Assembly: GCA_028909515.1 (NCBI GenBank) | Contig: GCA_028909515.1_4811.1 | Origin: a phage | DNA length: 64,000 nt | Strand: one strand, 5' to 3' | Shown: piece by piece, positions 1 to 64,000 of the stretch | Position numbering within the stretch: position 1 is the first letter of the stretch | Layout of the letters: each line of letters begins with the position of its first letter | Made by a program: the position numbers and the translations under genes | Notes under the pieces: model-generated | What the model was told of the DNA's origin: nothing | Database searches by the model: none | What the model saw: only the letters and a program-made list of their open reading frames with translations

Positions 1-124
1 TCAAGTACCCTGTCAATCCTGCAACTTCGATTGTGGCCTTATTCTGCACGGAAAGTGCTGCCTTTTTGATTCGGCATCTGAGCATCAATCCTTCATCAAG
101 CACTTGGCTTGTGCCATCCGGCAT
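1..124 (-). CDS. hypothetical protein, partial (3' end beyond window start)
   Basis: Minus-strand frame open from an ATG near 124 to the window edge, directly downstream of the tape measure gene; no clear SD. Confidence 0.25.
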   Translation of the reverse strand, partial: MPDGTSQVLDEGLMLRCRIKKAALSVQNKATIEVAGLTGYL

Positions 125-161
125 AGATAAGGTGACTTTAAGTATTCTCTTTTTCAAATTA

Positions 162-2342
162 TCACCACTTCAAAGGTGTAGCAGTAAGGTTGTTTATGTC
201 GTTGATATCATCTTGTTCAAGCACTCGTTTCGTTTCGAATGCCGTGCTGCGCGGGTCTTGAGCGCCGTTGACGTTGATGACAACATTTTTCTGACCCATA
301 GTAATATCACGCCCACCAGGTCGACTATTCGCGGAAAGGTCGCCGCCGTATTTCTGGAATGCTTCAAGTTGGAATGCAGCAAGACGAGCGTTTTTCATCG
401 CTTCGGCTTGAATGTTTGGTCTTACACCTGGAGTTGAAGCAAGCTGCATGTTTTTAATATAATCCCTTTGCGTTCCAAGTTTAAGGTAAGTTTGAGCAAA
501 GTCAATATCACCTTTGTTAACTTGCCCCTGCATTAACTGCTCAACAGGCACGTTCAGGTATCCTGCAATGGCTTCTTGCAACTGCCTGTATTGCACAGTT
601 TGGCGCGATTGGCCTTGTACTGGTGCATAGCTGCCCTTTGGCGCTTCCGCTCCGCTACCGCTAAGGACTGGCGTTACTGGTGCACCTTGCGGCGCTGCCG
701 TGGCATACTCACCATTGGATTGTCGGTCGAGAGCGGCCATGACCTTTCCAGGATACGCGCGTGTGTTCTTGCCCCAGCCGCTGCGGTCGTAGCCACCGTG
801 ATACATCGTCAGCGCAAGATTCCAATCGCCGTTGGCAGCGTTTAAATACTCTTTCAAAAGTTGAGCGCCGCCCATAATGTTTTGTCGGGGGTCACTGCCA
901 TCTGTTATTCCAAGACCCTTGAAGTTGGAAGGCATGATTTGCATCAAGCCAGTCGCGCCTGCTCCGCTCACAGCATTTGGATTGAATCCAGATTCAACTT
1001 CAGTCACAGCTTTCATCATCGCTACAGGTATTCCATAGCGTTTTGAAGCTTCCTCATATATCGAGTCATATGCTGTCGGGTTGCCTGATCCAAGATTATT
1101 CCCTACGGTCGCGCCAGTATTCAATGCTGGTGTTCCAGGCATCGCGGATTGACCTGCACTTCGCCCTATCTCACCAGCCCATGCAGCCCACGCTTGTCGC
1201 TCATCAATGACGCCAGCAAAAGTTGAAACAGCACTTGAAAACAGGTTGATGTCGCGAGTGAAAAGCGCCTGTGCAGAACGTTGTTCAGCTGCGTTCTGCT
1301 CTTGATTCCTCTGGCGTTTAATATCGCCATCAGCCATTTGTGTGATCCATCGGTCAACAGCTCTTTCGTGACGTTCATTTACAGCGGCCTGCTTGTCGAA
1401 CGGATGTTTCAAGTCAGAGATGAAGTTGTCGACAAATTCGCTCCATCCGTCAGACATTCTTTGGAACATCATTTGGAATCCTTCGACTGTATCAGCAGTT
1501 TTGCTGACAAGAGTCGAGAATGCAGGCATGACATTTTCACCAATTACCAGCTCAATACGCCGCCAATCTTCTTGAATTTGCCCCATACTATTTCGTATAG
1601 TCTCAAGAGCAGCTTGTTGGCGCTGCAGCTTTGCCGTTTCCTCATCGCTTATGCGCGTGCTTTCTTTTACAGACTGGTTGCGCTCGCGAAGGGCGCGGAC
1701 TTCATCAGCCGTGAATCCTGCCAATGCACCAATAGCACGAGCGGTCTGCTCATTAACGCTTCTCAGCTTTGTTCCAATTTCATCAAGCAGCTGGTTTGTG
1801 TCTTTTATGCCGCCGTTACTGTTGAAAGGACTTGTGCCCATCTTGTTAAGCAATAAGTTGTCCTTGTTCATTACATCAGGGTTGGTGTATGCATTGAACG
1901 CCAAATTAGAAGCTTTACTGATTAAATCACGCGACCCCTGTGCGCCAAGGATTCCACCTGAACTTTCATTCAACTGTCGTTGTAATTGTTCGACACCCAT
2001 TGGAGAGAGTCCGGCTTCAAAGCCAAGCTTTCTTTGCGCTTCGTATTCTTTTCGAACATCAACGATGGATTTGACAACGACGGCCAATCCTGCGACAACA
2101 GGAACGAGCGCGGCAAAGCGATATGTCAGCCGCGCAAGCATTCCGTCAATTGACCCTAGCTCACCAGTAAGGGGCTTTAGCTCGCCAAAAATATCTTTGA
2201 ATGCTCCAGAGAAATCTTTGCCAGCTGATTTTGCCTTTTTGTTTGTCTGATCAACTTTATCTTGCAATTGCTCAAGACGATTGATGGACTCTTTCAAGTC
2301 CACCGTATATTGAAGTACAAATTTTTCTAATGAGTCAGACAC
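162..2342 (-). CDS. tail tape measure protein with C-terminal lytic transglycosylase (SLT-like) domain
   Basis: 726-aa ORF; coiled-coil and hydrophobic N-terminal half; SLT-like motif 'GLMQIMPSNF...ALTMYHGGY'; lies at the distal end of the sheath/tube gene block. Confidence 0.75.
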   Translation of the reverse strand: MSDSLEKFVLQYTVDLKESINRLEQLQDKVDQTNKKAKSAGKDFSGAFKDIFGELKPLTGELGSIDGMLARLTYRFAALVPVVAGLAVVVKSIVDVRKEYEAQRKLGFEAGLSPMGVEQLQRQLNESSGGILGAQGSRDLISKASNLAFNAYTNPDVMNKDNLLLNKMGTSPFNSNGGIKDTNQLLDEIGTKLRSVNEQTARAIGALAGFTADEVRALRERNQSVKESTRISDEETAKLQRQQAALETIRNSMGQIQEDWRRIELVIGENVMPAFSTLVSKTADTVEGFQMMFQRMSDGWSEFVDNFISDLKHPFDKQAAVNERHERAVDRWITQMADGDIKRQRNQEQNAAEQRSAQALFTRDINLFSSAVSTFAGVIDERQAWAAWAGEIGRSAGQSAMPGTPALNTGATVGNNLGSGNPTAYDSIYEEASKRYGIPVAMMKAVTEVESGFNPNAVSGAGATGLMQIMPSNFKGLGITDGSDPRQNIMGGAQLLKEYLNAANGDWNLALTMYHGGYDRSGWGKNTRAYPGKVMAALDRQSNGEYATAAPQGAPVTPVLSGSGAEAPKGSYAPVQGQSRQTVQYRQLQEAIAGYLNVPVEQLMQGQVNKGDIDFAQTYLKLGTQRDYIKNMQLASTPGVRPNIQAEAMKNARLAAFQLEAFQKYGGDLSANSRPGGRDITMGQKNVVINVNGAQDPRSTAFETKRVLEQDDINDINNLTATPLKW

Positions 2343-2345
2343 AGT

Positions 2346-2762
2346 TTACCCCTTATTTGGAGTCTCGCCGCTGAGGAATGGCGCGATTAATCGCATCGAT
2401 TCGCCGATGAATGCTGCAGCCATTTCGCCGCCAGCCTGTTCCCAGTAGCCTTCACGCTCGGCGTGGGTGTCTGGGTTTATACCGTTCTCCATGAGAACTG
2501 CTTCAAATACTTCTTTAAGGTTTTCCCAGTCACCAAGATGGTTGTCAATTAGTGCACCAGTGCTTAATGGGATTTCTTGCCCCACGTCAAGCTCGACTTT
2601 TGCAAAGCTCAACACTTCCATCGTATACTCTGAACGAAAAGCAGGGTCTTTCGACATTGCAAATTCTACGAATCGACGCTGAATATTCCAGCCTTCCATC
2701 GCAGTCATTTTGTTGATTTTAATTTCTACTGTACGACCAGTTTGTTTGTTGGTGATCTTCAT
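2346..2762 (-). CDS. hypothetical tail-module protein
   Basis: 138-aa ORF tiled between tube genes and tape measure; starts 2 nt after upstream stop. Confidence 0.45.
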   Translation of the reverse strand: MKITNKQTGRTVEIKINKMTAMEGWNIQRRFVEFAMSKDPAFRSEYTMEVLSFAKVELDVGQEIPLSTGALIDNHLGDWENLKEVFEAVLMENGINPDTHAEREGYWEQAGGEMAAAFIGESMRLIAPFLSGETPNKG

Positions 2763-2763
2763 T

Positions 2764-3324
2764 CTATATTCCTACTGTTGATTTTATTTTATTATATAAC
2801 GAACTCACAGTTGTAGTCAAACTGACTGGTTCTTTAATAGCAACACCATTTGATGATTCGTCTGCGGATTGTTTAGGGTCGAAGCTTCCTTGAATGCTAA
2901 ATGACGTTTGCTCGAAAGTTATTACTATTGAGACGCCATTCAAGTTTTCTTCTGACTGGGTTATTTCAACGTCAGACATCGACATTTTACTGGCAATGAT
3001 GCTTCGGGAAGTTATTGAAAATGTGACTTCGTCATCATCAAATGCATTTATGATATTTTCAATTGTAGACTGATCATTGCAAATTACGTTTAACGCCATA
3101 TGGGCTGGCATTACAACCTTTGCCGCCTGTAAATTGCTTACTGATGATGTGCTTGACACTTCGACGACCTGCATTGCTGTACCAGCAAGAGGGAATTGAG
3201 TTGTTTCTGCGGGGGATGTTATTTCTGCAGAAACAGGTGAAAGCCTTGTCCAGACAGGAAGACCTGTTGACTCATTCGTTATGGTCAAAGATTGACCAGA
3301 AAGCAGAATCGAAACGAAGTCCAT
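2764..3324 (-). CDS. hypothetical tail-module protein
   Basis: 186-aa ORF in co-directional tail gene array. Confidence 0.45.
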   Translation of the reverse strand: MDFVSILLSGQSLTITNESTGLPVWTRLSPVSAEITSPAETTQFPLAGTAMQVVEVSSTSSVSNLQAAKVVMPAHMALNVICNDQSTIENIINAFDDDEVTFSITSRSIIASKMSMSDVEITQSEENLNGVSIVITFEQTSFSIQGSFDPKQSADESSNGVAIKEPVSLTTTVSSLYNKIKSTVGI

Positions 3325-3857
3325 CAGAACATCCCCTTGATACCATTCATCACCTTTGTAGCAACGCCAGTGACGCTGGCAGAAGTTTCTTTTATGTATG
3401 CAATGCCGCGCTCTATTACTGTTGAGTCGCCTGCCTGCGCTGTTTGAATAGACACATCCTGCTGTGTTAATATCTCATGGAATACCAATTGTATGGGTTG
3501 CGACGTTATATTGTCAGCGTCCTGGCTGAAGTTGTTATTTTGCAGCACCATACGTTCGAATATTAAACCACGGGAATTAATTGTGTATATAGTCGACCTG
3601 TTTTGCAACATCTTAGCTATTGCATCTGATGCGCTTTTTGTTTGTGCTATCACGGTGACAGTCAGTATTCGCGGCATCTTTACTCTGCCATCGACAATAT
3701 AGCTGCCATCTTCCCTTTGGTTTTTGAATATCTTTGCTTGGAGTCTTATTTTGACGTTGACTATTGCCCATCCAAGCGTGGATACTTCTCCAAGGTTGAA
3801 GCTCTTTATCGTGAAGCTTCTGTTTGATAAACTATATGACAATAAATCGATAGCCAT
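3324..3857 (-). CDS. hypothetical tail-module protein
   Basis: 177-aa ORF abutting neighbours (1-nt overlaps). Confidence 0.45.
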   Translation of the reverse strand: MAIDLLSYSLSNRSFTIKSFNLGEVSTLGWAIVNVKIRLQAKIFKNQREDGSYIVDGRVKMPRILTVTVIAQTKSASDAIAKMLQNRSTIYTINSRGLIFERMVLQNNNFSQDADNITSQPIQLVFHEILTQQDVSIQTAQAGDSTVIERGIAYIKETSASVTGVATKVMNGIKGMF

Positions 3858-4354
3858 TAAATGGACCCCAATATGCTCTGCACCACGCCTTTTGCAATTT
3901 GAGACGTGCTCTGTGCGCCGCCGTAGCTGGCAAACACAAATGTGTATCGGTTTGTCTTGCGACGGCCTGATTGCTCTATGGAGTCACCAAGCGGACCGCT
4001 GATTATTGTTCCGTTCGAGAATGCCACCCTTCCACCGTCAGGATATGTGATAAGCATTGATGTCACATCCTGAATTGGCAACCACTTGAATCCACCTTTA
4101 CGGGCAGATAATAAAAGCTTAAGATTTATGTCATCTTCAGTGTTTGGAATGACCGCAATGGATACGCGAACGACGGCGGCTTTGTCGTATATGCAAATGC
4201 CGCCGTCGTAAGTAAGTTGATAGCCTACTGATTCAACTTCCTCAATAATTAGCGAATCCTGGTCATCAGACAAAGAACTGATATTCAGCCCAACAGGGAA
4301 AGATTGAAGAGCGACAATTCTAATGCTTGTGCCAAATCCACTAATATTGACCAT
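3857..4354 (-). CDS. tail tube-like protein (paralog of 5305..5772)
   Basis: N-terminus 'MVNISGFGTSIRIVA' parallels 'MINVSGFGASIRLVA' of 5305..5772; similar length. Confidence 0.55.
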   Translation of the reverse strand: MVNISGFGTSIRIVALQSFPVGLNISSLSDDQDSLIIEEVESVGYQLTYDGGICIYDKAAVVRVSIAVIPNTEDDINLKLLLSARKGGFKWLPIQDVTSMLITYPDGGRVAFSNGTIISGPLGDSIEQSGRRKTNRYTFVFASYGGAQSTSQIAKGVVQSILGSI

Positions 4355-4356
4355 GT

Positions 4357-4623
4357 TTACTCCGCAGATGCAGATTTAACTGCAGCAAGAATTTCATCCT
4401 TATAAGAAAGACCCTTGATGTCGATGCCATTTTCTTTGGCATAAGACTTCAATTCTGAAACACTCATGGAATCAAAATCGAGTTTTTGTTCAGTGGCCTT
4501 TTCTTCGACCTGCTCTTTGATTTCTGCAACAGGCTCGACTTTCTTGTTGAACATCTCTGATGCGTCTTCAAATTTTTCGCCAAATTTCATGACGCCATTT
4601 GCAAAATGAATTACTTGTGCCAT
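4357..4623 (-). CDS. hypothetical protein
   Basis: 88-aa acidic ORF tiled in tail module. Confidence 0.45.
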   Translation of the reverse strand: MAQVIHFANGVMKFGEKFEDASEMFNKKVEPVAEIKEQVEEKATEQKLDFDSMSVSELKSYAKENGIDIKGLSYKDEILAAVKSASAE

Positions 4624-4979
4624 TATTGATTACTCACCTTTATACGTTCGCCATAAATAGTCACCACTTCTGCAGTGAATCCAAGGATACCGTTTTGGAT
4701 GGTGACAGTCAATGAGTCGATTCCGGCAACGTCTGCTTTCTTCAGAATAGCATCTGCAATCGACTTTCGCGCACCGTCTTCGTCAACGGGCGACTTGAAA
4801 ACGGTCCCCAAATAATCGACACCGTTTTCTATATCGTACAAGTCTTCACCAAGTCGCATCTGGTGCGCTGCCTTGATTACTTGCACCATCGCTTTTTCTC
4901 CTGAAAGAATATTTAAGTTTCTTCCATCAGGTAGAAAAAGATCATTATTTTCGTTAACTTCAATTGTTAGAGTTGTCAA
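4623..4979 (-). CDS. hypothetical protein
   Basis: 118-aa ORF tiled in tail module. Confidence 0.45.
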   Translation of the reverse strand: MTTLTIEVNENNDLFLPDGRNLNILSGEKAMVQVIKAAHQMRLGEDLYDIENGVDYLGTVFKSPVDEDGARKSIADAILKKADVAGIDSLTVTIQNGILGFTAEVVTIYGERIKVSNQ

Positions 4980-5305
4980 ATTGCAAACTCCGCTTCAGCA
5001 GTGGCCTGGAATTCAGCCAACTCAGATTCTGACATGTAATATAGATTACAGCCGCCAGAGTTAAAACTTTCATAATCAGGTACGCTGTCGAAAATGAAAT
5101 TACCGTACCCAATCATAAGATACTTATAAGGCACCATTGGGATACCACCAAAACAGCGCACCCCTTGAATCAAAAGTTCACCGTTGCGGTATACGTCGGC
5201 GCACATATGCTCGATAGCGGCAAAAATGTGCAACTGCCAATATGCACCGTCAACGTTAAAGCTGATATTCTGGTTAGGTACGCTGTCAAGTGGTATTTGA
5301 TACAT
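4976..5305 (-). CDS. hypothetical protein
   Basis: 109-aa ORF, 4-nt overlap with downstream gene. Confidence 0.45.
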   Translation of the reverse strand: MYQIPLDSVPNQNISFNVDGAYWQLHIFAAIEHMCADVYRNGELLIQGVRCFGGIPMVPYKYLMIGYGNFIFDSVPDYESFNSGGCNLYYMSESELAEFQATAEAEFAI

Positions 5306-5772
5306 TATAAAATCTCTTGGTTGCTCACGCCAGTTTTGACTACGTTCTCAAACTTGAAGCGATATTGACGTGTTTTCACACGACCTTGAGACTGGATGCC
5401 AGGAATTACTGAACCAGTTGTCAAGGTGCCTTTATTCAGCGTGATAACCATTCCAGAAGGATAAGTCAGCACAAGTGTGATCACGTCTTTTGCGGAGTTC
5501 TTACGCTTGCCTACGCGGTTTGCAGCCGCGAGAACGTCCAAGTTGACATCACTTTCAGAAGTAGGGATGATGTTCACGCCTACTTCAAGCGGGTTTGCAC
5601 GGTTCCATACTACCAAGTCACCGTTAAGGCCCATTGCGGCCTCAGAGATTTGCAGGTCCGGCGCGTCAATCGGATCAGCATCATCTGCAAAATCAGAAAG
5701 AGTCACACCATTCGGAAAAGTGTTTGATGCTACCAAACGAATCGAAGCGCCAAAACCGGAAACGTTAATCAT
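5305..5772 (-). CDS. tail tube protein
   Basis: 155-aa ORF immediately downstream of the sheath gene; paralog of 3857..4354. Confidence 0.6.
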   Translation of the reverse strand: MINVSGFGASIRLVASNTFPNGVTLSDFADDADPIDAPDLQISEAAMGLNGDLVVWNRANPLEVGVNIIPTSESDVNLDVLAAANRVGKRKNSAKDVITLVLTYPSGMVITLNKGTLTTGSVIPGIQSQGRVKTRQYRFKFENVVKTGVSNQEIL

Positions 5773-5819
5773 TACAGATTCCTCTCAGAGAGATGGCCGC
5801 CAGTTACGGCGGCAATTAT

Positions 5820-7358
5820 TTAAATAAGAACGTCACGACCTTCAACGCGACGCACAGCATCATCTTTAGAGTAGATTAGCGTGTATGTTGCATAGTATTC
5901 GGTGCGGTTATCGGAAGTGGTTTCAGTGTCAAAATCGACAGTCAACCAATAGCCGATAGTCTCAACCTGCCGCCAAGCAGTGTTGTCACCGGAAGTTTGC
6001 GTGATGTACTGTTTCTGGATTTCCGTCAGCGCCTTACCGACAGAGATGGTGCCGTTAACCTTCGCGTTGTCAACAGCAACTTGAATCATGGCTTGTACAG
6101 TCGCTTTGCCTTCTTCGTTCGCAGGCACGCGACCAAGATTCAAGAACATGCTGAACAGCTGAGAAGTGATAGCAGATTTAAGCCACATCTCGTTGGCATA
6201 AGTGTTCATGTCAACTGCTGCGGTAGACCCGCCCATCAGAACGCCACGCTGGAAGAAGGCGAGCGTTTGACCAGCTTGCTGAGTAGCGCCGATATAGTTT
6301 GCACGGTTTTGATCAGCAGTATCTGCGCGTGAATCAGTCGATACAGTAACATTTCGAGTGTCAAACTGATAATACATGTAGTTTTGAGTTGCGTTTACAG
6401 TATTATAGTTTGTCGCTGCGAGAATTTCAGCAGGTGCCTGGTCGATGTAATCATTCGCAAGGTTGGTTGCACGGATCATCATGCCAACGCCTGAGTAACC
6501 TTTCAGCGCGGTATAGTATGAGCCGATGTTGGCGAATGCAGTCGAGAACAGATACATGTACATATTGTTCTGCGAGTGAGTCCAAGCTGCAACAGCTGTG
6601 ATTTCTTCCAGCGTTCGGTCTGCTCCAGCGAAAAGGAATGAGCCAAAGTTGTTGGAAATCTCTACAGATGCCGCGATGGCTTCTACCGGACTTGCTACAC
6701 CCTGACCAGCGACCGTAACGGTGCCAGTAGTCGTCCAACCAAGCGCCTGAGATGGGTCTGTCGGTTGACCTGTTACGTTAATCGAAAGGTTTCCAGCGCC
6801 AGCGGTCGACGGGGCGGCTTCCAAAGTGAACTGCTGGGTGTTGGCATTCCAATACACTTCTGCATCAGCAAGTGCAGGCACCGACGTGCCACCTTCTGCT
6901 GCAAACTTGGTGTTGATTGCCGTTTCCAAAAGTTCCGCTACATTGGCAAGGCTTGTTGCCGCTGAAAGGTTGATGGCGTCAGTCAGGTAATCTGTGCCGT
7001 CATAAGTAATACTTAAGATAGCGCCAGTGAATGCCTGAAAAGTAGCAAGTGTTTTAGGCTCAGTATCGCCGATAACCATTGCAGGAATCGCCGTGGATAC
7101 AACGCGAGAAAAGCTGATTGAATCAGGCGAGTTGATTTGCTTGCTGATGAATCCAAAATACAGTGCTGCGCGCTTGTATTCTTCGGAAGAAAAACCGAAA
7201 TATGATCCAACGGCATCAGCAGTTGAAAATTCTGCTACAATGCCTGGCGGCAGAACTGTATTGGAAGTCATGATGCGAAGCGACAGTTTGCGAACTGCAA
7301 CAGCCGCGCCTGCTCCGACCCCTGATACAATTTTAATATAACGAGATTGACTGATCAC
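5820..7358 (-). CDS. tail sheath protein
   Basis: 512-aa ORF preceding the tube gene; sheath-like C-terminus '...YATYTLIYSKDDAVRRVEGRDVLI'. Confidence 0.7.
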   Translation of the reverse strand: MISQSRYIKIVSGVGAGAAVAVRKLSLRIMTSNTVLPPGIVAEFSTADAVGSYFGFSSEEYKRAALYFGFISKQINSPDSISFSRVVSTAIPAMVIGDTEPKTLATFQAFTGAILSITYDGTDYLTDAINLSAATSLANVAELLETAINTKFAAEGGTSVPALADAEVYWNANTQQFTLEAAPSTAGAGNLSINVTGQPTDPSQALGWTTTGTVTVAGQGVASPVEAIAASVEISNNFGSFLFAGADRTLEEITAVAAWTHSQNNMYMYLFSTAFANIGSYYTALKGYSGVGMMIRATNLANDYIDQAPAEILAATNYNTVNATQNYMYYQFDTRNVTVSTDSRADTADQNRANYIGATQQAGQTLAFFQRGVLMGGSTAAVDMNTYANEMWLKSAITSQLFSMFLNLGRVPANEEGKATVQAMIQVAVDNAKVNGTISVGKALTEIQKQYITQTSGDNTAWRQVETIGYWLTVDFDTETTSDNRTEYYATYTLIYSKDDAVRRVEGRDVLI

Positions 7359-7370
7359 GTCGGTGTCCTC

Positions 7371-7856
7371 TTATTTAATGACTTGGCTGCTGACAGATTG
7401 CCACATGAGGCTGGTGTGAATCAAAGGTTTGTCGAATCCTTTCACACGTACAGTATATCTGGCGTTTGGCTGCCACGGTCCGTTTTTAATTGATTCGACA
7501 ATCTTTGCTTCCATCGCAAGCCCAATTTGACCCAATGCCTGTCTAGCGTCTATTTTACCGGAAAAAATTTTTTTAGCAATTTTATTCTCTATTTCACTGC
7601 GCTCACTAACGAATAATTCATAGGCGTATCTCATGAATGGTCTGGGTGGCACTTCTACCCTGACTGGTCCTTGTCCAAAGTTCAAAACGGCTATGTGACC
7701 AAATTCATTAAGCCGCGCAACTTCTGACACCAGAATACCTTCTCCACCAGTTTCTGAAGGGTATCTGGTAGAGTCAAACCATCCTGCCTCAACAGTAAGA
7801 CCCTTCATTGATTGAAGCGCCTTTATCTGTTTTTCTATCATTTTTGATTTTGTCAT
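7371..7856 (-). CDS. hypothetical virion protein (neck/tail completion region)
   Basis: 161-aa ORF between head and sheath genes. Confidence 0.45.
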   Translation of the reverse strand: MTKSKMIEKQIKALQSMKGLTVEAGWFDSTRYPSETGGEGILVSEVARLNEFGHIAVLNFGQGPVRVEVPPRPFMRYAYELFVSERSEIENKIAKKIFSGKIDARQALGQIGLAMEAKIVESIKNGPWQPNARYTVRVKGFDKPLIHTSLMWQSVSSQVIK

Positions 7857-7857
7857 A

Positions 7858-8439
7858 TCACACCGGAATATCGCCTAAATCGTTATTAACAGCTCTTGCA
7901 ACAGCAGGCGTGTCAATTGAAATTGCGTTTCTGTGAAGGATTACCAAATCAAAAGAAGGGAATGATTCAAACTGCGACATGTCGTCATAGAACTTTTCAT
8001 TGTTGTTCATGTCGACTCTATATACTGAAGCCTGATGCTTTTTAAACCAATCCCTTAAATTAGCCTTGTGGGTTATGAATCTTGCCAAATAAGTCAAAAC
8101 GTCATTAGCCGTAGGCTTTTCTGGATTGCCAGGGACTTCTGGGAATAAGCCGCTAATTTGAAAACGTGTTGCGTATATCTGATCTTCAATATCTTTAAAT
8201 TTGCCATTAACGAATTGAGATTCATCATTGACAAATTCATTCTTTCTCATCGACCAACCGAATGGAACTGAGAATAAAAGGTTAAACCAAATCTGATCAC
8301 CAGTCGGAATGCCCTGCTGAGTCGGTTGGTATTTTTTCTGGACCGGAACAGCAGAAAGGTCTGCACGACTATACGCCGCCAGACCTTCTTCAATTCGCGT
8401 TGCCAGCATGTCAATCAGGTCGACATCTGTCATATACAC
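7858..8439 (-). CDS. hypothetical virion protein
   Basis: 193-aa ORF tiled with neighbours. Confidence 0.45.
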   Translation of the reverse strand: MYMTDVDLIDMLATRIEEGLAAYSRADLSAVPVQKKYQPTQQGIPTGDQIWFNLLFSVPFGWSMRKNEFVNDESQFVNGKFKDIEDQIYATRFQISGLFPEVPGNPEKPTANDVLTYLARFITHKANLRDWFKKHQASVYRVDMNNNEKFYDDMSQFESFPSFDLVILHRNAISIDTPAVARAVNNDLGDIPV

Positions 8440-8440
8440 C

Positions 8441-8827
8441 TCAAGTAGACACTGGAAAGCTTTGTTTTACTTCCACGGCAAGGCAAGACGTCCAACCATC
8501 TTGGTCAAACCATGTCGTTTCATCTTCCATCTTGTACGTTTTGCCACCAAACACGAAATAGTCGCCGGAAGCGTCGCGGTCAAGGTCAACAATGTCTTTG
8601 TCCACCCAGATTTTGACATAGTTCTTTTGAAGCTCTAATCCAAGCTCAACGTATTGGTTTCGAAGAACAGCCTGCACCGAAGCAAGTAGGGTGATTGGTT
8701 CTTCATATGTAGTTACATAGTTGCGCATCTTATCAAGGGTGCGCCCCTTGTACATGTAATATTGAATCGGTTGGCGACCGATGACCTTTGTCGCAACTCG
8801 ATATAAGTTTACGCCAGGAATCCTCAC
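8441..8827 (-). CDS. hypothetical virion protein
   Basis: 128-aa ORF tiled with neighbours. Confidence 0.45.
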   Translation of the reverse strand: MRIPGVNLYRVATKVIGRQPIQYYMYKGRTLDKMRNYVTTYEEPITLLASVQAVLRNQYVELGLELQKNYVKIWVDKDIVDLDRDASGDYFVFGGKTYKMEDETTWFDQDGWTSCLAVEVKQSFPVST

Positions 8828-9288
8828 CAGAATACCCCACCAATTTTACGAAATCCTTCGCGCTCTGGAAGCCCACCGAATGACAAGCCGCCAACGGCCA
8901 GTGCTTGAAGAAGCGCCCACAACGCCATGCCATAAGGAGTGCTTGACAGCCAGTATTCCCAGCCATCACTCGCAGGCGGCGCAACTTTGTTCACTGTGAT
9001 GTCACCAATTGTTGCGCCAGTCACGAAGCCGCCTTGTTCAACTCCGTCACCAGAAGACACAGACACTTGCTGGTCTGCGGCTATGCATAAAAGATGAGCC
9101 GTCATATATTCCAATGCCAGCTCCAATTTACTGCCATTTAAAACACGACAAGGACTGTCTTGTGATTCAATAAATTCACATGCCATGTCATAGAATACTT
9201 GAAGTGTTGTGTCAGGAAATTTAACCTGATCGGCAAACTGTGGAAATTTAATTCTGAACTTTTCGTAATCTAATGACATGGCATTCAC
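8824..9288 (-). CDS. hypothetical virion protein (head-tail joining region)
   Basis: 154-aa ORF, 4-nt overlap with downstream gene. Confidence 0.45.
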   Translation of the reverse strand: MNAMSLDYEKFRIKFPQFADQVKFPDTTLQVFYDMACEFIESQDSPCRVLNGSKLELALEYMTAHLLCIAADQQVSVSSGDGVEQGGFVTGATIGDITVNKVAPPASDGWEYWLSSTPYGMALWALLQALAVGGLSFGGLPEREGFRKIGGVFW

Positions 9289-9293
9289 CTTAT

Positions 9294-9758
9294 TTAAACG
9301 CGGAATAAATCATCGTCTTGGTCGCCGCTCAATTTTACCTTGATGCGCTTGTCAGCAGTTTCACGCGTCATAGGCGCAAACGGGTCGTCTGACATGCCGC
9401 GAACTTCTTTAGCGACGGCCTTGTGATTGCCAACAATGTCGTGATTTACGACTTTCACCAAACCTTTTTCAAGATGCTGCTTAAACACGTGATGGTCTTT
9501 AAGATGCTCAAAATCTGCATCGCTTACAACGGTGACGATTCCTTCAGGAGTCCACAAAGGTGCACCATCAGCGCCTTTTGCCATTTCACCAAAGCCGGAA
9601 GTTGCTGAAGTAAGACCAGCGCCGCCTTTGATCAGAATTTGTTTGCGGATATTTGGAAGAGCGCCTGAACCAGCTTTTGCATTCGGGTTTTCTTTCACTT
9701 CCGTATAGAAGGTGTAGTTAACTGACATAGACATAGTTGAAACGATGTATTTTGACAT
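9294..9758 (-). CDS. hypothetical virion protein
   Basis: 154-aa ORF directly downstream of the capsid gene. Confidence 0.45.
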   Translation of the reverse strand: MSKYIVSTMSMSVNYTFYTEVKENPNAKAGSGALPNIRKQILIKGGAGLTSATSGFGEMAKGADGAPLWTPEGIVTVVSDADFEHLKDHHVFKQHLEKGLVKVVNHDIVGNHKAVAKEVRGMSDDPFAPMTRETADKRIKVKLSGDQDDDLFRV

Positions 9759-9873
9759 TTTGTAGTCCTATTTATATAAGCCTCAGATAAGCCCCTACAG
9801 CCCTTGAGGTCTATTGATATGGGGCGAAGCCTTTCGACCACGCCCCATGTGTTTTACTGTGTAATCACAGCAA

Positions 9874-11013
9874 TTAAATACCAGTCATACGGACGACTGC
9901 GAAAGGACGCTTGAGCAGAACGCCTGCTGTTGCGTTTGCGTAGTCTTCAACGTAGCTCTTAGCACGCTTTTCAACGCCCAGAGTCATGAACTTGGTCTGA
10001 ACCAGCTGACTGAATACGGAACCATCATCGCTTGAACCATCGATTGAGGAATCGATGTGATCAGCGTACAGGTATGCCACGTTCAAGAAAGTCGGGTCGC
10101 TGCCAAGTGCGCCGTTGAGTTCCGGTGCAGACTTGATCTTCATCTTCGGATAAGTCTGAGTGATCCAGTCACGTACAGAAATACCGAAGTCAGTGGTGTT
10201 GGACAGCCAATCGATAGAGTTGGTCGGCAGCGCCAGAGTCATGTCAACCTTCTCTGGATCAATCTGGTCCTGAGAGTTCACACGAATTTGACGAACCATC
10301 AAACGGATGTCTGCAGTCACCTGCTGGAAGGTCGCAGTAGCCCAGCCGGAAGTGGTGTTGGAAGTCATCGCCGCTGGCAGGTTTGGATCATTCAGGAAGC
10401 CGAACGTGCGGTTGTTCCCGTTGTACCAACCATAGAAGCCGATTGCGTTACGCATGATTTCCAGAGACACAGCAGCCTGCTGGCGCTTGGTTTCTGCGGA
10501 GTTCAGACGCATCGCAGACGCGCGGCCTTCTTCCAGCATACCAACTGCCATACCCATTTCGCCACGAACGATAGAGCGACGTTCAAAGTTTACGTTCCAG
10601 CTTGCCAGAGGAATAGCGGTGAAATCACCATATTCAACTGCGGTGCCAGCTGGTTCAACGATTCCCTGAACGATTTCTGCATCTTCCCACTGGCCAACGG
10701 TATCAATACCAACCAGCTCGTCGATTTTACGAGCGGCGGTCATGATTTTGACGAAGCCAGGCAACCACTGCTGCAGGAACTGCAACGGGGTCGGGATTGA
10801 CGGAGTGGTCTGCGGCGCAGTAAACGCGGCGTCACCTACGCGGAAAGCGCCTGCACGGTTTAAGTGCTCAATCTGATCACGCACAATCGCGGAATCAAAA
10901 ACAATACCGATACGAGCAAGCTGGGAAACAGCCGCGTCGGTAACGGATTGCATATCAAAAGGGCGCACCTTGCTCGCTGGGAGGCGAGAGTGTGTTTGGC
11001 TAATGCGAGTCAT
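9874..11013 (-). CDS. major capsid protein
   Basis: 379-aa ORF after scaffold and decoration-like genes; strongly host-optimal codon usage (CTG, CGT, GGT, ACC, CCG); followed by a 115-bp stem-loop-rich spacer. Confidence 0.7.
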
Positions 11014-11027
11014 TATTCACCTGCCTA

Positions 11028-11645
11028 TTAACGAGTCAATTGTACAATGGTATAAGTGGAAGACTGGACGCTTGGGCCGGAAAGGGCAATAGCAGTCGGG
11101 TCAATCACGATACCGCCTGGAATGGCAACCATGCCAGTTGGCAGTGAGCCAGTATAGGCGATAATTGCACCGATAGGCAAGTTGTTCGGGTTGTTGCCGC
11201 TGGAAATGCCTTTAGGTACATAAGCGAGCAGGTCGCCGTAGTTCAGCGTCTGCGGACTGGTGCCAGGGTTGAATACTTCAACTACGAGGCCCGTGCACAT
11301 ATCGTAAAACTCGCCTTCGCTATATTGAGGCAGAACCATGCTGGCACCCAAAGGACCAGTAGAGTTGCCATACAGAGCGTAACGCTTGCTGTTGCCAAGG
11401 ATGCCATAATAATTGGTGCCGCCCAGTTCAACTTCAAAGTCCTGCGCGCCCAATGTTTTGGTTTGACCAGTACCCATCAAGGATACGTCAGCCTTAAAAC
11501 CGAACACACGGCTGATGGCGTTTACGTTTGCGCCTTCGTTGGCGTTGGCAATTCGGCCTGGCTTCCCACGCTGTGGGCCGTCGCGAACGATGTCGCCAGG
11601 AAAGCCAGTTGTATATTGACGGCCTACACTAGTTTGGAAAGTCAT
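11028..11645 (-). CDS. putative head decoration or accessory capsid protein
   Basis: Gly/Thr/Ser-rich ORF between scaffold and capsid genes; start placed at internal Met ('MTFQTSVG') abutting the scaffold stop. Confidence 0.4.
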   Translation of the reverse strand: MTFQTSVGRQYTTGFPGDIVRDGPQRGKPGRIANANEGANVNAISRVFGFKADVSLMGTGQTKTLGAQDFEVELGGTNYYGILGNSKRYALYGNSTGPLGASMVLPQYSEGEFYDMCTGLVVEVFNPGTSPQTLNYGDLLAYVPKGISSGNNPNNLPIGAIIAYTGSLPTGMVAIPGGIVIDPTAIALSGPSVQSSTYTIVQLTR

Positions 11646-11647
11646 GT

Positions 11648-13069
11648 TTATTCCCCTTTCAACCAAGCTTCAAATGCTTCGTCAGTTGCTGCAGAATCCG
11701 CAGCGGCCTTTTGTTTTGCGACTACACGCTGTTTTTGACCGTGTTCAACGCCGCGCAGATAGTTATCCACCACGTCAAACTCAGCACCATCAACGCACTT
11801 CAAGCCTAACTTTTTAGCGCCATATTTCGCTACGGACTTGGAATCCATAGTTGCATGATCAAAGGCACCAACAACTTTAGACAGGCGCTGGTAGAGGCTA
11901 TTCTTACGAGCAGAATCAGCGTAGAAAGCAGCAACTGCTGAATCAGATGCCATTGAGTGTTCCCCTTTTGCTGGACCTGGCGACGCTTTCGCCGCTTTTG
12001 TCGGTTTGTCATCTTTTTCGACCGAAGCCCCCTTTACGTTGCTGTTTTGCAGGCCGCTAACCACATCTTCAGCTTTGTCGCAAGGTGATACATCTTCAGC
12101 CTTGACTTCAACTTCTTCTTCGTCTTTGACTTCGGCTTCAACTTCTTCTTCATCACCTACCGCGCCACCTTTCAGTTTTGCAATAAGCGCTTCGATTTGG
12201 CTGATCAATTGCGGAAGTTCGCCGCCAGCGTGAGATTCAGTTTCAACTTCAAACTTCTCTTCACCTTCTGGGGTTTCTTCTGCTTCTGCCTTGACTTCTG
12301 GATCAACCATTACTTCTTCACGATTTTCGGTTGAGTCCTTCTCTTCTGCTTTCACTTCAACTTCATCCTGATGAGCAGCTTCAGTGCTCTCTTCGTTCAG
12401 AAATTGTTCGAGCGCAGGGATCAGTGATTTCAGCTGTTCAACAGCATTATCACGCGCTTTACCTTTTAACGGTTTTGGCATGTCTAAATCCTCGTTGGAT
12501 GGTGTTACAGTCGTCAAACAAAGATGGTCAAAGCAACGACCATCCAGCACCCGTGCACCTGGTACTCGACCAACGTCCACGAGAGCAATGTGGTTGCCGC
12601 GAAGAGTTGTCTGCACCACTTCATACGGCTGCCCGTCAAACTCTCCAGACTGTATGATGAATTCACAGTCATAGCCCAAAGACAAGTCAACCTTTCCAGA
12701 ATCGATGGCCTTCTTCAGACGACGGCTAAACACTTTAAGGTCGCCGCGCATCCATGGCTTGTCATAATAAACATTGCCAGTCAGAACGCCATCAACGCCA
12801 TACTCTTCGGGTGCTGTGTTATCCTCATCACCTTCAAATCCAGAAAGCATTTCGTGATTGTCGATGAAAGGGATATTTTTGAATGAATCTATCGCTTCGG
12901 GGTCTTTCACCGCTGACTCAGGGCGATAGACTTTTACGATGCGATTCGGATCACCATCAAGACCAACTTGACCAGCAGAATAATCAAAAATGCCAAATGA
13001 CGAAATTGGACAACCCATAATCGTCAAGAATCCATTTTTGTCAATTTCGCGTGCCGTTTGCATTCGCAT
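11648..13069 (-). CDS. scaffold protein, possibly fused to an N-terminal prohead-protease-like domain
   Basis: 473 aa; globular N-terminal ~190 aa, then long acidic helical region ('EEVEAEVKDEEEVEVKAED'); positioned before decoration and capsid genes. Confidence 0.55.
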   Translation of the reverse strand: MRMQTAREIDKNGFLTIMGCPISSFGIFDYSAGQVGLDGDPNRIVKVYRPESAVKDPEAIDSFKNIPFIDNHEMLSGFEGDEDNTAPEEYGVDGVLTGNVYYDKPWMRGDLKVFSRRLKKAIDSGKVDLSLGYDCEFIIQSGEFDGQPYEVVQTTLRGNHIALVDVGRVPGARVLDGRCFDHLCLTTVTPSNEDLDMPKPLKGKARDNAVEQLKSLIPALEQFLNEESTEAAHQDEVEVKAEEKDSTENREEVMVDPEVKAEAEETPEGEEKFEVETESHAGGELPQLISQIEALIAKLKGGAVGDEEEVEAEVKDEEEVEVKAEDVSPCDKAEDVVSGLQNSNVKGASVEKDDKPTKAAKASPGPAKGEHSMASDSAVAAFYADSARKNSLYQRLSKVVGAFDHATMDSKSVAKYGAKKLGLKCVDGAEFDVVDNYLRGVEHGQKQRVVAKQKAAADSAATDEAFEAWLKGE

Positions 13070-13159
13070 CCACCCTCAAATAAGTATTGTGTATTATATC
13101 TAATGAAAAAAACTTAGGCAAACAATAATTATGGTTTGAATATGTATAACAACCGATAT

Positions 13160-13455
13160 AGCCGCGCCTTTATTAGTGTGATACGGATGATACGGATAAA
13201 ATGAGGCGTATTTTTATCCGTATCGGTGTATAAGCCGCGCTATCACTGGTGTGCTACGGATGATACGGATGATACGGATACTTTTCATATATAAGAGTTT
13301 ATAAAAAAATAAAATTAAATTAGATATATAATTTTAAATTAATTTATTTGAATTCCTATATAGTACGGCGGCAACGCGTATCATCCGTATCATCCGTAAG
13401 ATTCTTTTGAAAACAACAACTTACTTGATACGGATGATACGTCATTATACGTATA
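13160..13455. repeat. iteron-flanked AT-rich element, copy 1
   Basis: Direct and inverted copies of TACGGATGATACGGAT (13179-13198, 13216-13226, 13255-13280, inverted 13377-13400, 13427-13445) around an ~85-bp AT-rich core; homologous to 29030..29365. Confidence 0.7.
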
Positions 13456-13632
13456 AAACTTGCGGCAATCCTTTGCCGATGAATTCAGTGAATATTAAAT
13501 AGCACTCCTGCCACTAAAACGCCAATCAACATCGAGTCATAAACAGCCCATTTCCAAGAAAGCAAAGAGTTGCAATTAATATTTCGCACTTTAACATAAC
13601 GTGACTGAATAATCTTTTGCATAACTTCCTCT

Positions 13633-14646
13633 TTAGTTCAGCTTAATTGCGGTGATCTGTCCGTAAACGGTAGATGTCAACGCGTCGGTGCACTGATAGT
13701 TTAAATACACATTACCAGGCGCGGCAAGAGTAATTACTTTTGTTGGGATGTTGCCGCCGAAGCGACCTGCAGCCCGAATGCCAGCTGACATGGCAAATGC
13801 ATCATCCGTAATATCTGAATTGCTTGTTGACAATTTGACTGTAATTCCGGTATTCGCTTGAACGCCTGCTGTCGCGACAGTCAACTGACTTGCTGTTACA
13901 AGCCATTTCCCTGCAGGAAGGTTTAAGGTTGCCAGATTGACCAAAGTTGTTGGAGGATTGCTGACGCTATTAGTGGCATTCTGGACGGTACTTGCTGCTG
14001 CATTAAGCACACCAGACCCATCAATTGATAGAGTTGTACCGACCTTTACGCCGCCTAAAGTAGATGCTGAGGCAATCGGCAATGAGTATTGGGTGACGCT
14101 GATTGTTCCATCGCCTGCGACGCTTATTCCGGTGCCTATTTTGACGCCACCAAGAACGGAGGCTGTTGCCGCTGGTAACGTGTATTGGTTGCCGCTGGTT
14201 TTCACAACTTTGACCGCGACAGCGTTTTTCGACCCTCCAGACTCCATGCCTATAATCACTGCTTCGCCAAAAGCAATGGTGATTGTTGATGCAGTCAAGC
14301 CAGTTTGAACGTCTGTGATGTTCATCTTAGGCACAGACAATGTCAGGTTAGGCTTGCTGGTCGAATCGCCATCATTGCCAATCATAAAGAATTGACCTAC
14401 TGAGTTATACCCTGATGCAAGCGGCGGGCTCAGTGGAACAATCAAGTTTTTATCAGAAGTGAATTCTGAGACAATTGCCAAGCCATTAGCATACACTGCA
14501 GGCAAGACTGGAGTTTGTCCAGATAGAGGGAATGTGTTGATTGGTATCGTCATAATGACCTCAGATAATTGGTATTTTCCTGCATTTGCAGTGTATTGCC
14601 CATCCAGGAGGACCGATGTCACCCTTTTTGAACTTAAGTTCTCCAC
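13633..14646 (-). CDS. structural protein with phage tail-fibre-type repeats
   Basis: 337 aa; two internal repeats 'Y(T/S)LP(A/I)A(T/S)AS(V/T)LGGVK(I/V)GT' typical of fibre proteins; sits between head-morphogenesis and scaffold genes. Confidence 0.55.
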   Translation of the reverse strand: MENLSSKRVTSVLLDGQYTANAGKYQLSEVIMTIPINTFPLSGQTPVLPAVYANGLAIVSEFTSDKNLIVPLSPPLASGYNSVGQFFMIGNDGDSTSKPNLTLSVPKMNITDVQTGLTASTITIAFGEAVIIGMESGGSKNAVAVKVVKTSGNQYTLPAATASVLGGVKIGTGISVAGDGTISVTQYSLPIASASTLGGVKVGTTLSIDGSGVLNAAASTVQNATNSVSNPPTTLVNLATLNLPAGKWLVTASQLTVATAGVQANTGITVKLSTSNSDITDDAFAMSAGIRAAGRFGGNIPTKVITLAAPGNVYLNYQCTDALTSTVYGQITAIKLN

Positions 14647-15412
14647 CTACTTCCCATAAGCGTTTGTCATCAAGCTTGAATCTCATGCCGTCGACGTGCT
14701 CATGTGATATTCGCGGCTCTTTGCCTGCTCCTGAATGCGCCCACTCAAATTCCTCAACGCCATTCTGTCGCATCCTTTCATCACTTAATACGCAATAAAG
14801 TTTGCTCGTTTGGTCTTTGGCGATAAGGTCTACGCGTTTTGCAGAGAAGTGTTTTACATTCCTTAGTGCCGCCTGAATGCCTGACGTGCCTTGTTGCGCT
14901 GGGTCTGGCGAAGTCAGCGAAAGCATCACCGCTTCGTACACCCTGTTGTGAATATCTTCGCCAACCTTAGTCACTAAAGTCGTGTTGAACGTCTCGCTTG
15001 TTTTAAGAGTGTTCTCAACGAATTTATTATATGTGGCTTTTGGCGCTTCTATTCCTGCAGATTTAAGACTTGCAAATGTAGCAGAAGTGGCACCCTTTTC
15101 AACTGACTTGATGAAATCTGCGGCAATCTTTGACCCGACACGGGCGAAAGCCTTTGCCCATTTCAGTTGCAGTCGCTTCATCAAGGTCTGAAAAGTTGAA
15201 TCAGCAGAGTCTTGCGCAAAGAACTTTTTAACCTGCTTCTTTTCAAGCCACTCAGCAATTCCTGCTTGATAGTCGTCAATCATCGCATAGCAAAGACCTT
15301 TCATCTCACGACGATAGGCCATCGCAATAGCATTGGATGGGATTATCGGACTGCCGCGCCCGATTCTATCGGGTGAGCGGCGTTCACGTTTTTTCGAAGC
15401 TTTAAAAGCCAT
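14561..15412 (-). CDS. head morphogenesis protein (Mu F / SPP1 gp7-like)
   Basis: C-terminal 'GWAIHCKCR' resembles the Mu F minor head protein motif; start set at 'MAFKASKK' (1 nt after portal stop); the ORF track allows an earlier start at 15475. Confidence 0.5.
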   Translation of the reverse strand: MAFKASKKRERRSPDRIGRGSPIIPSNAIAMAYRREMKGLCYAMIDDYQAGIAEWLEKKQVKKFFAQDSADSTFQTLMKRLQLKWAKAFARVGSKIAADFIKSVEKGATSATFASLKSAGIEAPKATYNKFVENTLKTSETFNTTLVTKVGEDIHNRVYEAVMLSLTSPDPAQQGTSGIQAALRNVKHFSAKRVDLIAKDQTSKLYCVLSDERMRQNGVEEFEWAHSGAGKEPRISHEHVDGMRFKLDDKRLWEVGGELKFKKGDIGPPGWAIHCKCRKIPII

Positions 15413-15413
15413 A

Positions 15414-17789
15414 TCAACCTTGCTTCGGTGAATTAGTAGGATTATTGAGTGCTCCATATGCTTGAGAGCAATCACCCTTCAACCACTCCTTGAATGAGTT
15501 TACATCCAATTCGTGAATTGAGTCGAAGCCGTTCCAACCGTTACCAAATGATGCTTGATAAGCTTCTTTCGCTTCTTCTGCTGAATCAAATCCAAGCATA
15601 CACTTGTGTTCATCAAATTCGCCAGAATAATTATCATTTTGGTTAATGATGAATACTTTAGGCGACTTCATATTTGGCCCAACAAAGCAGTCGACTTCAT
15701 CACCATCAGCACCCTTGGTGCCTTTGATGAATCCGTAGTGGTGCGGCATCTTAACTGCCCATTCACCATCAAGGCTGTTTCCCCTACGAATGCTGTTGCG
15801 AGGATTCTCAATACCAAGAATCATCCCGTGCAACTTCATCTTAGGTAGCGATGCGGCATCCATCTTCCCTACGTTGTGTCGCAAGTTGACGACATTTCCT
15901 TTTACGCTTGGAAGCGTGGACGGTTGCACCGACCTTGCATCTTTTTGAGGGTCAAAATCCACATCCTGACCTTCTTTAAGGTAATAGTCAGCAATACCCT
16001 CCAGACCTTCTTTCAGTTGCGTTAGGACATCAACGTGATGGCTTGATTCATCATCGGTATCATCCATGTTAATCTCAACTGGTGCTCTGTCAGGGTTTTC
16101 TGCCAACTCACCACGCGCGGCACCTTCCGGCATAATACCAGTTTCGCTGTAGAACTGGCCGCCCATCTTGACAACGTCAGCCTTAGCCTGTTCAATATCG
16201 GCCTTGCCTTGCAGAACTTCACCAGCAGACTTGCCAAGCAACGCCATATTCTCTGGAGACATCCCTGGGGTTTCTTCTGCCGCGTCTTCCGGCAAACGGT
16301 TGTAGCCACTGTTTTTGTCGTCCTTGATGCGGTCGCGCTCTTCATCAGGGGAGATGACGCCAGCATCAATGAGAGTCTTGCCAGTGTTCGCTCGTTTGTC
16401 GTTAATCTCTGCAAGCTGAGTAGCAGTAAGTGAACCAACTGGCTCCCATGCCACTTTAACGTCGACTTCAACACCTTCAGATTTCAAAAGGATTTTATAG
16501 TGACGGTCAAGAATCTTCGTCAAATCGTGCTGCTGACAAGTTTCCAATTCTTCGTGATAGCTGACCATTTCGAACTCACCAGTGGCGTTAAAGCCTTTAG
16601 GTGAAGTCCCTAACAGTTTTGTCGACGGAACTTTTGCGATTGCGGCCACCAACTGGTACTGGTTCATGATGATGCTGTCGAAGTCTGACAAGTTGATGTC
16701 AAACTGGTCCATCTCTTCTTTCTGACCAAGCACTTTTACCGCATAGTTGTCGCGGTACTTAATCCACATCATCAAACGTTCGGCAAACGACCGCTCATTG
16801 GCAATCGCCTTGTCAACGTCGGTCCGCAGCGTGGTTGTACGCTTAGACATCGCCAGCAATGGCGCTTCGTTAGCGGTACGTTCAGCGGCATAGATACGTT
16901 CATAAATCTGCTGAGTCAGAGGAATGCCGCCGTATATATAAGTCGGCTTGAGAATATCAGCTGGCTCATCGTTGCGCAAGATGATTAGGTGGCTGCGATG
17001 ATAACGCTGTCCACTGATCACCCAGTATTCTGGATCATAGAAATGCTGTGACGCAGGGTCTGCAGTGTTTTCAGACGTCAAGAATGGCATCATCCAATAA
17101 GGGTCAACCTGAATGATTCCCTTATAAGACCCCTTTGTCACACCATCGATGTTAAAAGGTTTGCTATAATATTCTGGGTCATCGCTGCGCACATCAAATA
17201 TGATGACACGGATGCCAAAAATATTCTTGAATCGTTCGGCTTCAACTAAGTGCTCTTTGATGTTAAATTCTTTATCAATTTGCTTCAGGCGTTCGCTTGC
17301 CTGCACAGACAATTCTGATTCAGAGCTTGATTTTACTTCCCAACCTTTACGTACTGCATCGCGGCCTACCATTGAGCAAGCCTTATTCACCAGCCAGTGC
17401 TGCGCGATAATTGCGCAAGCTTGATAGCCGATGAATGATTGTGACAAGTACCAGTTTTGCAACTGAATAGGGACTGTGTATGGATTCACCTGCCCTTCTG
17501 AACTGATGTTCTTCAAAGCATTATCCATAACTTTTTTGGATACGGTTGCTGAATCTACTGAGCGACCTTTGATGATTGCAACACCGTCTCCGTTGATATC
17601 AGGCTCATATAAAGGGAAGTCATCAACCGTTTTAAAGGTCGGTCGATTGCTTTCAGTCTTTTCCCAGCGTTGACCGCTGCCGCGCCTTTCAAGGCGTTCA
17701 AACGGTGCCAATGGGTCGCCTGGCGGCATCTCCGCTGGTTCGGCTTCTGGTTGCGTCTTCTCCCAGAGTTTTATGCCAAGAATTTTCAT
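15414..17789 (-). CDS. portal protein with C-terminal extension
   Basis: Large ORF immediately downstream of terminase; start set at 'MKILGIK' behind an AGGTGG RBS; last ~150 aa carry pyrophosphatase-like motifs (see findings). Confidence 0.7.
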   Translation of the reverse strand: MKILGIKLWEKTQPEAEPAEMPPGDPLAPFERLERRGSGQRWEKTESNRPTFKTVDDFPLYEPDINGDGVAIIKGRSVDSATVSKKVMDNALKNISSEGQVNPYTVPIQLQNWYLSQSFIGYQACAIIAQHWLVNKACSMVGRDAVRKGWEVKSSSESELSVQASERLKQIDKEFNIKEHLVEAERFKNIFGIRVIIFDVRSDDPEYYSKPFNIDGVTKGSYKGIIQVDPYWMMPFLTSENTADPASQHFYDPEYWVISGQRYHRSHLIILRNDEPADILKPTYIYGGIPLTQQIYERIYAAERTANEAPLLAMSKRTTTLRTDVDKAIANERSFAERLMMWIKYRDNYAVKVLGQKEEMDQFDINLSDFDSIIMNQYQLVAAIAKVPSTKLLGTSPKGFNATGEFEMVSYHEELETCQQHDLTKILDRHYKILLKSEGVEVDVKVAWEPVGSLTATQLAEINDKRANTGKTLIDAGVISPDEERDRIKDDKNSGYNRLPEDAAEETPGMSPENMALLGKSAGEVLQGKADIEQAKADVVKMGGQFYSETGIMPEGAARGELAENPDRAPVEINMDDTDDESSHHVDVLTQLKEGLEGIADYYLKEGQDVDFDPQKDARSVQPSTLPSVKGNVVNLRHNVGKMDAASLPKMKLHGMILGIENPRNSIRRGNSLDGEWAVKMPHHYGFIKGTKGADGDEVDCFVGPNMKSPKVFIINQNDNYSGEFDEHKCMLGFDSAEEAKEAYQASFGNGWNGFDSIHELDVNSFKEWLKGDCSQAYGALNNPTNSPKQG

Positions 17790-17951
17790 TGTTAACGCCA
17801 CCTGACAGTGAAAGGGAATCAATCTATATTATAAATATTCATGTGTTTGTAAGCAAATGATATGTATAGTAATCATAAATAGTTCATAAAATATTTTGCT
17901 TTTGTATCATTTTGAGTTATATTTTAGTTAACCAAACGAAAGGAGATTGAA

Positions 17952-18368
17952 ATGAGCACAACAATTGTATTTGTCGTCCTTCATCAAGGCGAAGTAGTAA
18001 ACGTATGCGAATATGAAGAGCTGGCAAAAGCCACTGCTGCGCGATATGAAGGTGCCACAGTTGACCCTTGGATTTTGGATGCGCGAAACGTGTTGCAGGC
18101 GACCATGGATGAATGGCTTTTAGGTCGCAAGGTGTATCCGGTTGAAAACATCGAATCCATTCAAGGCGAAACGGTATACTTTGAAGATGAATGCGTTCGC
18201 GGCATTGGTAAATTTATGGGATTGTGCCCATCTTCATCCAAAAATAAATTTTATCGTATTCAAGTTGAAGAAAACGATATGTTTGACAAAGTAACGCGCT
18301 CGATTGTTCCTGGCGGCGGCACTCCAATCTTTATGGCAGAATCAGACATCAAGGGGATTATCAAATGA
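17952..18368 (+). CDS. hypothetical protein
   Basis: 138-aa ORF with strong RBS AAAGGAG; opposite strand to the flanking terminase and portal genes. Confidence 0.55.
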   Translation: MSTTIVFVVLHQGEVVNVCEYEELAKATAARYEGATVDPWILDARNVLQATMDEWLLGRKVYPVENIESIQGETVYFEDECVRGIGKFMGLCPSSSKNKFYRIQVEENDMFDKVTRSIVPGGGTPIFMAESDIKGIIK

Positions 18369-18604
18369 GAACGTTAACCGAACTCGATGTTTTGAAAGAC
18401 GTTGCAGCCGCGCTAGGCGTAGAAGTATCCGAAAAGGCGACACTAGGTGCTTTGCGTCGGGATTTACTCGAAGCCGTTGACCGCAACGATTTTGACCGTA
18501 AGTGTATGCAAAAGAAGATTCGTCAGGCGGTAAGAGCGGGTAAGCGATTCCGTGCCAGGTCATTTGCTGCAAGAAAACTCGACCTTCAGCACGGAATGCT
18601 TTGA
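18365..18604 (+). CDS. hypothetical protein
   Basis: 79-aa basic ORF, 4-nt overlap with upstream gene. Confidence 0.5.
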   Translation: MRTLTELDVLKDVAAALGVEVSEKATLGALRRDLLEAVDRNDFDRKCMQKKIRQAVRAGKRFRARSFAARKLDLQHGML

Positions 18605-18607
18605 TTG

Positions 18608-20068
18608 TTAAAGGTTAGAGAAGAAGCCGGATGCTGCAACGATTGGTTTCATCAATGCCATGATTGCTGCGTCCGCTTTGTTAGGTGATTTAACTCCACG
18701 CTTTGCCATGTCCTTTTTGGATTCAACTTTGAACTTGCCAAGAACAGACGTATCTTTGCGCGGCGCTGACATCTCAAAAAGAAACGTCTCAATCTCTTCA
18801 GTAGTCCAAGCTGGAATTCCAAGTTCTGGTATGCCATCTGTGTCAATTGAAATCAACTCATCAGTCGGATATACGGCCTGCCCAGTCGCATACTCGTATG
18901 TCTTTCTGAATCTCTCTGCAATCTCAGTCCACTTTTGCGCTTTTATGTTTGCGAAATGGTCTTTATTGAGTATTTCAACGTGTGGTAGTTCAAGAAAAAC
19001 GTCATCAGGATCATCAACAGACCCTTGCGCGTTGAACGCATTAAATTCGATTCTTGGAAATGATGGATTTTCATGTATCGCATACTCGTTTAGTTCATCA
19101 AATTTTGAACCAGCAAAAGCGCCGACACCGATGGCGTCATAAGTTATAGAAGCGCCAAATGTAAGCGCATCTTTCCAAACTCCGCTTGCCGATTTCAACA
19201 ATTCATCTTCCAGACCTTCCCATGTCTTGATGCCGCGCAATACGTTTCCTGTAACGAATGCAGTGGCGTTAAGGTCGTCGCCATCGTCCGCTACGTCAAA
19301 GCCTATACGGTTAGACCCTGACAAACTCCAACCCAGCGTAGGGTGTTTGTGGAGGTTAAGCGCGGCCTTAACGAATGCGCGGTTGATTACAGATTTATCG
19401 CCGCCAGTCTTCGGCACGCCGCCATAAACGTGCTCTGCCTTTTTCGGGTCACGCTCGTACATGCCTGCAATAACGTCCAGCATTGTTTGCGACAAGAATG
19501 GATTGTCTTGCCAGTTTATCTTTTTGACAATGGCATTCTTCGGCGGTCGCATGACAAAGTTTTGATAGACGAAATCGGCCTCTTCATCAGGGTTAAAGAT
19601 AATCCATATTTCGGACCCTTCTTTACGGATTGTCGGCTCAATAATGTCCCACTGTTCTTCAGTAAGCGCGTGCGCTTCTTCCAGCCAAAGAACATCAACG
19701 CCTTCTGTTGATTTGATTTCATCAACGTTACGTGCGATACCATAAAATAGAAATTCAGATTTAGTTCTTTTGTGTTCGATAGAGTTCTTTAATAAATTGA
19801 ACTCATCTTTAAAATCAGAAATCTCTATTTTGTCTTTTAATAGAGTATATACAGATTCAGAAATCTTGTTCTGGAATTGTCGAACGCAAAGGAATTTTAA
19901 TTTGAAGTTTGCCGCCAAATAAATAGCAAAACCAGCGGCATCGTGCGATTTGGAAGATGCACGACCGCCGTATATTACTTTGTATCGCGCTTTTGTCTTC
20001 CAGACTTCTTTTAAAGCAGGATTCAACTGGTACATGAATTTCCAATTATGTGTTAATATTTTATTCAT
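18608..20068 (-). CDS. terminase large subunit
   Basis: 486 aa; N-terminal ATPase region with Walker A-like 'YGGRASSKSHDAAGF' and Walker B-like 'DVLWLEEAHAL'; C-terminal nuclease-like region; precedes portal. Confidence 0.8.
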   Translation of the reverse strand: MNKILTHNWKFMYQLNPALKEVWKTKARYKVIYGGRASSKSHDAAGFAIYLAANFKLKFLCVRQFQNKISESVYTLLKDKIEISDFKDEFNLLKNSIEHKRTKSEFLFYGIARNVDEIKSTEGVDVLWLEEAHALTEEQWDIIEPTIRKEGSEIWIIFNPDEEADFVYQNFVMRPPKNAIVKKINWQDNPFLSQTMLDVIAGMYERDPKKAEHVYGGVPKTGGDKSVINRAFVKAALNLHKHPTLGWSLSGSNRIGFDVADDGDDLNATAFVTGNVLRGIKTWEGLEDELLKSASGVWKDALTFGASITYDAIGVGAFAGSKFDELNEYAIHENPSFPRIEFNAFNAQGSVDDPDDVFLELPHVEILNKDHFANIKAQKWTEIAERFRKTYEYATGQAVYPTDELISIDTDGIPELGIPAWTTEEIETFLFEMSAPRKDTSVLGKFKVESKKDMAKRGVKSPNKADAAIMALMKPIVAASGFFSNL

Positions 20069-20078
20069 ATTATAGTTT

Positions 20079-20090
20079 GCTTGTACAAGC
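20079..20090. promoter_or_regulatory. perfect 12-bp palindrome GCTTGTACAAGC upstream of terminase start
   Basis: Read directly; 11 bp from the terminase ATG. Confidence 0.4.
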
Positions 20091-20143
20091 TATATCAAGT
20101 AAAATTATGATTCCAGCTTAGTAGTGGATAAAGGGTGATCTTT

Positions 20144-20171
20144 CGGCCAGATTTTTTCTGGCCATTTTTTT
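20144..20171 (+). terminator. rho-independent terminator-like hairpin
   Basis: GGCCAGA-tttttt-TCTGGCC followed by ATTTTTTT. Confidence 0.5.
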
Positions 20172-20190
20172 GATTAAAATTCACAAAAAG

Positions 20191-20218
20191 TTTGCCTTTC
20201 TGAAACTCTGCGTTATAA
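20191..20218 (+). promoter_or_regulatory. sigma70-like promoter
   Basis: TTGCCT-N16-TATAAT, about 28 bp upstream of 20246. Confidence 0.55.
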
Positions 20219-20245
20219 TCATATTAACTCAAAACCGGAGGTAAT

Positions 20246-20461
20246 ATGAAACTCATCGACCGTGCCATCAAAGCCATAGATAACCATTCCACAGCTATTG
20301 CATTCGTAATGGGATTCTGTTTTACTGCTGCGTTTGGCGACGTTCACACATTCAAGTCTGTCATCTTGTGCTGGTCTATCTGGTCCCTCATTTCTCTGGT
20401 TTTGATTCTTCCGATGACGTGGCTTGTCCTTACTTGTCTGGAATCTCAAGGTGAAGACTGA
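20246..20461 (+). CDS. small membrane protein
   Basis: 71 aa with two hydrophobic segments; sigma70-like promoter and RBS upstream. Confidence 0.5.
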   Translation: MKLIDRAIKAIDNHSTAIAFVMGFCFTAAFGDVHTFKSVILCWSIWSLISLVLILPMTWLVLTCLESQGED

Positions 20462-20682
20462 TGAGACTATCAATCAAAGAGCGGGCAAAACGGCCCAAAA
20501 GGAGTGAGTCAAAAGCTAAATACACGTGCATAGGCGGTCCATTCGACGGGCAGCCTATATGGCTTTCAAAATCTAATCCATCGACGGTTGAATTCAGCCT
20601 TCATGGAATGCGCGGCAGATACCTGCTAAACAGAGAAACAAGCGTCAGTACATTTGTGGAGTGGAAAGAAAATGGCAAGTGA
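20461..20682 (+). CDS. hypothetical protein
   Basis: 73-aa ORF, start overlaps upstream stop. Confidence 0.45.
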   Translation: MRLSIKERAKRPKRSESKAKYTCIGGPFDGQPIWLSKSNPSTVEFSLHGMRGRYLLNRETSVSTFVEWKENGK

Positions 20683-20905
20683 ATTAACTTTAAAAGTACC
20701 AAAAGAAGTGCTAGATAAGGCATATGCAGATTCTGTAAAAGAATTGGCCGTGGTGCTTGGGATTGAAAATGAATTTAACGTTCAATTGCAATTCCTTAAG
20801 GACACGCTTCAAATTAAAGAGAATAGAGAAGTTGGAAGCGGTGCGCCTTTAGCTCTGGCAATCCTCTATGCGGGTCTGATTTTGCAATCTGGAGATGAAC
20901 TGTGA
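20672..20905 (+). CDS. hypothetical protein
   Basis: Start set at 'MASELTLK' behind a GGAG-type RBS. Confidence 0.4.
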   Translation: MASELTLKVPKEVLDKAYADSVKELAVVLGIENEFNVQLQFLKDTLQIKENREVGSGAPLALAILYAGLILQSGDEL

Positions 20906-21100
20906 ATCGTTGGTGTAGTTGGAAGCTGAAACGACTCGCCTGGGCCAATGCCGCCAATTCTGCTGGGGTTATCACCGCTGGCGTTGGTTCGGTATGGGAT
21001 GGCGAAGGCCGTTGGGATTCGCTGTGTGGCACGCGCCTATTCTTTCGCGTAAAATAATTATCACCCTTCCCGATATGGGAAGGGAATTAAAGAGGTTATC

Positions 21101-21442
21101 ATGAACAACACTTTATCACAACTGTTAATCTGGACTATCGCCGCTATCATCGGCACCGTTATTATGATGTCAAGTGCAAAGGCTGAAACGGATATTTGCG
21201 GCAGACTGATTTCTGAAAACGGCGAAATTTATTATGGCAACTCAAAAGGTGATTACATATCACCTGAAGTTTGCGCTCAGAAGAAAGCAGAGCTGCAAAA
21301 GCAGTATCATGAAGATCAATCTATATCTCAAGCCACGCTGATTGAATTAAGTATATCAGCCATCATCTTTCTAATCGTTTTTATGCTCATTATTAAACCA
21401 AATAATGGCAGCCATCGTCATATTCCTCTCAAAAGAAATTAA
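21101..21442 (+). CDS. membrane protein with N- and C-terminal hydrophobic segments
   Basis: 113 aa; N-terminal signal/TM 'LLIWTIAAIIGTVIMM' and C-terminal TM 'AIIFLIVFMLII'. Confidence 0.5.
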   Translation: MNNTLSQLLIWTIAAIIGTVIMMSSAKAETDICGRLISENGEIYYGNSKGDYISPEVCAQKKAELQKQYHEDQSISQATLIELSISAIIFLIVFMLIIKPNNGSHRHIPLKRN

Positions 21443-21480
21443 GGTTATAATACGGTTGTCGACAAAACGAGGACCGTAAA

Positions 21481-23868
21481 ATGCCAAGGCTAATATTCAA
21501 AAACAACTTTGAGGTCGCGCTTGCCCAGCCAACGACGACTTCAGACACCACCATCACAATTCGCTCAGGGTCGGGCTTTCCGACCTTGGGCGCAAACGAG
21601 CGTGTAGTGGCGACAATAGTCGACGCTGCGACAGGCCTCCAATTCGAAATCATCACAGTAACCGCCGTCGTCGGTGATGTCCTGACCGTTCAGCGTGCAC
21701 AGGAAGGGACTGCAGCGCGTGCATGGGCTGCTGGTGATTTGCTTTCCATTCGAACTACTGCTGCATCTTTGACCAACACCGTCCGAAATTACGGCGCAAT
21801 GCCATCAGGCATCAACTTGAATGCTCTTACAGGAAGTTGGTTTGGACAGTATTATCAGCCAGTAAGCTCAAATGCGCCAACAAACTTGAACTACCCAATA
21901 GCAGAGGCTGGCGTTTTACAAGTACTTCAAACTTCTGCAAATGGTTCAGAAAGCTGCATCCAAATATATACCACTTTTCAAAATAACATCACATTCCAAA
22001 GGACTTTTGTTGAATTATCAAGTTCATGGTCTAACTGGTCGAGAATAAGAAGGTTTACCGACATAGTAGGCATAGAGGCTGGCGGAACAGGTCAAACAAC
22101 CATTCAGGGGATGAAGTCTGCTTTTGGATTCGGAACAGTCGCTGATCAAGACATCGTTCCAACTTCCATGGGCGGCACAGGGTCAGCCGACAACGCGCAA
22201 GCATGGTTGAATATTCGCCCTCAAGGTTCAACGCCGCTTGCTGGCGACCCAGTGAATGATTATGATGCCGCGACCAAGCGTTGGGTAGAGAACTTGGTGA
22301 ACACAGGCACCGTTGGCCCAAGCATGAACGGTGTAATGAACTATGGCGTCGGCGACTTCCACTTGCGTGACAGTCGTGCATACATTCAACCATACGAAGT
22401 TGTTGCCGATGGGCAGTTGTTAAACCGCGCTGACTGGCCTGAGCTTTGGGCTTATGCGCAAATGCTTACGCCTATTGCTGATGCCGACTGGCTTGCTGAC
22501 CCACTTAAGCGCGGCAAGTATTCTTCAGGCAACGGCACAACAACATTCCGTGTACCAGACCGTAACGGTGTTCAGACAGGCAGCGTCAGAGCGCTATTTG
22601 CGCGCGGTGATGGCGGCAACTCGTCGAACGACGGAATGATCATGGAATCCTTCCTGCCAAACATCACTGGCAGCATCAACTTCCACGGGTCCGGCCCTGC
22701 AAGTGAACCAGGATCGGGAACGGTTGTCGCAAGTGCTGGCGGCGCATTCGTCAATGGAGAAGGATTCACCATTCCGCGATATGTTAGAGGCGTTTCGCTT
22801 TTAAGTTCTGGTGCGAACTCTTTGGGAAGCGTTGCGCTAAGAGCTTCTAACTCAAGCCCAGCTTACGGTCGTAACAACCTTGCAACAGATGAAGTATTGC
22901 CGCGCAACTTTTCAGGCGTTTGGGTTATTCGTGCATCTGGTGGATTTGTTGCTGCTAAAACTTCTTGGGAGGTTGTGAACGGTGACTCAGTTCTTCCAGG
23001 CCCAGGTACCACTGTTGACGGCGGCGAAGTAAAATCAAAATATAATGTTGGAACGACTCTGCAAGCCCAATTTAGTATGCGCGCACGCGCAGACGTTGGC
23101 GGGAACTATTATGGGCGTTTGAGCGTTTATAATGCTGCAAAAAGCGTCACCACTGTATATGATTTTGACGATACTGGTGCTATCACGCTTCCTCAAAACG
23201 CGTCAATAAGATCAGGGTCGATGAAATTCGACTTTGCCCAATCCACAGGCGAAGTGTATTGCGCCACCTCAAGATTGCGCGTCGCCCCGTTATCAGGCGG
23301 CCAAACGATGGGTATTACATCGCTCGGCGGCGGAGGCTTGCCTGCTGAAAGTGCCTGGTTCGAGCACTGGGGCAATAGCACAAGCGGAGGTTCAGACAGA
23401 ACGCGAGCGACAGTGGTTGAGTGCAAGGTTGGTGCTGATTACATGTGGTACTCGCAAAAGTTGACCACAGGAGCAAAAGAGTTGCGCGTCAACGGCGCTT
23501 GCATCGCAACGGCATTCACACAATCATCTGACAGAGACTTGAAAGAAAACATCCAAGTCATTCCAGATGCAACGGCAGCTTTGAGAAAGATGAGCGGCTA
23601 TACATACACCTTAAAAGAGGATGGCATGCCGCATGCTGGTGTCATAGCGCAAGAAGCAATGGAAGCGATTCCAGAGGCTGTCGGCTCTCAATATAAATAT
23701 CCAGAAGGTGATGAAGAAGGACTAATCCCTGAAAGATATTACACCGTTGACTATTCTGCAGTCACAGGCCTTCTGGTTCAAGTTTGTCGTGAAGCTGATG
23801 AAAGAATAACGGCGCTTGAAGAGAGGATTGCGAATCTGGAAGCGTTAATAAAAAGTATGGCGAAATAA
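21481..23868 (+). CDS. tail fibre protein with C-terminal intramolecular chaperone (peptidase S74-like) domain
   Basis: 795 aa; C-terminal 'SSDRDLKENIQVIP...GVIAQE...LIPERYYTVDY' matches the auto-cleaving chaperone domain of phage fibres and endosialidases; terminator follows. Confidence 0.8.
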   Translation: MPRLIFKNNFEVALAQPTTTSDTTITIRSGSGFPTLGANERVVATIVDAATGLQFEIITVTAVVGDVLTVQRAQEGTAARAWAAGDLLSIRTTAASLTNTVRNYGAMPSGINLNALTGSWFGQYYQPVSSNAPTNLNYPIAEAGVLQVLQTSANGSESCIQIYTTFQNNITFQRTFVELSSSWSNWSRIRRFTDIVGIEAGGTGQTTIQGMKSAFGFGTVADQDIVPTSMGGTGSADNAQAWLNIRPQGSTPLAGDPVNDYDAATKRWVENLVNTGTVGPSMNGVMNYGVGDFHLRDSRAYIQPYEVVADGQLLNRADWPELWAYAQMLTPIADADWLADPLKRGKYSSGNGTTTFRVPDRNGVQTGSVRALFARGDGGNSSNDGMIMESFLPNITGSINFHGSGPASEPGSGTVVASAGGAFVNGEGFTIPRYVRGVSLLSSGANSLGSVALRASNSSPAYGRNNLATDEVLPRNFSGVWVIRASGGFVAAKTSWEVVNGDSVLPGPGTTVDGGEVKSKYNVGTTLQAQFSMRARADVGGNYYGRLSVYNAAKSVTTVYDFDDTGAITLPQNASIRSGSMKFDFAQSTGEVYCATSRLRVAPLSGGQTMGITSLGGGGLPAESAWFEHWGNSTSGGSDRTRATVVECKVGADYMWYSQKLTTGAKELRVNGACIATAFTQSSDRDLKENIQVIPDATAALRKMSGYTYTLKEDGMPHAGVIAQEAMEAIPEAVGSQYKYPEGDEEGLIPERYYTVDYSAVTGLLVQVCREADERITALEERIANLEALIKSMAK

Positions 23869-23875
23869 TTCACTC

Positions 23876-23903
23876 AAGGCGCTGAAAAGCGCCTTTACTT
23901 TAT
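23876..23903 (+). terminator. rho-independent terminator after tail fibre gene
   Basis: AAGGCGCT-gaaa-AGCGCCTT then TACTTTAT. Confidence 0.6.
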
Positions 23904-23949
23904 GCGCTATTAAGTTATACTCATTATACGTTAACAAGTGAGGTGTTTT

Positions 23950-24156
23950 ATGGAAATTAAAGTGTTGCCCGATTTTGTAAAAAGTATCGAAGCCAAAGGC
24001 ATGACCATCAAGGCCAAAGGCAGTCTCGTTTGCATTGATAAAAAGCAAAGCGATCAAAGTATATCACTTGATGATATCAAGACTATGCAAAAACTCAACA
24101 AGAAAGGTGCTTTGCACGAGTTCTTAACGGATATTGGAGCAGTGGACAATGGATAA
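23950..24156 (+). CDS. hypothetical protein
   Basis: Start set at 'MEIKVLPDF' behind GTGAGGTG RBS. Confidence 0.45.
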   Translation: MEIKVLPDFVKSIEAKGMTIKAKGSLVCIDKKQSDQSISLDDIKTMQKLNKKGALHEFLTDIGAVDNG

Positions 24157-24250
24157 AGAGGCACGACGTTTTGCATTTTGGGGCACGGTTTGTGTTGTCG
24201 CCCTGTTTGGAATTGTTTACGCAATCATCCACGCTGCTGCAGCATGAATT

Positions 24251-24646
24251 ATGATCATTGATATTGAAAAGGCGCTTAAGCGCGAACTGACACCAGGTGC
24301 AACTCCTGGTGAAGAGGCTTATTACCGACCCAAGCCGCAACGCACCAATGATATTCCGGTCGCCAAGCGTACAGTGAATAAGAACGGCCAGCGGTCGCGA
24401 CCACGCTCTATCCGGTCCGGTGAGAAGCTGAAAACGATTCGCCAATGTCTACAACGCCTCGAAATCATGGGTTGTCGCGCTTATATCGACCCTGATGGAA
24501 AGGTTTTGGTGAGAATTGGCAATAGTACACATCTGCAAGACGGATTGCCCTGCGGCGAATCCAGACCCATAGCGAAGACCGACCGTGTGGCTACTGGCCG
24601 CGAAATTGAGGAAAGCTGGTTGGGTGCTTTCTTATTAAAATATTGA
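24251..24646 (+). CDS. hypothetical protein
   Basis: 131-aa ORF. Confidence 0.45.
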   Translation: MIIDIEKALKRELTPGATPGEEAYYRPKPQRTNDIPVAKRTVNKNGQRSRPRSIRSGEKLKTIRQCLQRLEIMGCRAYIDPDGKVLVRIGNSTHLQDGLPCGESRPIAKTDRVATGREIEESWLGAFLLKY

Positions 24647-24653
24647 GGTTGAC

Positions 24654-24902
24654 ATGAATCAAAATGAATCAGTAGCATTCTTACAATGGCTGGAAGGTGT
24701 GGTGGAGTATTACGCTCCAAAAGACCGCTTCATCTTTCAAGGAAAAAGTTACAAGCGCAAAGGGCAGGCCCAGAAAGCTGCGCGCAAGTACTGGAAAGAA
24801 GTTTATTCAGAATTTTTCTCTCAGATGGGAATCATCGGCGCAACGGTGTCCGGCGACCCTGCACAATTGGTATCGATTGATGAATCCAATCGTCACAATT
24901 AA
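24654..24902 (+). CDS. hypothetical protein
   Basis: 82-aa ORF. Confidence 0.45.
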   Translation: MNQNESVAFLQWLEGVVEYYAPKDRFIFQGKSYKRKGQAQKAARKYWKEVYSEFFSQMGIIGATVSGDPAQLVSIDESNRHN

Positions 24903-24917
24903 TAAATCGATTTGAAT

Positions 24918-24940
24918 GCCGCGCTATGCGGCTTTATTAT
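24918..24940 (+). terminator. rho-independent terminator-like hairpin
   Basis: GCCGC-gctat-GCGGC then TTTATTAT. Confidence 0.45.
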
Positions 24941-24977
24941 AGTTATTGTTAATCACCCAAATATTAAAGGTAATGAT

Positions 24978-25358
24978 ATGTCAAATAAAAATGATTCTAT
25001 GAGCCACACATATACTAAAGGCAGCGGCACCGCTTTTGGTTCAAGTATGAAAATTGACGCTCCATCTTGCTATTCTGATGGATTGGAAGTTGGCAACCGT
25101 GACTTGACATGGGTTTTACGTCGCCAATCCGATTTAGAAGAGAAGTTGGAAAATATTGAGCGTTCTCTTGAAAGTCTGCGCGACCAGCTTTTTGGTTGTT
25201 CTGGAGATGAGTCAAAACCTGTATCATATGCAGCCAATCGCGGTTTGATTGATAATATGCTTGCTATTACCGCTCGATCAATTGGTAAAACTGTGTCCAT
25301 TGAATCATTGATCAGCCAGATTGCGGATGGCTTTGGTGATGCCCATAAGAGTGAGTAG
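24978..25358 (+). CDS. hypothetical protein
   Basis: Start set at 'MSNKND' behind AAAGGTAATGAT; a hairpin terminator lies in the longer ORF-track N-terminus. Confidence 0.45.
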   Translation: MSNKNDSMSHTYTKGSGTAFGSSMKIDAPSCYSDGLEVGNRDLTWVLRRQSDLEEKLENIERSLESLRDQLFGCSGDESKPVSYAANRGLIDNMLAITARSIGKTVSIESLISQIADGFGDAHKSE

Positions 25359-26070
25359 TGGGTGTTGGTTATTTAACCGTGAATCGTGGGTCGTGAATCT
25401 TGGGTCGCTTAGTGCGGCCCTTTCTTTTGCCTGCCGTGCAGGAGTGTACTGCAAATTTACTGTGGGTACAAAATAGTACGGTACTGTCTAGGATTTTTTC
25501 TTTGAAAAGTTAGTGGACCAAATGTGTCGTATTTTGATTAGTGTACTACAAATTTCATCAAGTACCAAAACGCACCAAAAGACCCATGCCATAAAAACCA
25601 CACGAACGCAATAATCAATCGCCGTTACAGTTTCCAGCGTTACAATTCGAAAGCGAATGATTCGAAGCATAATAATATGAAGCATAATGATTCGAAAGCG
25701 AATGATTGCGTGTAGGATAATATCGGTGGGGATTATTCTAGATGCATGTAATTTCGCATGCGTACTATTTTCGGACGAAGGGTCGGCATATTCCTCGTTT
25801 TAGTTCGGAACGAAGGGAAAGTTTTGCGCCTTTATAAAACAACGACTTACGCGACCCTCCCTAACGGTCCGATATAGGTGTCTATATAAAACAACGACTT
25901 ACGCGATGTTCTCCATTTAACGTAATACCCGTTATGCGAACTAAGGCGCATCTCGGCGAAGATTATGCGACGACGAAGGGAAGGATAAAGGAGTTTTCGC
26001 GGAGAAGCGCATCGGGATAGGGACGAAGAAAAGCCGCGACTAAGCGCGGCCTATTAGTAACGGAAGGGTA
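25359..26070. repeat. repeat-dense non-coding region between convergent genes
   Basis: Two copies of ATAAAACAACGACTTACGCGA; GTGAATC(G/T)TGGGTCG twice; GTGTACT(G/A)CAAATTT twice; permuted repeats of CGAAAGCGAATGATT and GAAGCATAAT; about five ACGAAGGG-type copies. Confidence 0.6.
26015..26040 (-). terminator. rho-independent terminator of 26071..26361
   Basis: Minus-strand hairpin GCCGCG...CGCGGC followed by TTTTCTTC. Confidence 0.55.
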
Positions 26071-26361
26071 TTATAAGGAGACGATTTTAAAATAAGTTAC
26101 TTCGCCGCCAAGTTGCGGGACCGCGATATATTCGCCGCCGATTTCGGTAATCGTATAGACGAAGCCGTTGATGGTTACGCGGTAGGATACTACGTCCTCG
26201 TCGCGATACTTGTAAAGGTCGAGGAAGTTGATCGGCTCATAAATAGACTCGATAGTCGCGTCTACGTTAGAGAGATAAACGCTCTCTAAGGTTTCGCCAA
26301 ATACGTTAGAGTTTTCGGAAGTCTCGACGCGAGCGGAACGGATAGCGGATAAAGTAATCAT
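26071..26361 (-). CDS. small acidic protein, paralog family (copy A)
   Basis: 96 aa, Glu/Asp-rich; own promoter, AGGAG RBS and terminator; similar to 26995..27279 ('SIR.A.VE...NVD.TIE...NG..Y...EIG'). Confidence 0.6.
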   Translation of the reverse strand: MITLSAIRSARVETSENSNVFGETLESVYLSNVDATIESIYEPINFLDLYKYRDEDVVSYRVTINGFVYTITEIGGEYIAVPQLGGEVTYFKIVSL

Positions 26362-26427
26362 AATATTCTCCTAGTTAGTCGGGAGGGTAGCGACCTATTC
26401 GCTACCTCATCCCCTCTCGATATAAAC

Positions 26428-26456
26428 ATTATAGTCTTAGTGTACGAATAAGTAAA
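26428..26456 (-). promoter_or_regulatory. sigma70-like promoter for acidic paralog A
   Basis: Minus-strand TTTACT-N17-TATAAT with internal TACACT. Confidence 0.55.
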
Positions 26457-26466
26457 GCACTTTTCG

Positions 26467-26769
26467 TTATTCTGCGATAAAATATTTATAAGCTTTATCG
26501 CCTTCTATATCGAGATACTCGACGATAATTAACGCTTCGCCGCGCGGCGTAACGGTTTCGATGAGGGTTACGGTTTCGTCGTCGGCCCGAATGAAGCGGA
26601 TGGCGCTACGTTCGGCGTACTTAATCTCGTCGAAGGAAAGGCCGACGAAGGCGACCGCGCGGACTTTAATTCCGCTCCACTCTAGTTCCGCGTTAACGGC
26701 TTTAAGAAGAGAAGCGACGGTTAAGCGGTCTTCGTCGTAAGTAAGAAGAGAAGAAATTAAAGTAGCCAT
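26467..26769 (-). CDS. small acidic protein, paralog family (copy B)
   Basis: Start at 'MATLISS' behind GGGAG RBS; acidic; same promoter architecture as copies A and C. Confidence 0.55.
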   Translation of the reverse strand: MATLISSLLTYDEDRLTVASLLKAVNAELEWSGIKVRAVAFVGLSFDEIKYAERSAIRFIRADDETVTLIETVTPRGEALIIVEYLDIEGDKAYKYFIAE

Positions 26770-26825
26770 AATAAAACTCCCGATGCTAGTAGAAGGAAGG
26801 GCCATCACCCGTCTCGATATAAACA

Positions 26826-26854
26826 AGTATACGCGAGTGTACGAAGAAGTAAAG
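26826..26854 (-). promoter_or_regulatory. sigma70-like promoter for acidic paralog B
   Basis: Minus-strand TTTACT-N16-TATACT with internal TACACT. Confidence 0.55.
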
Positions 26855-26898
26855 AAAAAAAGATAAAATAATTTATCTCATTTTTATCGAAAAAGTGC

Positions 26899-26926
26899 TT
26901 TACTTTTTTCTACACTATATTATAAT
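26899..26926 (+). promoter_or_regulatory. sigma70-like promoter for acidic paralog C (divergent from B)
   Basis: GTGCTTTACTT-N-TACACT-N-TATAAT; -35 TTTACT, 16-bp spacer. Confidence 0.55.
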
Positions 26927-26994
26927 GTACTCATATCGGGACGGGATGAGTTAACGAATAGGTCGTTAACGCCTCTCCCAACTAGGAGTTTAAA

Positions 26995-27279
26995 ATGGCT
27001 ATTCTTAACGTTTCTTCTATTCGCAACGCTATCGTCGAGAACTACGGCGTAAAACAAATTTTATCCGAAGTCTACGCCGCGAACGTAGACCAAACTATCG
27101 AGGCGGGTGGGGTAACGGTCGCCGAGGCTTTTAAACTTTACGCGGCGCTACCGGAATCGGACCGCGAAGCCTTCGAAGTAAACGTTAACGGATACTTCTT
27201 CGAAGCGGTCGAAATCGGTAACATCTTACTCGTTATGGGCGAAGAAGAATTTGAGACCTTCTCCCTCGTCGAAGCGTAA
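26995..27279 (+). CDS. small acidic protein, paralog family (copy C)
   Basis: 94 aa, about 14 Glu versus 4 basic residues; AGGAG RBS; promoter TTTACT-N16-TATAAT upstream. Confidence 0.6.
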   Translation: MAILNVSSIRNAIVENYGVKQILSEVYAANVDQTIEAGGVTVAEAFKLYAALPESDREAFEVNVNGYFFEAVEIGNILLVMGEEEFETFSLVEA

Positions 27280-27359
27280 GAGAGGATTTTTAGAGCGTCG
27301 TGCGCGGCGCTTTAATAAAATTCTTTCGCGCCTAGCGCCCTAACAAATAGGAGTTTATT

Positions 27360-27986
27360 ATGGTTAGCTTAAATCGTTTCTCGACTAGCGGCGACGTTAT
27401 CGCAACTAAGACCGCCGACCTCGTTGCATTTTATAATGCAAATTCCGGTTCGAAGCCGATTAAGAAATTTGCGGACCGCCGGACCGCCGAGACTCGCGTA
27501 ATCGCGTTAATCGAGTCCTTAAACGCGCTCGATGAGCCGTCCAACGAATCGCCCATTCCCGACGCGAAGCCGCGCGAGGAAGTGTCCAGCGATGTAAAAA
27601 CGCATAAGGCGCGCGCGGTCGTTAAAAAGGCCGAGCCGACCCAGGAAGAACTCGACGCGATGAGCGATGAAGAGTATGAAGCCTTCGTTAAGAGCGGCTT
27701 AAACGATAGTGCGAATTGCGTAGTGCAAAATGGAACTCCTTCCCATCGCCGTTCGAATAGCGAAGGTATTGCAAAAAGTTGGGATAATAAGGAAGTGGCG
27801 CAAAAGCGTCTTACTCGTAACGGTGTTATGGTCGAGGGTGTAGGCGAGTTCAAATCGGTCCGCGTAGCGTTCGCCGCGCTGGGCTTACCGGATAGCAAGC
27901 ATATTCGCTTCCGCATGAAGCTTAAAGAAGCTGGACGCTTAAACTTCGAGTTCGGCAACAAGTCCTACACCTTCCAGATTATCTAA
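27360..27986 (+). CDS. hypothetical protein
   Basis: 208 aa; AGGAG RBS; CpG-rich, CTG-poor codon usage like the adjacent paralogs; hairpin terminator follows. Confidence 0.55.
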   Translation: MVSLNRFSTSGDVIATKTADLVAFYNANSGSKPIKKFADRRTAETRVIALIESLNALDEPSNESPIPDAKPREEVSSDVKTHKARAVVKKAEPTQEELDAMSDEEYEAFVKSGLNDSANCVVQNGTPSHRRSNSEGIAKSWDNKEVAQKRLTRNGVMVEGVGEFKSVRVAFAALGLPDSKHIRFRMKLKEAGRLNFEFGNKSYTFQII

Positions 27987-27992
27987 TCGAAT

Positions 27993-28014
27993 GGCGGCCC
28001 TTCGGGGTCGCTTT
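27993..28014 (+). terminator. rho-independent terminator after 27360..27986
   Basis: GCGGCCC-ttcg-GGGTCGC (one G-U pair) followed by TTTT. Confidence 0.5.
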
Positions 28015-28036
28015 TCATAGTGCAAATTGGTGGATT

Positions 28037-28300
28037 ATGAATACTCTTATTCTCATCGCTACGTTGTCCATCGGAAGTGGTCGCACCTTATCCCTTTATG
28101 ACCATAGTGCAAATTGCGCTTACCCTACGCGCGTTGCGGCGATAGTTAATAGTGCAAATAAGATGCTATTCGAGACTTGCTGGCGGGTCGATAACGAGAA
28201 AGGTCGGGTAGTCTTAGGTTATAGTGCAAATCTGCTGGTGGAGTCGTTCGATTGGACGGCTGAAGGTCGTAAATTGTTACGTAAAGTGACTAAAAGATGA
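28037..28300 (+). CDS. hypothetical protein with in-frame 'SAN' repeats (doubtful)
   Basis: 87-aa ORF carrying three in-frame copies of ATAGTGCAAAT, with further copies flanking it; may be a DNA-level repeat array, not a gene. Confidence 0.3.
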   Translation: MNTLILIATLSIGSGRTLSLYDHSANCAYPTRVAAIVNSANKMLFETCWRVDNEKGRVVLGYSANLLVESFDWTAEGRKLLRKVTKR

Positions 28301-28345
28301 CTTATAATAATACACTTTCTAACGCGTTTATGGTTGCAACCTTCC

Positions 28346-28402
28346 CCGTCGTATTACCGACGGCCCTAGAAGTGGAGAAAATGTGTTCTAGGGCCGTTTT
28401 AT
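28346..28402 (+). terminator. tandem-hairpin terminator
   Basis: CCGTCG-tattac-CGACGG, then CGGCCCTAGAA-N14-TTCTAGGGCCG followed by TTTTAT. Confidence 0.45.
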
Positions 28403-28414
28403 AGTGCAAATTGG

Positions 28415-28888
28415 CTAGTGGCGGGAGAATTGCTCGCCTTCTTTGGCCGCCTCTCCAAAATCCTTGTAGAAATCGTCCATAGAACGGCCCATTTTACTAT
28501 TGCCGTTTTCATCAATCATCGTGATGCCGTAGATGATATTCAGTTCACGAATAGCATTAAGCTTGGCTGACGCCGCGACTTCTGGATCACGCACAAGCTT
28601 GACCAAATTGTGAATTGCACCTTTTACGCTCCACAAATCCTTGAGTGGCATCTCTTCCATACGCTTTTTGAAGCGCATTTTGTAGTATGGGTTGCGTTGC
28701 GCGCAAAGGATTCGCTGGCCAGTGTAGTTATCCGTTGCAACTTCCATTCCAAATACTAGTGCAAAAGCTGCGCGCATGTCATGGCCCTGAATAACAAGGT
28801 CAATGAACTCATCGAATAAAGCCTGATTGTGCTCTGCAAATCGCGGGTCTTCAAAGTCTTCAGGCATCGCTACATAATCTTGACTCAT
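28415..28888 (-). CDS. hypothetical protein
   Basis: Start set at 'MSQDYVAM'; three ATAGTGCAAAT-type copies lie at or just upstream of the start. Confidence 0.5.
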   Translation of the reverse strand: MSQDYVAMPEDFEDPRFAEHNQALFDEFIDLVIQGHDMRAAFALVFGMEVATDNYTGQRILCAQRNPYYKMRFKKRMEEMPLKDLWSVKGAIHNLVKLVRDPEVAASAKLNAIRELNIIYGITMIDENGNSKMGRSMDDFYKDFGEAAKEGEQFSRH

Positions 28889-29029
28889 AGTGCAAAATCC
28901 CATAGTGCAAATTAATAGTGTGAATTATACAATGGATGGACATTATATTCAAGTGCAGATTGATGTTCATTATGGCTATAAACGTACACAAATCATAGTG
29001 CTGATAGAGTTGCGGACCGTGGTGCGTGG

Positions 29030-29365
29030 TGTACTGTTTGATACGTATAAAAGAAATCCATCCCTTTCGCCGCTTGCTATGCAAATCAATGACTTAGCCG
29101 CTGCTGGCTGGTTGAAGCGTATCATGACGTATCATCCGTATTGCCGCAAGTCTTTGTTTTTACTTATATCTTACGGATGATACGTATAAATATAAGTTTA
29201 GTATAAGTATGAGGATGTAGAAAAAAATTAATTTAAATTAATTCAAAATGGAGTTAATTAATTTTCTGGAATTCTATATATATTATGTTTGCACCCGTAT
29301 CATCCGTATCAGCGTATTTTTCCTTATAAATCAATAGCCCAATGATACGTCATGATACGTATGAA
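29030..29365. repeat. iteron-flanked AT-rich element, copy 2
   Basis: TACGGATGATACG-type iterons at about 29117-29140 (inverted), 29171-29187, 29294-29314 (inverted), 29342-29362 around an AT-rich core sharing 'AAAAAAATTAATTTAAATTAATT' and 'GAATTCTATATA' with copy 1. Confidence 0.7.
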
Positions 29366-29855
29366 TGACTGCCTTCGCGGCAAAACAATCCCAGTGTATA
29401 CCAACAATCCCAGGCGCGGCGCACCACAGGGCCACGGTACAATATCCTGTGAAGAGGTGACTCTCATTTCCTTATACGTATCATCATGGACTACGATTAC
29501 TAAAACTAAAAACATTATTAAAATTCTGAGCACCAACACCACAAGCACCAAGACCCACGGCTAACGCACCGTTAGCCAATACTCCACGATAAAATATCCT
29601 ATAAATTACAAACAATCCGCGTATATAATAGCACCATAATTATTTATTTTTGATTCAATATTTACACTAAAATAAGCCATTGTATTTTCCTCACTGTTCT
29701 ATCCGTATTATTTAGTGGATTAAACTGTCATAAATACTTATAAACGTTGATTGCCACAATATGCAATAATCTTGATAAATTATTATAATATTTTCGCTCT
29801 CTTAAATTACAGCCTTGAATCGTAAATAACCACAAAAAGCCTCACATTACACAGG

Positions 29856-29880
29856 CAAACAAAAAGGGCCAATCGGCCCT
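29856..29880 (-). terminator. rho-independent terminator ending the minus-strand early array
   Basis: Minus-strand GGGCC-gatt-GGCCC followed by TTTTTG. Confidence 0.6.
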
Positions 29881-29897
29881 CTTAACATTAATCATAA

Positions 29898-30350
29898 TTA
29901 AAATATAAAATTCTTCACTCCAAGCCTTTTGAATTCTTTCCTTAACATTATATTAAACTTCTTCAATTTAGTTTTATTCATCCTTAGCGGATTGTAGGTG
30001 AACACCTTTTCTATTACTTCCTTACGCATCTTTGAGCGCATATTAGTTAAGTAATAATTCTTGAACATATTAATAAGGTGATTGGCTTCCAGCTTAAGCT
30101 CAATTACTTCTTCCGATTCATCAAGCTCAAGCAGTCCTTTTTGCGTAAGAATATCTCTTAATATATCCTGACATTTCTTGCAATCACCTTTGCCTAAAAG
30201 CGAGTCGATGTAATCGCCGCTGACGCGCTCATCACCGAAATAAGTTGCGCGACCACAAAGGCTTTGCACTTCTCCTTCATCAAAGTAGTGCGCACGATGA
30301 GCCCACTTCGGTATGGCCCAACCAGCGGCGATAAGCTTTTTACCCATCAC
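29898..30350 (-). CDS. hypothetical protein
   Basis: 150-aa basic ORF, last gene of the minus-strand early array; terminator downstream. Confidence 0.5.
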   Translation of the reverse strand: MMGKKLIAAGWAIPKWAHRAHYFDEGEVQSLCGRATYFGDERVSGDYIDSLLGKGDCKKCQDILRDILTQKGLLELDESEEVIELKLEANHLINMFKNYYLTNMRSKMRKEVIEKVFTYNPLRMNKTKLKKFNIMLRKEFKRLGVKNFIF

Positions 30351-30772
30351 CCCTCCTTAACAACCCGATAAGCAATAATGTCGCTGCCTTTGAGTGCTCC
30401 TATATGACCCCAGTGAAGATGGTCAGAAAGTCTCGACAGTACTTTATCACCTCCATTGCGCAGCTTGTATTCAACAATCTCGCCAGGCACCGGATTCTCG
30501 CCACCAAACCACACGGTCCACGCTTCCTCCTTCGGCGCATCATCATCCACGCCTATAGTGGCAACAACGTCGTGCAACTGCTTAACGAGCGCCCACGCAT
30601 CACGGACCTGCGAGCGTAATGCAACCAACTCGCGTTGCGCTTCACCATATTTCGCTTCCAGCGCGGCATAGTCCTCATATTCAACGTAGCCGCCTTCATC
30701 ATCCTTTACAACTTCGCAGGTGCAAGCGTGCTGCGTGCAATAATCAACATCGTAACGTTGTATCATGATCAA
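30347..30772 (-). CDS. hypothetical protein with conserved C-terminal 'GG.NPVPG...DIIAYRVV' domain
   Basis: 141 aa; C-terminal domain shared with 32172..32672. Confidence 0.5.
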   Translation of the reverse strand: MIMIQRYDVDYCTQHACTCEVVKDDEGGYVEYEDYAALEAKYGEAQRELVALRSQVRDAWALVKQLHDVVATIGVDDDAPKEEAWTVWFGGENPVPGEIVEYKLRNGGDKVLSRLSDHLHWGHIGALKGSDIIAYRVVKEG

Positions 30773-31029
30773 TACTCCTTGTTTACTTCTTCAATTATTT
30801 TTTCGGCCAATTTGATTGCCTGTTCTTTGTTTAACACCAAACATGATGTTTCACTGTATATCGACAGCTCAACAAGATTGCAACCTCCTTCACCATCGTT
30901 GTAAAACTGAATGCTGCACACATCGCCGTCATTATCTTCAAACTCAAAGGTTGGGCATTCAGGGGTCCGAAGATTGCTCCTGTCCTTGAACATTTCTTTT
31001 AAGCAATCATTAATCATTTTAAGCTCCAA
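30769..31029 (-). CDS. hypothetical protein
   Basis: 86-aa acidic ORF, 4-nt overlap. Confidence 0.45.
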   Translation of the reverse strand: MELKMINDCLKEMFKDRSNLRTPECPTFEFEDNDGDVCSIQFYNDGEGGCNLVELSIYSETSCLVLNKEQAIKLAEKIIEEVNKEY

Positions 31030-31505
31030 GTATTTAACAGGGTGTTTCGTAAGTTCTGCACTTCTATCTTGAGAAGGTCAATTTGCAAGTCACGATGGGC
31101 CAGTTCAGCGGCGATGTCCGACTTGCTGTAAAGTCCTTCATGAGTCATGGCATAGATGTGGCGCGTATAATAGCCGCCCTCGTCGAGTTGCTCGATGTCA
31201 CGCTGCCCGACTGCGTATTGTTTATCGGTCGATGGCGCTGGGTCCTGGATTTTGATTGATTCGACTTCCTTCAATGAATCGCGTGATGCTGGCCTGTTCT
31301 CTTCGAACATCTTTCCATCACCAATTTGCTTGCACCAAAGCGAATCGCCAATTGCGTATCCCCACTGGCCGCGCCAATCGTTCCATGCAGGCTTCCCCTC
31401 ATACGCCCAGATGGTTCCGTTAGAGTCACGCGCAACGAATCGCGCACGAGCGTCTATTTCGTATTCTTTACCTTCAAAATTGATGCGCTGCGTTTTGTTA
31501 GTCAT
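31014..31505 (-). CDS. hypothetical protein
   Basis: 163-aa ORF in early array. Confidence 0.45.
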   Translation of the reverse strand: MTNKTQRINFEGKEYEIDARARFVARDSNGTIWAYEGKPAWNDWRGQWGYAIGDSLWCKQIGDGKMFEENRPASRDSLKEVESIKIQDPAPSTDKQYAVGQRDIEQLDEGGYYTRHIYAMTHEGLYSKSDIAAELAHRDLQIDLLKIEVQNLRNTLLNTWSLK

Positions 31506-31834
31506 GATGCATCCTTAGTTGGATAGAATTTAGGGTTGTTCTTATAGAACGCCTTGAGCCATGCCTTTGCTTCAGCAATGCTGCTGAACTCTTCCTTGGA
31601 GAGTCCGGTGCGGTCCTCGCCTGCGACCTTGAAATGGATGCGCACCTTGAGACGAAGGTTGGTTGCTCTCGCGTAGTGGCCTTCATAGCCGTCATGGTTA
31701 AGGCTTACTATCGCGGCGAGCATCTCGCAGTCTTCTTTATCGGGATTGCCGCTGTAACAAATCGGCCAGCCACGACGTTGGAATGACCTGTATGAGCCTG
31801 TCGGCTCAGGGTCCACGTACCATTTCAATTTCAT
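31502..31834 (-). CDS. hypothetical protein
   Basis: 110-aa ORF, 4-nt overlap. Confidence 0.45.
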   Translation of the reverse strand: MKLKWYVDPEPTGSYRSFQRRGWPICYSGNPDKEDCEMLAAIVSLNHDGYEGHYARATNLRLKVRIHFKVAGEDRTGLSKEEFSSIAEAKAWLKAFYKNNPKFYPTKDAS

Positions 31835-32172
31835 TTAACCTTCTCCAATTGGAATCTCGTTTCAGGAAAGCCCGCAACAAACATGTCACGGCCCTCTACA
31901 TCACGCTTCACAAACCATCTCATGCCGTTAACAACCGTGAAGACAATTTGCTTTCCATCAATAATAAGTCCTTTTGCCTCATAAAGCAAATAAGACTGAC
32001 CGACCTTGAAGATTGACAGTTCTTTGCCTGTGCTGGTGCACTTGAGCCGCCACTTGGTGAGATTGGATTCACTCGCCTCGATGTCAACAATCTTACCGCG
32101 CAGCGGCGATGTGCGCTGAAGCTCGGCCATCTGTTCATCGAACGTTAGCTCACGGCCTTCTTGCTCTTCCAT
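31831..32172 (-). CDS. hypothetical protein
   Basis: 113-aa ORF, 4-nt overlap. Confidence 0.45.
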   Translation of the reverse strand: MEEQEGRELTFDEQMAELQRTSPLRGKIVDIEASESNLTKWRLKCTSTGKELSIFKVGQSYLLYEAKGLIIDGKQIVFTVVNGMRWFVKRDVEGRDMFVAGFPETRFQLEKVK

Positions 32173-32672
32173 TATTCCTCCACGACGCGATAAGCGATGA
32201 TGTCATACCCCGATTCTTTATGACTCCAACGCCATTTTTCGGATTTTGAAGGAAAAATCGTCTTTGTGCCTTGCCTTACCGCCACGCGGACTAACTTGCC
32301 AGGCACCGGATTGTCGCCGCCATCCCAATCAATCCAACCGTCAGCAGTCTTTTGTTTATCCTTCAAATGCTCATGCTTCTCACCGATGTGGGCGACAGGT
32401 TGACGGCTTCCGTAATAGAATGCTAATGCAACGTCGTAGGATGGATGAGTATTCGAAAGACAGATGTCATCGCACCAAAGCTCCATGGTGCGCGACTTAA
32501 GCGTCATCATGTTAGTATACCACTCGATGGTGTAGTGGTCGTTAAGGTTGCCGACGATATAGAAGTTGCGACAAAAGTGCGCAGCGTCATCCGACTTCTC
32601 GCGGCTATAGCTTCTGATTGCGCCTGCCTTTACAGCCATTTCCAATACTGCTTCGAGTTGTTCGATTTTCAT
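32172..32672 (-). CDS. hypothetical protein with conserved C-terminal 'GG.NPVPG...DIIAYRVV' domain
   Basis: 166 aa; C-terminus 'WDGGDNPVPGKLV...YDIIAYRVVEE' paralogous to 30347..30772. Confidence 0.5.
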   Translation of the reverse strand: MKIEQLEAVLEMAVKAGAIRSYSREKSDDAAHFCRNFYIVGNLNDHYTIEWYTNMMTLKSRTMELWCDDICLSNTHPSYDVALAFYYGSRQPVAHIGEKHEHLKDKQKTADGWIDWDGGDNPVPGKLVRVAVRQGTKTIFPSKSEKWRWSHKESGYDIIAYRVVEE

Positions 32673-32905
32673 TTCTTTGCTCCTAGTTCAATTTGATAGC
32701 CGATTGACAATTCATTTTCGCCGATGTTGAATGCATCAACGGGCTGCGACATCACCGCTTTTAAATATACCTTCTTGCGCCGCTTCGCCTTGTACAGACA
32801 ACGGTCGCCGCTGCGGTTGTAGATGTTAAGCCAGGTGCGCTTGCTAATCTTATACGGCACATGCGGCTTGATGAACAGTAAACGGGCTTTAAGGTTGGAT
32901 GTCAT
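32669..32905 (-). CDS. hypothetical protein
   Basis: 78-aa basic ORF. Confidence 0.4.
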   Translation of the reverse strand: MTSNLKARLLFIKPHVPYKISKRTWLNIYNRSGDRCLYKAKRRKKVYLKAVMSQPVDAFNIGENELSIGYQIELGAKK

Positions 32906-33200
32906 AATAGTATTTTCCTCCTCTCATGTTCTCTTTAATTCCTTGTAATGCCTCGCGACCCTTCTTTGTCATCACCACGGATGAATAGCGCGTCGGGTCT
33001 TTCTCTCCTGGCACCGCCCAATCAACAAGGCCCAACCGGAATAAGACAGGGATTGATGGCGCATTGATGTCGTGAAACAGTGATGGCCGCTTTTCATAAG
33101 CCTTCTTGCAATCGCCGCGCAGCATGTATGGCGTTCCGTCTTCCATGCGATATAATGTCTGAATCTGAGCTAGGCTTAATCTCATTGCTGTCTTCTCCAA
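32889..33200 (-). CDS. hypothetical protein
   Basis: 103-aa ORF. Confidence 0.4.
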   Translation of the reverse strand: MEKTAMRLSLAQIQTLYRMEDGTPYMLRGDCKKAYEKRPSLFHDINAPSIPVLFRLGLVDWAVPGEKDPTRYSSVVMTKKGREALQGIKENMRGGKYYYDIQP

Positions 33201-33367
33201 ACTGCGTGTAATGTTTTCTGGTCAAACTTGGACAGCGTTTCACGCTCCGAAGCCTTAAGGAATCGCGTGCCAAAGAACAGCATGCCTTGCGGCGTTTTAA
33301 CGAGTGACACGCCTTTGTTGCGGTAGAAGCTTACCAGTGCTGATGCGTTATGGACTTCGGTACTCAT
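33182..33367 (-). CDS. hypothetical protein
   Basis: 61-aa ORF. Confidence 0.35.
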   Translation of the reverse strand: MSTEVHNASALVSFYRNKGVSLVKTPQGMLFFGTRFLKASERETLSKFDQKTLHAVWRRQQ

Positions 33368-33669
33368 AAAACGCCTCCAAAAGTCGCAACACGAATGCCG
33401 CGACGCTCAAACGTTAACATAGGATTAATACCCGTCGCGCAGGTGATGTAAGCGTCATCGGCGACAAGGTCATAACCGCCTGCGCAAAGAATGAAGGTCG
33501 TGTCGCTGTTCTTCAAGAGCATAACAGCAGCTGCCGCACCTTTCTTGTTCTTAAAGAAGAATACTGGTTCACCGCCTTCTTGCGTCTCTTTGAACTCCTG
33601 AATAGCGCCGCACTCTACTGCGGCCTGCATCACCTTCAACAACTTGCTCTTCATCGCTTCGGTGCTCAT
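33364..33669 (-). CDS. hypothetical protein
   Basis: Start set at 'MSTEAMK' behind strong RBS AGGAGAGG; promoter/terminator composite upstream. Confidence 0.5.
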   Translation of the reverse strand: MSTEAMKSKLLKVMQAAVECGAIQEFKETQEGGEPVFFFKNKKGAAAAVMLLKNSDTTFILCAGGYDLVADDAYITCATGINPMLTFERRGIRVATFGGVL

Positions 33670-33697
33670 AATAACCTCTCCTTTGCTTGATGAAGTA

Positions 33698-33745
33698 AGT
33701 ATAATACAGACAAATAAAAAGGCAAGCAATTAGCTCACCTTTTTG
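33698..33745 (-). promoter_or_regulatory. terminator-promoter composite element (copy 1)
   Basis: Minus strand: AAAAAGGTGAGC-taatt-GCTTGCCTTTTT hairpin whose 3' arm supplies -35 TTGCCT, 16-bp spacer, -10 TATACT, then TACTTCATCAAG. Confidence 0.5.
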
Positions 33746-33747
33746 AA

Positions 33748-34008
33748 TTAAATCTGATCGGCTTCTTCGTGTAGACCAACTGACCTTAACTTACGCCGCA
33801 AGTAAGCTTTCTTTTCACACTCGCGTCCGGCTGGCGTGACGCGGTACTTTAATGTGTTCTCTCTATTCTTGCGTCGGTTGTTCTCGTCGAGTAGCTCTAC
33901 CAGCGCCTTTGCGTCGTCGAGTGTTAACACCACGGGCCGCGACCCATTAACGGCCTGTCGAAGCTTCCGCGCGGCAAGGGCCAGTGGCGTCATCGGTCCC
34001 TTATTCAA
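33748..34008 (-). CDS. hypothetical protein
   Basis: 86-aa basic ORF. Confidence 0.45.
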   Translation of the reverse strand: MNKGPMTPLALAARKLRQAVNGSRPVVLTLDDAKALVELLDENNRRKNRENTLKYRVTPAGRECEKKAYLRRKLRSVGLHEEADQI

Positions 34009-34397
34009 GCCAACTCCTTATTCATCGGCGTGATGGACAAGACCTTTACTTCAGTGATGTCGCGGTTGTATTCGCGCTTGATTTGAAGAATCTGGGATTG
34101 GATGCGCGCGATGAAGTGCGGCGTGACTCCTTCCTTAACGTTAATCCAGGCCGCAAGCTGCATTGAGTCGATGTCGCTTCTCATCACCGTTGGGCAGTTG
34201 ATGGTACTTGGTGCACCGTTCGCGCCGTAGGCCAGTTGGGAATCATAAGCCGAATACCTGAACGCAACCAGGAACATTCGCTCTTCAAGCTGGCTTTCGC
34301 TTCTTGGATTCTTATCGCAACCAGACATGTGCTGCACAAACTCTTCATGCGGAAGGTGCATGACGTCGTGGCAATAAGGGCAACGTTTCATTCTCAT
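34005..34397 (-). CDS. hypothetical protein, possible zinc-binding (CxxC/H cluster)
   Basis: 130 aa; N-terminal 'CPYCHDVMHLPHEEFVQHMSGC'. Confidence 0.45.
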   Translation of the reverse strand: MRMKRCPYCHDVMHLPHEEFVQHMSGCDKNPRSESQLEERMFLVAFRYSAYDSQLAYGANGAPSTINCPTVMRSDIDSMQLAAWINVKEGVTPHFIARIQSQILQIKREYNRDITEVKVLSITPMNKELA

Positions 34398-34630
34398 TTT
34401 GCATACTCCATAGCATATCGCTGCAACTTGAATGCAGCCTTGTTTAGTTGCTTGTGTCTTGCGTACAAGCGCTCACGTTCTTCTTCAGGGCAATCGGCAC
34501 GAAGAATAGACATGGCAATACTTGACATGGCATTAAGGGTGCGCTGAAAGGCAGACACCATGCGCAACTCATTGCGCTTATTAAAAGACAACTTACCCAG
34601 CGCGGCATTCATAATTGCACCTCGACACAC
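34394..34630 (-). CDS. hypothetical protein
   Basis: 78-aa ORF, 4-nt overlap. Confidence 0.45.
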   Translation of the reverse strand: MCRGAIMNAALGKLSFNKRNELRMVSAFQRTLNAMSSIAMSILRADCPEEERERLYARHKQLNKAAFKLQRYAMEYAK

Positions 34631-34926
34631 GATTCACTGGCCTTGAAGCTCCAGCCTTCCAGACCGACTTCGCCGCAACAGCGCACCTTTGCCCAGCCAG
34701 TCATGAGCCATTGGTGATACTTTTCGAAGTATGTCGGCTTTTCTGAGTAACAATGAACAAGGCCGTTATCGTCAATGGCCACGTAACGCGTCCAAGGTGC
34801 AACGGGTACAACTACGTCGGGGTGGCCTTCTGGCCAAGGCTTGGTGTGTACAGCTGTGTTCAAGTCTATGTTTAACACGCTTCCTAACCGCTCGTCTTGT
34901 TCCTTGTCGATGCCTAAGTAAATCAT
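34609..34926 (-). CDS. hypothetical protein
   Basis: 105-aa ORF; RBS GAGGTG; promoter/terminator composite upstream. Confidence 0.5.
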   Translation of the reverse strand: MIYLGIDKEQDERLGSVLNIDLNTAVHTKPWPEGHPDVVVPVAPWTRYVAIDDNGLVHCYSEKPTYFEKYHQWLMTGWAKVRCCGEVGLEGWSFKASESCVEVQL

Positions 34927-34958
34927 AATTCACCTCACTTGTTCGCCTTGATGAAAAG

Positions 34959-35006
34959 AGTATAAATATTGATAAAAGAAAAGGCAAGCATTTAGCTCAC
35001 CTTTTG
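34959..35006 (-). promoter_or_regulatory. terminator-promoter composite element (copy 2)
   Basis: Minus strand: AAAAGGTGAGC-taaat-GCTTGCCTTTT hairpin, -35 TTGCCT, 17-bp spacer, -10 TATACT, then CTTTTCATCAAG. Confidence 0.5.
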
Positions 35007-35010
35007 ATAT

Positions 35011-35205
35011 TCATTTCTGCTTTATGTATTCATCAACTATGTCGATTATGTATCGATGCTCAACAAGCCACTCAAGCATACTTTCCGGTCTTACGTCGCC
35101 GTTTGGAACGCTTCCATAAAGCGTGCAACTGGCATAACAATCCATGAAGTTCTTTATTGCAGCGGCCTTATCAAGAGTTTTCTGTATGTCTAGTTTAACA
35201 CTCAT
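35011..35205 (-). CDS. hypothetical protein
   Basis: 64-aa ORF, RBS AAAGGTGA. Confidence 0.4.
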   Translation of the reverse strand: MSVKLDIQKTLDKAAAIKNFMDCYASCTLYGSVPNGDVRPESMLEWLVEHRYIIDIVDEYIKQK

Positions 35206-35223
35206 AAATCACCTTTTTGATAT

Positions 35224-35556
35224 TCATTTTACATAGTGGAGTAGATCAATCTCTATCTGATCACGCGTCCTTGTTATCTTTGTATCACCCGTCCGGTGAG
35301 AGAATCGATAGATGGTCAACTCTCCGTCACCTCCCCTATCGAACTTCATGTTGGCTAGTCGACAAGCATATATTGCATTAAGCTTATTACCATAAGACAA
35401 GATGTTAAATGTCAAAACGGTATTGCCCATCCTCACATTCTCTTTTATGCACCTCTTTAAGAAGTAATAGGACTCGGCAAAAGCGTTTTGTCTTTTCCAG
35501 ATTTCTTTAACCTTCTCACGCTCATGCGCGGCGAGTATCTGATCACGGGTCATCAC
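35224..35556 (-). CDS. hypothetical protein
   Basis: 110-aa ORF. Confidence 0.45.
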   Translation of the reverse strand: MMTRDQILAAHEREKVKEIWKRQNAFAESYYFLKRCIKENVRMGNTVLTFNILSYGNKLNAIYACRLANMKFDRGGDGELTIYRFSHRTGDTKITRTRDQIEIDLLHYVK

Positions 35557-35789
35557 TGCACCTCTGTTATTCCGGTAATTCGAACGATGACGGTGTCATC
35601 CAAATTGAACTGCTGCCGCGCGACGCGTTTGATGTCGTCCTTAAGGTCGGCAATCAACTCCCTTGTTAACACTGTACGCTCTGAAACGTCATATTGAACG
35701 TCAAAGGTATACTCGCCATAGAATACCGCGCCATTGGGAAGCTGCACGACATAGAATGCCATATACATGGCGTTGATATAATCTTCCAT
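35553..35789 (-). CDS. hypothetical protein
   Basis: Start trimmed to 'MEDYINAMYMAF' so the gene abuts the upstream stop (TAATG overlap). Confidence 0.45.
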   Translation of the reverse strand: MEDYINAMYMAFYVVQLPNGAVFYGEYTFDVQYDVSERTVLTRELIADLKDDIKRVARQQFNLDDTVIVRITGITEVQ

Positions 35790-36136
35790 TATACATTCTC
35801 CACGGGTCGACGGATGAGTTTGCGTAATCCTTCGGGCCATACCTTCTTGATGACGGCCTTCGCTGGGCTTGATGAAAGCTTCTTCAGCTTCAATAGGACA
35901 CATCCTTCATCATCGTTCGGTTGCACCTGGATAACGACTCGCGCTTGTCGGTCGATGACCATGACATCACCAATGCGAATGTCCTTCACCAACACGCCCA
36001 TCTCCTTCGTGCCGGATACACCAATCACATGGTCACATCGAACGCGCGGCGGGAGTAGCGTTCCACCGTCAGCCATCTCACGCACGCGCTTCTTAATCTC
36101 TGCACCGTATAACACTTCGTCTTTAACATGAGCCAT
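35789..36136 (-). CDS. hypothetical protein
   Basis: 115-aa ORF. Confidence 0.45.
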   Translation of the reverse strand: MAHVKDEVLYGAEIKKRVREMADGGTLLPPRVRCDHVIGVSGTKEMGVLVKDIRIGDVMVIDRQARVVIQVQPNDDEGCVLLKLKKLSSSPAKAVIKKVWPEGLRKLIRRPVENV

Positions 36137-36617
36137 GGTCGAGTACCTTATAAAGAGTGCAAGAAGGGCTGCTGAATTCCCTTAATGCATAAGCCACGTT
36201 CAAGCTGCCAGGTTCTTTCTTTGCGTTTGTCACTTCCATGTATTGGCAGCCGTTTATGCTGTATCGTCTTACTACAACAGCATTGAAAATCTGACTGCCG
36301 TAATAGACGCAGACGATAACATCACCGACTTCTATTTTATCAGCCGGAACAGGCTTAAGGCGCGGCTTTTTATCAACATAAGTTTGAATAGGAACTCTTA
36401 CGCAACGTGATTGATGGTGAATAGGTCTTGTTGCACCTTTGACGTTGCGCTTCAGTAATTCATCAATGGCATAGTCAACATCACCACTTTCGAACTGCTT
36501 CATGATGAAGTCTCTTACCTTTACGCGAAGGTTAACATCTGCTTCTGCACGTCTCAATGCGTGTAAAATTTCTTCACACTCTTCTTTGTTTAACATTAAA
36601 GGGCGATGGATGATCAT
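36123..36617 (-). CDS. hypothetical protein
   Basis: 164-aa ORF; RBS AGAGG. Confidence 0.45.
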   Translation of the reverse strand: MIIHRPLMLNKEECEEILHALRRAEADVNLRVKVRDFIMKQFESGDVDYAIDELLKRNVKGATRPIHHQSRCVRVPIQTYVDKKPRLKPVPADKIEVGDVIVCVYYGSQIFNAVVVRRYSINGCQYMEVTNAKKEPGSLNVAYALREFSSPSCTLYKVLDHGSC

Positions 36618-36619
36618 AA

Positions 36620-36775
36620 TTAACCTCTTATTTGTGACACAAAACGTTTATAATGTTCTTTGGCTAGGACGCGTGCGCGCTCTTTCGTATGGCCGCTGGC
36701 TTCAAGTACGCGGCGAAGCTGCTTGATTGCGTCTGCCTTACTGATTTTATTATCGCTAAATTGATGTTTATTCAT
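36620..36775 (-). CDS. small hypothetical protein (not in ORF track)
   Basis: 51-aa ORF 'MNKHQFSDNKISKADAIKQLRRVLEASGHTKERARVLAKEHYKRFVSQIRG'; ATGA overlap with upstream stop, fills an otherwise empty 150-bp gap. Confidence 0.5.
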   Translation of the reverse strand: MNKHQFSDNKISKADAIKQLRRVLEASGHTKERARVLAKEHYKRFVSQIRG

Positions 36776-36993
36776 GCTTCACAAGCAGCCTTGATTTGAC
36801 GTGGAGTTACAATGACGACTTCACCAACCAGTGACTTGTCATCTTCTTTTACTGTATCGATTCTTACACGGTAATGATTGCGACCGCGTGAATCGGTAAG
36901 GTATTCATCCAGCTCAAGGATGGTGCCTGCACGCATATTCTGTCCTGACATCCAACGGATACGGTCGCCAGCCTTAAGGGTTTTCTTGCTCAT
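36772..36993 (-). CDS. hypothetical protein
   Basis: Start trimmed to 'MSKKTLKAGDRIRW' to remove overlap with 37001..37279. Confidence 0.45.
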   Translation of the reverse strand: MSKKTLKAGDRIRWMSGQNMRAGTILELDEYLTDSRGRNHYRVRIDTVKEDDKSLVGEVVIVTPRQIKAACEA

Positions 36994-37000
36994 CTTCAAC

Positions 37001-37279
37001 TCACTTATAATATTTAAACATAGCCGCGCAAAAGTCTTGCATGGCATTCTTGATTTGCTTCTTGAACAACGGGTCATGCATCGTTTCAACATTCGTCTTA
37101 ATCCGAACGTGACCGATAACATCAAACGCAGTCGCTGGCATCGGCTCATAGATTTCATGATCGTTCAAGATTATATCTAGCTTTGACTCAGAAATCACGG
37201 GATAATTCTTGCCAGCAGTAAATTGGTCATCAATAGATGATGTGCACTTGACAAAGAATACTTTGTATGTAGTAATCAT
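37001..37279 (-). CDS. hypothetical protein
   Basis: 92-aa ORF. Confidence 0.45.
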   Translation of the reverse strand: MITTYKVFFVKCTSSIDDQFTAGKNYPVISESKLDIILNDHEIYEPMPATAFDVIGHVRIKTNVETMHDPLFKKQIKNAMQDFCAAMFKYYK

Positions 37280-37485
37280 AGAGAATCCTTCGGGCCGCAG
37301 TAGCGCCCGTCCAGGTAGCGGTCATATTGGATTAAAGCGAATGTTTTTAGCGAAAGGTTACGGCGCTTAAACAGATGACCAGTTGCTGGATTCTGCTCGT
37401 GCGCCGTTGGATAAAGGCGTGACAGGTAGTGGATGAGGACTTGTAAAGCCCTACGTTGATTTGTGATTCTTCCCTGTGTATTCAT
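37276..37485 (-). CDS. hypothetical protein
   Basis: 69-aa ORF. Confidence 0.4.
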   Translation of the reverse strand: MNTQGRITNQRRALQVLIHYLSRLYPTAHEQNPATGHLFKRRNLSLKTFALIQYDRYLDGRYCGPKDSL

Positions 37486-37675
37486 GGCTGAATCTACCCT
37501 CTGTCAATATCCGGTCATGGATGACTATACCAGTACAGCGCAGGCGGTTGGCATTGCTTCGCGCCTTTGCTGCTTGATGAGGATTGAACAAGCCAAACAA
37601 ACTAGCCTTAAAAGCAAACTGGTAATATTTGATTAAGGTACTAAGTGCTAACTCAATCCTGTCTAAATTAATCAT
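37451..37675 (-). CDS. hypothetical protein
   Basis: 74-aa ORF; 35-nt overlap with downstream ORF, start uncertain. Confidence 0.35.
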   Translation of the reverse strand: MINLDRIELALSTLIKYYQFAFKASLFGLFNPHQAAKARSNANRLRCTGIVIHDRILTEGRFSHEYTGKNHKST

Positions 37676-37714
37676 AATATCACCTCGTCAGAAAAGCAAA
37701 TATTTTGATGATAA

Positions 37715-38362
37715 TTATCCTGTGGCCTGCATATTGCGTACATACTTCTGCTCTAATGAATAGATGAAGTCGGCGACAGTTAATCCCTTCGTGTGCCATT
37801 CATACATGGTGAAGCCTGTATTCAGGAAATAGCCGCGCACCTTGTCCATCGCTTCAGCTTCCTCCATTGAAGCCATCAGCGCGGCGACGTTGTCATAAGA
37901 AGGCACAAATCCCTTCTTGCGTAGCGCATTGCGCAAATCTTTAGTTCTGAATCCAATCTTGCAAGGGTCATCACGGCCCGTGGATGATGCAACCTTCGGT
38001 AGCGCAAGGAACTCTTTAAGGAACATTGCAATGTTCAAGTCTCCTGCGTCATCAAGCTTCTGGATTCGGTTGCGACCGCGACCCTTGAATTCACTTGCAC
38101 GAGGGTGAGCGCCAAAACAGTGCGCCCCTTCCAGTTTAGGGTCGATGATCATTACATCTTTACCAATGCGCAGCTCTACGTAGTAAAGATAAGACTCATC
38201 GACAAGCTTTGTGCGCTTGCAAGTGATTGAGTCCTTATCATAACCAAAGCCACGCAACACGGTTGAAATCATCCGGTTCATTTCTTCGCCGTGAACGTCA
38301 CTCTCTTTGTTCAGTTCACCAAGATTTTGAAAGAATTTAGCGATGTTGATTGCTTTATTCAT
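37715..38362 (-). CDS. hypothetical protein
   Basis: 215-aa ORF immediately downstream of the helicase-like gene. Confidence 0.5.
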   Translation of the reverse strand: MNKAINIAKFFQNLGELNKESDVHGEEMNRMISTVLRGFGYDKDSITCKRTKLVDESYLYYVELRIGKDVMIIDPKLEGAHCFGAHPRASEFKGRGRNRIQKLDDAGDLNIAMFLKEFLALPKVASSTGRDDPCKIGFRTKDLRNALRKKGFVPSYDNVAALMASMEEAEAMDKVRGYFLNTGFTMYEWHTKGLTVADFIYSLEQKYVRNMQATG

Positions 38363-40032
38363 CAGAATTCATCCTTATCTCTTCCCAAAGAACGTTTACG
38401 CTCAATAACCTTCTTCAAGAATTCAATATCTTCAGGGTCAGACTCATCGCGGATGAGATACGCTAAGATGGTCATCAAATCAGAAATGTATTCCCCTGAT
38501 TCATTCTTAATCAGCGGCGTAAAGTAACCGCGCTGGTTGCGATAGGTTGCAGGCTCAAAACCAAGCTTCGACATGTGCGGCGCAAGGGTACGAGAGAAAG
38601 GCGACTTGCCGCACTTCGCTCTGAATCCCATAGCAATAGCACCACTGGTGATGTGCCAGCGTCCGCTGTGATGTCGGTCATAAGGCGCGGTGATGACGAC
38701 TTCAACAAGGTCGTTGTCAACCATCTCATCACGGATAACGCCGCGCGCACGTTCCATTTCGTTCTTGCTGAACTCAGTAAGCATGCGAGATGTTTCACCA
38801 ACAAACGCATTGTAACCTGCTTCGCCGTGCTTCTCCATCCACGCAGCACACTCAGCCATCAACTGCCAAACGTCTTCTTTCAAAGTGGAAAGGTCAGCTT
38901 GGAAATCTTTCGACCAGTTCGGTTGCCCGTCCTTGTCAGCGAGTTGGCCAACAAAGATAGGATACACACGACGGTTGCCCGTGTCATCGCGCTGCATACC
39001 TGCGTATTCATTGCCGTCCATGATAGCAATCCACTGGCGTGGTTTAACCTGCGTATCTTCAAATTTGAAGTCCAGGTCATCTTCTGTCTTAGTCAGGAAT
39101 GCTTTCATGTTTTCGATGTCGGCCTTTTTAAAGCCTGTCATCTCGCCGACGTTCGCGATAATCGAGCGACCCGTAATAGCTCGCAAGAACGGGTTGAAGT
39201 TTTGCGCGGCTAAGTTTAACGGAATCGGTGTTGCGTGGCGGTCGTTCATAATAGCTTCGCAAAGCAGCTTGCTAAAATAACTCTTCCCTGCGTTCTGGCC
39301 GCCGATGAGCGCGATGGAGATTGGCGCTTGACAGCCAGGGTTGGTCAGGCGGTTATAGAGCGATAGCCAAAAATACACACCGATTTGTCGGTTTAACTCT
39401 GTATCGAATGGTCGGAATAGCTCGATAAGGTATTTCTCGATGCGCGCAGTACCGTCCCATTCAGGCAGCTTCTTGTAGAAGAAGTCCATCAGGTCGTCGC
39501 GCTGATAACGCATGGCCCATTCCTTATAGGATTGAGCGACCTGACGTGAGTTTGGGTTGGACAATCCTGCTGCGTCGACAGCGGCAACTATCTCTGTGAC
39601 TTCCAAAGTACGGTCGGTGAATGTTTCGCCGCGATGGTCGACTAAGCGCCCACGAAAAGTATCTTTGTGAGGGAATGGAACAACGCCACTTCCCTTATCA
39701 AACAACGCGTCGAAAACCGCATAACGGTTCATGTCACTCGTCCTGTCTGCCTGTAGAACGAAGTCATCTTTGGTAGGCTTGTAGTGAGGGAACTTGATTA
39801 CCTGAAGTGAGGCGAGCAAGCGTGCTCTTTCAACCAAGTCTTCTTCACCGTAGCATTCCATGCGCTCTGAATCTTTTTCAACGGCTTTATGTTGAAGGCT
39901 GATTTTAGCTCTGGTGCCTTGCTGCTCTGCCGCCTGCATTTCTTCCGAAACGCCTGCATCTTGAATTTCGTCAAAGATTGCACCAAATTCATCACCTGTA
40001 TCCTCTGGAAGATTGTCATTATTAATTGACAT
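38362..40032 (-). CDS. primase-associated SF3-type helicase (D5/VirE-like P-loop NTPase)
   Basis: 556 aa; Walker A 'GGQNAGKS' and downstream Walker B-like acidic patch. Confidence 0.65.
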   Translation of the reverse strand: MSINNDNLPEDTGDEFGAIFDEIQDAGVSEEMQAAEQQGTRAKISLQHKAVEKDSERMECYGEEDLVERARLLASLQVIKFPHYKPTKDDFVLQADRTSDMNRYAVFDALFDKGSGVVPFPHKDTFRGRLVDHRGETFTDRTLEVTEIVAAVDAAGLSNPNSRQVAQSYKEWAMRYQRDDLMDFFYKKLPEWDGTARIEKYLIELFRPFDTELNRQIGVYFWLSLYNRLTNPGCQAPISIALIGGQNAGKSYFSKLLCEAIMNDRHATPIPLNLAAQNFNPFLRAITGRSIIANVGEMTGFKKADIENMKAFLTKTEDDLDFKFEDTQVKPRQWIAIMDGNEYAGMQRDDTGNRRVYPIFVGQLADKDGQPNWSKDFQADLSTLKEDVWQLMAECAAWMEKHGEAGYNAFVGETSRMLTEFSKNEMERARGVIRDEMVDNDLVEVVITAPYDRHHSGRWHITSGAIAMGFRAKCGKSPFSRTLAPHMSKLGFEPATYRNQRGYFTPLIKNESGEYISDLMTILAYLIRDESDPEDIEFLKKVIERKRSLGRDKDEF

Positions 40033-40168
40033 TTAATCCTCCTGATACGGCTTTGTTATATTGTTGCATGGATATATCCTTTCAGGGTGCGGTAAATAAA
40101 CGCCAGAAATCTGGCGTTGTATATTAATATAGTAAAACTCAATTTAAAGCAATATAACTGGTGAACTA

Positions 40169-40459
40169 TCAGCAAGGAAATTGGTTGGCGTATGCCTTTC
40201 TCAATTTGTTTACTGATTGAACAGCATGAAGGTATTGGCAATCGGTGAAGATGCGGCGCAAATGATCCATAGAAGACAGGTCATCGTTAGTAACCACCAG
40301 AATCTCTTCCGAAGGGCAGCCAGCTTCTTTGACAATCTCATTGAGATTTGCGCCACTAATTTCTTCAACACGTTTCACCTCATCGATACCGTAAACATCA
40401 ACGGCAACTTCGATGTCGTCATCGCTGATATTTTCACCATAAAGAATTACAATATTCAT
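40169..40459 (-). CDS. hypothetical protein
   Basis: 96-aa acidic ORF. Confidence 0.45.
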   Translation of the reverse strand: MNIVILYGENISDDDIEVAVDVYGIDEVKRVEEISGANLNEIVKEAGCPSEEILVVTNDDLSSMDHLRRIFTDCQYLHAVQSVNKLRKAYANQFPC

Positions 40460-40560
40460 CCGCTCACCCCTGCCAAATAATATGCCATATCCAATACATA
40501 TAATAGCCCCAGGATGATGACAAGGGAAATGATTAATGTGTATTTCTTTACGGCTTTCAT
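40456..40560 (-). CDS. small hydrophobic peptide (not in ORF track)
   Basis: 34 aa 'MKAVKKYTLIISLVIILGLLYVLDMAYYLAGVSG'; stop overlaps next gene start (ATGA); hand-counted coordinates. Confidence 0.3.
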   Translation of the reverse strand: MKAVKKYTLIISLVIILGLLYVLDMAYYLAGVSG

Positions 40561-40578
40561 AAGTATCTATACCTAAAT

Positions 40579-40842
40579 TTACTGTTGAGGATCACCAATG
40601 GAGTCTGTCGCATCCCATTCAACGCGTGCTGTGCGCTCTGCTGGTGGGCAACCTTCGCCAGCGTAAAGCTCCACAACGCCTTCATGAGAGCAGCACTGGC
40701 ACTCTACAAGGTCGCCATCTTCCCAGGCACCTTCCTCCGCGTTGCGATGCTGCCGCACCTTGATAACATCGCTCGCACAGTTAGGACAAGTCGAGAGATT
40801 GCTGGCAACGTTCCAGATGAACTCGTTACGGAAAGCACCCAT
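40579..40842 (-). CDS. hypothetical protein with Cys cluster (zinc-ribbon-like)
   Basis: Start set at 'MGAFRNEF'; 'CPNC...CQCC'. Confidence 0.45.
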   Translation of the reverse strand: MGAFRNEFIWNVASNLSTCPNCASDVIKVRQHRNAEEGAWEDGDLVECQCCSHEGVVELYAGEGCPPAERTARVEWDATDSIGDPQQ

Positions 40843-40843
40843 G

Positions 40844-41134
40844 CTACACCTCTTGATCTCTTTGCTGTTGAATCGCGGCTGAAGCTTCGTCAAAATTGAC
40901 TGGCTCAACGGTGAACGTTGCACTGACTGTAAGGTCTTTAATAGTCAGCAGTGTGTTGAATCGCTCGGCCTGAAGATTCATAGCTACATGCGTGGATACG
41001 TTAAGGATTGCACCAACAACTTCCTCCACTGCGTAGCCTGCAAACAAGGGGAGAATCTGGTTGACAAGCTTAAGCTCGTTTTCAACACGAAGCTTTTGTG
41101 CTTCTTCAACGGTCATCATTTTTGGTTCGTTCAT
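40844..41134 (-). CDS. hypothetical protein
   Basis: 96-aa ORF. Confidence 0.45.
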   Translation of the reverse strand: MNEPKMMTVEEAQKLRVENELKLVNQILPLFAGYAVEEVVGAILNVSTHVAMNLQAERFNTLLTIKDLTVSATFTVEPVNFDEASAAIQQQRDQEV

Positions 41135-41136
41135 TT

Positions 41137-41283
41137 TTATTCCTTAACAAATTCAGAGTAGTGTTTGGCCGCAGCCGCTTGATGGTGAGCCATGACTCCT
41201 TGAAGGGTCGGAAGCTCTGCTGGTTTAGGTTCTAACGACTTTAACAGACATTCAACCTCGATGTTCAATTCTTCGCTTTGCAT
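41137..41283 (-). CDS. small hypothetical protein (not in ORF track)
   Basis: 48-aa ORF 'MQSEELNIEVECLLKSLEPKPAELPTLQGVMAHHQAAAAKHYSEFVKE' behind RBS AGAGGTGA; stop 2 nt before next gene. Confidence 0.45.
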   Translation of the reverse strand: MQSEELNIEVECLLKSLEPKPAELPTLQGVMAHHQAAAAKHYSEFVKE

Positions 41284-41341
41284 AAATCACCTCTGCTTCA
41301 GTTCATAAAATGATTATAGTTACTATGAAAGTAAAAGCAAA

Positions 41342-42424
41342 CTATTTTATGCCACCTGCACGACGATTTATCATGTCAAGTTGATTCTCAATATAAGGCA
41401 TGACGATTGCTTCAACAAAAGCGGTCCAACCTTTCTTGCCTTCCCCTTTACGGTGACAGTCGTGGGCGCAACCGAACACAAATTCATGTTCTGCACCAGG
41501 GATAGGGCCGCGAAAGTAAGCGCCATACGGGTCGCCGTTGGTGTGTTCTTCACCCCAAGGACAGATTATGCGGCACTTGCCTGACATGTTCTCGATGACG
41601 TCACCATCAGACCCTTCACCCATCTTGCTGCGCGCTAGAATCTGCTGGGCTATTTTATACCAAACAGCATCATACTTGTATTCATCGACGTCAATTTGAA
41701 TCTCACGCTTTTGCGGCATGACGACGTGAAAGCCAAATGCCTGACAAATGTCTTCGATGGTGTAGCGCAATGAGTAGTCTGCATGGACAAGTCGGCAGCG
41801 GAACGGGTCGCCGTTCTCATCGACATATTTATAGGGGCCGTCATGAGTCACACGCTTGTTGTTGATGCACCCAGGAACACGGCCCACGCGCGTTACGTCT
41901 TTAATCGTGTTGTCGCCGCCCTTCTTGAGTACCATGTTAACGAAAGACCCAAGGAACGCTTTGAACTGAATAAGATGGTCAATCGGTTCTTTAAAGAAGT
42001 ACCAAAGCTGGTGGTTGTTCGGTGAAGTCTCGACGATGACAGTCGGCTTCAGTCGCTCAAAAAAGAATTCCAAATCTAAATCGCCTTTGGACCCTTTACC
42101 GTGACCGATGTCGTCGACCATCATCGCCATGCCGTGACCAAAGGCCGACTCTGTACGCCAGTATCGCATCTCACCCGTCTTTGGGTTGGGAGACTTACGC
42201 ATTGAACTGATGCAAGCATAGCCGTTTTGGTGCTGCATGAGCGGCTTTCCCAACTTCCAAGGCTTAGGCCAGAAGCTGCTGTTAATCTTCTTGCCGCGCT
42301 CGTCAGTCTGCACCGTTGCTTCAGGCGCAAACACCGTCATGACGCGCTCATCTTCTGGAATGCCTCTTTGGAGTTCTGTTAAAAACTCTTCGATTATTTT
42401 TGCTTCTTCTCTTAAACTAGCCAT
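41342..42424 (-). CDS. primase-polymerase-like replication protein (AEP-type, tentative)
   Basis: 360 aa; acidic 'VDDIGHG' and 'NNHQLWYFF' resemble AEP primase motifs I and II; C-terminal Cys/His cluster; first gene after a strong TTGACT-N16-TATACT promoter. Confidence 0.4.
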   Translation of the reverse strand: MASLREEAKIIEEFLTELQRGIPEDERVMTVFAPEATVQTDERGKKINSSFWPKPWKLGKPLMQHQNGYACISSMRKSPNPKTGEMRYWRTESAFGHGMAMMVDDIGHGKGSKGDLDLEFFFERLKPTVIVETSPNNHQLWYFFKEPIDHLIQFKAFLGSFVNMVLKKGGDNTIKDVTRVGRVPGCINNKRVTHDGPYKYVDENGDPFRCRLVHADYSLRYTIEDICQAFGFHVVMPQKREIQIDVDEYKYDAVWYKIAQQILARSKMGEGSDGDVIENMSGKCRIICPWGEEHTNGDPYGAYFRGPIPGAEHEFVFGCAHDCHRKGEGKKGWTAFVEAIVMPYIENQLDMINRRAGGIK

Positions 42425-42453
42425 CTTTCTTTCCTTTGGTGATCAATACCTGC

Positions 42454-42481
42454 AGTATAATATTGAGTGATACAAAGTCAA
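42454..42481 (-). promoter_or_regulatory. sigma70-like promoter for the minus-strand early array
   Basis: Minus-strand TTGACT-N16-TATACT upstream of the primase-like gene, RBS AAAGGAAAG. Confidence 0.55.
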
Positions 42482-42584
42482 CAATATTTACCATTTAGTT
42501 CACAATTTCGATTTACTTTGCTTTATACTATATCTGCAATTATACTATCAGAAAATATTTCCGCACTAACAAAGGTCGCCTGAA

Positions 42585-42911
42585 ATGAACGAAAAAGAGA
42601 CGAAGCAACGCGAACGTGCAACACACGTCGGAATCGTTGAGTCCTTCCTTAATACAAGATTGAATTCAAGCCTAACAATCATGCGATTCCTGGGTCAACC
42701 AGACAGAATCAAATTTATTTTTGCCGCAAATCCGGTATCGCTGTACATCCCTGTTGAATCCATGGCGTACTTAGTGCGCGACGAGAAAGGATGGAAGATA
42801 CCAAACACAACTGTTTTCTTCAGCCATGTTGATGGTGAGATGTTTGAACGAAAAGAAGATTGCCATTTTATTCCAGTATATCTGGACCTTGAAAGCGTAG
42901 TGGAGTTATAA
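42585..42911 (+). CDS. hypothetical protein
   Basis: 108-aa ORF; stop overlaps helicase start. Confidence 0.45.
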   Translation: MNEKETKQRERATHVGIVESFLNTRLNSSLTIMRFLGQPDRIKFIFAANPVSLYIPVESMAYLVRDEKGWKIPNTTVFFSHVDGEMFERKEDCHFIPVYLDLESVVEL

Positions 42912-44095
42912 TGAACATTCCAGAATTTAATGATGAGCCAGTTATTCAGTTTAACGCGCAACAAATCGATGCCATCGAGAAGGCCGTTGCATGGTACAAG
43001 CGATTGCAGGACGGTAAAACGACGAAGCGCGTGTTTTTCATTGCTGGCTATGCAGGGACTGGTAAAACCTCTATTGCTCGCGAGATTGTGCGCCGATGTG
43101 TCGGTGAGTACGGCGCTATCTATATTGCGCCGACCGGAAAGGCTGCAAGCCGATTAAAGCAAAAAGGCTGTCGTGGAGCTAAGACCCTCCACCAGTTCAT
43201 CTATAACGTGCGCGGCGTAAATGACGATAATGAGCCAATCTTTTCGAGAAAGTCAAAGCTGGATGAAAGGCCGCACCTTGTTGTACTCGATGAAGCGTCG
43301 ATGGTTGGCGAGTGGGACACAGAGCGCCTTCTTGATCACCGCATCCCTGTCCTGGCATTAGGCGACATTGGACAAGTACCTCCGGTAAAATCCGCCGCCT
43401 ACTTTACTGAAGATGCCGTTGACGTACTGTTAACAGAAATCATGCGGCAAGGGAAAGAGTCCAATATAATCCGCGCCTCCTTCTTCGTGCGCCAAGGCAA
43501 CCGCCTTCCTCCGCGTGAATACGATGACGTCAAAGTATTGGCAGAATCGCCGCGCGTTACTGCATTGAAGAAATTCATGGGCGAAGATGATCAAATTATT
43601 TGCTCCTATAATAGCACCAAAGATAAATGGAATTCATTATTACGGCAAGTGAGCGGACGTATAACGCCAATGCCAGGAATCGGCGAGAAAGTTATTTGCA
43701 CCTTCAACCAGCACGGGCCAGGATTCTGTAATGGCGAGCAAGGGATTGTTATTAGCTATGAGCCAGTGCCGGACTTTGAAAGGGACGAGGACGAGTCCAA
43801 TGAAATAATGTATGTCAATTTGCGCTCGCTTACCGATGGCAAAGATATAAAGGTTAAGATTAATCCTCTTTCCTTCTCTACTGATCAGGAAGTGCGCAAA
43901 GAGGCCCAACGCGCTGTTGGAGGCATGGACTATGGCTATGTCATCACGGTGCACAAATCACAAGGCAGCGAGTGGGACAATGTGTGCGTGCTGGAAGAAA
44001 TCTTACGCGGCGTTCCGTACTCCAAGATGATGTACACCGCTGTCACCCGTGCTAAGAAGAATCTGACCGTGTACCGTGATTTGAAAGCGCGTTAA
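42911..44095 (+). CDS. ATP-dependent DNA helicase (Dda/RecD-like, SF1)
   Basis: Walker A 'GYAGTGKTS', Walker B 'VLDEASMV', C-terminal 'VHKSQGSEWD'. Confidence 0.8.
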   Translation: MNIPEFNDEPVIQFNAQQIDAIEKAVAWYKRLQDGKTTKRVFFIAGYAGTGKTSIAREIVRRCVGEYGAIYIAPTGKAASRLKQKGCRGAKTLHQFIYNVRGVNDDNEPIFSRKSKLDERPHLVVLDEASMVGEWDTERLLDHRIPVLALGDIGQVPPVKSAAYFTEDAVDVLLTEIMRQGKESNIIRASFFVRQGNRLPPREYDDVKVLAESPRVTALKKFMGEDDQIICSYNSTKDKWNSLLRQVSGRITPMPGIGEKVICTFNQHGPGFCNGEQGIVISYEPVPDFERDEDESNEIMYVNLRSLTDGKDIKVKINPLSFSTDQEVRKEAQRAVGGMDYGYVITVHKSQGSEWDNVCVLEEILRGVPYSKMMYTAVTRAKKNLTVYRDLKAR

Positions 44096-44169
44096 TGTTG
44101 ACGTAAATTTACGAAAAATAAAACTGAAAATCAGTTTAATTAAAGTGGCATTGCCGCCATAGTTTTTAG

Positions 44170-44198
44170 TTGCTACTGGCGGCGACTGAAGGCATAAT
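44170..44198 (+). promoter_or_regulatory. sigma70-like promoter of the K/E/A-rich protein gene
   Basis: TTGCTA-N17-CATAAT. Confidence 0.5.
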
Positions 44199-44254
44199 TA
44201 AGTTATCCCAAACGGGGAATATAAAATAAACTAATTTATTTAAGGACTGTGAAT

Positions 44255-45094
44255 ATGGCCGAAGCAATCAAAGTATTATCTAAAGAAGAAAAACAAGCAG
44301 CCGCAGCAGAACGTCGTCGCGTGGCTGAAGAAAAACGCCTGGCTAAAAAGAAAGAAGCCGAAGAAAAACGCCAGAAGCGTGAGCAGGAAAAACAAGCCAA
44401 GCGTGAAGAAGCTGCGCTGAAACGCAAGCAGGCTGCTGATGAGAAGGCTCAGAAGCGTGCTGAAGAAGCAGCTAAGAAAGCTAAAGAGCGTGCAGAAAAG
44501 GCTGCTGCTAAGAAAGCAGAGCGTGAAGCCGCTAAAGCAGCAAAAGAAATCGAAAAGGCAAAGGCTAAAGAAGAAGCCAAGCGCCTGAAAGCTGAGCAGG
44601 CTGCGGCCAAGAAAGCAGAGCGTGATCAAGCCCGTGCTGCAGCGAAGGCCGAAAAAGAGAAGGCCAAAGAAGAAGCTAAAGCGAAACGCAAGGCAGAGCG
44701 TGAAGCTGCTAAGATTGCGGCGAAAGAAGCTGCAGAACAGCAGAAAGAACAGCGTAAGAAAGAAGCTGAAGAACGTCGCAAAGCCATCGCAGAACGTAAG
44801 GCTGCTAAAAAGGCAAACGGTCAGCGTCGTGCAAAAGCCACTCACTTCATCTACACTGGCAATGGCCTGAGCCAGCCGCAAGAGCATTCCACCCGTGGAC
44901 GCGTTCTGGCGGCGATCAAAGAAGGCGAAGTTGGCGTGGCGCAGTCTATCGATGAGCTGGGCGAAAAAGTTAAAGATCAACTGTTTGGCGCTTCCGTTCG
45001 CTCCTACCTGAGCAAGCTGGAAGAGATGGGCCACATCGAGTTTGTCGATGTTGAATCCAACGGCGATGCCGAAGACGGTGATCAAGCGGAATAA
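44255..45094 (+). CDS. Lys/Glu/Ala-rich charged helical protein (histone H1-like low complexity)
   Basis: About 190 aa of K/E/A/R repeats then a ~85-aa globular C-terminus; own promoter and terminator; host-optimal codons; ATG at 44255 preferred over GTG at 44249 for RBS spacing. Confidence 0.6.
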   Translation: MAEAIKVLSKEEKQAAAAERRRVAEEKRLAKKKEAEEKRQKREQEKQAKREEAALKRKQAADEKAQKRAEEAAKKAKERAEKAAAKKAEREAAKAAKEIEKAKAKEEAKRLKAEQAAAKKAERDQARAAAKAEKEKAKEEAKAKRKAEREAAKIAAKEAAEQQKEQRKKEAEERRKAIAERKAAKKANGQRRAKATHFIYTGNGLSQPQEHSTRGRVLAAIKEGEVGVAQSIDELGEKVKDQLFGASVRSYLSKLEEMGHIEFVDVESNGDAEDGDQAE

Positions 45095-45120
45095 CCTGTA
45101 GGACGGTTATAGCGGTAATT

Positions 45121-45147
45121 GACCCACACTTGTTGTGGGTCTTTTTT
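45121..45147 (+). terminator. rho-independent terminator
   Basis: GACCCACA-cttgt-TGTGGGTC followed by TTTTTT. Confidence 0.65.
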
Positions 45148-45226
45148 CGTCTGTACTAAATAGAAATGACTTGTTGCTGTAAAATAATTTAGCTATTATA
45201 CTTCTCATATCACCCACAAAGGACAA

Positions 45227-46222
45227 ATGAACATGAAACAACCTGTAATGATTATCGGCGGCGGACTGGCAGGACTTATCACCGCGTGTCACTTCCCGAA
45301 CTCTATTGTGTACGAAGCAGGGGAACGAGCGCAACAGCACAAGGCACTGCTACGCTTTCGCGGCGAAGAAGTAAGCCGTATTACCGGAATCCCTTTTAAG
45401 GCCGTGACAGTTGACAAGGCTGTGTATTTTCGCGGTAACTACTACCACGACCATTGCCCAATCAACCTTGCCAATATGTATTCCATGAAGGTCACCAATC
45501 AGTTTGGCAGTCGTTCAATCATGAAGCTTAAAACTGCAACGCGTTATATTGCGCCTGATGACTTTTATGATCAGCTTGTCGACAAACTGGGTGACCGCAT
45601 ATTCTTTAATACTCCGGTTGATACTCTTTGCGGCTATAGCGAGACGCCAATCATCAACACGTCGCCGCTGCCAGTAATGATGAAGCTTGCTGGGATTGAT
45701 CAAAAGCTTGATTTCTCATTTGATAAAGCAAACATTCGCGTTTACCGCTTTAAGATTAAACGTAAGTGTGATTTGTATCAGACAATTTACTTCCCTGACT
45801 ACTCCGTCAGAACTTACCGCGCATCAATTACTGGTGACACGCTTATCATTGAAACAATTCCTTTGGTCAGCGTGAGTGAAGCTGCAGTTGAAGCCGCTGG
45901 CGGCATCACCCGTTATCGCGACATGAAGCTGCGCGCGGAAGTGGACGAAGTTCTGACCGCTTTTGGTCTTTCATGGAATGACATCTCTTTGGAAGAAGTT
46001 GAAAAGGTTGACCAGAAGTATGGCAAGATTGTAGACATTCCGAAAGACTTGCGACACGCCTTACTGCTCCAGCTGACTATGGATTTGAACGTATTCAGTG
46101 TTGGCCGATTCGCTACATGGCGCAACATCTTGCTTGATGACGTAGCTCATGACCTTGTTGAAGTTGAAAAACTCATCAAAGCAAATAACTATCAAAAATT
46201 TGCTTATATTGCTAATAAATAA
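45227..46222 (+). CDS. FAD/NAD(P)-binding oxidoreductase
   Basis: N-terminal Rossmann dinucleotide-binding motif 'VMIIGGGLAGLITA' with downstream acidic residue ('VYEAGE'). Confidence 0.6.
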   Translation: MNMKQPVMIIGGGLAGLITACHFPNSIVYEAGERAQQHKALLRFRGEEVSRITGIPFKAVTVDKAVYFRGNYYHDHCPINLANMYSMKVTNQFGSRSIMKLKTATRYIAPDDFYDQLVDKLGDRIFFNTPVDTLCGYSETPIINTSPLPVMMKLAGIDQKLDFSFDKANIRVYRFKIKRKCDLYQTIYFPDYSVRTYRASITGDTLIIETIPLVSVSEAAVEAAGGITRYRDMKLRAEVDEVLTAFGLSWNDISLEEVEKVDQKYGKIVDIPKDLRHALLLQLTMDLNVFSVGRFATWRNILLDDVAHDLVEVEKLIKANNYQKFAYIANK

Positions 46223-46287
46223 TTTGCTTTCTTCTTCAATGTGCGTATACTTTAATCATTGAAGCAGAACTCATAGAGGAAACGAAA

Positions 46288-46734
46288 ATGAAACGAATCA
46301 CTGGAATCGCGCTTGCCGCGACTGCTATTCTCGGCACCATGTATATGGAAGCGACTGAAGCCGCCGTCCGTACTTCCGATTCAATCGCTGTTTACGATTG
46401 TGAAGCGATGGACGGTAAGACCGCAGCAACGACTGGTGCGAAGATTACCACTTACATCGGTGTGAATGAGCAAGAAGGTCTGAATATTCAGATTCAGGGA
46501 TTCACGGGAAAAGGCGCCAACCGGACTCCGTGGATGCAGCGTTTCACTTTCGTTCAACCTCGTTCAACTGGCGCCTTTATCAACCTGATTGGTGAAAACC
46601 GTTCTGGTGCAGAAATCTTTACATCAATGAGTTCCAATAATGAACCAAAGAAAAGTTTTCAGTTGCTTTATAACGCACAATTCGTTTATCATTGCACCTT
46701 CTCTGGTGATCAGCAACTAGTTAACTACCGTTAA
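46288..46734 (+). CDS. hypothetical protein with N-terminal hydrophobic/signal-like segment
   Basis: 148 aa; 'ITGIALAATAILGTMYM' at N-terminus. Confidence 0.45.
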   Translation: MKRITGIALAATAILGTMYMEATEAAVRTSDSIAVYDCEAMDGKTAATTGAKITTYIGVNEQEGLNIQIQGFTGKGANRTPWMQRFTFVQPRSTGAFINLIGENRSGAEIFTSMSSNNEPKKSFQLLYNAQFVYHCTFSGDQQLVNYR

Positions 46735-46747
46735 TAGGATAATTAAA

Positions 46748-47551
46748 ATGAAAGTTGAATTAATTCGATACACCCAAGATGCACTTGACCTTTTGCTGGA
46801 AACAAAGAACACGCGCATGACTGGTAAGCCAGTCTCTGAGATGACAGAATCAGAGAAGCAAGAGCACTGGCGATACATGCTTGACACAATCAAGTCGCCT
46901 TTTGATTTTGTGGACTATATCTTTGACATCACTGATGTATCAAAGAATATGACTCATCAGATGGTGCGCACGCGCACAGGTGCATATCAAGAACGTACAA
47001 GCCGCGCTCAGGAATCTTCTGCTTTTGATGCGATTCGTCCTGCCAAATTTACTTACCCAGAGGATGATCCAAAGGGATGGACTCGTCATGACGAGAAGGC
47101 TGCTGAACTGGCAGAGAAATGGGATGATGCGATGGCCACGATTGACGCCCTCTACCAAGAGCTTCGCGCGGCTGGCGCAGAGATTCAAGATGCACGTGCC
47201 GTGTTGCCTTCTAATATGCAAACGCATATCATGGCAAAGTTCAACTTGCGAACGCTGCAACAGATGGCGTCAAACCGCTTGTGCACGCGCACCCAAGGCG
47301 AGTATCAGGAAGTTTTCCGTGCGATGGTAGCTGAAGTCCTCAAGGTGCATCCGTGGGCTAATCCTTTACTACAGCCGCAATGCATCGGCATGGGCAAGTG
47401 CGCATTCCCTCGCCATGGCAAGGCCCATTGCCCTTGGTATCGTGATTGGATGGATACCACTGCACAGCAAGAAGAATTACGCATCCAGTTTTGGAATGCA
47501 ATGCCAATCACCAATAATCCGGTTGCCAAAGATGGAGTATCAAAAGGATGA
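46748..47551 (+). CDS. ThyX-fold protein (flavin-dependent thymidylate synthase family), divergent signature
   Basis: Collinear with recalled ThyX sequences: 'FDITDVSKNMTHQMVRTRTGAYQERTSRA' versus canonical '...HE.VRHR.AS.SQ.S.RY', and 'FNLRTLQQMASNRLCTRTQGEY' versus 'NLR...HF..LR....AQ.EIR'; RHR is replaced by RTR and the Tyr after S-x-R by Ala. Confidence 0.65.
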   Translation: MKVELIRYTQDALDLLLETKNTRMTGKPVSEMTESEKQEHWRYMLDTIKSPFDFVDYIFDITDVSKNMTHQMVRTRTGAYQERTSRAQESSAFDAIRPAKFTYPEDDPKGWTRHDEKAAELAEKWDDAMATIDALYQELRAAGAEIQDARAVLPSNMQTHIMAKFNLRTLQQMASNRLCTRTQGEYQEVFRAMVAEVLKVHPWANPLLQPQCIGMGKCAFPRHGKAHCPWYRDWMDTTAQQEELRIQFWNAMPITNNPVAKDGVSKG

Positions 47552-48420
47552 GCATTAAAAACAGCGAAATCTTAAACGTATTCGACCTTGACGGAACGCT
47601 GTTTGATGACCGTTGGCGCTTAGACCGCATCAAGGTGGCAGGTCCGTTGTCAGACTATGATGACTATCACAGCGGTATTGGTTATGATCAGTTCTATCCT
47701 CACATTGCATCAGCAGTAGAGTCGGCATCTCTTCGCGGTGAGGCGGTTGAATATTGGACTGCAAGGCCAGAAAAATACAGACAAGTGACTTTTGAACGTC
47801 TGGACAATGTTTTCCCTTTTGATGAATTTACAATCAAGATGAGAGACTATGGCGACAAACGTCCATCAACTATCATGAAATCTGCATGGCTATCGCACGC
47901 ATTGCGGCACGGTGATTATCGAATCATCAATGTATTCGACGACCGACAAGACGTACTCGCGCGGATGCAAGATGAAGCATTGTATTATAATTCCGTTGCT
48001 CAAAATAAAATCGCTTTTACATTTAATCTTTGCAAGGCAGGTGAAGTGGTGCAACAATTAGCAATTGATCCAAGCGCAACAGGGCAAGAAGAGACTAAGG
48101 CTGTGGAAGTTGAACAATCTCCGGCAACTGCCGCCGATATTCTTGATGCAATGGCAGCAACCTTCCGTGAGCGCAACGCTGTCTATGGCGATAACGCTGT
48201 GATGGTAGGTCAGGTTATGCAGGTGCTTTTCCCTAATGGCGTAACGTTGAAAACGCCGGAAGACTACCACATGTGGCATCTGTTCGAGCTTAAGATTGTC
48301 AAGCTTACACGCTTTGCAATCAGCGGCCTGAAGCACGAAGACTCTATACACGATGATGGTGTTTACAGCGCCATGTGTGAACGTCTTGTAAACACCCATA
48401 ATATTAATTTCAATAAATAG
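47548..48420 (+). CDS. HAD-family phosphatase fused to an alpha-helical C-terminal domain
   Basis: HAD motif I 'VFDLDGTLFDD'; 4-nt overlap with the ThyX-like gene. Confidence 0.55.
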   Translation: MSIKNSEILNVFDLDGTLFDDRWRLDRIKVAGPLSDYDDYHSGIGYDQFYPHIASAVESASLRGEAVEYWTARPEKYRQVTFERLDNVFPFDEFTIKMRDYGDKRPSTIMKSAWLSHALRHGDYRIINVFDDRQDVLARMQDEALYYNSVAQNKIAFTFNLCKAGEVVQQLAIDPSATGQEETKAVEVEQSPATAADILDAMAATFRERNAVYGDNAVMVGQVMQVLFPNGVTLKTPEDYHMWHLFELKIVKLTRFAISGLKHEDSIHDDGVYSAMCERLVNTHNINFNK

Positions 48421-48449
48421 TTTACTTGTGCGTTTCGATGAGTTATATT
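48421..48449 (+). promoter_or_regulatory. sigma70-like promoter with conserved downstream box
   Basis: TTTACT-N17-TATATT followed by TACCTCATCGAAACGAA. Confidence 0.5.
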
Positions 48450-48485
48450 TACCTCATCGAAACGAAGTCCAAAAAGGATAAATAA

Positions 48486-49169
48486 ATGAAAAAAGTAATT
48501 GTTGTAACAGGTTCCAATTCCGGTCTTGGTAAATCTATTTTTGACACCCTTGGCGCTTACGGTCATAACGTGCTTGGCATCGATTCAGCATACGGATATG
48601 ACGTCCGCGATGCTAAACAGATGAAAGAAATTTTAAGCCCATATGATGTTGAAGGCTTGATCAACTGTGCTGGTGTCAACTCTAACAACTGGTTCGAAGA
48701 TGTTAACTACGAAGAGTTCAATCGCGTTATGCACACCAACGCCTTCTCTTTCGTCAACACGACTCAGGCCGCGCTGAAAAGTCTTATCGACAACAAAGGC
48801 TTTGTGATCAACATCGTTTCCAACGCTGCGCATATTCCTATGACGTCCAGCTTGTGTTATAATGCATCCAAGGCTGCTGCGCTTATGATCAGCAAGCAGA
48901 TGGCTCACGAACTTACGCCTAAGTACGGCATCACGGTATTCTCTATTAGTCCTAACAAGTTGCGCGGCACTGGCATGTCTAAACAGATTGAAGATGCCGT
49001 TTGTGCGACTCGCGGCTGGACTCCTGAATACGCTGCTGAATACCAGAAAAAGGCATTGATGAATGGATTGGAGACTGAGCCGCAAGTAATTGCCGACTTC
49101 ATTCGCCATATCTTAATTACGGGCGCATGGCGCTTTATGTCTGGCACTGATATTCCATTTGGTAAATAA
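48486..49169 (+). CDS. short-chain dehydrogenase/reductase (SDR)
   Basis: 'VIVVTGSNSGLGKSI' cofactor motif and 'YNASK' catalytic Y-x-x-x-K; promoter upstream. Confidence 0.65.
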   Translation: MKKVIVVTGSNSGLGKSIFDTLGAYGHNVLGIDSAYGYDVRDAKQMKEILSPYDVEGLINCAGVNSNNWFEDVNYEEFNRVMHTNAFSFVNTTQAALKSLIDNKGFVINIVSNAAHIPMTSSLCYNASKAAALMISKQMAHELTPKYGITVFSISPNKLRGTGMSKQIEDAVCATRGWTPEYAAEYQKKALMNGLETEPQVIADFIRHILITGAWRFMSGTDIPFGK

Positions 49170-49265
49170 ATCACGAACATTTTAAGTTGTCACACCCGCT
49201 CCTGAAAAGAAACAGGACGAAGACAACACAGTAATTAATCAATAATATTTAATTAAGGAAACAAA

Positions 49266-49817
49266 ATGCCACATTTTAAAATTGAACAAATCGCCCTGTC
49301 AATTCCAGATGCTCAGCGCGCACAGGATTTCTTGGCTAAAATCGGCCTGACGGAATGGTTCCATGATCATGTTGTTGCTACTGGTCGCGTATTTGAAGCT
49401 GATGACTTTAAAGGTCGTCGCGACGATTGCACCAATGAAGCTGACTTGCGCTTCAACTATCAGGCTGGCAACGGTACTGATGGCGGCGCTGGTAAGCCTC
49501 TTGAGCTTGAAATACTTGACTACACAATGGGCTGCAACTGGATTAACGAAAACATCGAATATATCGATGCGCATGACAATCAGGTCAGCCACCTTGGCAT
49601 GCATGTGACTGCCGCTGAACTTGCTGAATGGCGTAAGTTCTTTAGCGAAGAAGGCATTCAGGTTGCACAGGAAGTTGTAACTGACTCTCATACCAACCCG
49701 AACATTGCTGGTCAACGTCGTTACAACTATGTGATCTTTGATACGCGTGAAATCATCGGTGTTGATTTGAAGTTTATCGTGCGCTTGAATCAAGACGGTA
49801 CTCCGTACACTGTATAA
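49266..49817 (+). CDS. VOC/glyoxalase-fold protein (tentative)
   Basis: 'PHFKIEQIALSIPDAQRAQDFLAKIGL' and 'SHLGMHVTAAELAEWRKFFSEEGIQV' resemble paired glyoxalase-type modules. Confidence 0.4.
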   Translation: MPHFKIEQIALSIPDAQRAQDFLAKIGLTEWFHDHVVATGRVFEADDFKGRRDDCTNEADLRFNYQAGNGTDGGAGKPLELEILDYTMGCNWINENIEYIDAHDNQVSHLGMHVTAAELAEWRKFFSEEGIQVAQEVVTDSHTNPNIAGQRRYNYVIFDTREIIGVDLKFIVRLNQDGTPYTV

Positions 49818-49871
49818 CGAATCGTGAATCTGTGGCCGTCCTAATGGGCGGCCTTTTTGTAGGAGGCTAAT

Positions 49872-50414
49872 GTGTTATTTCTCCCTTATGACTTCGAAAC
49901 AACCGGATTGACCGTGCACCCGAAAGCGCCGCTTGGGATGCAGCCGCGCCCTATTGAATTTGCAGGTCTGTTGACAGACGGCAAAGAGATTCTTGAAACG
50001 TTTGAATTCATAATTAATCCTGAAATCGTGATTGAAGAAATTATCACAAAGATTACCGGATTAACAAATGAAGACCTTGAGTGCAATCCACCATTCATCA
50101 ATTTCGTCCCGCAGCTAAAAGAAATCTTCAAGAAGACTGATGCAACTATCGCGCACAACCATGCGTTCGATAAAAACATTCTTGATTATGCACTACAGCG
50201 CGAAGGACTTACGCTTGATGATGTTAATTTTCCAGAAATAAACATATGTACAGTTGAGCAAACCTTGCCTATTTTTGGCCGAAGAGTTAAGCTTCAAGAG
50301 CTGTATGAATTATATTTCGGAAAATATGAACAGAAGCACCGTGCATTAGACGACGTAATATTACTGCACAAAGTCTGCCAACAAATTGGCGTATATGACA
50401 TCTGGAGTAAATAA
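49872..50414 (+). CDS. DnaQ-like 3'-5' exonuclease (DEDDh)
   Basis: Exo motifs 'DFETTGL', 'HNHAFD', 'HRALDD'; stop overlaps polymerase start. Confidence 0.75.
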   Translation: MLFLPYDFETTGLTVHPKAPLGMQPRPIEFAGLLTDGKEILETFEFIINPEIVIEEIITKITGLTNEDLECNPPFINFVPQLKEIFKKTDATIAHNHAFDKNILDYALQREGLTLDDVNFPEINICTVEQTLPIFGRRVKLQELYELYFGKYEQKHRALDDVILLHKVCQQIGVYDIWSK

Positions 50415-53311
50415 TGTTTCCACAATTGAGAGTTCGCAGCGGTTACACGTTCAAAGAAGTTTATGGACGGCATCCTGAAATTATAGCACGGCTCAAAGAG
50501 TTGGGCTGCGAAGTCGCGGCATTAGTTGATAACAACACATGGGGTCACGTCCGCTGGGAAAAGGAATGCCAGAAAAATGATATTAAGCCTATGTTTGGGA
50601 TGGAGATTCCAATCATCGACCCTGATGCGGACCCTAAAAAGGGATTCAAACCGAAGGCTTGGATATTGGCCCTTGACTTAAAATCTTTTTACAACGCTAC
50701 GACACTTGCAACGCAGCGTGGTGGCCTTACCCGTGCAGAGTTCGGTGCGCTTGATGGCGTCGTTAAATTCTGTGGCGGTGCCGTTGAGCTGCTGCGGCCA
50801 GAGGACTACGATTATATAGACGTCAACCCATCATCGTTCCTTTTGGCTAAGCGCCAGGTGTTGGCTCACCGCAGCAACGGAAGGCCGCTGGTTTTAACCG
50901 GATACAACCACATGCCTTCACCTAAGCACGTTGACTTTGCTTATGCTTGGGAAGTGCGCGACACGGTCAAGCCGCACTGCATCGTTGACGCGGAAGACTT
51001 GCGCAAACAGCTTAAAGGCATCTTGACTGAAGATGAGCTCAATCAGGCAACGGCCAATGCTGTTGACATAGCAAACGGCATAGTCGGACTTGACCTGAAA
51101 TTGCGTAAGGCACCGATTATTCACCTTGCTGGTGACATGGTAAAGCTTGCTCGCGAGGGGATGGAGTATCGTCTCAAAGCAGGTCACATCAAAGAGTGGA
51201 CTCAGGAATATGAGGACCGCTTCAACGAAGAAATTCACCAGATTCAGCTGAAAGATTTCGACTCATACTTTCTGGTAGTAGCGGACCTTGTACGATTCGC
51301 AAAAACAAAAATGCTCGTCGGGCCTGCTCGCGGCTCATCGGCTGGTTCACTTGTTTGCTATTGCCTCGGCATCACGGAAGTGGACCCAATCCCGTATAAG
51401 CTGCTGTTTGCCCGATTCATCGACGTAAGCCGCGCCGACCTTCCTGACATCGACATCGACTTTGAAGATACCAAACGCTACATGGTGTTTGATTATCTTA
51501 AAGAGAAATATGGCGAAATGAACGTTGCAAAGCTTGGCAACATCAACACGCTTAAGGCCAACTCAGTAATGGCGCAGGTTGGTAAGAAGTTCAACATTGG
51601 ATACCACGAAACGGCCAACATTAAAAACGCACTGCTTGAATACTCATCCGGTGACGCCCGTTATGGTCACGGCCTGGAGGATACCTTTGCAACAACGACC
51701 ACGGGCCAAGAGTTTGTGGCGAAATATCCTGACGCCGCGCGTTGCATGGGTGACCTTGAGATTCACCCGTCTCACACAGGTGTTCACGCAGCGGGAATCA
51801 TTGTGTGTAATGACCCAATCTCTGATTACTGTACTGTAACTGCAGAAGGGATTGCGCAAATCGATAAGCCTGACAGCGAATACCTAAACCTTTTGAAGCT
51901 TGATGCGCTGGGCCTTCGTACTCTCGGAATCATTTCTGATACTGGCGTGATAGATGCTGAAACGCTGTACGGAATCAAGCTTGATGACCAAAGCGTCCTT
52001 GACATCCTTAACGAAAACAAGATGTCAGGCATCTTCCAGTTTGAAGGCGACGCTGTACGCTCAGTAACCAACTTTGTGCACGTTGATAACTTTAACAAAA
52101 TCGATAACCTGACAGCACTTGGCCGACCTGGCCCGTTGTCGTCCGGTATGGCCCAGAAATACATTGAACGCGCGGCAGGACGTGCGCCGATTGAGTACGA
52201 CGTGCCGCAGCTTGAGCCGTACTTAAAAGAGACTTACGGCGTGTTTCTTTACCAAGAGCAAATCATGGCCGTGGTTAAAGAGATTGGTTCATTTGACTGG
52301 GCGAAAACATCCGCTGTACGTAAGGCGATGTCAGGTCGTAAGGGTGAGGAATACTTTAACAAGCTTGGCGAAGACTTCGTTGCAGGAGCAATAAATAACG
52401 GCGTACCGGAAGCGGATGCAAGAAAGCTTTGGCAAGCGATGGCGACGTTCGGGTCATGGGGCTTTAACAAGTCACACTCCGTATCATACGCGGTCGTGAC
52501 CTACTGGACCTTGTGGCTTAAGCGACACTACCCGTTGGAATTTGCCGCTGCTTGCTTACGCGCTGCTAAGGACGAAGACCAGACGATTGCGATATTACGT
52601 GAACTTGCGAAGGAAGGCGTGGATTATGTGCCAATCGACCCTGATCACTCTTCAATGAACTGGACCATCGCTAACGGAAAGCTAATCGGCGGCATCATGA
52701 ACGCAAAAGGATATGGCATGGTGAAGGCAATGAAGTATATCGAAGCACGTGAAGCCGGAACCTTAACGCAAAAGCAAAAGGATGCATTGGCCAATGCTGA
52801 AGTCAAATACGGCGACCTTACAGAGATGCACACAAAGTTCGGATGGGCATATAATGACCCCTATCTGATTGGCGTTACTTCCGGTGCTTCAATACGCCAG
52901 ATGAAGGAAGTCGGCGATGACGAGCGTGCAATAGTGATCGGCAAGTTGACCAAGAAAGTGCTGGCTGACGAGAACGAAGCGACACGCATCCGTAAACGTC
53001 TTGAGCGCGGCATTTATACAAAGCACGGCAAACTTAAAAAGGGTCTTCAAGCTGATGGCCGCTACGCAGAGTTTGACCAGTATGGAAACAAGCTTGAGAC
53101 TCAGTTCATTGACCTTATGTGCAAGGACGATTCGACCGACTCGCCAATGCGCTTCAGGATTCGTCCAGAGAAGTTCCAGAAATACGGGAAATACATTGCA
53201 GAGAACGTCGGGAACGGCGCATTCTTCCTGATGAAAGGCCGCAAACTTGAAGGCATTGACATGTTCATCGTCGACGTTATCAAACAGGTGTATCCAGATG
53301 GCAACAAATAA
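50414..53311 (+). CDS. DNA polymerase III alpha-type (DnaE-like) replicase
   Basis: 965 aa; N-terminal PHP-like region; 'GPARGSSAGSLVCYCLGITEVDP' matches the conserved Pol III alpha motif. Confidence 0.8.
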   Translation: MFPQLRVRSGYTFKEVYGRHPEIIARLKELGCEVAALVDNNTWGHVRWEKECQKNDIKPMFGMEIPIIDPDADPKKGFKPKAWILALDLKSFYNATTLATQRGGLTRAEFGALDGVVKFCGGAVELLRPEDYDYIDVNPSSFLLAKRQVLAHRSNGRPLVLTGYNHMPSPKHVDFAYAWEVRDTVKPHCIVDAEDLRKQLKGILTEDELNQATANAVDIANGIVGLDLKLRKAPIIHLAGDMVKLAREGMEYRLKAGHIKEWTQEYEDRFNEEIHQIQLKDFDSYFLVVADLVRFAKTKMLVGPARGSSAGSLVCYCLGITEVDPIPYKLLFARFIDVSRADLPDIDIDFEDTKRYMVFDYLKEKYGEMNVAKLGNINTLKANSVMAQVGKKFNIGYHETANIKNALLEYSSGDARYGHGLEDTFATTTTGQEFVAKYPDAARCMGDLEIHPSHTGVHAAGIIVCNDPISDYCTVTAEGIAQIDKPDSEYLNLLKLDALGLRTLGIISDTGVIDAETLYGIKLDDQSVLDILNENKMSGIFQFEGDAVRSVTNFVHVDNFNKIDNLTALGRPGPLSSGMAQKYIERAAGRAPIEYDVPQLEPYLKETYGVFLYQEQIMAVVKEIGSFDWAKTSAVRKAMSGRKGEEYFNKLGEDFVAGAINNGVPEADARKLWQAMATFGSWGFNKSHSVSYAVVTYWTLWLKRHYPLEFAAACLRAAKDEDQTIAILRELAKEGVDYVPIDPDHSSMNWTIANGKLIGGIMNAKGYGMVKAMKYIEAREAGTLTQKQKDALANAEVKYGDLTEMHTKFGWAYNDPYLIGVTSGASIRQMKEVGDDERAIVIGKLTKKVLADENEATRIRKRLERGIYTKHGKLKKGLQADGRYAEFDQYGNKLETQFIDLMCKDDSTDSPMRFRIRPEKFQKYGKYIAENVGNGAFFLMKGRKLEGIDMFIVDVIKQVYPDGNK

Positions 53312-53720
53312 CCGTGAACAGAAATACATATTCGTGCCTTTGAAGAAGCATTCAGAATCAATCTTGAAGCTTCAAAGAATCGAATCAATGACGGGTGATG
53401 GTGTGCCGGACGTAATCGGCACCAACCGGAAAGGGCGCGGCTTTTGGCTTGAAATGAAGTTCTTTGAATCGTGGCCTGCAAGGGCCACCACTCTTCCTTT
53501 CAAGAGCGCATTTGAGAAAGGTCAACAAAGCTTTTTGACTTCTTGGAGTGATTGGAAATTCTCGTCATTCGTGTTGCTGAAGGTGGACTCTGAAAAGGCT
53601 TATTATTTAGTTCACCCTTCATTGCGATTAAAAGAATATACTAAGCATGAGATTCTGGCTATGGTCGCCGCGAGCGGGTCCATCCATCACATCATCAAGT
53701 ATTTAGAGGAATTGTCATGA
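53298..53720 (+). CDS. PD-(D/E)xK nuclease (VRR-NUC-like)
   Basis: Start set at 'MATNNREQ'; 'GVPDVIG...FWLEMKF' gives a PD...ExK arrangement; 14-nt overlap with polymerase end. Confidence 0.5.
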   Translation: MATNNREQKYIFVPLKKHSESILKLQRIESMTGDGVPDVIGTNRKGRGFWLEMKFFESWPARATTLPFKSAFEKGQQSFLTSWSDWKFSSFVLLKVDSEKAYYLVHPSLRLKEYTKHEILAMVAASGSIHHIIKYLEELS

Positions 53721-55240
53721 AAACACAAGGGATGCGCCACCAGCTTCTGGCGCTTGATAAAGCAGGCCGCAGAAAATACTTTGCCTATTTCATGGAACAG
53801 GGTCTTGGTAAAACTTGGACCGCTTTGGCAGAGTTTGAAAAGCACTTCACTGCTGGCGCGTTCGATGCCATGGTCGTCATCGCTCCAAACGGTGTCCACT
53901 CCAACTGGATTCGTCGTGAAGCACCAGAACACCTTTCCATCAAGTGGATTGGGCACTACTGGCGCGGCAACGACAAGATGAAGACTAAAAAGGGCAAGGT
54001 GCTTTGGGAGAAGATGTTTGCTGATCACTACCCTGAAGGCGAAGTGCCTGCGCGCATCTTCTCATTCAACATCGATACCGTCAACACACCAGTAGGTTAT
54101 CAACACATCGAGTCGGTCTTGAAGAAATACCGCTGCCTGATGATCATTGATGAATCGACTCGCATCAAAAATAACACAGCAAAACGCTCCATCAAGGTCG
54201 TGGAATTGGGTCGGCTGGCAAAGGCCCGTCGAATCCTTTCTGGCACGCCGCTGCCGCGCTCGCCTGCGGATATTTACATGCAATATCACTTCCTTGAAGC
54301 AGGCTTGCTCGGCACCAAATCTTTCCGCGCCTTCAACTCTGAATTCACTGTGCTACTTGAAGCGCACGACCCAGAAATGCAAGCCATCCTCAAGAAAATC
54401 GGCGGCAATGGCTATGGGATTCCGCAAGTGCCGCGCAAAGACCAGTTTGGCCGACCGATGTACAAAAACCTTGACAAGCTTATCCGGCTGATGGAACCGC
54501 ACTATTTTCGTGCGACAAAAGCGGAATACTTGCCTGACCTTCCAGAGAAGGTGTATAAGTTTATCGACTTCGAGCTGTCGCCTAAACAACGCGATGTCTA
54601 CGATGAACTCAAGAATGAGTACAACTATTTGATGGAATACAAGGGCGAAGAAGAAAACGTTAAGTTTGAGATGATCGCATCTCGCACTAAGATGAAGCAG
54701 GTTACATCAGGCTTTGTTAAGGTGTATGATGAGATGGTCTACATGGAAGACAACCCACGATTCACGGCCTTTAAGGACTATGTGGAAGGGGTGCTGGAAG
54801 ACGACCCAGAGCGCAAATTCATTGTTTGGGCCATCTTTAAGGAAGAGATGAACCAGATTAAGGATTGGCTTGAGTCTGAAGGAGTGGTCACTGGTGTATA
54901 TAACGGTGAGACGTCAAAAGAGCAGCGTGAGTTCTTGATTGATGACTTCCAGAAGAACACAGTCGAGAACGGTGGGACGCAAGTGCTTGTTTGTCACGCT
55001 GCAGCGGCAGGAATCGGTATCACGCTTACCGCCGCCGACTTGGCAATCTATTATTCTTGCAACTATGACAACGAGTTGCGCAAGCAATCTGAAGACCGAA
55101 ATCACCGAATCGGCACAAAATCAAGCGTGTTGTATGTTGATTTTATTGGTGTTGATACCATCGACGAAGAAATTCAGCGTTCATTAAGTATGAAGTCTAT
55201 GCTTGCTGATCACATCCTCGACGGCAAAAAGATGAATTAA
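53717..55240 (+). CDS. SNF2-family helicase/ATPase
   Basis: 'MEQGLGKTW' (Walker A), 'MIIDESTRIKN' (DExx box), C-terminal helicase lobe 'LVCHAAAAGIGITLTAA'. Confidence 0.75.
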   Translation: MKTQGMRHQLLALDKAGRRKYFAYFMEQGLGKTWTALAEFEKHFTAGAFDAMVVIAPNGVHSNWIRREAPEHLSIKWIGHYWRGNDKMKTKKGKVLWEKMFADHYPEGEVPARIFSFNIDTVNTPVGYQHIESVLKKYRCLMIIDESTRIKNNTAKRSIKVVELGRLAKARRILSGTPLPRSPADIYMQYHFLEAGLLGTKSFRAFNSEFTVLLEAHDPEMQAILKKIGGNGYGIPQVPRKDQFGRPMYKNLDKLIRLMEPHYFRATKAEYLPDLPEKVYKFIDFELSPKQRDVYDELKNEYNYLMEYKGEEENVKFEMIASRTKMKQVTSGFVKVYDEMVYMEDNPRFTAFKDYVEGVLEDDPERKFIVWAIFKEEMNQIKDWLESEGVVTGVYNGETSKEQREFLIDDFQKNTVENGGTQVLVCHAAAAGIGITLTAADLAIYYSCNYDNELRKQSEDRNHRIGTKSSVLYVDFIGVDTIDEEIQRSLSMKSMLADHILDGKKMN

Positions 55241-55253
55241 TATCAAAAATAAT

Positions 55254-55282
55254 TTGACTTGTCACGGAAGATGAGTCATAAT
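55254..55282 (+). promoter_or_regulatory. sigma70-like promoter with conserved downstream box
   Basis: TTGACT-N17-CATAAT followed by TACTTCATCGAAACGAA. Confidence 0.5.
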
Positions 55283-55314
55283 TACTTCATCGAAACGAAA
55301 CAGAGGAATACAAA

Positions 55315-55578
55315 ATGGTACGCATCCTTGAACGTTACAAAAATGAAGCTACTGGTGCAATCGCTTTCAAACGTCTTTTGGTCAAAGAAATTGACGGGAT
55401 GTTCCGCGTTGTTAAAGAGTTTGATTATGGCAACGGTGCTGGGGTGAATACCGTTATTATGCCTGGCATCAAGGCATATAAAACATTGAAAGGCGCTGAG
55501 AAGGCTTTGGCGGCTTGGAAACCTGAACGTTATCAAATGACCCGTGTTGAAGGGCTAATGCAAGAAGGTAAAATATGA
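55315..55578 (+). CDS. hypothetical protein
   Basis: 87-aa ORF behind promoter TTGACT-N17-CATAAT. Confidence 0.5.
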   Translation: MVRILERYKNEATGAIAFKRLLVKEIDGMFRVVKEFDYGNGAGVNTVIMPGIKAYKTLKGAEKALAAWKPERYQMTRVEGLMQEGKI

Positions 55579-56132
55579 GCAATATTAATTGGGAAGATGA
55601 TTTGCCGCAGGTCGCTCCTGAGAGCATTCAAGAGCGCCTTGCGCGCTTAGTATCTGAACTGGCAGAACGCCAAGAAGCTTTGACAGAGCTTGAAGATGAA
55701 GCTGATATGCAAAAGCAGCGAATCAGTGAAATCAAAACTGTTCTGCTTCCTGGCGTTATGGATGAGCTTGGCGTGTCCGAAATCAAGCTTGAGGACAAGA
55801 CCAAAATCAAGGTCGAGTCCAAGGTGAACGCTTCAATCAAGAAAGAAAACGAATTAAAAGTTTTCGATTGGCTTGTCAACAACGGTTACGGCGGCTTGAT
55901 CAAGTCCAGCGTCACGGCTGAGTTCGGTCGCGAAGAAATCGAACAGGCGCAAGAGATTGTTGCCGCGCTGCGTGAAGATGGTGTTGAAGCCACGTTGAAA
56001 CAAGGCGTTCATTCTGCTACACTGAAGTCGTTTGTAAAAGAACAGCTGGAAGCGGGCAATCCAGTTAGTGAAGATATTAGCGTTTTTGAATACAAAGAAG
56101 CTAAAATAACCTTGCCTAAAAGCAAAAAGTAA
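55575..56132 (+). CDS. coiled-coil protein, possibly Gam/Gp157-like DNA-end-binding (tentative)
   Basis: 185 aa; acidic N-terminal coiled coil then mixed alpha/beta region; immediately precedes SSB-like gene. Confidence 0.3.
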   Translation: MSNINWEDDLPQVAPESIQERLARLVSELAERQEALTELEDEADMQKQRISEIKTVLLPGVMDELGVSEIKLEDKTKIKVESKVNASIKKENELKVFDWLVNNGYGGLIKSSVTAEFGREEIEQAQEIVAALREDGVEATLKQGVHSATLKSFVKEQLEAGNPVSEDISVFEYKEAKITLPKSKK

Positions 56133-56191
56133 TTTAACCTTTATCTTGAAATCAGGTTGCCACGAAACTTGATACTATAGGAAAATATCAA

Positions 56192-57052
56192 ATGTCTAAG
56201 AAAGAAACCACCGAAGTTGCAGTGAAAAACACCCAGATGTCCGCTATGGCTGATTTTGTCGACATGACCGATTTTGGCGCTGGTTTTGAAGGTGCCGATG
56301 CCGATGCGTATGCCATTCCTTTTATCGTCGTACTGCAGAAGATGTCTCCTATGGTCGACGAAGATGATCCGAAACACGTTCCTGGCGCAAAAGCTGGCAT
56401 GCTTTACAACACCGTTACTGGTGAGTTGTATGACGGCAAGAAAGGCGTGCAGATCATCCCTTGCGCATTCAAACGCACCTTCATTCTTTGGGGCGGTCGC
56501 GAGTCCGACGATAAAGGCTTTAAAGGTGAATTCACCAAAGAGCACGTTGATGCAGAAGTCGCGGCAGGCCGCGCTGTTGAGATCAACGGTAAGGTATTCG
56601 TGCCGGACGAAAACGGCAAGGTGCACGAGAAGAAATCTCCTTACTACGCAGATACACGCAACCACTTCGTAATTCTGTTGAACGAAGAAACTGGTGAATT
56701 TGGTAGCGCAATGCTGTCTCTGACTTCTTCCATGATCAAGCCGTCTCGCATGCTGATGACCGCCCTGCAGCAGAAGAAAGTTCAGACTCCGCAGGGTCTG
56801 AAAACGCCGCCGACCTTTATGAACATTGTTCGCATGGGTACTGCATCCCAGTCCAAAGACGGCAATACATGGTCTGTTCTGAAGTTTGAGCTGGAAGGTC
56901 TGGTGCAGGACAAAGGTCTGTACGAAGTCGCCAAGGCATTCCACAACGACGTAGTTGGCGGTAACGTTAACATCGACCGCAGCAAGCAGGAAGAAGCAAG
57001 CGGTGCCGCTGGTCCTGTCAATGAAACTCCGACCGACGCAGAAGAGTTTTAA
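56192..57052 (+). CDS. single-stranded DNA-binding protein-like (gp2.5-type acidic tail)
   Basis: 286 aa; acidic C-terminus ending '...ETPTDAEEF'; host-optimal codons; own terminator. Confidence 0.5.
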   Translation: MSKKETTEVAVKNTQMSAMADFVDMTDFGAGFEGADADAYAIPFIVVLQKMSPMVDEDDPKHVPGAKAGMLYNTVTGELYDGKKGVQIIPCAFKRTFILWGGRESDDKGFKGEFTKEHVDAEVAAGRAVEINGKVFVPDENGKVHEKKSPYYADTRNHFVILLNEETGEFGSAMLSLTSSMIKPSRMLMTALQQKKVQTPQGLKTPPTFMNIVRMGTASQSKDGNTWSVLKFELEGLVQDKGLYEVAKAFHNDVVGGNVNIDRSKQEEASGAAGPVNETPTDAEEF

Positions 57053-57070
57053 TCGACAATCAAATCAACA

Positions 57071-57098
57071 AGGCTGCCGTTTGGCGGCCTTTTATTTA
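57071..57098 (+). terminator. rho-independent terminator after SSB-like gene
   Basis: AGGCTGCC-gttt-GGCGGCCT followed by TTTATTTAT. Confidence 0.55.
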
Positions 57099-57109
57099 TC
57101 TGGTGCATC

Positions 57110-57625
57110 ATGATAGAAAGAATTGTACCGCTCCTGAAGATTCTGGCCCTTGTTGGCGCGTTTGCCGCTGGATCATACGTTGAAGACCTGCAGCAAACCA
57201 ACGCATCACTGGCCAAGGATAATCAATATCTGACATCGCTTAATGAGCGTAAGGACAAGATAAATGCACTCGAAGAGCAAATTGCAACTTTACAGGTTGA
57301 ATCGGCATCGGCATATGAGAAGGGTCGCCAGGAAGCGCAACTGGTTGCTGATGACACTATTGCTCGTTACAAGTCTGGGAATGTCAAGTTGCGCGAGCAA
57401 CTCAGCTGCTCCCGTGAGTTACTCAGGAGTGTGCCCGACTCTGCGACCACTGGACGCCTCTCTATCCCAGAAGGAAACTGTGGACTATCAGAAGAGGATG
57501 TCAGATTTCTTGTTCAGTTCGCCGCAGAAACAAATCGATTAAAAGAGAAAGTTAATAGCTTGATTGATACTTATAATCAGGCTAAAATAAAAATCGATCA
57601 ATTCAATGCATCAAAGGAAAAATAA
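57110..57625 (+). CDS. i-spanin-like (Rz-type) protein
   Basis: N-terminal TM 'IVPLLKILALVGAFAAGSYV' then long coiled-coil region; contains an embedded +1-frame lipoprotein-like ORF. Confidence 0.45.
   Translation: MIERIVPLLKILALVGAFAAGSYVEDLQQTNASLAKDNQYLTSLNERKDKINALEEQIATLQVESASAYEKGRQEAQLVADDTIARYKSGNVKLREQLSCSRELLRSVPDSATTGRLSIPEGNCGLSEEDVRFLVQFAAETNRLKEKVNSLIDTYNQAKIKIDQFNASKEK
57315..57542 (+). CDS. embedded o-spanin-like lipoprotein (Rz1-type, tentative)
   Basis: +1 frame inside 57110..57625: basic n-region 'MRRVARKR', hydrophobic core, lipobox-like 'LGMSSC', Pro-rich mature part with a second Cys. Confidence 0.35.
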   Translation: MRRVARKRNWLLMTLLLVTSLGMSSCASNSAAPVSYSGVCPTLRPLDASLSQKETVDYQKRMSDFLFSSPQKQID

Positions 57626-58249
57626 ATGAAACAGATTTATGCAAACATTCGCCAGTGGGCTTCTGACCGTAACATCATCCAAGGTTGCGACCTTAAGGAC
57701 CAATACCCGAAGCTTATCAGCGAGTTTGGGGAGTTAACCGACCACGTTGATCAACTCCATGACCTTGTGTTCTTCGACCCTGAAATTGGATATACAGAGC
57801 AGGCCATCTGTGACTTGCAAGCTGCAATCAAGGACGACATTGGCGATTGTCTTGTTGTGTTGACCATCCTGGCGGCGCAAAACGGTACTGAAATCGAAAA
57901 CATTAATGGCGGCGGTTGTGCTGATAAAGGCGCTCACCCTCATTCATTCATCCTTCGCCTGGCAAAGACCCTTGGACGGCTTGGTGATGCTATTGCTAAG
58001 AATCAGACCATGGATATTGACGTCACCATCATGGCCGCAGTCGATTACCTTTCCGGCGTAGCTCATGATTATGGCCTTCGCTTATCCGACTGTGCGCAAG
58101 CGGCCTACGAAGACATCAAGGACCGCAAAGGTGTCATGTACAACGGAACGTTCATCAAATCTACTGATCCAGCTTATGAGCACTCCTGCAAAATGGTAAA
58201 GAAGCTGGAACTTGAAGACCGTGTGATCAGAGAAGTTACAGGACAATAA
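57626..58249 (+). CDS. MazG-like nucleoside triphosphate pyrophosphohydrolase
   Basis: 'LISEFGELTDHV' and 'DDIGDCLVVLTILA' fit the MazG E-x-x-E / D-x-x-G-D metal-binding pattern. Confidence 0.55.
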   Translation: MKQIYANIRQWASDRNIIQGCDLKDQYPKLISEFGELTDHVDQLHDLVFFDPEIGYTEQAICDLQAAIKDDIGDCLVVLTILAAQNGTEIENINGGGCADKGAHPHSFILRLAKTLGRLGDAIAKNQTMDIDVTIMAAVDYLSGVAHDYGLRLSDCAQAAYEDIKDRKGVMYNGTFIKSTDPAYEHSCKMVKKLELEDRVIREVTGQ

Positions 58250-58251
58250 TT

Positions 58252-59214
58252 ATGACAGCATTAAAACCAATGAAGGGTTGCCAACGTAAGCAGATTATCG
58301 AGCGCGGCGAGGACGTGCCGCTGCCTTGCGGACTGTCATTCAAGGTCGATGGCATACGTGCAATGGCGTATGACAACTTGCCAATGGGCACTTCCGGCAT
58401 GCCGTTGCGCAACGTTCAAATCAAAAAAGAGTTCCTCTTTTTGGGTGAACTAATTCACGGACTTGATGGAGAGCTAATCGACGGAAATCCAAATGATAAG
58501 AACGTCATGCAACAGGCCTATACTGCATGCATGAATACTGATGCAATCACTAACTTTACATGGTGGGTGTTTGATGACTTCAGCGACCCTGATCTGCCTT
58601 TTGAAAAGCGTTATGCAAACTATCGAGCTAGAGTTGCTGAAGTTAATCAGCATCTCATCAACCATGGTCGACGCCCATTCCTTCGCGCTCTCGAATATCG
58701 AAACATCGAAAATATGGAACAGTACGCGGCGATGCAAATCGAAGCAGACCAGCTTGGATATGAAGGCTTGTATGGCAAGTCTTGGACGGGCAAATATAAG
58801 CATGGCCGCGCGACGCCGAAGTCACGTGATGTGTGGAAGGACAAGCCGTGGACCGATGAAGAAGGGTTGATCATAGACTTCGTTGAGATGATGGAGAACA
58901 ACAACGAAGCATTCATTGACGAATTGGGTCGCACCAAGCGTTCAAAAGAGGCTGAAGGTTTAGTTGCGAAAGGATACCTTGGCTCATTCGTAGTCGTCAA
59001 TCCAAAATATGTGGATGAGAAAGGTGAAATGATTCCTTTCCGCGTCTCCGCTGGTTCAATGCCTATGGCAGAGCGTAAAATGCTTTGGGAGAATCGCGAG
59101 AACTATCGCGATAAATACCTAACGTATAAATTCTTTAACTTTGGCATCGTCGACGTGCCGCGCTCTGCTTTGTATAAATGCTTCCGTGATATTACCGATA
59201 TGGAGTATTTTTAA
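58252..59214 (+). CDS. ATP-dependent DNA ligase
   Basis: Nucleotidyltransferase motif I 'FKVDGIRAM' (K-x-D-G-x-R); size comparable to small phage ligases. Confidence 0.7.
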   Translation: MTALKPMKGCQRKQIIERGEDVPLPCGLSFKVDGIRAMAYDNLPMGTSGMPLRNVQIKKEFLFLGELIHGLDGELIDGNPNDKNVMQQAYTACMNTDAITNFTWWVFDDFSDPDLPFEKRYANYRARVAEVNQHLINHGRRPFLRALEYRNIENMEQYAAMQIEADQLGYEGLYGKSWTGKYKHGRATPKSRDVWKDKPWTDEEGLIIDFVEMMENNNEAFIDELGRTKRSKEAEGLVAKGYLGSFVVVNPKYVDEKGEMIPFRVSAGSMPMAERKMLWENRENYRDKYLTYKFFNFGIVDVPRSALYKCFRDITDMEYF

Positions 59215-59288
59215 GACACTAGATAAATAATTGATGCGGATAATCTATCGCGTCGTTTTATAGAATTTAATATACAGTGTATACATAA

Positions 59289-59315
59289 AGCCGGAAATCT
59301 CCGGCTTTTCTTTTA
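59289..59315 (+). terminator. rho-independent terminator after ligase gene
   Basis: AGCCGGA-aatc-TCCGGCT followed by TTTCTTTTATTT. Confidence 0.6.
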
Positions 59316-59390
59316 TTTACCTTTCGCCTTATTTACTTTCAAAACCTTCGGCCTATACTATTAATATTCGTAATCAAAAGGTGGATTATA

Positions 59391-59933
59391 ATGAAATCGA
59401 AAAATTTAAAGATTGTTTTGATCATCATCATGGCTATGCTGACAGTTTTGTTCTTCACCAAAAGTGCTTCGGCTGAAAGTATGTTTACGCCGCCAAACAG
59501 TAATGCAAAAGTGTTAACTCGATATTTTAACAACGGCCAATCGTTCGAATTTTGCTGGAACAAATACGATGTGATAAAGGAAAGGTTTGACAAGGAAAAG
59601 ATGTGCGTAATGAATGATCGCGGTCGCCAAGTCGTGTCGTTTGTGTTCGGAATGTCAATTGCAAAAGTTGATGCCCCTGAAATCGTTGTCAGGTATAATA
59701 CATTGGACAGCGGCCTTGTCGACAAGACATACCCTGTTGCAGTAGACAGCAGGACAGGCGGCGCACTCATACTTACTCCAGAAGATAAATCGGATGTCGT
59801 TAACATGCTCATCAACAGCAAAGACGTAATCGTGTTTTATCATGTTGAAGGCGTATCAGACTACCAAATGGCCTACTATCCACTGCCCTTAAGAGATGCT
59901 TCAGGTAATGTTAAGACACAGGATGTGCGTTGA
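59391..59933 (+). CDS. secreted/periplasmic protein
   Basis: Signal peptide 'MKSKNLKIVLIIIMAMLTVLFFTKSASA'; promoter TTTACT-N16-TATACT upstream. Confidence 0.5.
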   Translation: MKSKNLKIVLIIIMAMLTVLFFTKSASAESMFTPPNSNAKVLTRYFNNGQSFEFCWNKYDVIKERFDKEKMCVMNDRGRQVVSFVFGMSIAKVDAPEIVVRYNTLDSGLVDKTYPVAVDSRTGGALILTPEDKSDVVNMLINSKDVIVFYHVEGVSDYQMAYYPLPLRDASGNVKTQDVR

Positions 59934-60160
59934 CATGGGTGGTAGTTATGCAGAAAGATTTGGAAGAAAACAAAAGGCTGAAAAAGGCTTTGACGTCTCA
60001 AATCTTGTCCCTGTTGGTAAAGCTTATTGGGGAGTCAATCAGCAACAAGGTGGCACGGGCCGCGATTGTTGGCGTGATTGGCATGGCGGGGTATTACTTC
60101 GACTTGCCAGACATTGATACAAGTTCCGCGCCGCCCGTCCAGGTTGAAGCCGTAAAATAA
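59930..60160 (+). CDS. small membrane protein (holin-like candidate)
   Basis: 76 aa with one hydrophobic segment 'AAIVGVIGMAGYYF'; convergent with endolysin across a bidirectional terminator. Confidence 0.4.
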   Translation: MTWVVVMQKDLEENKRLKKALTSQILSLLVKLIGESISNKVARAAIVGVIGMAGYYFDLPDIDTSSAPPVQVEAVK

Positions 60161-60162
60161 AC

Positions 60163-60185
60163 AAAGGCCCATATGGGCCTTTTTC
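60163..60185. terminator. bidirectional rho-independent terminator between convergent genes
   Basis: Perfect palindrome GGCCCATATGGGCC flanked by an A-run upstream and T-run downstream. Confidence 0.65.
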
Positions 60186-60830
60186 TTACATAACTGCTAG
60201 TGCATCCTTGTAACGCTTCCTTCGCAAATCCCCATGGTTAGCCGTATTCGGCGCGGCCCCGTTAATCCGCTTAACGGTTGAATCAAAATTTCCTGCATCA
60301 GCAAGAGGAATACAGCCGCTATTCTTAAAGAACCATGCCGCGCTGTCAGCGATGTATTTTGGTTCAGTCAGAATATCAGGATTGTTCAATGCGTCATAGC
60401 CTGATTGACGTGTATATTCCGCATAGTTCGCTTTGCCAGTCAGCTGAATGGCACCACGGCCACGGTACTTCCAACCGTCGCCCGATGCTACCGAACCGTT
60501 GCCCATGCGGTTTGCATATGTATTATTGGCGATTTCCATTGGTTTACGGGCAATCGACAATGCCAAGGAGTTGGGTGCACCGCCGAAACGACCGCTGGCG
60601 CTGTAACGGCTAGGCCATGTATTAGCAAGACCTTGAGCGGAATAATTCAAGTTTTCCACAAATGTCTTCAGGCTGCCTGTTTCCACTCCTACGTTTGCAA
60701 GCAACGCCGCGATGGCATTCTTGCTTTTGATTCCGTAGTGCTCACAAGCCTGCTTGAAAGGGTCCACCCATTTCTCTGCAACATCCATGCTGCATCCGGT
60801 CCCTTTAGATATTACGTTTGCATTAATCAT
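60186..60830 (-). CDS. endolysin, glycoside hydrolase family 19-like
   Basis: 'ANVGVETGSLKTFVENLNYS' and 'GDGWKYRGRGAIQLTGKANY' match GH19 catalytic-region patterns. Confidence 0.7.
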   Translation of the reverse strand: MINANVISKGTGCSMDVAEKWVDPFKQACEHYGIKSKNAIAALLANVGVETGSLKTFVENLNYSAQGLANTWPSRYSASGRFGGAPNSLALSIARKPMEIANNTYANRMGNGSVASGDGWKYRGRGAIQLTGKANYAEYTRQSGYDALNNPDILTEPKYIADSAAWFFKNSGCIPLADAGNFDSTVKRINGAAPNTANHGDLRRKRYKDALAVM

Positions 60831-60838
60831 AAATCACC

Positions 60839-62626
60839 TTATGCGCTTCTGTACCAGCCGTTCAAGACGACATATCGCGGCAGAGTTGAAACAGCCGTTG
60901 GGACGGACTGTCCTGCATCGCCAGTATTTCCGACCACATCGTGAGTGTGAGCGGGAAGGGTATAGCTATGGCTGTGATTGCCAGCGTAATTTATATTCAA
61001 CCCATGGGTGTGTGACCCAGAAGATTGGATATTGTGGACGTGGTTGCCGTTAGTCGAGGTGTTGTATTTGTAGTTATCCCAGTCGCCGCCCTTTCGACTG
61101 CCGAAGTTGTTGTGCGTATTGTCATACACGCCATACCGCGCATCATTCGTATTCGATTCACCCCAGCTACTGTCATGGTGGTGGTTGCCTGCTGAATCCA
61201 TTCCGTGCACGTGAGCACCGTTTTGACTGGTATCGCCTGTGTGGTTATGGTTGCCTGCGCCTCCAGTGGTGTTGGACCACGGACCACTCTGTCGCGTAGT
61301 TATGTTCACGCTGTGATTGTGGAGAGGAAGCATGGCGGCGGTAAGGGTGACAGAGTCCGCGCCGCCAGTGGCAAGACCGTTTCGTGCCGTGCCGGATGTT
61401 CTGATGACCATGTTATCAGGCAATCTGGTCCACACCTGTCCATAAGCGCCAAGCTTGGTGTTTGGGTTGGTGCCATTGGTCAGGAATCGAGTCTCGCCGA
61501 CTTCGAATACATCACCCATGGTAATCAACTTTTCAGCAAGCGCATCAAGCTGTCTTTTGGTGACAAACTGCTGCGGCTCAGTAGCATCCACGCCGATTTG
61601 CGCCGCGCCGAATGCTTGAAGAAGACGCCAAACGTTGCCGTCATAAATAATAGTAAAAGGAAGAAGCCCGACGATGGACCCTGCTGGCAGCTCGCCGCCG
61701 TCGAATCCAAGGACTGCAACTTTGTTTGCACCAATGGTCACGGTAACAGGTCCGGTAGTTGTGACATCATTGACAATTGTCAGGCGACTACCTGCTGACG
61801 GCGGCCATGCATAACCTGCCGGAACGGTAAGGATTATATCTTGTGCACCTTTACCTGATGCAAGATTCGGCGTGCCGATTTGCACGTCTTGAACAGTTGC
61901 ATTTTGAATCCAGGCACTCCAAGCACCAGAAGTGTAAGAGCGGGTGAAAACATATCGGTTCATTGACGTGTATTGTTGCAGGGCGAAAGTCTGCGCATCA
62001 ACCTGCCAAGCGCAAACCTGGAGACGACCTGCAACCTTCGTCGCACCAACCGCGTTCGGGATGTTAGAGCAGAGAGCGGCAACGGTGTCAGATTGAATGA
62101 CAATAGTTGTGGAAGTCGTGATATTATCAAAGTCCACAAAGTTTGAAATCAGTCCGCGAACAAAATACGGGTTTTGCGCATCGCCGCCAGCAGGCATAGG
62201 AATATATTTTCTCGCTTCGCTAGGCAGCGTCAATTCCTGCCAAGATTCCGTTTCGCCGTTAGCTGGGACTGCGCTGGTGTTGCCGTCAACCACGCTCTGG
62301 AAAATGCGCCATTCAGGCGCTGAAGGGGTGCCAGAGTTGCTGACAACGATGGCATTTTTCGGGTATCCATCTGGCTTCAAGTCAGACGAGAAATACTGTT
62401 GAGCGCCGTGGTCCTGGATGAACATAAGGTTGTCGGTGATCAGATTCAGCAACCAGTTCATCGACTCACGTTCAACGGCTTTCGCGGCGACGTTTCCGGC
62501 TTCCAGGGCAAGTGCGTAGTCAGGGGTGTAGCCGCGCTGGAAGTTTACATAACCGCTTGGACTTGCATCCGGCACCACGGATACATCACCGCTTTGCGCG
62601 AAAGGTCTATTAATAAGTGTTGGCAT
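60839..62626 (-). CDS. distal tail fibre / receptor-binding protein with His-rich tip
   Basis: Start set at 'MPTLINRPF' behind RBS AGAGGAA; C-terminal HxH-rich segment 'GNHNHTGD...HVHGMDSAGNHHHDS...NGNHVHNIQSSGSHTHG...HSHSYTLPAHTHD'. Confidence 0.7.
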   Translation of the reverse strand: MPTLINRPFAQSGDVSVVPDASPSGYVNFQRGYTPDYALALEAGNVAAKAVERESMNWLLNLITDNLMFIQDHGAQQYFSSDLKPDGYPKNAIVVSNSGTPSAPEWRIFQSVVDGNTSAVPANGETESWQELTLPSEARKYIPMPAGGDAQNPYFVRGLISNFVDFDNITTSTTIVIQSDTVAALCSNIPNAVGATKVAGRLQVCAWQVDAQTFALQQYTSMNRYVFTRSYTSGAWSAWIQNATVQDVQIGTPNLASGKGAQDIILTVPAGYAWPPSAGSRLTIVNDVTTTGPVTVTIGANKVAVLGFDGGELPAGSIVGLLPFTIIYDGNVWRLLQAFGAAQIGVDATEPQQFVTKRQLDALAEKLITMGDVFEVGETRFLTNGTNPNTKLGAYGQVWTRLPDNMVIRTSGTARNGLATGGADSVTLTAAMLPLHNHSVNITTRQSGPWSNTTGGAGNHNHTGDTSQNGAHVHGMDSAGNHHHDSSWGESNTNDARYGVYDNTHNNFGSRKGGDWDNYKYNTSTNGNHVHNIQSSGSHTHGLNINYAGNHSHSYTLPAHTHDVVGNTGDAGQSVPTAVSTLPRYVVLNGWYRSA

Positions 62627-62636
62627 TGCCGTTCCT

Positions 62637-64000
62637 CTACACGATGTATTTAATTTTTGATAAAAGGGTCGATGCCCAATCACCAGTTAAGTCAGTTATG
62701 TTCATGCTTGAAACATAACCACCAGCAGCACTTCTCGGAAAGTTTACTGTTGCTACAACATCACCATTAGAGGCAATCAATTGAACTCCAGTGGCAAGTG
62801 ATCCTGGGTTTTTGATGTATATAGAAGTTGCAGTTTTCTTTGCGAAATCTTCGCTTGTTGAAATTGCAAGCGCATTCATCGTATCGCCAGACACAAGCAT
62901 CAAGCTCAAAATATCAAGTTCAAGAGTTGTGCCAACTTCGGTCGGCAAGTCTTTCCCTGATATCAAGCCGATGCTGATGCCACCTGTTGATCCATCCCAG
63001 TTAGCTCCTGCCACAATCTCAGCGGCAAGGTCAATCTCAATGCGCTGTAAATCACCAACACCGATGTTATAGAATTTAGGGATATAGCCGCCCATTCCAT
63101 CCGGTACAGTTACAAAAAGCTTTTGCCCGTTAACCGTGTTGTTTTTGACTATCGCAATGAATGATAAAGGACCAGTAAGCGTTCCAGTATATTTTGTTGC
63201 GAGAACGGCGCGTGCATAACCGGACGTTGGCACAGTCCCTATTGTAGCGGAAAGCTTGAATGATGGGAACTGGTTGGGCGCTCCGCTTATTGGCGTTGCC
63301 GTCACTGTGTTTGCACCATCCTTGACGATATTACCAAATGAAGTTCCATCATTCGGCTGAGTATAGCGCCAATAGTTTGTTATGGCTGCACGCGGAATTT
63401 CACGACCAAAGTCATCGCGAGAAGCTTTTGAGATTGAATAGTCGTTGACAAGAGCGCCATCGACGACTTGGTTCACACCTTTCAAAGATTCAAGCTGGCG
63501 TATGACACCGTTGAAGTTGTTAAGCGGCCATTCGTTAATGCCGCCAACTCTGATGATGCCATCAGTGTTAATCCACGCAACGCCTTCCGTTTCAAATCCT
63601 ACTCGCGTATCCGTTATGTCGCTGACAGTCAAATCAATATCAGATAAGTCTGCGACTTCTTGGTAAAGCTGCCAACGTATTCCGGCATTTGCTGGCAAGA
63701 ATCCTTCATTCCTGTCGCCAACCAGCGTCTTAAAGTTGTCAGACAGTTTGTTGGCAAAATAAGGTCCGATGACGTATTCCATGTAATAGTCGTCGGTCGG
63801 CGGCGGCGGTACTCCATCCAGCCTGCTAACGTTCCATGAGCGTCTGATTCCATCAGTCTCTGCAATCAGCGTGGCGTTCCCTGGATACGGGTAGCCGCCG
63901 ATTGAGCCAGAGTATGCAAGTGATGAGCCAGGTTGCATGAATGACTCGCCAACTACACCGTTTCTTGTCGTCAGCGGCCCGTTTGCACAGGAGATGTTAT
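62637..64000 (-). CDS. tail fibre protein, partial (5' end beyond window end)
   Basis: Frame stays open upstream of the ORF-track Met at 63938 to the window edge; Gly/Thr/Ser/Asn-rich fibre-like composition. Confidence 0.6.
   Translation of the reverse strand, partial: NISCANGPLTTRNGVVGESFMQPGSSLAYSGSIGGYPYPGNATLIAETDGIRRSWNVSRLDGVPPPPTDDYYMEYVIGPYFANKLSDNFKTLVGDRNEGFLPANAGIRWQLYQEVADLSDIDLTVSDITDTRVGFETEGVAWINTDGIIRVGGINEWPLNNFNGVIRQLESLKGVNQVVDGALVNDYSISKASRDDFGREIPRAAITNYWRYTQPNDGTSFGNIVKDGANTVTATPISGAPNQFPSFKLSATIGTVPTSGYARAVLATKYTGTLTGPLSFIAIVKNNTVNGQKLFVTVPDGMGGYIPKFYNIGVGDLQRIEIDLAAEIVAGANWDGSTGGISIGLISGKDLPTEVGTTLELDILSLMLVSGDTMNALAISTSEDFAKKTATSIYIKNPGSLATGVQLIASNGDVVATVNFPRSAAGGYVSSMNITDLTGDWASTLLSKIKYIV

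What the first reader, a model, noticed from the sequence alone, without database searches (positions are those of the whole stretch)
17952..18604. Two opposite-strand genes wedged between terminase and portal
Terminase and portal are normally adjacent and co-oriented. Here two plus-strand genes (138 and 79 aa, strong AAAGGAG RBS on the first) sit between them, running antisense to the late operon and ending 3 nt from the terminase stop with no room for a terminator. Their transcription would collide with late transcription, suggesting early expression or regulatory antisense interplay. A small terminase candidate is otherwise not evident next to the large subunit.
Basis: inference. Interest (0 to 1): 0.4.

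Follow-up and report, generated by a model that had tools for sequence, protein, structure and literature searches.

The report
Conserved two-gene cassette between terminase and portal
Two small, real, co-translated phage genes of unknown function sit backwards between the DNA-packaging enzyme and portal genes; this layout is inherited across a whole phage lineage, and neither gene is the missing small terminase, which lies about 8 kb away.

Summary
ORF138 (17952-18368, +) and ORF79 (18365-18604, +) lie between portal (15414-17789, -) and TerL (18608-20035, -) and end 3 nt from the TerL stop. The window is a Wifcevirus (E. coli myovirus, 92-97% identical to published genomes). All 29 related records carry both genes, annotated 'hypothetical'. 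Both are under purifying selection (pN/pS 0.08 and 0.055).

The layout is not a local oddity. Pbunavirus E217 and 14-1 have 13-14 opposite-strand genes in the same slot, Pantoea phage Kyle has 5, and a metagenomic relative has 4. ORF138 is the ortholog of E217 gp18 (phrog_5124), always the first gene next to the portal. ORF79 occurs only in the enterobacterial branch.

The small-terminase idea is refuted. The ortholog of the solved E217 TerS (PDB 7UXE) is at 28415-28888 (-), E = 6e-34.

Neither protein matches any Pfam, PDB or defence family. ORF138 is predicted as a small alpha/beta domain plus an SH3-like barrel. ORF79 is predicted as a four-helix protein with a basic tail. Neither was detected by mass spectrometry of phage preparations.

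They have their own conserved sigma-70-type promoter, back-to-back with the portal promoter. Early or regulatory expression is plausible by analogy with the Pbunavirus 'early region' but is untested. Ordinary, low interest.

The parts
17952..18368 (+). ORF138, a 138-aa protein. It is a member of the Pbunavirus gp18-like family (phrog_5124). Predicted fold: N-terminal beta-beta-alpha-beta domain, linker helix, then a C-terminal SH3-like beta-barrel.
   Evidence: - ORF.
- Selection: pN/pS 0.08.
- Family: phrog_5124 at 3.5e-4, and E217 gp18 hits the same PHROG at 1e-87.
- Homology to E217 gp18: hhalign probability 89%, E = 2.4e-6 over 115 columns; BLASTP 2e-5 to E217 gp18 and 4e-9 to Kyle gp26.
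18365..18604 (+). ORF79, a 79-aa protein. Predicted as four helices with a conserved AAALDVE...AID...C motif and an Arg/Lys-rich C-terminal third. Its start overlaps the ORF138 stop (ATGA).
   Evidence: - ORF.
- Selection: pN/pS 0.055.
- Distribution: only 4 clusters among 1.84 billion representatives. Homologs are in Kyle (gp24), L003 and L013. None was found among the E217 products tested, gp1-19 and gp77-94.
- Structure: AF2 pLDDT 78.5.
- No fold, PDB or Pfam match.
17896..17923 (+). Proximal sigma-70-type promoter of the ORF138-ORF79 unit: TTGCTT (17896-17901), 16-nt spacer, TATATT (17918-17923). The predicted transcription start is near 17930.
   Evidence: Both hexamers are conserved in L003 while the spacer differs. 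The same TTTGCYT-N16/17-TATAAT class recurs upstream of at least 10 other units. This is a consensus match only, not experimental.
17939..17945 (+). AAAGGAG ribosome-binding site, 6 nt upstream of the ORF138 ATG.
   Evidence: Read directly from the sequence. Annotated as an RBS in phage Mansfield.
17828..17856 (-). Divergent sigma-70-type promoter of the portal / head operon: TTGCTT (17856-17851), 17-nt spacer, TATAAT (17833-17828). It lies back-to-back with the ORF138 promoter.
   Evidence: Scans. Conserved in L003. Phage 14-1 carries an annotated sigma-70 promoter at the equivalent place.
17802..17830 (+). Distal promoter-like site CTGACA-17-TATATT. Its -10 hexamer overlaps the portal promoter's -10 by 3 bp. 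It also overlaps the portal 5' UTR and RBS, so its conservation is ambiguous.
18547..18597 (+). Hairpin inside the 3' end of ORF79: 9-bp plus 5-bp stems, a 19-nt loop, then GCUUUGAUUGUU. It is a candidate weak terminator or 3'-end stabiliser for the plus-strand mRNA.
   Evidence: MFE is -25.2 kcal/mol for 18536-18618, z = -2.0. The stems are invariant and all substitutions fall in the loop in six relatives. E217 has a strong terminator embedded in the last cassette gene at the same junction. Inconclusive.
18605..18607 (.). 3-nt spacer (TTG) between the convergent stop codons of ORF79 and TerL.
   Evidence: Relatives have a 4-12 nt overlap at this junction instead.
18608..20035 (-). Terminase large subunit (475 aa from the start used in relatives). 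It is a lone minus-strand gene flanked by plus-strand genes.
   Evidence: PF04466 at 3e-37. 63% identical to E217 TerL. Annotations.
20069..20098 (-). TerL promoter TTGATA-18-TATAAT (11 of 12 consensus positions).
   Evidence: Both hexamers are conserved in L003.
20145..20163 (+). First canonical plus-strand intrinsic terminator downstream of ORF79 (GGCCAGA-TTTTT-TCTGGCC followed by a T-run). It lies beyond the TerL start codon and promoter.
   Evidence: Annotated in phage WFC. Conserved in L003 with a compensatory A-T to G-C pair.
15414..17789 (-). Portal protein with a C-terminal InPase domain. It is the first gene of the structural operon.
   Evidence: PF06381 at 4.5e-88 and PF18823 at 4.4e-46. 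52% identical to E217 gp19.
28415..28888 (-). Small terminase subunit (157 aa), ortholog of E217 gp78.
   Evidence: tblastn 1.9e-36. phmmer against PDB 7UXE 'Small terminase': 6.1e-34, residues 6-151. E217 gp78 is 7UXE. PHROGs files the window protein under phrog_4783, 'unknown function'.

Best explanation
The interval holds two genuine, translationally coupled protein genes. Together they form the minimal version of an opposite-strand cassette that separates the portal and large-terminase genes throughout the Pbunavirus / Kylevirus / Wifcevirus group of myoviruses.

Shown:
- The pair has its own sigma-70-type promoter (TTGCTT-16-TATATT, 17896-17923), placed back-to-back with the portal promoter.
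- It has a strong RBS and an ATGA stop/start overlap.
- ORF138 is the ortholog of the first cassette gene of Pbunavirus (E217 gp18 / 14-1 gp17).
- ORF79 is an enterobacterial-branch addition.
- The products are not the small terminase, which is encoded at 28415-28888(-).
- Neither product was among the proteins detected by mass spectrometry of phage preparations.

Inferred:
- Host RNA polymerase transcribes the pair independently of the head operon, probably from early in infection.
- The two products act together as small intracellular accessory or regulatory proteins. The SH3-like barrel of ORF138 and the helical, basic-tailed ORF79 suggest nucleic-acid or protein binding, in the manner of the host-takeover proteins found in the same block of Pbunavirus.
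- The plus-strand mRNA most likely ends at the hairpin embedded in the ORF79 3' end or by Rho action shortly inside antisense TerL. Any read-through stops at the conserved terminator at 20145-20163.
For: - Real genes: ORFs and signals; purifying selection; present in 29 of 29 Wifcevirus records at 95-99% amino-acid identity.
- Lineage-wide layout: E217 has TerL, then 13 opposite-strand genes, then portal. Phage 14-1 has 14, Kyle has 5, L003 has 4, and L013 has the same gene order.
- ORF138 equals gp18: plus its constant position next to the portal.
- ORF79 family.
- Promoters: hexamers conserved while spacers vary in L003; the promoter family is shown.
- Not TerS. The TerL/TerS separation is published for E217 and Banzai.
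- Not detected in particles: vB_Eco4M-7_34/_35 and ECML-117 gp32/gp33 are absent from the MS tables. E217 gp18 is not mentioned in the paper that built models of 19 E217 virion gene products.
- Early / host-takeover analogy: 14-1 gp11 (YIP) and gp12 (RNAP-alpha binder, transcription inhibitor) lie in this block and are described as part of the 'early genome region'.
- Folds.
Against: - There are no expression data for any Wifcevirus.
- The 'early' label for the Pbunavirus block is largely positional in the papers read.
- The ORF138 promoter is of the same class as the portal, protease and replication-gene promoters, so timing cannot be inferred from sequence.
- The characterised Pbunavirus early proteins have no detectable homolog in the window. 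E217 gp13, the counterpart of 14-1 gp12, gave no significant tblastn hit, so the functional analogy does not rest on homology.
- Tight synteny with portal and TerL across genera would also fit a role in head assembly or packaging.
- Absence from the MS tables is weak negative evidence for small proteins.
Confidence: 0.6

Rival explanations
1. One or both products are packaging or head-assembly accessories. Examples would be a second DNA-recognition subunit, a portal or TerL chaperone, or, the small terminase itself. On this view they stay next to portal and TerL because they work with them.
For: - Position between portal and TerL is conserved in three genera.
- ORF79 is small, helical and basic, as DNA-binding proteins often are.
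- E217 TerS showed no appreciable DNA binding in vitro (PMC9611059), which leaves room for an additional specificity factor.
Against: - A bona fide TerS ortholog exists elsewhere.
- There is no similarity to any TerS, HNH or packaging family.
- ORF79 was not found in Pbunavirus, although its TerL and portal are 63% and 52% identical to those of the window.
- The slot gains and loses unrelated genes (protease, DUF2786/DUF7168, methyltransferase, YIP), as accessory regions do.
- The genes are on the strand opposite to the morphogenesis genes.
Confidence: 0.15
2. The important product is the transcript. Plus-strand transcription from the ORF138 promoter runs unterminated through the whole TerL gene in antisense to the terminator at 20145-20163. 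TerL transcription likewise runs antisense through ORF79/ORF138 into the portal. Transcriptional interference or RNA duplex formation would then set the timing or level of terminase relative to the cassette.
For: - Only 3 nt separate the convergent stops.
- No canonical plus-strand terminator lies between 18605 and 20145, and none lies on the minus strand between 18608 and 17790.
- The terminator at 20145-20163 lies outside the TerL transcript and upstream of the next plus-strand promoter in this genome. It is conserved with a compensatory pair in L003.
- TerL has a near-consensus host-type promoter that would otherwise fire from the start of infection.
Against: - Untranslated antisense RNA in E. 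coli is normally cut short by Rho (established knowledge).
- A conserved hairpin followed by a U-rich stretch sits at the ORF79 3' end.
- E217 ends its cassette with a strong embedded terminator at the junction, so long antisense read-through is not a lineage feature.
- In Mansfield, L004 and L003 the 20145-20163 hairpin is followed directly by the RBS of a 76-aa gene. It may therefore belong to that gene's leader rather than serve the cassette.
- Both ORFs are clearly selected as proteins.
Confidence: 0.15
3. The pair is an anti-defence or host-modulating 'moron' cassette. It would have no role in the core lytic programme and would be kept because it counters host immunity.
For: - It sits in a slot whose gene content varies between genera.
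- Pbunavirus genomes carry several small anti-defence genes, and the same block holds host-manipulating proteins.
- Wifceviruses are reported as considerably resistant to restriction in K-12 (PMC11990801).
Against: - These two genes are the conserved core of the slot, not its variable part.
- GC content is ordinary (0.44 and 0.50, against 0.46 for the window).
- There are no homologs outside this phage lineage, whereas anti-defence genes often spread horizontally.
- No published anti-defence protein was matched, though no anti-defence library was available to search.
Confidence: 0.1

Closest known systems
Opposite-strand gene block between TerL and portal of Pbunavirus (E217 gp6-gp18; 14-1 gp04-gp17, the published 'early genome region')
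   Same: - It occupies the same place and orientation and converges on the TerL stop.
- A divergent sigma-70-type promoter region is shared with the portal.
- The first gene is homologous (ORF138 ~ E217 gp18 / 14-1 gp17, phrog_5124).
- TerS is encoded elsewhere in both.
   Different: - The window has 2 genes instead of 13-14.
- No homolog of the characterised members was detected. E217 gp13, the counterpart of 14-1 gp12, gave nothing by tblastn, and 14-1 gp11 was not tested.
- ORF79 has no detectable counterpart among the E217 products tested.
- E217 ends the block with a strong embedded intrinsic terminator. The window has only a weaker hairpin.
Kylevirus (Pantoea phage Kyle) genes 26-22 and the metagenomic relatives L003 and L013
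   Same: - Same slot.
- The gene order starts with an ORF138 homolog and includes an ORF79 homolog (35% and 66% identity).
   Different: Those phages insert a lipobox-bearing trypsin-like protease between the two genes. They add one to three further genes, including a DUF2786/DUF7168 protein (= E217 gp10) that abuts TerL.
Small terminase of E217 (PDB 7UXE), decameric TerS
   Same: Only the context. It is a small protein from the same lineage whose gene is not adjacent to TerL.
   Different: ORF138 and ORF79 show no sequence or fold similarity to it. The true ortholog is window 28415-28888(-).
SH3-like barrel nucleic-acid or protein-binding modules (Sm/LSm, Tudor, KOW of NusG/Spt5, PsaE)
   Different: - There is no sequence similarity and no family-specific motif.
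- The N-terminal domain is unmatched.
- The resemblance is at fold level only and does not define a function.

Membership tests
Phage small terminase (TerS) | Sequence or profile similarity to a known TerS family or a solved TerS | tested here: not met
   - Pfam, PHROGs and NCBIfam give no TerS hit for either ORF.
- Profiles against PDB sequences give nothing.
- The only TerS match in the window is 28415-28888(-) to 7UXE.
Phage small terminase (TerS) | TerS protomer architecture: N-terminal HTH, helical oligomerisation core, about 15-21 kDa (as reviewed in PMC9611059) | tested here: not met
   - ORF138 is predicted as mostly beta: an alpha/beta domain plus an SH3-like barrel.
- ORF79 is helical but only about 9 kDa and has no structural neighbour in the PDB.
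Phage small terminase (TerS) | The role is unfilled elsewhere in the genome | tested here: not met
   An ortholog of E217 gp78 is present. The TerL/TerS separation is published for this lineage.
Pbunavirus gp18-like family (phrog_5124) | Significant profile similarity over most of the length | tested here: met
   - ORF138 against phrog_5124: 3.5e-4.
- E217 gp18 against phrog_5124: 1e-87.
- hhalign of the ORF138 family against E217 gp18: probability 89%, E = 2.4e-6, 115 columns.
- A profile search recovers the Pbunavirus members P0013, P0015 and P0016 at 1e-30 to 1e-38.
- The similarity is weak in pairwise terms (26% identity).
Pbunavirus gp18-like family (phrog_5124) | Conserved position: first gene of the opposite-strand block, divergent from the portal | tested here: met
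   Seen in the window, E217, 14-1, Kyle, L003, L004 and L013.
Early (host-RNA-polymerase-transcribed) phage gene class | Own sigma-70-type promoter | tested here: inconclusive
   A conserved TTGCTT-16-TATATT is present. The same class precedes structural and replication genes, so it does not discriminate temporal class.
Early (host-RNA-polymerase-transcribed) phage gene class | Transcript present in the first minutes of infection | not testable with these tools
   No Wifcevirus transcriptome was found. The 14-1 ONT-cappable-seq supplementary tables are not held.
Virion structural proteins | Detected in purified particles | tested here: not met
   Published MS tables of vB_Eco4M-7 (33 proteins) and ECML-117 (28 proteins) list neither product. 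This rests on literature evidence, not on a computation made here.

The most novel reading that the evidence does not exclude
The cassette and TerL form a deliberately unterminated convergent pair. Transcription from the ORF138 promoter crosses the entire TerL gene in antisense and stops only at the conserved terminator at 20145-20163. This would hold back terminase expression from its near-consensus host-type promoter until the cassette promoter is shut off. It would be an antisense timer for DNA packaging in an unusually fast-replicating phage.
Probability: 0.1. Interest if true: 0.5.

Novelty: already known. Interest (0 to 1): 0.15.

Why it matters
It matters mainly as housekeeping.
- **Layout.** The apparent anomaly is an inherited genome layout, not a local event.
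- **Small terminase.** It places the small terminase of Wifcevirus phages at 28415-28888(-). None of the Wifcevirus annotation tables viewed names a small terminase, and Bas100 labels this gene 'hypothetical'. PHROGs files it under 'unknown function'.
- **Core of the cassette.** ORF138 (gp18-like) is shared with Pbunavirus and ORF79 with Kylevirus. These two genes are all that remains of the TerL-portal slot in Wifcevirus.

Wifceviruses are now available on E. coli K-12 derivatives (BASEL Bas98-101), and a synthetic-genome route exists for vB_Eco4M-7. The two genes are therefore cheap targets for deletion and interaction studies. No result here suggests a new kind of system.

Tried and rejected
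- **TerS hypothesis:** rejected. The ortholog is elsewhere and there is no TerS similarity.
- **Function by homology:** nothing significant for either ORF in Pfam, NCBIfam, PADLOC or PDB sequence searches. PHROGs gave only 'unknown function' families. The Pfam Ubiquitin_TPR1 hit of ORF79 (E = 0.009, 16 bits against a cutoff of 27) was dismissed as noise.
- **Function by fold:**
  - Foldseek of ORF79 against the PDB gave no hit with E below 6.
  - BFVD returned only the protein's own family.
  - The afdb50 library was unavailable.
- **ORF79 homolog in Pbunavirus:** hhalign against E217 gp1-19 and gp77-94 found none. The weak BLASTP hit to E217 gp12 (E = 0.013 in a tiny database) was not confirmed.
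- **Recent horizontal acquisition:** no support, because the GC content is ordinary.
- **Temporal class from promoters:** the promoter type is shared by all functional classes, so this led nowhere.
- **Expression data:** the 14-1 and BAPR transcriptome papers gave no gene-level data on the block. The supplementary tables are not held.
- **Minus-strand terminator after TerL:** none was found, even with a permissive scan.

Full report
**What the window is.** The 6-kb stretch around the finding is 92-97% identical to 29 published genomes of the genus Wifcevirus. These are E. coli / Shigella myoviruses of 67-72 kb, such as SP13, F13, vB_Eco4M-7, WFC, ECML-117 and Mansfield. The window is the reverse complement of about 64 kb of such a genome. 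Window 20035-1 corresponds to Bas100 positions 1-20036, and window 64000-38698 to Bas100 24712-50000.

**Checking the observation.** ORF138 (17952-18368) and ORF79 (18365-18604) are on the plus strand, between the portal and the large terminase, both on the minus strand.
- Using the start codons of close relatives, the portal is 15414-17789 and TerL is 18608-20035.
- AAAGGAG lies at 17939-17945.
- The two ORFs overlap as ATGA.
- The ORF79 stop is 3 nt from the TerL stop.
- Every Wifcevirus record carries both genes, annotated 'hypothetical protein', at 95-99% amino-acid identity.
- Pooled pN/pS against six relatives is 0.08 for ORF138 and 0.055 for ORF79. In the 76-aa antisense ORF all differences are non-synonymous.

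The genes are real and the description is accurate.

**The layout is inherited.** Wifceviruses are distant relatives of Pbunavirus (PMC11990801). The same slot is occupied in every relative examined:
- In Pseudomonas phage E217, TerL (gp5) is followed by 13 opposite-strand genes (gp6-gp18) and then the portal (gp19). gp6 overlaps the TerL stop by 4 nt.
- Phage 14-1 has 14 such genes, and a sigma-70 promoter is annotated before its portal.
- Pantoea phage Kyle (Kylevirus) has five, with a 4-nt overlap at TerL.
- A 72.5-kb metagenomic relative (L003) has four. A 4.3-kb contig (L013) shows the same gene order.

The window therefore holds the shortest known version of a lineage-wide cassette.

TerL is also a lone minus-strand gene. 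On its other side the genes run on the plus strand again: small ORFs and a tail fibre from 20246 onward.

**Who the two proteins are.**
- *ORF138.* It matches phrog_5124 weakly (3.5e-4), and E217 gp18 matches the same family at 1e-87. hhalign of the ORF138 family against E217 gp18 gives probability 89% and E = 2.4e-6 over 115 columns. BLASTP in a small database gives 4e-9 to Kyle gp26 and 2e-5 to E217 gp18. A profile search recovers the Pbunavirus proteins. In every genome this gene is the first of the cassette, next to the portal.
- *ORF79.* It has homologs in L003 (66% identity), Kyle gp24 (35%), L013 and three metagenomic clusters. An exhaustive HMMER scan of 1.84 billion representatives found only four clusters. 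No counterpart was found among E217 gp1-19 and gp77-94.
- *Other slot genes.* L003 and Kyle additionally carry a lipobox trypsin-like protease between the two genes. They also carry a DUF2786/DUF7168 protein (= E217 gp10) abutting TerL. The window has neither between portal and TerL.

**Not the small terminase.** The E217 TerS gene is known to lie about 58 kb from TerL (PMC9611059), and the same is reported for phage Banzai.
- E217 gp78 is the protein of PDB entry 7UXE.
- Its ortholog in the window is 28415-28888 on the minus strand: tblastn 1.9e-36 and phmmer against 7UXE 6.1e-34 over residues 6-151.
- PHROGs files this protein under 'unknown function' (phrog_4783). That probably explains why none of the Wifcevirus annotation tables viewed names a TerS.
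- Neither ORF138 nor ORF79 resembles any TerS by sequence or fold.

**Predicted structures.**
- *ORF79* (single sequence, pLDDT 78.5). It is four helices with a basic C-terminal third and has no structural neighbour.
- Pfam, NCBIfam, PADLOC and PDB-sequence searches are empty.

At most, these folds suggest nucleic-acid or protein binding.

**Not structural, as far as published data go.** The mass-spectrometry tables for vB_Eco4M-7 (33 proteins) and ECML-117 (28 proteins) do not include the two products, which are vB_Eco4M-7_34/_35 and PI34_gp32/gp33.

**Transcription signals.**
- *Portal-ORF138 intergenic region.* The 162-bp region is almost invariant within the genus.
- *Conservation in L003.* The ORF138 and ORF79 homologs of L003 are 54-66% identical. 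There the hexamers are kept while the spacers vary.
- *Portal promoter.* It reads TTGCTT-17-TATAAT on the minus strand (17856-17828).
- *ORF138 promoter.* It reads TTGCTT-16-TATATT on the plus strand (17896-17923).
- *Promoter class.* The same TTTGCYT-N16/17-TATAAT class precedes at least ten other units of every functional class. The promoter type therefore says 'host RNA polymerase' but not 'early'.
- *TerL promoter.* TerL has its own 11-of-12 promoter (20098-20069), conserved in L003.
- *Plus strand, hairpin.* A conserved hairpin lies inside the ORF79 3' end (18547-18597). The 83-nt stretch containing it folds at -25.2 kcal/mol, z = -2.0, and substitutions fall only in the loop.
- *Plus strand, terminator.* The first canonical terminator is at 20145-20163, beyond TerL. 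It is conserved with a compensatory pair in L003.
- *E217 comparison.* E217 closes its cassette with a strong terminator embedded in gp6 at the junction.
- *Minus strand.* No terminator follows TerL on the minus strand. TerL transcripts may therefore read through the cassette in antisense into the portal.

**Interpretation.** The best-supported reading has four parts:
- The pair is a conserved, co-translated pair of non-structural proteins.
- It is transcribed by host polymerase from its own promoter.
- It is the remnant core of a cassette that in Pbunavirus is called the 'early genome region'. There the block contains host-takeover proteins: 14-1 gp11 (YIP) and gp12, a transcription inhibitor that binds RNAP alpha.
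- The biochemical function is unknown.

A packaging or assembly accessory role, an antisense effect on TerL, and an anti-defence role remain possible at lower probability. None can be settled without expression data and mutants.

**Verdict.** The genes and the arrangement are already present and annotated in published genomes. The layout is a lineage trait. The most specific hypothesis attached to it, a small terminase, is refuted. Interest is low.

Noticed in passing
window 28415-28888 (-): Ortholog of the solved E217 small terminase (7UXE), E = 6e-34. It is 8.4 kb from TerL on the same strand. Bas100 annotates it as 'hypothetical', and no TerS is named in the other Wifcevirus tables viewed. 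PHROGs files it as phrog_4783, 'unknown function'.
   Followed up: yes
window 28886-29309: A cluster of short repeats lies at and upstream of the TerS start. ACGTATCATCCGTA occurs three times (29127-29140, inverted at 29172-29185, direct at 29296-29309). TGATACGTATAAA occurs twice, and CATAGTGCAAA occurs twice (28886-28911). It could be an operator, iteron or pac-like site.
   Followed up: no
window 15414-17789 (-), C-terminal ~125 residues: The portal protein carries a C-terminal InPase domain (PF18823, 4.4e-46). That domain is otherwise typical of polyvalent phage proteins. The Pbunavirus E217 portal aligns over nearly its full length (tblastn).
   Followed up: no
window 20036-20245; L002 8027-8195; L003 11500-11645: The plus-strand terminator at 20145-20163 is conserved, with a compensatory pair in L003. 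In Mansfield, L004 and L003 it is followed immediately by the RBS and ATG of a 76-aa gene that is missing from this window and from WFC. That protein (vB_Eco4M-7_32, 7.8 kDa) scored highly in particle mass spectrometry. Where that gene's promoter lies is unclear.
   Followed up: partly
window, upstream of genes ending or starting at 13069, 17789, 17952, 20246, 33669, 34926, 41283, 46288 and others: A promoter family TTTGCYT-N16/17-TATAAT/TATACT/TATATT recurs in front of structural, replication and small-ORF units alike. The TerL and TerS promoters instead share TTGAWW -35 boxes with perfect TATAAT.
   Followed up: partly
L003 8411-9019; L008 6414-6959; L013 1857-2417: Relatives carry a trypsin-like protease (PF13365) with a lipoprotein signal (LALAGCS) between the ORF138 and ORF79 homologs. 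This is an unusual gene for this position in a virulent phage.
   Followed up: no
window 17802-17833: A plus-strand promoter-like site (CTGACA-17-TATATT) has its -10 hexamer overlapping by 3 bp the -10 of the minus-strand portal promoter. This could make the two mutually exclusive. It also overlaps the portal 5' UTR, so its conservation is uninformative.
   Followed up: partly
L004 8001-8471: The ORF138 homolog in this metagenomic contig has a frameshifted, extended C-terminus (156 aa). This is either an assembly error or a natural variant.
   Followed up: no

What the first reader, a model, noticed from the sequence alone, without database searches (positions are those of the whole stretch)
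25359..26070. 700-bp non-coding stretch packed with several direct repeat families between convergent genes
Contains a 21-bp direct repeat ATAAAACAACGACTTACGCGA (twice), GTGAATC(G/T)TGGGTCG (twice), GTGTACT(G/A)CAAATTT (twice), permuted repeats of CGAAAGCGAATGATT and GAAGCATAAT, and about five ACGAAGGG-type copies. It is 3' of both flanking genes, so it is not a simple promoter region. Candidates: a structured non-coding RNA, a replication origin or packaging site with protein-binding iterons, or a recombination hotspot.
Basis: seen in the sequence. Interest (0 to 1): 0.55.

Follow-up and report, generated by a model that had tools for sequence, protein, structure and literature searches.

The report
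Phage genome end inside repeat-rich spacer
This 700-bp non-coding stretch is where the unique DNA of a Wifcevirus coliphage meets its 3.7-kb direct terminal repeat, so it holds two back-to-back transcription terminators, one physical end of the packaged chromosome, and conserved flanking DNA that most likely guides formation of that end; this is an expected kind of element whose sequence details have not been described.

Summary

**Identity.** The window is a Wifcevirus, an E. coli myovirus of about 68 kb. Four related phages with mapped ends (Mansfield and Ro157lw by PhageTerm, WFH by PacBio read ends, SP13 by duplicated copies) put the inner end of the 3.5–3.9 kb direct terminal repeat (DTR) at one junction. 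That junction is ...ACGCACCA|AAAGACCC... = window 25577|25578, inside the flagged region.

**Anatomy.**
- Two convergent intrinsic terminators bound a ~600-bp spacer.
- The spacer has no coding signature, no Rfam match, no fold signal, no DnaA/IHF/GATC sites and no host homologue.
- Its diversity (π 0.037; 0.027 at the terminus) is about three times below near-neutral third-codon sites of conserved DTR genes (0.12).
- Two of the repeat families are copy-number-variable tandem arrays.

**Best reading.** This is a cis-acting terminus region for sequence-specific DTR end formation. It resembles T5 LTR "Repeat Region 3" and the T7 pac sites in layout, not in sequence. That the terminus lies here is near certain. 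Terminase binding to the repeats is inferred.

**Rating.** Ordinary in kind, undescribed in detail; modest interest.

The parts
24978..25358 (+). Left flanking gene (126 aa from the ATG; the ORF is open from 24912). It is the last gene of the rightward-transcribed unique region. Function unknown.
   Evidence: It is annotated as a hypothetical protein in all relatives. No Pfam or PHROG match. π 0.113.
25378..25407 (+). 14-bp tandem repeat CGTGAATC(G/T)TGGGT, 2.1 copies, overlapping the 5' arm of terminator T1. It varies in copy number.
   Evidence: TRF. Most relatives have one copy, and Mansfield has GTGGGTC expanded about five times.
25402..25428 (+). Intrinsic terminator T1 for the + strand gene: GGGTCGC-TTAGT-GCGGCCC followed by TTTCTTTT.
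   Evidence: Annotated as a terminator in WFH and WFC. Stems are invariant apart from a 1-nt insertion in one of the 19 phages, and the loop varies.
25444..25458 (+). Repeat B, copy 1: GTGTACTGCAAATTT, on the unique side, 120-134 nt from the terminus.
   Evidence: Identical in 15 of 19 phages. It is part of the densest GTAC cluster in the window.
25496..25497 (.). Alternative DTR boundary reported only for phage WFC (DTR 3784 bp), 81 bp outside the consensus terminus.
   Evidence: Ends were set from PacBio read ends. Unexplained.
25541..25555 (+). Repeat B, copy 2: GTGTACT(A/G)CAAATTT, on the unique side, 23-37 nt from the terminus.
25577..25578 (.). Inner DTR boundary, which is the right physical end of the virion DNA (...CAAAACGCACCA | AAAGACCCATGC...). 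It is the presumed terminase cleavage or nicking position.
   Evidence: Mansfield PhageTerm DTR 1-3673 maps here without gaps. WFH, Ro157lw and SP13 each carry two identical DTR copies that end at this junction. The junction +/-12 nt is invariant in 16 of 19 phages. The 50-bp window containing it has the lowest diversity, π 0.013.
25578..29249 (.). The single collapsed copy of the direct terminal repeat, 3672 bp in this window.
25623..25712 (+). Array of about six units of 15-bp period (2 x CGTTACARTT..., then 4 x TCGAA(A)GC(G/AT)AATGAT), 45-135 nt inside the DTR.
   Evidence: Bas100 lacks exactly 45 bp, which is three units. Diversity is higher in its right half, π 0.086.
25761..25817 (+). 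Two 22-nt repeats, 35 bp apart, each ending in ACGAAGGG (CGTACTATTTTCGGACGAAGGG and CGTTTTAGTTCGGAACGAAGGG).
   Evidence: The second copy is invariant in 19 of 19 phages.
25830..25906 (+). Two 25-nt repeats CT(T/A)TATAAAACAA(C/G)GACTTACGCGA, 52 bp apart.
   Evidence: Both copies are present in all 19 phages with at most 2 substitutions. π 0.013 at 25870-25919. There are no other copies in the window.
25973..25980 (+). Third exact ACGAAGGG copy.
26022..26052 (-). Intrinsic terminator T2 for the minus-strand DTR genes: AGGCCGCG-CTTAGT-CGCGGCTT followed by TTCTTCGT.
   Evidence: Annotated as a terminator in Mansfield, WFH and WFC. Invariant in 19 of 19 phages.
26071..26361 (-). Right flanking gene (96 aa), the last DTR gene before the spacer. 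Hypervariable.
   Evidence: π 0.138.
28415..28903 (-). Small terminase (TerS) gene inside the DTR, 346 bp from the left physical end.
   Evidence: phmmer against PDB 7uxe, the E217 small terminase, E = 6e-34.
29249..29250 (.). Outer DTR boundary, which is the left physical end (...TTCAAAAT | GGAGTTAATT...). It is the partner site of the terminus in the finding.
   Evidence: Same junction in Mansfield, WFH, WFC, Ro157lw and SP13.

Best explanation
The flagged stretch is the junction between the unique genome and the long direct terminal repeat (DTR) of a Wifcevirus. It has three layers.

1. Two convergent Rho-independent terminators (T1 at 25402-25428 on +, T2 at 26022-26052 on -) close the late tail-fibre transcription unit and the last DTR operon. 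They leave a spacer of about 600 bp that is probably little transcribed.
2. Inside that spacer, at 25577|25578, lies the sequence-defined right end of the packaged chromosome. During packaging from concatemers that carry one DTR per junction, the terminase (TerS is encoded in the DTR itself; TerL lies elsewhere) must cut or nick here and at the unrelated left-end site 29249|29250. The 3.7 kb between the two sites is duplicated so that each virion carries a copy at both ends.
3. The conserved non-coding DNA on both sides of the cut most likely holds the cis-acting recognition and architectural sites for this end-forming reaction. These are the GTGTAC-N2-CAAATT pair on the unique side, and the 22-nt and 25-nt repeat pairs and ACGAAGGG motifs on the DTR side.

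The two tandem arrays (the 14-bp unit at T1 and the 15-bp unit at 25623-25712) are slippage-prone and at most accessory.

**Shown:** position of the terminus by homology, the terminators, absence of coding and RNA signals, and purifying selection.
**Inferred:** that terminase or an accessory protein binds the repeats, and the nick-and-duplicate mechanism.
For: **Identity.** The window is 90-95% identical to 29 Wifcevirus genomes.

**Terminus.**
- Mansfield's PhageTerm DTR (record 1-3673) maps without gaps to window 25578-29249 (paper PMC6753283).
- Ro157lw (PhageTerm, 3533 bp; PMC6454146), WFH (PacBio read ends, 3701 bp; PMC6563267) and SP13 (3899 bp) each carry two identical copies ending at the same ...CGCACCA|AAAGACCC... 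junction.
- DTR lengths differ by up to 366 bp through internal indels while both junction sequences stay the same. The ends are therefore set by sequence, not by distance.

**Terminators.**, plus annotations.

**Constraint.**
- Spacer π is 0.031-0.047, against 0.113 and 0.138 in the flanking genes.
- On the wider baseline the spacer π is 0.037 (0.027 at the terminus), against 0.12 at third codon positions of TerS and of gene 27360. The spacer ranks 13th lowest of 218 equal-sized windows.
- The terminus +/-12 nt is invariant in 16 of 19 phages.

**TerS.** It is encoded in the DTR (7uxe, E = 6e-34).

**Precedent.** T5 has an untranslated, repeat-rich, highly conserved region that straddles its LTR end by 270 bp (bioRxiv 10.1101/866236). 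T7 uses separate pacB and pacC signals (PMC9860248).

**Alternatives excluded.**
Against: - The terminus is transferred by homology. The ends of this isolate itself were not measured.
- WFC's reported end lies 81 bp away.
- No motif is shared between the two termini beyond chance: 5 shared 8-mers against 8.2 expected. A single recognition sequence therefore cannot serve both ends.
- E217 TerS, the solved homologue, showed no appreciable DNA binding in vitro (PMC9611059).
- The repeat families nearest the array vary in copy number in viable isolates.
- The 25742-25763 palindrome is not conserved.
- The genus is shallow (spacer 94-97% identical in 28 of 29 records, 87.6% in Bas100, whose gap is the 45-bp deletion), so footprinting cannot resolve which motifs matter. 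Several coding stretches of the DTR are as conserved as the spacer.
- The spacer has no homologue outside Wifcevirus.
Confidence: 0.6

Rival explanations
1. Mostly passive spacer. Only a few bases at the cut site matter. The repeats are slippage and duplication debris that accumulates in untranscribed DNA between two terminators, and the low diversity reflects recent common ancestry or frequent recombination at DTR ends, not function.
For: Two repeat families are copy-number-variable tandem arrays. The 25742 palindrome is not conserved. The genus is shallow, and some DTR coding windows are as conserved as the spacer.
Against: Spacer π (0.037) is about three times below third-codon-position π (0.12) of adjacent conserved DTR genes in the same genomes. 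The immediately neighbouring genes are the most variable in the region, so neither ancestry nor DTR-wide homogenisation explains the dip. The 22-nt and 25-nt repeat pairs are kept in all 19 phages.
Confidence: 0.15
2. T5-like end-proximal control element. The conserved untranslated repeats at the inner end of the DTR act during DNA ejection or entry (an injection pause, anchoring or protection of the entering end), not in packaging.
For: The layout matches T5 Repeat Region 3: untranslated, packed with direct and inverted repeats, mostly in the LTR but overrunning into unique DNA, and better conserved than the neighbouring LTR ORFs. PhageTerm classed Ro157lw as 'T5-like long DTR'.
Against: No DnaA boxes, which are the conserved hallmark proposed for T5 iss, occur here. 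There is no sequence similarity. Two-step injection has never been reported for Wifcevirus. T5 is a siphovirus with unrelated ejection machinery.
Confidence: 0.08
3. Replication origin. The 15-bp array and the other direct repeats are iterons for a phage initiator, with unwinding in the lower-GC segment 25500-25700.
For: About six tandem 15-bp units. GC drops to 0.37 at 25500-25699, against about 0.46 genome-wide. In T7, secondary origins lie near the genome ends (own knowledge).
Against: There are no DnaA, IHF or Fis sites and no adjacent initiator gene. Bas100 lacks three of the units and is viable. The array is the least conserved part of the spacer. The far more AT-rich (GC 0.25-0.31) region at the other DTR end is a better origin candidate.
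Confidence: 0.08
4. Binding sites for a phage transcription or DNA-binding regulator unrelated to end formation. One example is the small 'transcriptional regulator' that some relatives encode next door; another is sites that insulate the late and DTR transcription units.
For: The paired 22-nt and 25-nt repeats look like operator pairs. F13, ECML-117, FEC19, Ro157lw and SP13 carry an extra 69-aa gene, labelled transcriptional regulator in three of these records, inserted at window 26086/26087.
Against: No gene starts in or next to the spacer and no promoter better than 9 of 12 is present. The repeats are equally conserved in phages that lack the regulator gene. The motifs occur nowhere else in the genome.
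Confidence: 0.06
5. A structured non-coding RNA is transcribed from the spacer.
For: A long conserved non-coding stretch.
Against: No Rfam match at gathering threshold, and one chance-level match (E = 0.38) that lies on terminator T2. Fold z-scores are -0.39 (+) and -1.0 (-). There is no good promoter, and terminators point into the spacer from both sides. The stretch is cut in two at the right DTR copy of every virion.
Confidence: 0.03

Closest known systems
Bacteriophage T5 left-terminal-repeat 'Repeat Region 3' (the iss region)
   Same: An untranslated region of 0.6-1.2 kb packed with direct repeats, inverted repeats and a tandem array. It is located at the inner end of a long DTR and overruns the DTR boundary into unique DNA. 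It is better conserved among relatives than the neighbouring DTR ORFs (compared).
   Different: No sequence similarity. T5's paired DnaA boxes are absent here. T5's DTR is 10 kb and its function is tied to two-step injection, which is unknown in Wifcevirus. T5 is a siphovirus; this phage is a Pbunavirus-related myovirus.
Bacteriophage T7/T3 concatemer junction (pacB recognition site, pacC cleavage site)
   Same: Exact, non-permuted direct terminal repeats generated from concatemers. Distinct, non-identical cis signals serve recognition and cutting at the two sides of the repeat. Short repeat arrays flank the T7 terminal repeat (own knowledge of Dunn and Studier 1983).
   Different: The T7 repeat is 160 bp, against 3.5-3.9 kb here. 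T7 processing involves a phage RNA polymerase promoter and a hairpin at the right end (own knowledge). No hairpin signal and no phage RNAP promoter were found here. The terminases are unrelated in sequence to the E217-type TerS.
Lambda cos (cosQ-cosN-cosB) and P1 pac
   Same: A cleavage point is flanked on both sides by repeated protein-binding elements that are needed for initiation or termination of packaging (own knowledge). Here the cut is flanked by a GTGTAC..CAAATT pair on one side and repeat arrays on the other.
   Different: Lambda makes cohesive ends and P1 uses headful packaging. IHF sites (lambda) and GATC/Dam hexamers (P1) are absent here.
Annotated DTRs of Wifcevirus phages Mansfield, WFC, WFH and Ro157lw
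   Same: The same element. The boundary is already recorded as a repeat_region in GenBank MK903282 and is reported in three papers.
   Different: Those reports give only the length of the repeat. None of the text I read describes the repeat families, the conservation of the spacer or a cis-acting role.

Membership tests
DTR terminus / packaging-end region of a non-permuted DTR phage | Coincides with a physical end of virion DNA. | tested here: met
   By homology: four relatives with mapped or duplicated ends share the junction at window 25577|25578. The ends of this isolate itself were not measured.
DTR terminus / packaging-end region of a non-permuted DTR phage | End position fixed by sequence, not by headful measuring. 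| tested here: met
   DTR lengths of 3533, 3673, 3701 and 3899 bp all have identical junction sequences at both boundaries. One exception is WFC at the inner boundary.
DTR terminus / packaging-end region of a non-permuted DTR phage | Cis-acting sequence conserved under purifying selection. | tested here: met
   π is 0.027-0.037, against 0.12 at third codon positions of conserved DTR genes. The junction +/-12 nt is invariant in 16 of 19 phages.
DTR terminus / packaging-end region of a non-permuted DTR phage | Bound and cut by the phage terminase; required for packaging. | not testable with these tools
   Needs EMSA or footprinting, in vitro cleavage, or deletion genetics.
Intrinsic (Rho-independent) terminators | GC-rich hairpin followed by a T-run at the 3' end of a gene, with the stem conserved. 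| tested here: met
   T1 and T2 were found by the scan. T2 is invariant in all 19 phages. The T1 stems are invariant apart from a 1-nt insertion in one phage, while its loop varies. Both are annotated as terminators in three records.
Iteron-type replication origin | Stable array of three or more iterons, with an adjacent AT-rich unwinding element, DnaA/IHF sites and an initiator gene. | tested here: not met
   The array exists but loses 3 units in Bas100. There are no DnaA, IHF or Fis sites. Minimum GC is only 0.37. No initiator gene is nearby.
Structured non-coding RNA | Match to a known family, or a fold more stable than shuffles, plus a promoter. | tested here: not met
   Rfam gives nothing at gathering level. 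Fold z-scores are -0.39 and -1.0. No promoter is better than 9 of 12. Covariation could not be tested at 94-97% identity.
T5 injection-stop (iss) region | Untranslated, conserved, repeat-rich region at the inner end of the long terminal repeat. | tested here: met
   compared.
T5 injection-stop (iss) region | Pairs of DnaA boxes within large inverted repeats. | tested here: not met
   No TTWTNCACA box occurs in 25359-26070. The long-range inverted repeats are weak (71-76% complementary).
T5 injection-stop (iss) region | Two-step DNA transfer. | not testable with these tools
   Needs an infection experiment.

The most novel reading that the evidence does not exclude
The spacer is the right-hand half of a bipartite, sequence-specified machinery that makes kilobase-long direct terminal repeats. 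One terminase acts at two unrelated sites 3.7 kb apart. The left site lies in an AT-rich quasi-palindromic module next to terS. The right site lies in this conserved 600-bp element. The 22-nt and 25-nt repeat pairs and the GTGTAC..CAAATT pair position a nick from which the whole DTR is copied. How long DTRs are generated is still unknown (Casjens and Gilcrease 2009, as quoted). Wifceviruses now grow on engineered E. coli K-12 (BASEL Bas98-101). This element would therefore give a genetically tractable handle on that question.
Probability: 0.3. Interest if true: 0.55.

Novelty: new member of a known kind. Interest (0 to 1): 0.3.

Why it matters
**Practical use.** The result gives the natural coordinates for this genome. 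The DTR is 25578-29249, and the virion DNA starts at 29249 reading leftward. It also explains why assemblies of these phages break or circularise here. It warns annotators against calling the small ORFs that several records place in the spacer.

**Biological use.** It defines a compact, conserved, non-coding target of about 150 bp around 25577|25578, plus two repeat pairs, for testing how long exact terminal repeats are cut and duplicated. That step is unresolved for T5-type and SPO1-type phages. The phage group can now be propagated on E. coli K-12 derivatives and is related to therapeutic Pbunaviruses, which by contrast are reported as circularly permuted.

Tried and rejected
1. **Structured RNA.** Rfam at gathering and E-value thresholds, and RNA folding of both strands, gave nothing.
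2. **Hidden small gene.** Ten ORFs of 25-65 aa were tested for intactness and codon-position bias in 19 phages, and none looks coding. The 65-aa ORF has no Pfam or PHROG match.
3. **Origin or host-factor boxes.** DnaA, IHF, Fis and GATC sites are all absent.
4. **Common recognition motif at the two termini.** Shared 8-mers are at or below chance.
5. **'Cut 12 nt after GTAC' rule.** It fits both the consensus and the WFC ends (P about 0.03). It was rejected because that GTAC is GTAG or GCAC in 8 of 19 phages, and SP13 (GTAG) keeps the consensus end. The GTAC cluster itself is real: 6 copies in 130 bp, the densest in a genome where GTAC is at half its expected frequency.
6. **Hairpin at the termini, as in T7.** ssDNA folds are no better than shuffles. 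The 25742-25763 palindrome is not conserved.
7. **Other copies of GTGAATCGTGGGTCG** at 34623 and 54751. They lie in coding sequence and look like chance matches.
8. **Deeper footprinting.** Distant blastn, IMG/VR, a metagenome scan and E. coli genomes returned only Wifcevirus copies 94-97% identical (Bas100 87.6%) and no host homologue. The Salmonella and Serratia phages with a related TerS are organised differently.
9. **Contigs ending at the terminus.** None was found. Assemblies read through the junction.

Full report
**1.

The stretch 25359-26070 lies between the stop codons of two convergent genes: 24978(24912)-25358 on the + strand and 26071-26361 on the - strand.

- The 21-mer ATAAAACAACGACTTACGCGA occurs at 25834 and 25886. 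It extends to a 25-mer with one mismatch, and the copies are 52 bp apart.
- GTGAATC(G/T)TGGGTCG occurs twice in tandem at 25379 and 25393.
- GTGTACT(G/A)CAAATTT occurs at 25444 and 25541.
- The interleaved CGAAAGCGAATGATT and GAAGCATAAT copies form one array of 15-bp period.
- ACGAAGGG has three exact copies plus two degenerate ones.

Repeated 9-mers cover 132 positions, against 20.9 +/- 19.4 (maximum 112) in 2000 Markov simulations. In a sliding scan, this is one of only three repeat-dense loci in the 64-kb window. The region has no paralogue elsewhere in the window.

**2. What genome this is.**

The window is 90-95% identical to 29 GenBank phages of the genus Wifcevirus. These are E. coli/Shigella myoviruses of about 68 kb, distantly related to Pseudomonas Pbunavirus. 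It contains no tRNA and no Rfam family at gathering threshold.

**3. The key fact: a chromosome end lies inside the region.**

- The GenBank record of phage Mansfield annotates a 3,673-bp direct terminal repeat predicted by PhageTerm (PMC6753283). A gap-free alignment puts that DTR at window 25578-29249.
- WFH, Ro157lw and SP13 were deposited with both DTR copies. In each, the two copies are identical and stop at the same junction...CAAAACGCACCA|AAAGACCCATGC... = window 25577|25578.
- The ends of Ro157lw came from an independent PhageTerm analysis (PMC6454146). The WFH ends came from positions where most PacBio reads stopped (PMC6563267).
- The DTRs are 3533, 3673, 3701 and 3899 bp long because of internal gene indels, yet both junction sequences are the same. 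The ends are therefore specified by sequence.
- WFC is the exception. Its inner boundary is 81 bp further out, at window 25496|25497, and I cannot explain it. WFC and Bas99 are the only two phages with a substitution within 12 nt of the consensus junction.
- The outer boundary, 29249|29250, is the same in all five records.

**4. Anatomy of the region.**

From left to right:

- A 14-bp tandem (25378-25407) merges into terminator T1 (25402-25428, + strand).
- A unique-side spacer runs from 25430 to 25577. It carries the GTGTAC-N2-CAAATT pair and the densest GTAC cluster of the whole window: 6 copies in 130 bp, while GTAC is at half its expected frequency genome-wide.
- The terminus lies at 25577|25578.
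- Inside the DTR come a ~90-bp array of 15-bp period (25623-25712), a pair of 22-nt repeats ending in ACGAAGGG (25761, 25796), a pair of 25-nt repeats (25830, 25882) and a third ACGAAGGG (25973).
- Terminator T2 (26022-26052, - strand) closes the region.

The 'inverted repeat' between 25406-25426 and 26026-26046 is simply the two terminators facing each other.

**5. Conservation.**

- In an alignment of 19 phages, the spacer has π = 0.031 on the unique side and 0.047 on the DTR side. The two flanking genes have 0.113 and 0.138. The minimum, 0.013, falls in the 50-bp window that contains the terminus.
- On a wider alignment covering the whole DTR, the spacer (0.037; 0.027 around the terminus) is about three times less diverse than third codon positions of the conserved DTR genes (0.123 in TerS, 0.117 in gene 27360). 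It ranks 13th lowest of 218 windows of equal size.
- Several coding stretches are equally conserved, and the genus is shallow. This shows constraint on the spacer as a whole but does not resolve which motifs carry it.
- Element by element:
  - The terminus +/-12 nt is invariant in 16 of 19 phages.
  - The second 22-nt repeat and T2 are invariant in all 19.
  - Both 25-nt copies are present in all, with at most two changes.
  - The T1 stems are invariant apart from one 1-nt insertion, and its loop varies.
  - The 25742-25763 palindrome is not conserved.
- The two tandem arrays are unstable. The 14-bp unit is single in most relatives and differently expanded in Mansfield. Bas100 lacks exactly three 15-bp units.

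**6. Alternatives tested.**

- **Coding.** None of ten small ORFs shows a coding signature. The scattered ORF calls in some records are inconsistent with one another.
- **RNA.** No Rfam match, fold z-scores of -0.39 and -1.0, no promoter better than 9 of 12, and terminators pointing inward.
- **Origin.** No DnaA, IHF or Fis boxes, only a mild GC dip, an unstable array and no initiator gene nearby.
- **P1-like Dam control.** No GATC sites.
- **T7-like hairpin.** No fold signal at either end.
- **Host-derived element.** No match in 5,426 E. coli genomes.
- **A shared motif at both termini.** None above chance.

**7. Mechanism proposed.**

The 162-aa protein encoded at 28415-28903, inside the DTR and 346 bp from the left end, is a homologue of the solved decameric small terminase of Pbunavirus E217 (7uxe, E = 6e-34). 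As in E217, it lies far from TerL.

I infer the following. Concatemers carry one DTR per junction. The terminase acts at two different sequence-defined sites, 29249|29250 and 25577|25578, and the 3.7 kb between them is duplicated so that each virion receives a copy at each end. This follows the T7 logic of separate pac signals, extended to a long repeat whose mode of generation is still unknown. The conserved DNA flanking 25577|25578 would supply recognition and architecture for the right-end reaction. The tandem arrays would be dispensable.

The position of the end, the terminators and the selective constraint are shown. Protein binding and the nick-and-copy step are inferred. A caution: E217 TerS showed no appreciable DNA binding in vitro.

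**8. Comparison with known systems.**

- The best organisational match is T5 'Repeat Region 3'. It is an untranslated, repeat-rich region, mostly inside the LTR but overrunning 270 bp into unique DNA, and more conserved than the surrounding LTR genes. Here about 450 bp lie inside the DTR and about 150 bp outside. There is no sequence similarity, and the DnaA boxes that characterise the T5 region are absent. The resemblance is therefore one of layout, not of family membership.
- The DTR itself is already on record for relatives. None of the text I read in those papers, in the BASEL description or in the vB_Eco4M-7 paper mentions the repeats or a cis-acting role.

**9. Verdict.**

The region is a new, undescribed instance of a known kind of element, a DTR terminus region. 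I rate its interest as modest.

The most novel reading still open is that it is half of a bipartite end-forming system. That would make the generation of long DTRs experimentally tractable in E. coli.

Noticed in passing
window 28904-29900 (outer DTR boundary at 29249|29250): The other genome end also lies in a long, non-coding, repeat-dense stretch, with GC 0.25-0.31 at 29600-29900. The cut sits in an AT-rich core bracketed on both sides by arrays of TACGGATGATACG / CGTATCATCCGTA motifs in both orientations, including an 18-nt perfect inverted repeat (29118-29135 with 29342-29359). Cumulative GC skew peaks here.
   Followed up: partly
window 13216-13460 (within the non-coding gap 13070-13632): This is a diverged paralogue of the left-terminus module: 66-69% identity over 200-250 nt in both orientations, E = 5e-22. 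It has the same GATACG arrays and the same AAATTAATTT/GAATTC core. In Mansfield it lies directly upstream of the capsid maturation protease gene. The terminal copy lies upstream of gene 001 and terS. This suggests a shared regulatory or promoter module for head and packaging genes, or a second origin/pac-like site.
   Followed up: partly
window 25496|25497: Phage WFC's deposited DTR (3784 bp) ends 81 bp beyond the junction used by Mansfield, WFH, Ro157lw and SP13. WFC and Bas99 are also the only phages with a substitution (C to T) within 12 nt of the consensus junction. It is not resolved whether this is a real alternative cut or an end-calling artefact.
   Followed up: partly
window 26086/26087: F13, ECML-117, FEC19, Ro157lw and SP13 carry an extra 210-bp gene (69 aa) inserted immediately downstream of the 96-aa gene. 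It is labelled 'transcriptional regulator' in F13, ECML-117 and FEC19. It accounts for much of the DTR length variation, and this window lacks it.
   Followed up: no
window 26071-26361 (-) and 26995-27279 (+): These two small DTR genes are paralogues (33% identity over 82 aa, E = 5e-7). They are the most variable segments of the DTR (π 0.13-0.18, against 0.03-0.07 elsewhere), which suggests diversifying selection or allele replacement. Neither has a Pfam or PHROG match.
   Followed up: partly
whole window; cluster at 25446-25565: GTAC occurs 122 times against about 247 expected from base composition, which may reflect restriction avoidance. Yet six copies cluster within 130 bp on the unique side of the terminus.
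   Followed up: partly
window ~43850-44900: This is the strongest repeat-dense locus of the window in the 9-mer scan, with up to 365 of 712 positions covered. It was not examined and may be a coding tandem repeat.
   Followed up: no
Pbunavirus versus Wifcevirus (literature): Pbunavirus genomes are described as terminally redundant and circularly permuted (PMC12345254 abstract). Wifceviruses, which have a homologous TerS, have exact long DTRs. This would be a switch of packaging mode within one family (Lindbergviridae) and may deserve comparison of the TerL nucleases and of the DNA upstream of terS.
   Followed up: no

Follow-up and report, generated by a model that had tools for sequence, protein, structure and literature searches.

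A candidate immediate-early module of three small acidic genes in the terminal repeat of Wifcevirus

The host-takeover module of the Bacillus phage SPO1 lies in the terminal redundancy of its genome, and the pre-early genes of T5 lie in its terminal repeat. Both modules consist of many small genes with their own strong host-type promoter and ribosome-binding site (RBS), which are expressed first and are host-directed, and the terminal repeats that carry them are roughly 10-13 kb long. The terminal repeat of T7, at ~160 bp, is non-coding. As for known anti-restriction proteins, D and E make up ~29% of Ocr, an all-helical dimer that inhibits type I restriction-modification and BREX and whose arrayed surface carboxylates mimic bent B-form DNA, and ArdA is a protein of ~165 aa with three domains. 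Here we examined a 64-kb stretch of phage DNA (the window), identified as Wifcevirus, an E. coli myovirus of ~68 kb. It carries three small acidic genes, A, B and C, which a preliminary description had put forward as three paralogues and candidate DNA mimics of the Ocr or ArdA type. We conclude that A, B and C are good candidates, as yet unproven, for early host-takeover or anti-defence proteins.

All three genes lie within a direct terminal repeat (DTR). The WFC record contains an exact 3,784-bp repeat common to both ends, which corresponds to 25497..~29240 of the window; mapped as a feature, without strand, the DTR spans 25497..29250 and encloses A, B and C. The Mansfield record carries a 3,673-bp DTR annotation made with PhageTerm (PMC6753283), and Korf et al. 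gave a DTR of ~3.7 kb (PMC6563267). The content of this ~3.8-kb repeat amounts to only ~eight genes. Since the DTR stands at both ends of virion DNA, the module would be on the first DNA to enter the cell, whichever end leads. Close to A, B and C are a TerS-like (small-terminase-like) gene, nine ATAGTGCAAAT repeats that share one strand, and tandem repeats located at the DTR edge.

Gene A (26071..26361, - strand) encodes a protein of 96 aa with a net charge of -8 and a pI of 4.2, and is followed at its 3' end by an intrinsic terminator (26031..26052, - strand; an 8-bp stem with six G-C pairs, then a T run). The Mansfield and WFC annotations place a terminator at the equivalent position. Gene B (26467..26769, - strand) encodes 100 aa (net charge -7, pI 4.6) and gene C (26995..27279, + strand) 94 aa (net charge -12, pI 4.05). 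These reading frames are present just where the preliminary description had put them, and they are conserved among ~29 related phages, with variation in the C slot and dN/dS values of 0-0.49 across isolates. Gene A was found in 29/29 wifcevirus records matched (dN/dS 0-0.49), and A and B together in every wifcevirus examined; B has 20 homologues of 72-96% identity, all on wifcevirus-sized contigs (dN/dS 0.26-0.36). Such conservation indicates that A, B and C are real genes under purifying selection. Spurious ORFs were ruled out by the dN/dS values and by conservation. The start proposed earlier for B, at MATLISS, proved right: a longer, TTG-started ORF begins at 26826, on the final base of the -10 element predicted for its promoter and upstream of the predicted transcript start, and in relatives L002 and L008 the B ORF itself begins at ATG.

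Comparison among isolates showed that the three genes evolve faster than their surroundings, with dN/dS in divergent pairs of 0.26-0.49 for A, B and C against 0.01-0.15 for the neighbours. Relative to WFC, divergence is limited to the ORF bodies, the promoters, leaders and flanks being 94-99% identical: codons 25-96 of A are only 63% identical between flanks at 94-99%, B is 87% identical and the C slot 50%. Between phage subgroups, promoters and leaders are likewise 96-100% identical and the ORF bodies stand out as divergence islands. A constant regulatory shell around swapped or diverging coding bodies is what would be expected of an arms race with the host. Pairwise dN/dS values are all below 1, a point against the host-directed role that we favour.

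Downstream of C, in line with its promoter, are two further + strand genes (joint span 27360..28300), which encode a 208-aa protein (27360..27986; phrog_4730, function not assigned) and an 87-aa protein (28037..28300). Our search for related loci was anchored on the 208-aa neighbour, which is kept in 59 viral loci with dN/dS of 0.01-0.09. Mass spectrometry of vB_Eco4M-7 preparations detected its homologue (PMC7048862), and homologues of A and B were not detected in these preparations (PMC7048862).

The proposed three-way paralogy held for A and C and failed for B. A and C proved to be genuine paralogues (BLASTP E 5e-7, with 33% identity across 82 columns) which share the motifs IR.A.VE, NVD.TIE, (I/V)NG and EIG, and they form a single fast-diverging family of which A is the founding member. 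Their proteins are 33% identical and their promoters nearly alike, which argues for an old duplication with constrained promoters. B gave no BLASTP alignment with A or C at E <= 100, profile-profile comparison with hhalign, for which shallow and deeper profiles were used, returned probabilities of 0.1-0.2%, and the A/C and B families stayed apart when HMMs were iterated through 2,147 small ORFs. A 104-aa allele found in WFC in place of C was tried as a bridge from B to A/C, and failed. The sole likeness of B to A/C is an equal order of secondary structure elements in low-confidence predicted models. B is thus best regarded as a separate family, accompanying A in a distant relative, with no detectable relation to A/C. 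That relative is the metagenomic locus L003, where a 125-aa B homologue (30% identity, E 2e-7) adjoins an A-like gene. A-like genes are found in a second genus too, the Serratia Myosmarvirus.

The slot of C, a paralogue of A, exists in three states: C, the very diverged 104-aa allele, or no gene. C was found in 12 GenBank records and is replaced by the 104-aa allele in 11; it is precisely missing from Ro157lw, and the slot of vB_Eco4M-7 is without a gene. Among cultured phages, Bas99 and Bas100 have C, Bas98 and Bas101 have the 104-aa allele, and ECML-117 is another that lacks C. The WFC allele joins the A family transitively only, through a 94-aa protein of L015 (E 1.5e-3) that in turn matches an A-family member of L030 (E 2.6e-4); compared directly with the A-family profile, it reached an hhalign probability of 21.6% over 42 residues. 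Judged by this homology, C and the 104-aa allele are members of the A/C family. Only C acts as a truly optional cassette.

Each gene is preceded by a promoter-like element of the form CTTTACTT-N5-TACACT-N4/5-TATAAT (TATACT in B). The CTTTACTT-N5-TACACT part occurs exactly three times in the 64 kb, in each case before one of the three genes, and shuffled sequence gave 0.37 matches even with <=2 mismatches. P_A (26421..26464, - strand) comprises an A-tract, a TTTACT -35 element, a 17-nt spacer with TACACT and a TATAAT -10 element, with a predicted +1 at 26421 (AUCGAGAGGGG); WFC and Ro157lw keep this promoter at 99-100% identity. P_C (26891..26935, + strand) has the same elements with a 16-nt spacer and a predicted +1 at 26933-26935 (AUAUCGGGACGGG). 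P_B (26818..26860, - strand) has a TTTACT -35 element, a 16-nt spacer with TACACT and a TATACT -10 element, and its +1 is predicted near 26818 (AUCGAGACGGG). The three had been called near-identical: the motif does stand before all of them, but P_B departs in its -10 element and has no GTG upstream of the -35. Transcription runs leftward through A and B and rightward through C, their promoters lying back to back in the partly divergent layout noted before, and the AGGAG-type RBS is present for A and C and takes the form GGGAG for B. P_A and P_C match the sigma-70 consensus at 10/12 positions and P_B at 9/12, and from these matches we infer strong sigma-70-type promoters with predicted early timing. 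The related Pbunavirus 14-1 employs host sigma-70 promoters (PMC10914365).

Duplication of promoter plus leader is evident among the cassettes. The leader of A contains a hairpin (26386..26406, - strand; GGUAGCGAAUAGGUCGCUACC) with a fold of -21.3 kcal/mol and a z of -2.7, and that of C a second one (26950..26970, + strand; GUUAACGAAUAGGUCGUUAAC); the same folding gave no hairpin in the P_B leader. The apical CGAAUAGGUCG is invariant, and the stem covaries among the copies before A, before C and in the Serratia phages. No Rfam family matched the leaders. The A-like gene of L003 is preceded by a promoter almost identical to P_B, though the proteins are only 30-36% identical, and ATCG at the predicted +1 is kept also in Serratia phage WR01 and L015. 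A scan of viral contigs with the exact promoter pattern gave multi-copy matches in wifcevirus contigs only, with scattered single matches elsewhere.

The acidity of the proteins was real and had been overstated. The charge count given for C in the preliminary description (14 E and 2 D against 2 K and 2 R) is exact, and C is the most negative per residue among ~99 ORFs of the window, with A fifth. However, D+E fractions of 15% (A), 18% (B) and 17% (C), with net charges of -7 to -12, hardly deserve "highly acidic", and 22% of window ORFs have a pI below 5. Distant relatives (A-like and B-like genes in the Serratia Myosmarvirus and in metagenomic contigs) share <=30-36% identity with the window proteins; all relatives of A and B examined are acidic, with net charges of -7 to -21 and D+E up to 23-25%.

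Scans of A, B and C against Pfam, PHROGs, PADLOC and NCBIfam gave no family match. In Pfam, A and B matched no family at E <= 1 and C gave chance-level matches only; eight relatives matched nothing in Pfam or PHROGs, and neither they nor A, B and C matched the Ocr (PF08684) or ArdA (PF07275) families. Profile searches of all PDB sequences, among which solved DNA mimics are presumably included, yielded no significant match at E <= 10. When 5.8 billion proteins were searched by word index, wifcevirus copies alone came back; an exhaustive search of 1.84 billion representatives with profiles contributed a single true relative (P0040). The wider set of relatives now comprises P0040, two WR01 proteins (101 and 114 aa) and proteins of L030 (114 aa), L015 (94 aa) and L003 (125 aa). 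Giant repeat proteins that the exhaustive search also returned were rejected as homologues: the one inspected, P0043, matches through a VTVNGSTYTAT-type motif only, a motif-level likeness. AlphaFold2 models of low confidence, built from 12 sequences for A (pLDDT 52) and 16 for B (pLDDT 46), show the two proteins alike, with three predicted helices ahead of four predicted strands, and Foldseek found no match to the A model in the PDB below E 0.49.

Wifceviruses are reported to resist the tested restriction-modification (RM) systems, all but EcoP1_I, and have no known genome protection mechanism (PMC11990801). They are candidates for the biocontrol of E. coli O157, and very short latent periods are reported for them (PMC11990801). 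The window contains 19 EcoRI and 5 EcoKI sites, and for these two enzymes site avoidance was rejected as the cause of the published resistance.

We consider that the region probably is the immediate-early module of Wifcevirus, a set of host-directed effector cassettes in the DTR that serve takeover or anti-defence. It would consist of three self-contained cassettes for one small acidic protein each, ordered as A-tract, CTTTACT -35, TACACT spacer, TATAAT -10, a AUCGAGAGGG-type start at +1, leader, strong RBS and ORF, with a structured leader in the A and C cassettes only. To judge from the promoter sequences, host sigma-70 RNA polymerase would read these cassettes ahead of any phage protein. 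The proteins may then target components of the host early in infection, either to switch off one of its functions or to block a defence, possibly by means of a negatively charged binding surface. Host takeover or anti-defence in general is the part of the earlier functional proposal that gained ground. It is supported by the DTR location, the strong sigma-70-type promoters and the divergence islands, together with the C-slot variation, the kept acidity and the published RM resistance (PMC11990801). We think it unlikely that A, C (with the 104-aa allele) and B are unrecognised immediate-early inhibitor families that together underlie the insensitivity shown by wifceviruses to RM and to the other defence systems tested, for example a nucleic-acid mimic of new fold, under control of the leader hairpin (CGAAUAGGUCG) and the T7-A1-like start.

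What was not supported is the three-member family of Ocr/ArdA-type mimics, with B unrelated by sequence, no match to known anti-restriction or DNA-mimic proteins in the family and PDB searches, and an acidic fraction well under that of Ocr. That A, B and C are such mimics, titrating type I (perhaps other) restriction enzymes or BREX at DNA entry, seems to us doubtful. These are indeed small, acidic and apparently early proteins, first behind strong host-type promoters, just as T7 gene 0.3 (ocr) stands after promoters A1-A3, and over its initial 10 nt (ATCGAGAGGG) the predicted P_A transcript agrees fully with that of T7 A1. The conserved acidity among relatives and a restriction resistance left unexplained by site avoidance also fit such mimics. 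Against them, the family scans and PDB profile searches were negative, D+E reaches 15-18% against ~29% in Ocr, and the low-confidence models suggest helices plus a four-stranded sheet rather than the all-helical Ocr fold. Moreover, the insensitivity spans RM systems generally, so that a type I-directed mimic is not an easy explanation, and the phages are still sensitive to EcoP1_I.

A, B and C might instead serve the programme of the phage itself, by regulating transcription or translation from early to middle stages, or as accessory factors in replication or genome-end processing, and this we regard as improbable. A is universal among wifceviruses and has counterparts in Myosmarvirus and L003, the DTR position is beside the TerS-like gene, the ATAGTGCAAAT repeats and the tandem repeats, and autoregulation could use the conserved leader hairpin as its operator. 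However, core phage functions are rarely divergence islands, one of the paralogues here is lost or swapped, and acidic proteins that are so poor in basic residues are unpromising as direct binders of nucleic acids; core-type conservation belongs to the 208-aa neighbour, not to A, B or C. We note that the presence of A in all wifcevirus matches and in a second genus fits a conserved phage-internal role equally, a point against host targeting. Finally, it is very improbable that the likeness is trivial, the ORFs and promoters having arisen by recent duplication or the ORFs by chance, with no separate roles. Promoter-plus-leader duplication is evident and some natural isolates do without C, but such a trivial origin is contradicted by conservation and dN/dS data (0-0.49, frames intact, synonymous changes per site exceeding non-synonymous ones), by the age of the A/C duplication (33% identity, promoters nearly unchanged) and by the persistence of the families in other genera.

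If the region is an immediate-early module, as we favour, it is the most obvious place to search for early functions behind wifcevirus resistance. Its genes are just three and short, its promoters are well defined, and natural allele and deletion variants exist in sequenced, cultured phages. Should one of the proteins block a defence system, it would represent a new inhibitor family; should their effect be the shut-off of a host process, this could partly account for the fast takeover. The shell of promoter, start sequence and hairpin is compact and conserved, and could be put to use as an expression unit in phage engineering.

Compared with known systems, A, B and C resemble Ocr and ArdA in being small, acidic and plausibly first expressed, in a phage group that resists restriction; acidic residues are about half as frequent in them as in Ocr, and their length of 94-100 aa does not match the ~165 aa of ArdA. 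The T7 class I early region likewise has strong host-polymerase promoters near the genome end and a small acidic first product (here predicted). In contrast to T7, there is no sequence relation to Ocr, the proteins are less acidic and are predicted to contain helices and strands where Ocr is all-helical, and the promoters are divergent, each with its own cassette, rather than tandem before one operon; the 3.8-kb DTR holds genes A, B and C, whereas the T7 repeat is short and non-coding. Anti-defence accessory hot spots share the conserved frame, the interchangeable, fast-diverging small ORFs and the presence or absence among near-identical genomes; unlike in such hot spots, A and B are in every wifcevirus examined and only C is optional. 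Relative to SPO1 and T5, the repeat is much shorter (3.8 kb), with ~eight genes and no sequence homology, and early expression is predicted. As in those phages, A, B and C lie inside a long direct terminal repeat (3,784 bp in WFC, PhageTerm in Mansfield), and each appears to have its own promoter (9-10/12 consensus positions), an upstream A-tract and an AGGAG or GGGAG site.

Over the 2.9 kb around genes A, B and C, 29 phage records matched at 90-96% identity. Each is from a Wifcevirus-type myovirus of E. coli or Shigella with a genome of ~68 kb, and the annotation of every gene in the matched region reads 'hypothetical protein'. Gene A (26071..26361, minus strand, 96 aa), gene B (26467..26769, minus strand, 100 aa) and gene C (26995..27279, plus strand, 94 aa) lie where the preliminary description had placed them. 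Its choice of the ATG start of B (MATLISS) was also correct: the longer ORF, which has a TTG start, opens at 26826, on the final base of the predicted -10 element of the B promoter, and hence upstream of the predicted transcript start, and in two relatives (L002 and L008) the B ORF begins at the ATG itself. The frames of all three are intact across six related genomes and dN/dS is 0-0.49, which excludes a chance-ORF reading; by this substitution pattern A, B and C are real, constrained genes. In divergent pairs, dN/dS was 0.26-0.49 for A and B versus 0.01-0.15, several times lower, for the neighbouring genes encoding 208-aa and 87-aa proteins.

The three products had been described as paralogous and highly acidic. 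Paralogy held for A and C, which aligned at 33% identity (E 5e-7, two-sequence BLASTP) and have the previously listed motifs in common. It did not extend to B, which gave no BLASTP alignment with A or C at E <= 100 and a profile-profile probability of 0.2% with shallow and 0.1% with deeper profiles. By every method applied B appears unrelated to A or C, its likeness to A being limited to low-confidence AlphaFold models (pLDDT 52 and 46), in which both proteins are predicted to have three helices and then four strands. The residue counts were correct, but 'highly acidic' was generous, since 22% of all window ORFs have a pI below 5. D+E content is 15% in A, 18% in B and 17% in C, with net charges of -8, -7 and -12 and pI values of 4.2, 4.6 and 4.05, respectively; among ~99 window ORFs ranked by negative charge per residue, C is first and A fifth.

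The record of the related phage WFC holds both genome ends, with an exact 3,784-bp repeat between them that maps to window 25497..~29240, in agreement with the annotated PhageTerm repeat of 3,673 bp in Mansfield (PMC6753283) and the terminal repeat of 'about 3.7 kb' given by Korf et al. (PMC6563267). The whole of A, B and C thus falls inside the direct terminal repeat, and virion DNA would have the module twice, once at each end. The repeat also contains the genes for the 208-aa protein (27360..27986, plus strand; phrog_4730, unknown function) and the 87-aa protein and, according to the Mansfield annotation, the small terminase gene. The 208-aa protein is the conserved anchor of the region, with relatives on 59 viral contigs; those in Pbunavirus-sized genomes keep the C-terminal 75 residues alone, with the LPDSKHIRFR motif. 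The right half of the repeat holds nine copies of ATAGTGCAAAT (27433..28912, all on the plus strand; one mismatch permitted, 2.06 expected across the entire window), which fall within and between the 208-aa, 87-aa and TerS-like genes and could be bound by a packaging or regulatory protein, or be a phage-specific promoter element. At the left edge, ~530 bp without a convincing gene (25497..26030) contain four tandem units of 15-bp period (25636..25723), a 25-nt direct repeat at 25830 and 25882, and a weak promoter-like site (25692..25721) ahead of ATATCGGTGGGG, a sequence similar to the +1 box described below. The enterobacterial-type contig L015 has a comparable repeat-rich stretch at this position.

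The motif CTTTACTT-N5-TACACT occurs at exactly three sites in the 64-kb window, one ahead of each gene, compared with 0.37 matches in a shuffled control with two mismatches permitted. The promoters of A and C (P_A and P_C) combine TTTACT with TATAAT over a 16/17-nt spacer and match the consensus at 10/12 positions; that of B (P_B) has TATACT as its -10 and matches at 9/12. The claim of near-identical promoters thus stands for the motif, and TATAAT fails for B. An A-tract lies immediately upstream of each -35. A good terminator follows gene A and none was seen between B and A, so that P_B transcripts probably extend over A. Transcription is predicted to start at 26421 (minus), about 26818 (minus) and 26933-26935 (plus), giving AUCGAGAGGGG, AUCGAGACGGG and AU(AU)CGGGACGGG. 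The predicted start sequence, ATCG then purines, does not vary among the seven promoters aligned, those of Serratia phage WR01 and L015 among them. ATCG at +1 is likewise unchanged in the metagenomic contig L003, whose promoter, CTTTACTTCTTCGTACACT-N4-TATACT, is nearly the same as P_B. Promoter conservation reaches far beyond that of the encoded proteins. The predicted P_A start is identical over 10 nt to that of the T7 A1 early transcript (L070, position 119). In T7, promoters A1-A3 drive ocr; the likeness is a striking parallel of strong early promoters, not evidence on the proteins. The related Pbunavirus 14-1 uses promoters of the host sigma-70 type, of which some are very strong in E. coli, and a second, phage-specific motif as well (PMC10914365).

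The leaders of A and C carry a hairpin (26386..26406, minus; 26950..26970, plus) with an invariant apical CGAAUAGGUCG; further copies lie at about 3949..3971 of L005 and about 895..917 of the Serratia-type contig L030. Its lower stem covaries among the A, C and Serratia copies, 5/8 pairs being changed on both sides, and 97% of alignment cells are paired, with controls far below; the covariation comes from just three lineages and thus reflects few independent events. The hairpin is placed ahead of A-family genes and, in phages that lack C, ahead of the 208-aa gene; the B leader has none, and Rfam held no matching family. Its role may be to stabilise the mRNA or to serve as a translational operator.

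Word-indexed protein searches with A, B and C returned wifcevirus copies only. An exhaustive profile search added one relative, the A-like protein P0040 (103 aa, E 3e-11), on L003. The neighbourhood there is the same: a TerS-like gene, then 87-like and 208-like genes, and, divergent from these, the A-like gene followed by a B homologue of 125 aa (30% identity, E 2e-7). In WR01 (Myosmarvirus), two A-like genes, of 101 and 114 aa, come directly after the 208-like gene, and L030 and L015 hold more members or analogues. All family members examined are acidic (net -7 to -21, D+E up to 25%) at 36% identity or less to the window proteins, so selection seems to have kept both families acidic. Positions 1..2200 of L015, a 73-kb viral contig, contain four cassettes with this same type of promoter (GCTTTACT-N17-TATAAT followed by TTATCGAAACGA or ATATCGGAAGGGG); their cargo comprises acidic 88-aa and 94-aa proteins, a 66-aa protein and the 208-like gene. 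Cassette design is therefore common to this enterobacterial PB1-like group, with different cargo.

Among wifceviruses, the position of gene C holds C itself (12 GenBank records), a 104-aa allele with an EDDEE end (11 records) or no gene (Ro157lw and vB_Eco4M-7). The allele aligns with C end to end at 29% identity and is joined to the A family solely via an intermediate sequence. In Ro157lw the 208-aa gene follows P_C and its leader without a break, and in vB_Eco4M-7 the hairpin-bearing leader continues straight into that gene. Both of these phages have an additional 69-aa gene just downstream of A (L008 2078..2287, minus; L069 3074..3283, plus), not present in the window; the Ro157lw protein matches phrog_10377, 'transcriptional regulator' (E 5e-37). 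Divergence between the window and WFC is limited to ORF bodies: identity is 94-99% in promoters, leaders, spacers and neighbouring genes, 63% in A codons 25-96, 50% at the C position and 87% in B (~87% also against Mansfield and Ro157lw).

In view of where the genes lie, their promoter family and coding status, the islands of divergence, the variable C position and the conserved acidity, we consider it reasonably probable that A, B and C form an immediate-early module in the terminal repeat. Its three promoter-leader-ORF cassettes would be read by host RNA polymerase, early in infection, and would yield small acidic proteins directed at the host, perhaps binding through their charge. A phage-internal regulatory or end-processing role would suit the universal presence of A and the position beside a terminase-like gene and repeat clusters, but is hard to square with divergence in islands and with a C copy that is optional, and seems unlikely. 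In mass spectrometry of vB_Eco4M-7 phage preparations, gp21 and gp20, the homologues of A and B, were not detected and gp19, the 208-aa homologue, was (PMC7048862), which speaks weakly against A and B being virion proteins.

The window proteins had no match in Pfam, PHROGs, PADLOC or NCBIfam, and eight relatives none in Pfam or PHROGs. Profile searches with the window proteins against all PDB chain sequences, which are expected to include solved DNA mimics, gave nothing significant; Foldseek with the low-confidence A model was empty, as expected for a poor model. We found no paper giving A, B or C a function. The protein families are unannotated and without known relatives. Against this background, the earlier proposal of DNA-mimic anti-restriction proteins draws its positive support from charge and context alone; published wifcevirus resistance covers RM systems in general, EcoP1_I excepted (PMC11990801), a breadth that a type I-directed mimic would not explain, and we hold the proposal to be doubtful. 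The four phages in the published defence panel each carry C or the 104-aa allele, and the C-less phages are outside it. Site avoidance as a cause of resistance was ruled out for EcoRI (19 window sites) and EcoKI (5 window sites). EcoRI, EcoKI and EcoP1I site counts in the window are near expectation; across its full length GATC is strongly depleted (96 sites vs 255 +/- 13 expected, first-order model) and CAGCAG enriched (68 vs 35).

A, B and C, as a compact host-directed early module, would be a testable candidate for the source of the unexplained resistance of wifceviruses to defence systems and of their fast takeover; culture collections already include natural allelic variants. Modules of this kind, with small early effector genes under strong host promoters in a terminal repeat, are familiar from T5, SPO1 and the T7 class I region, whereas the protein families here are unannotated.
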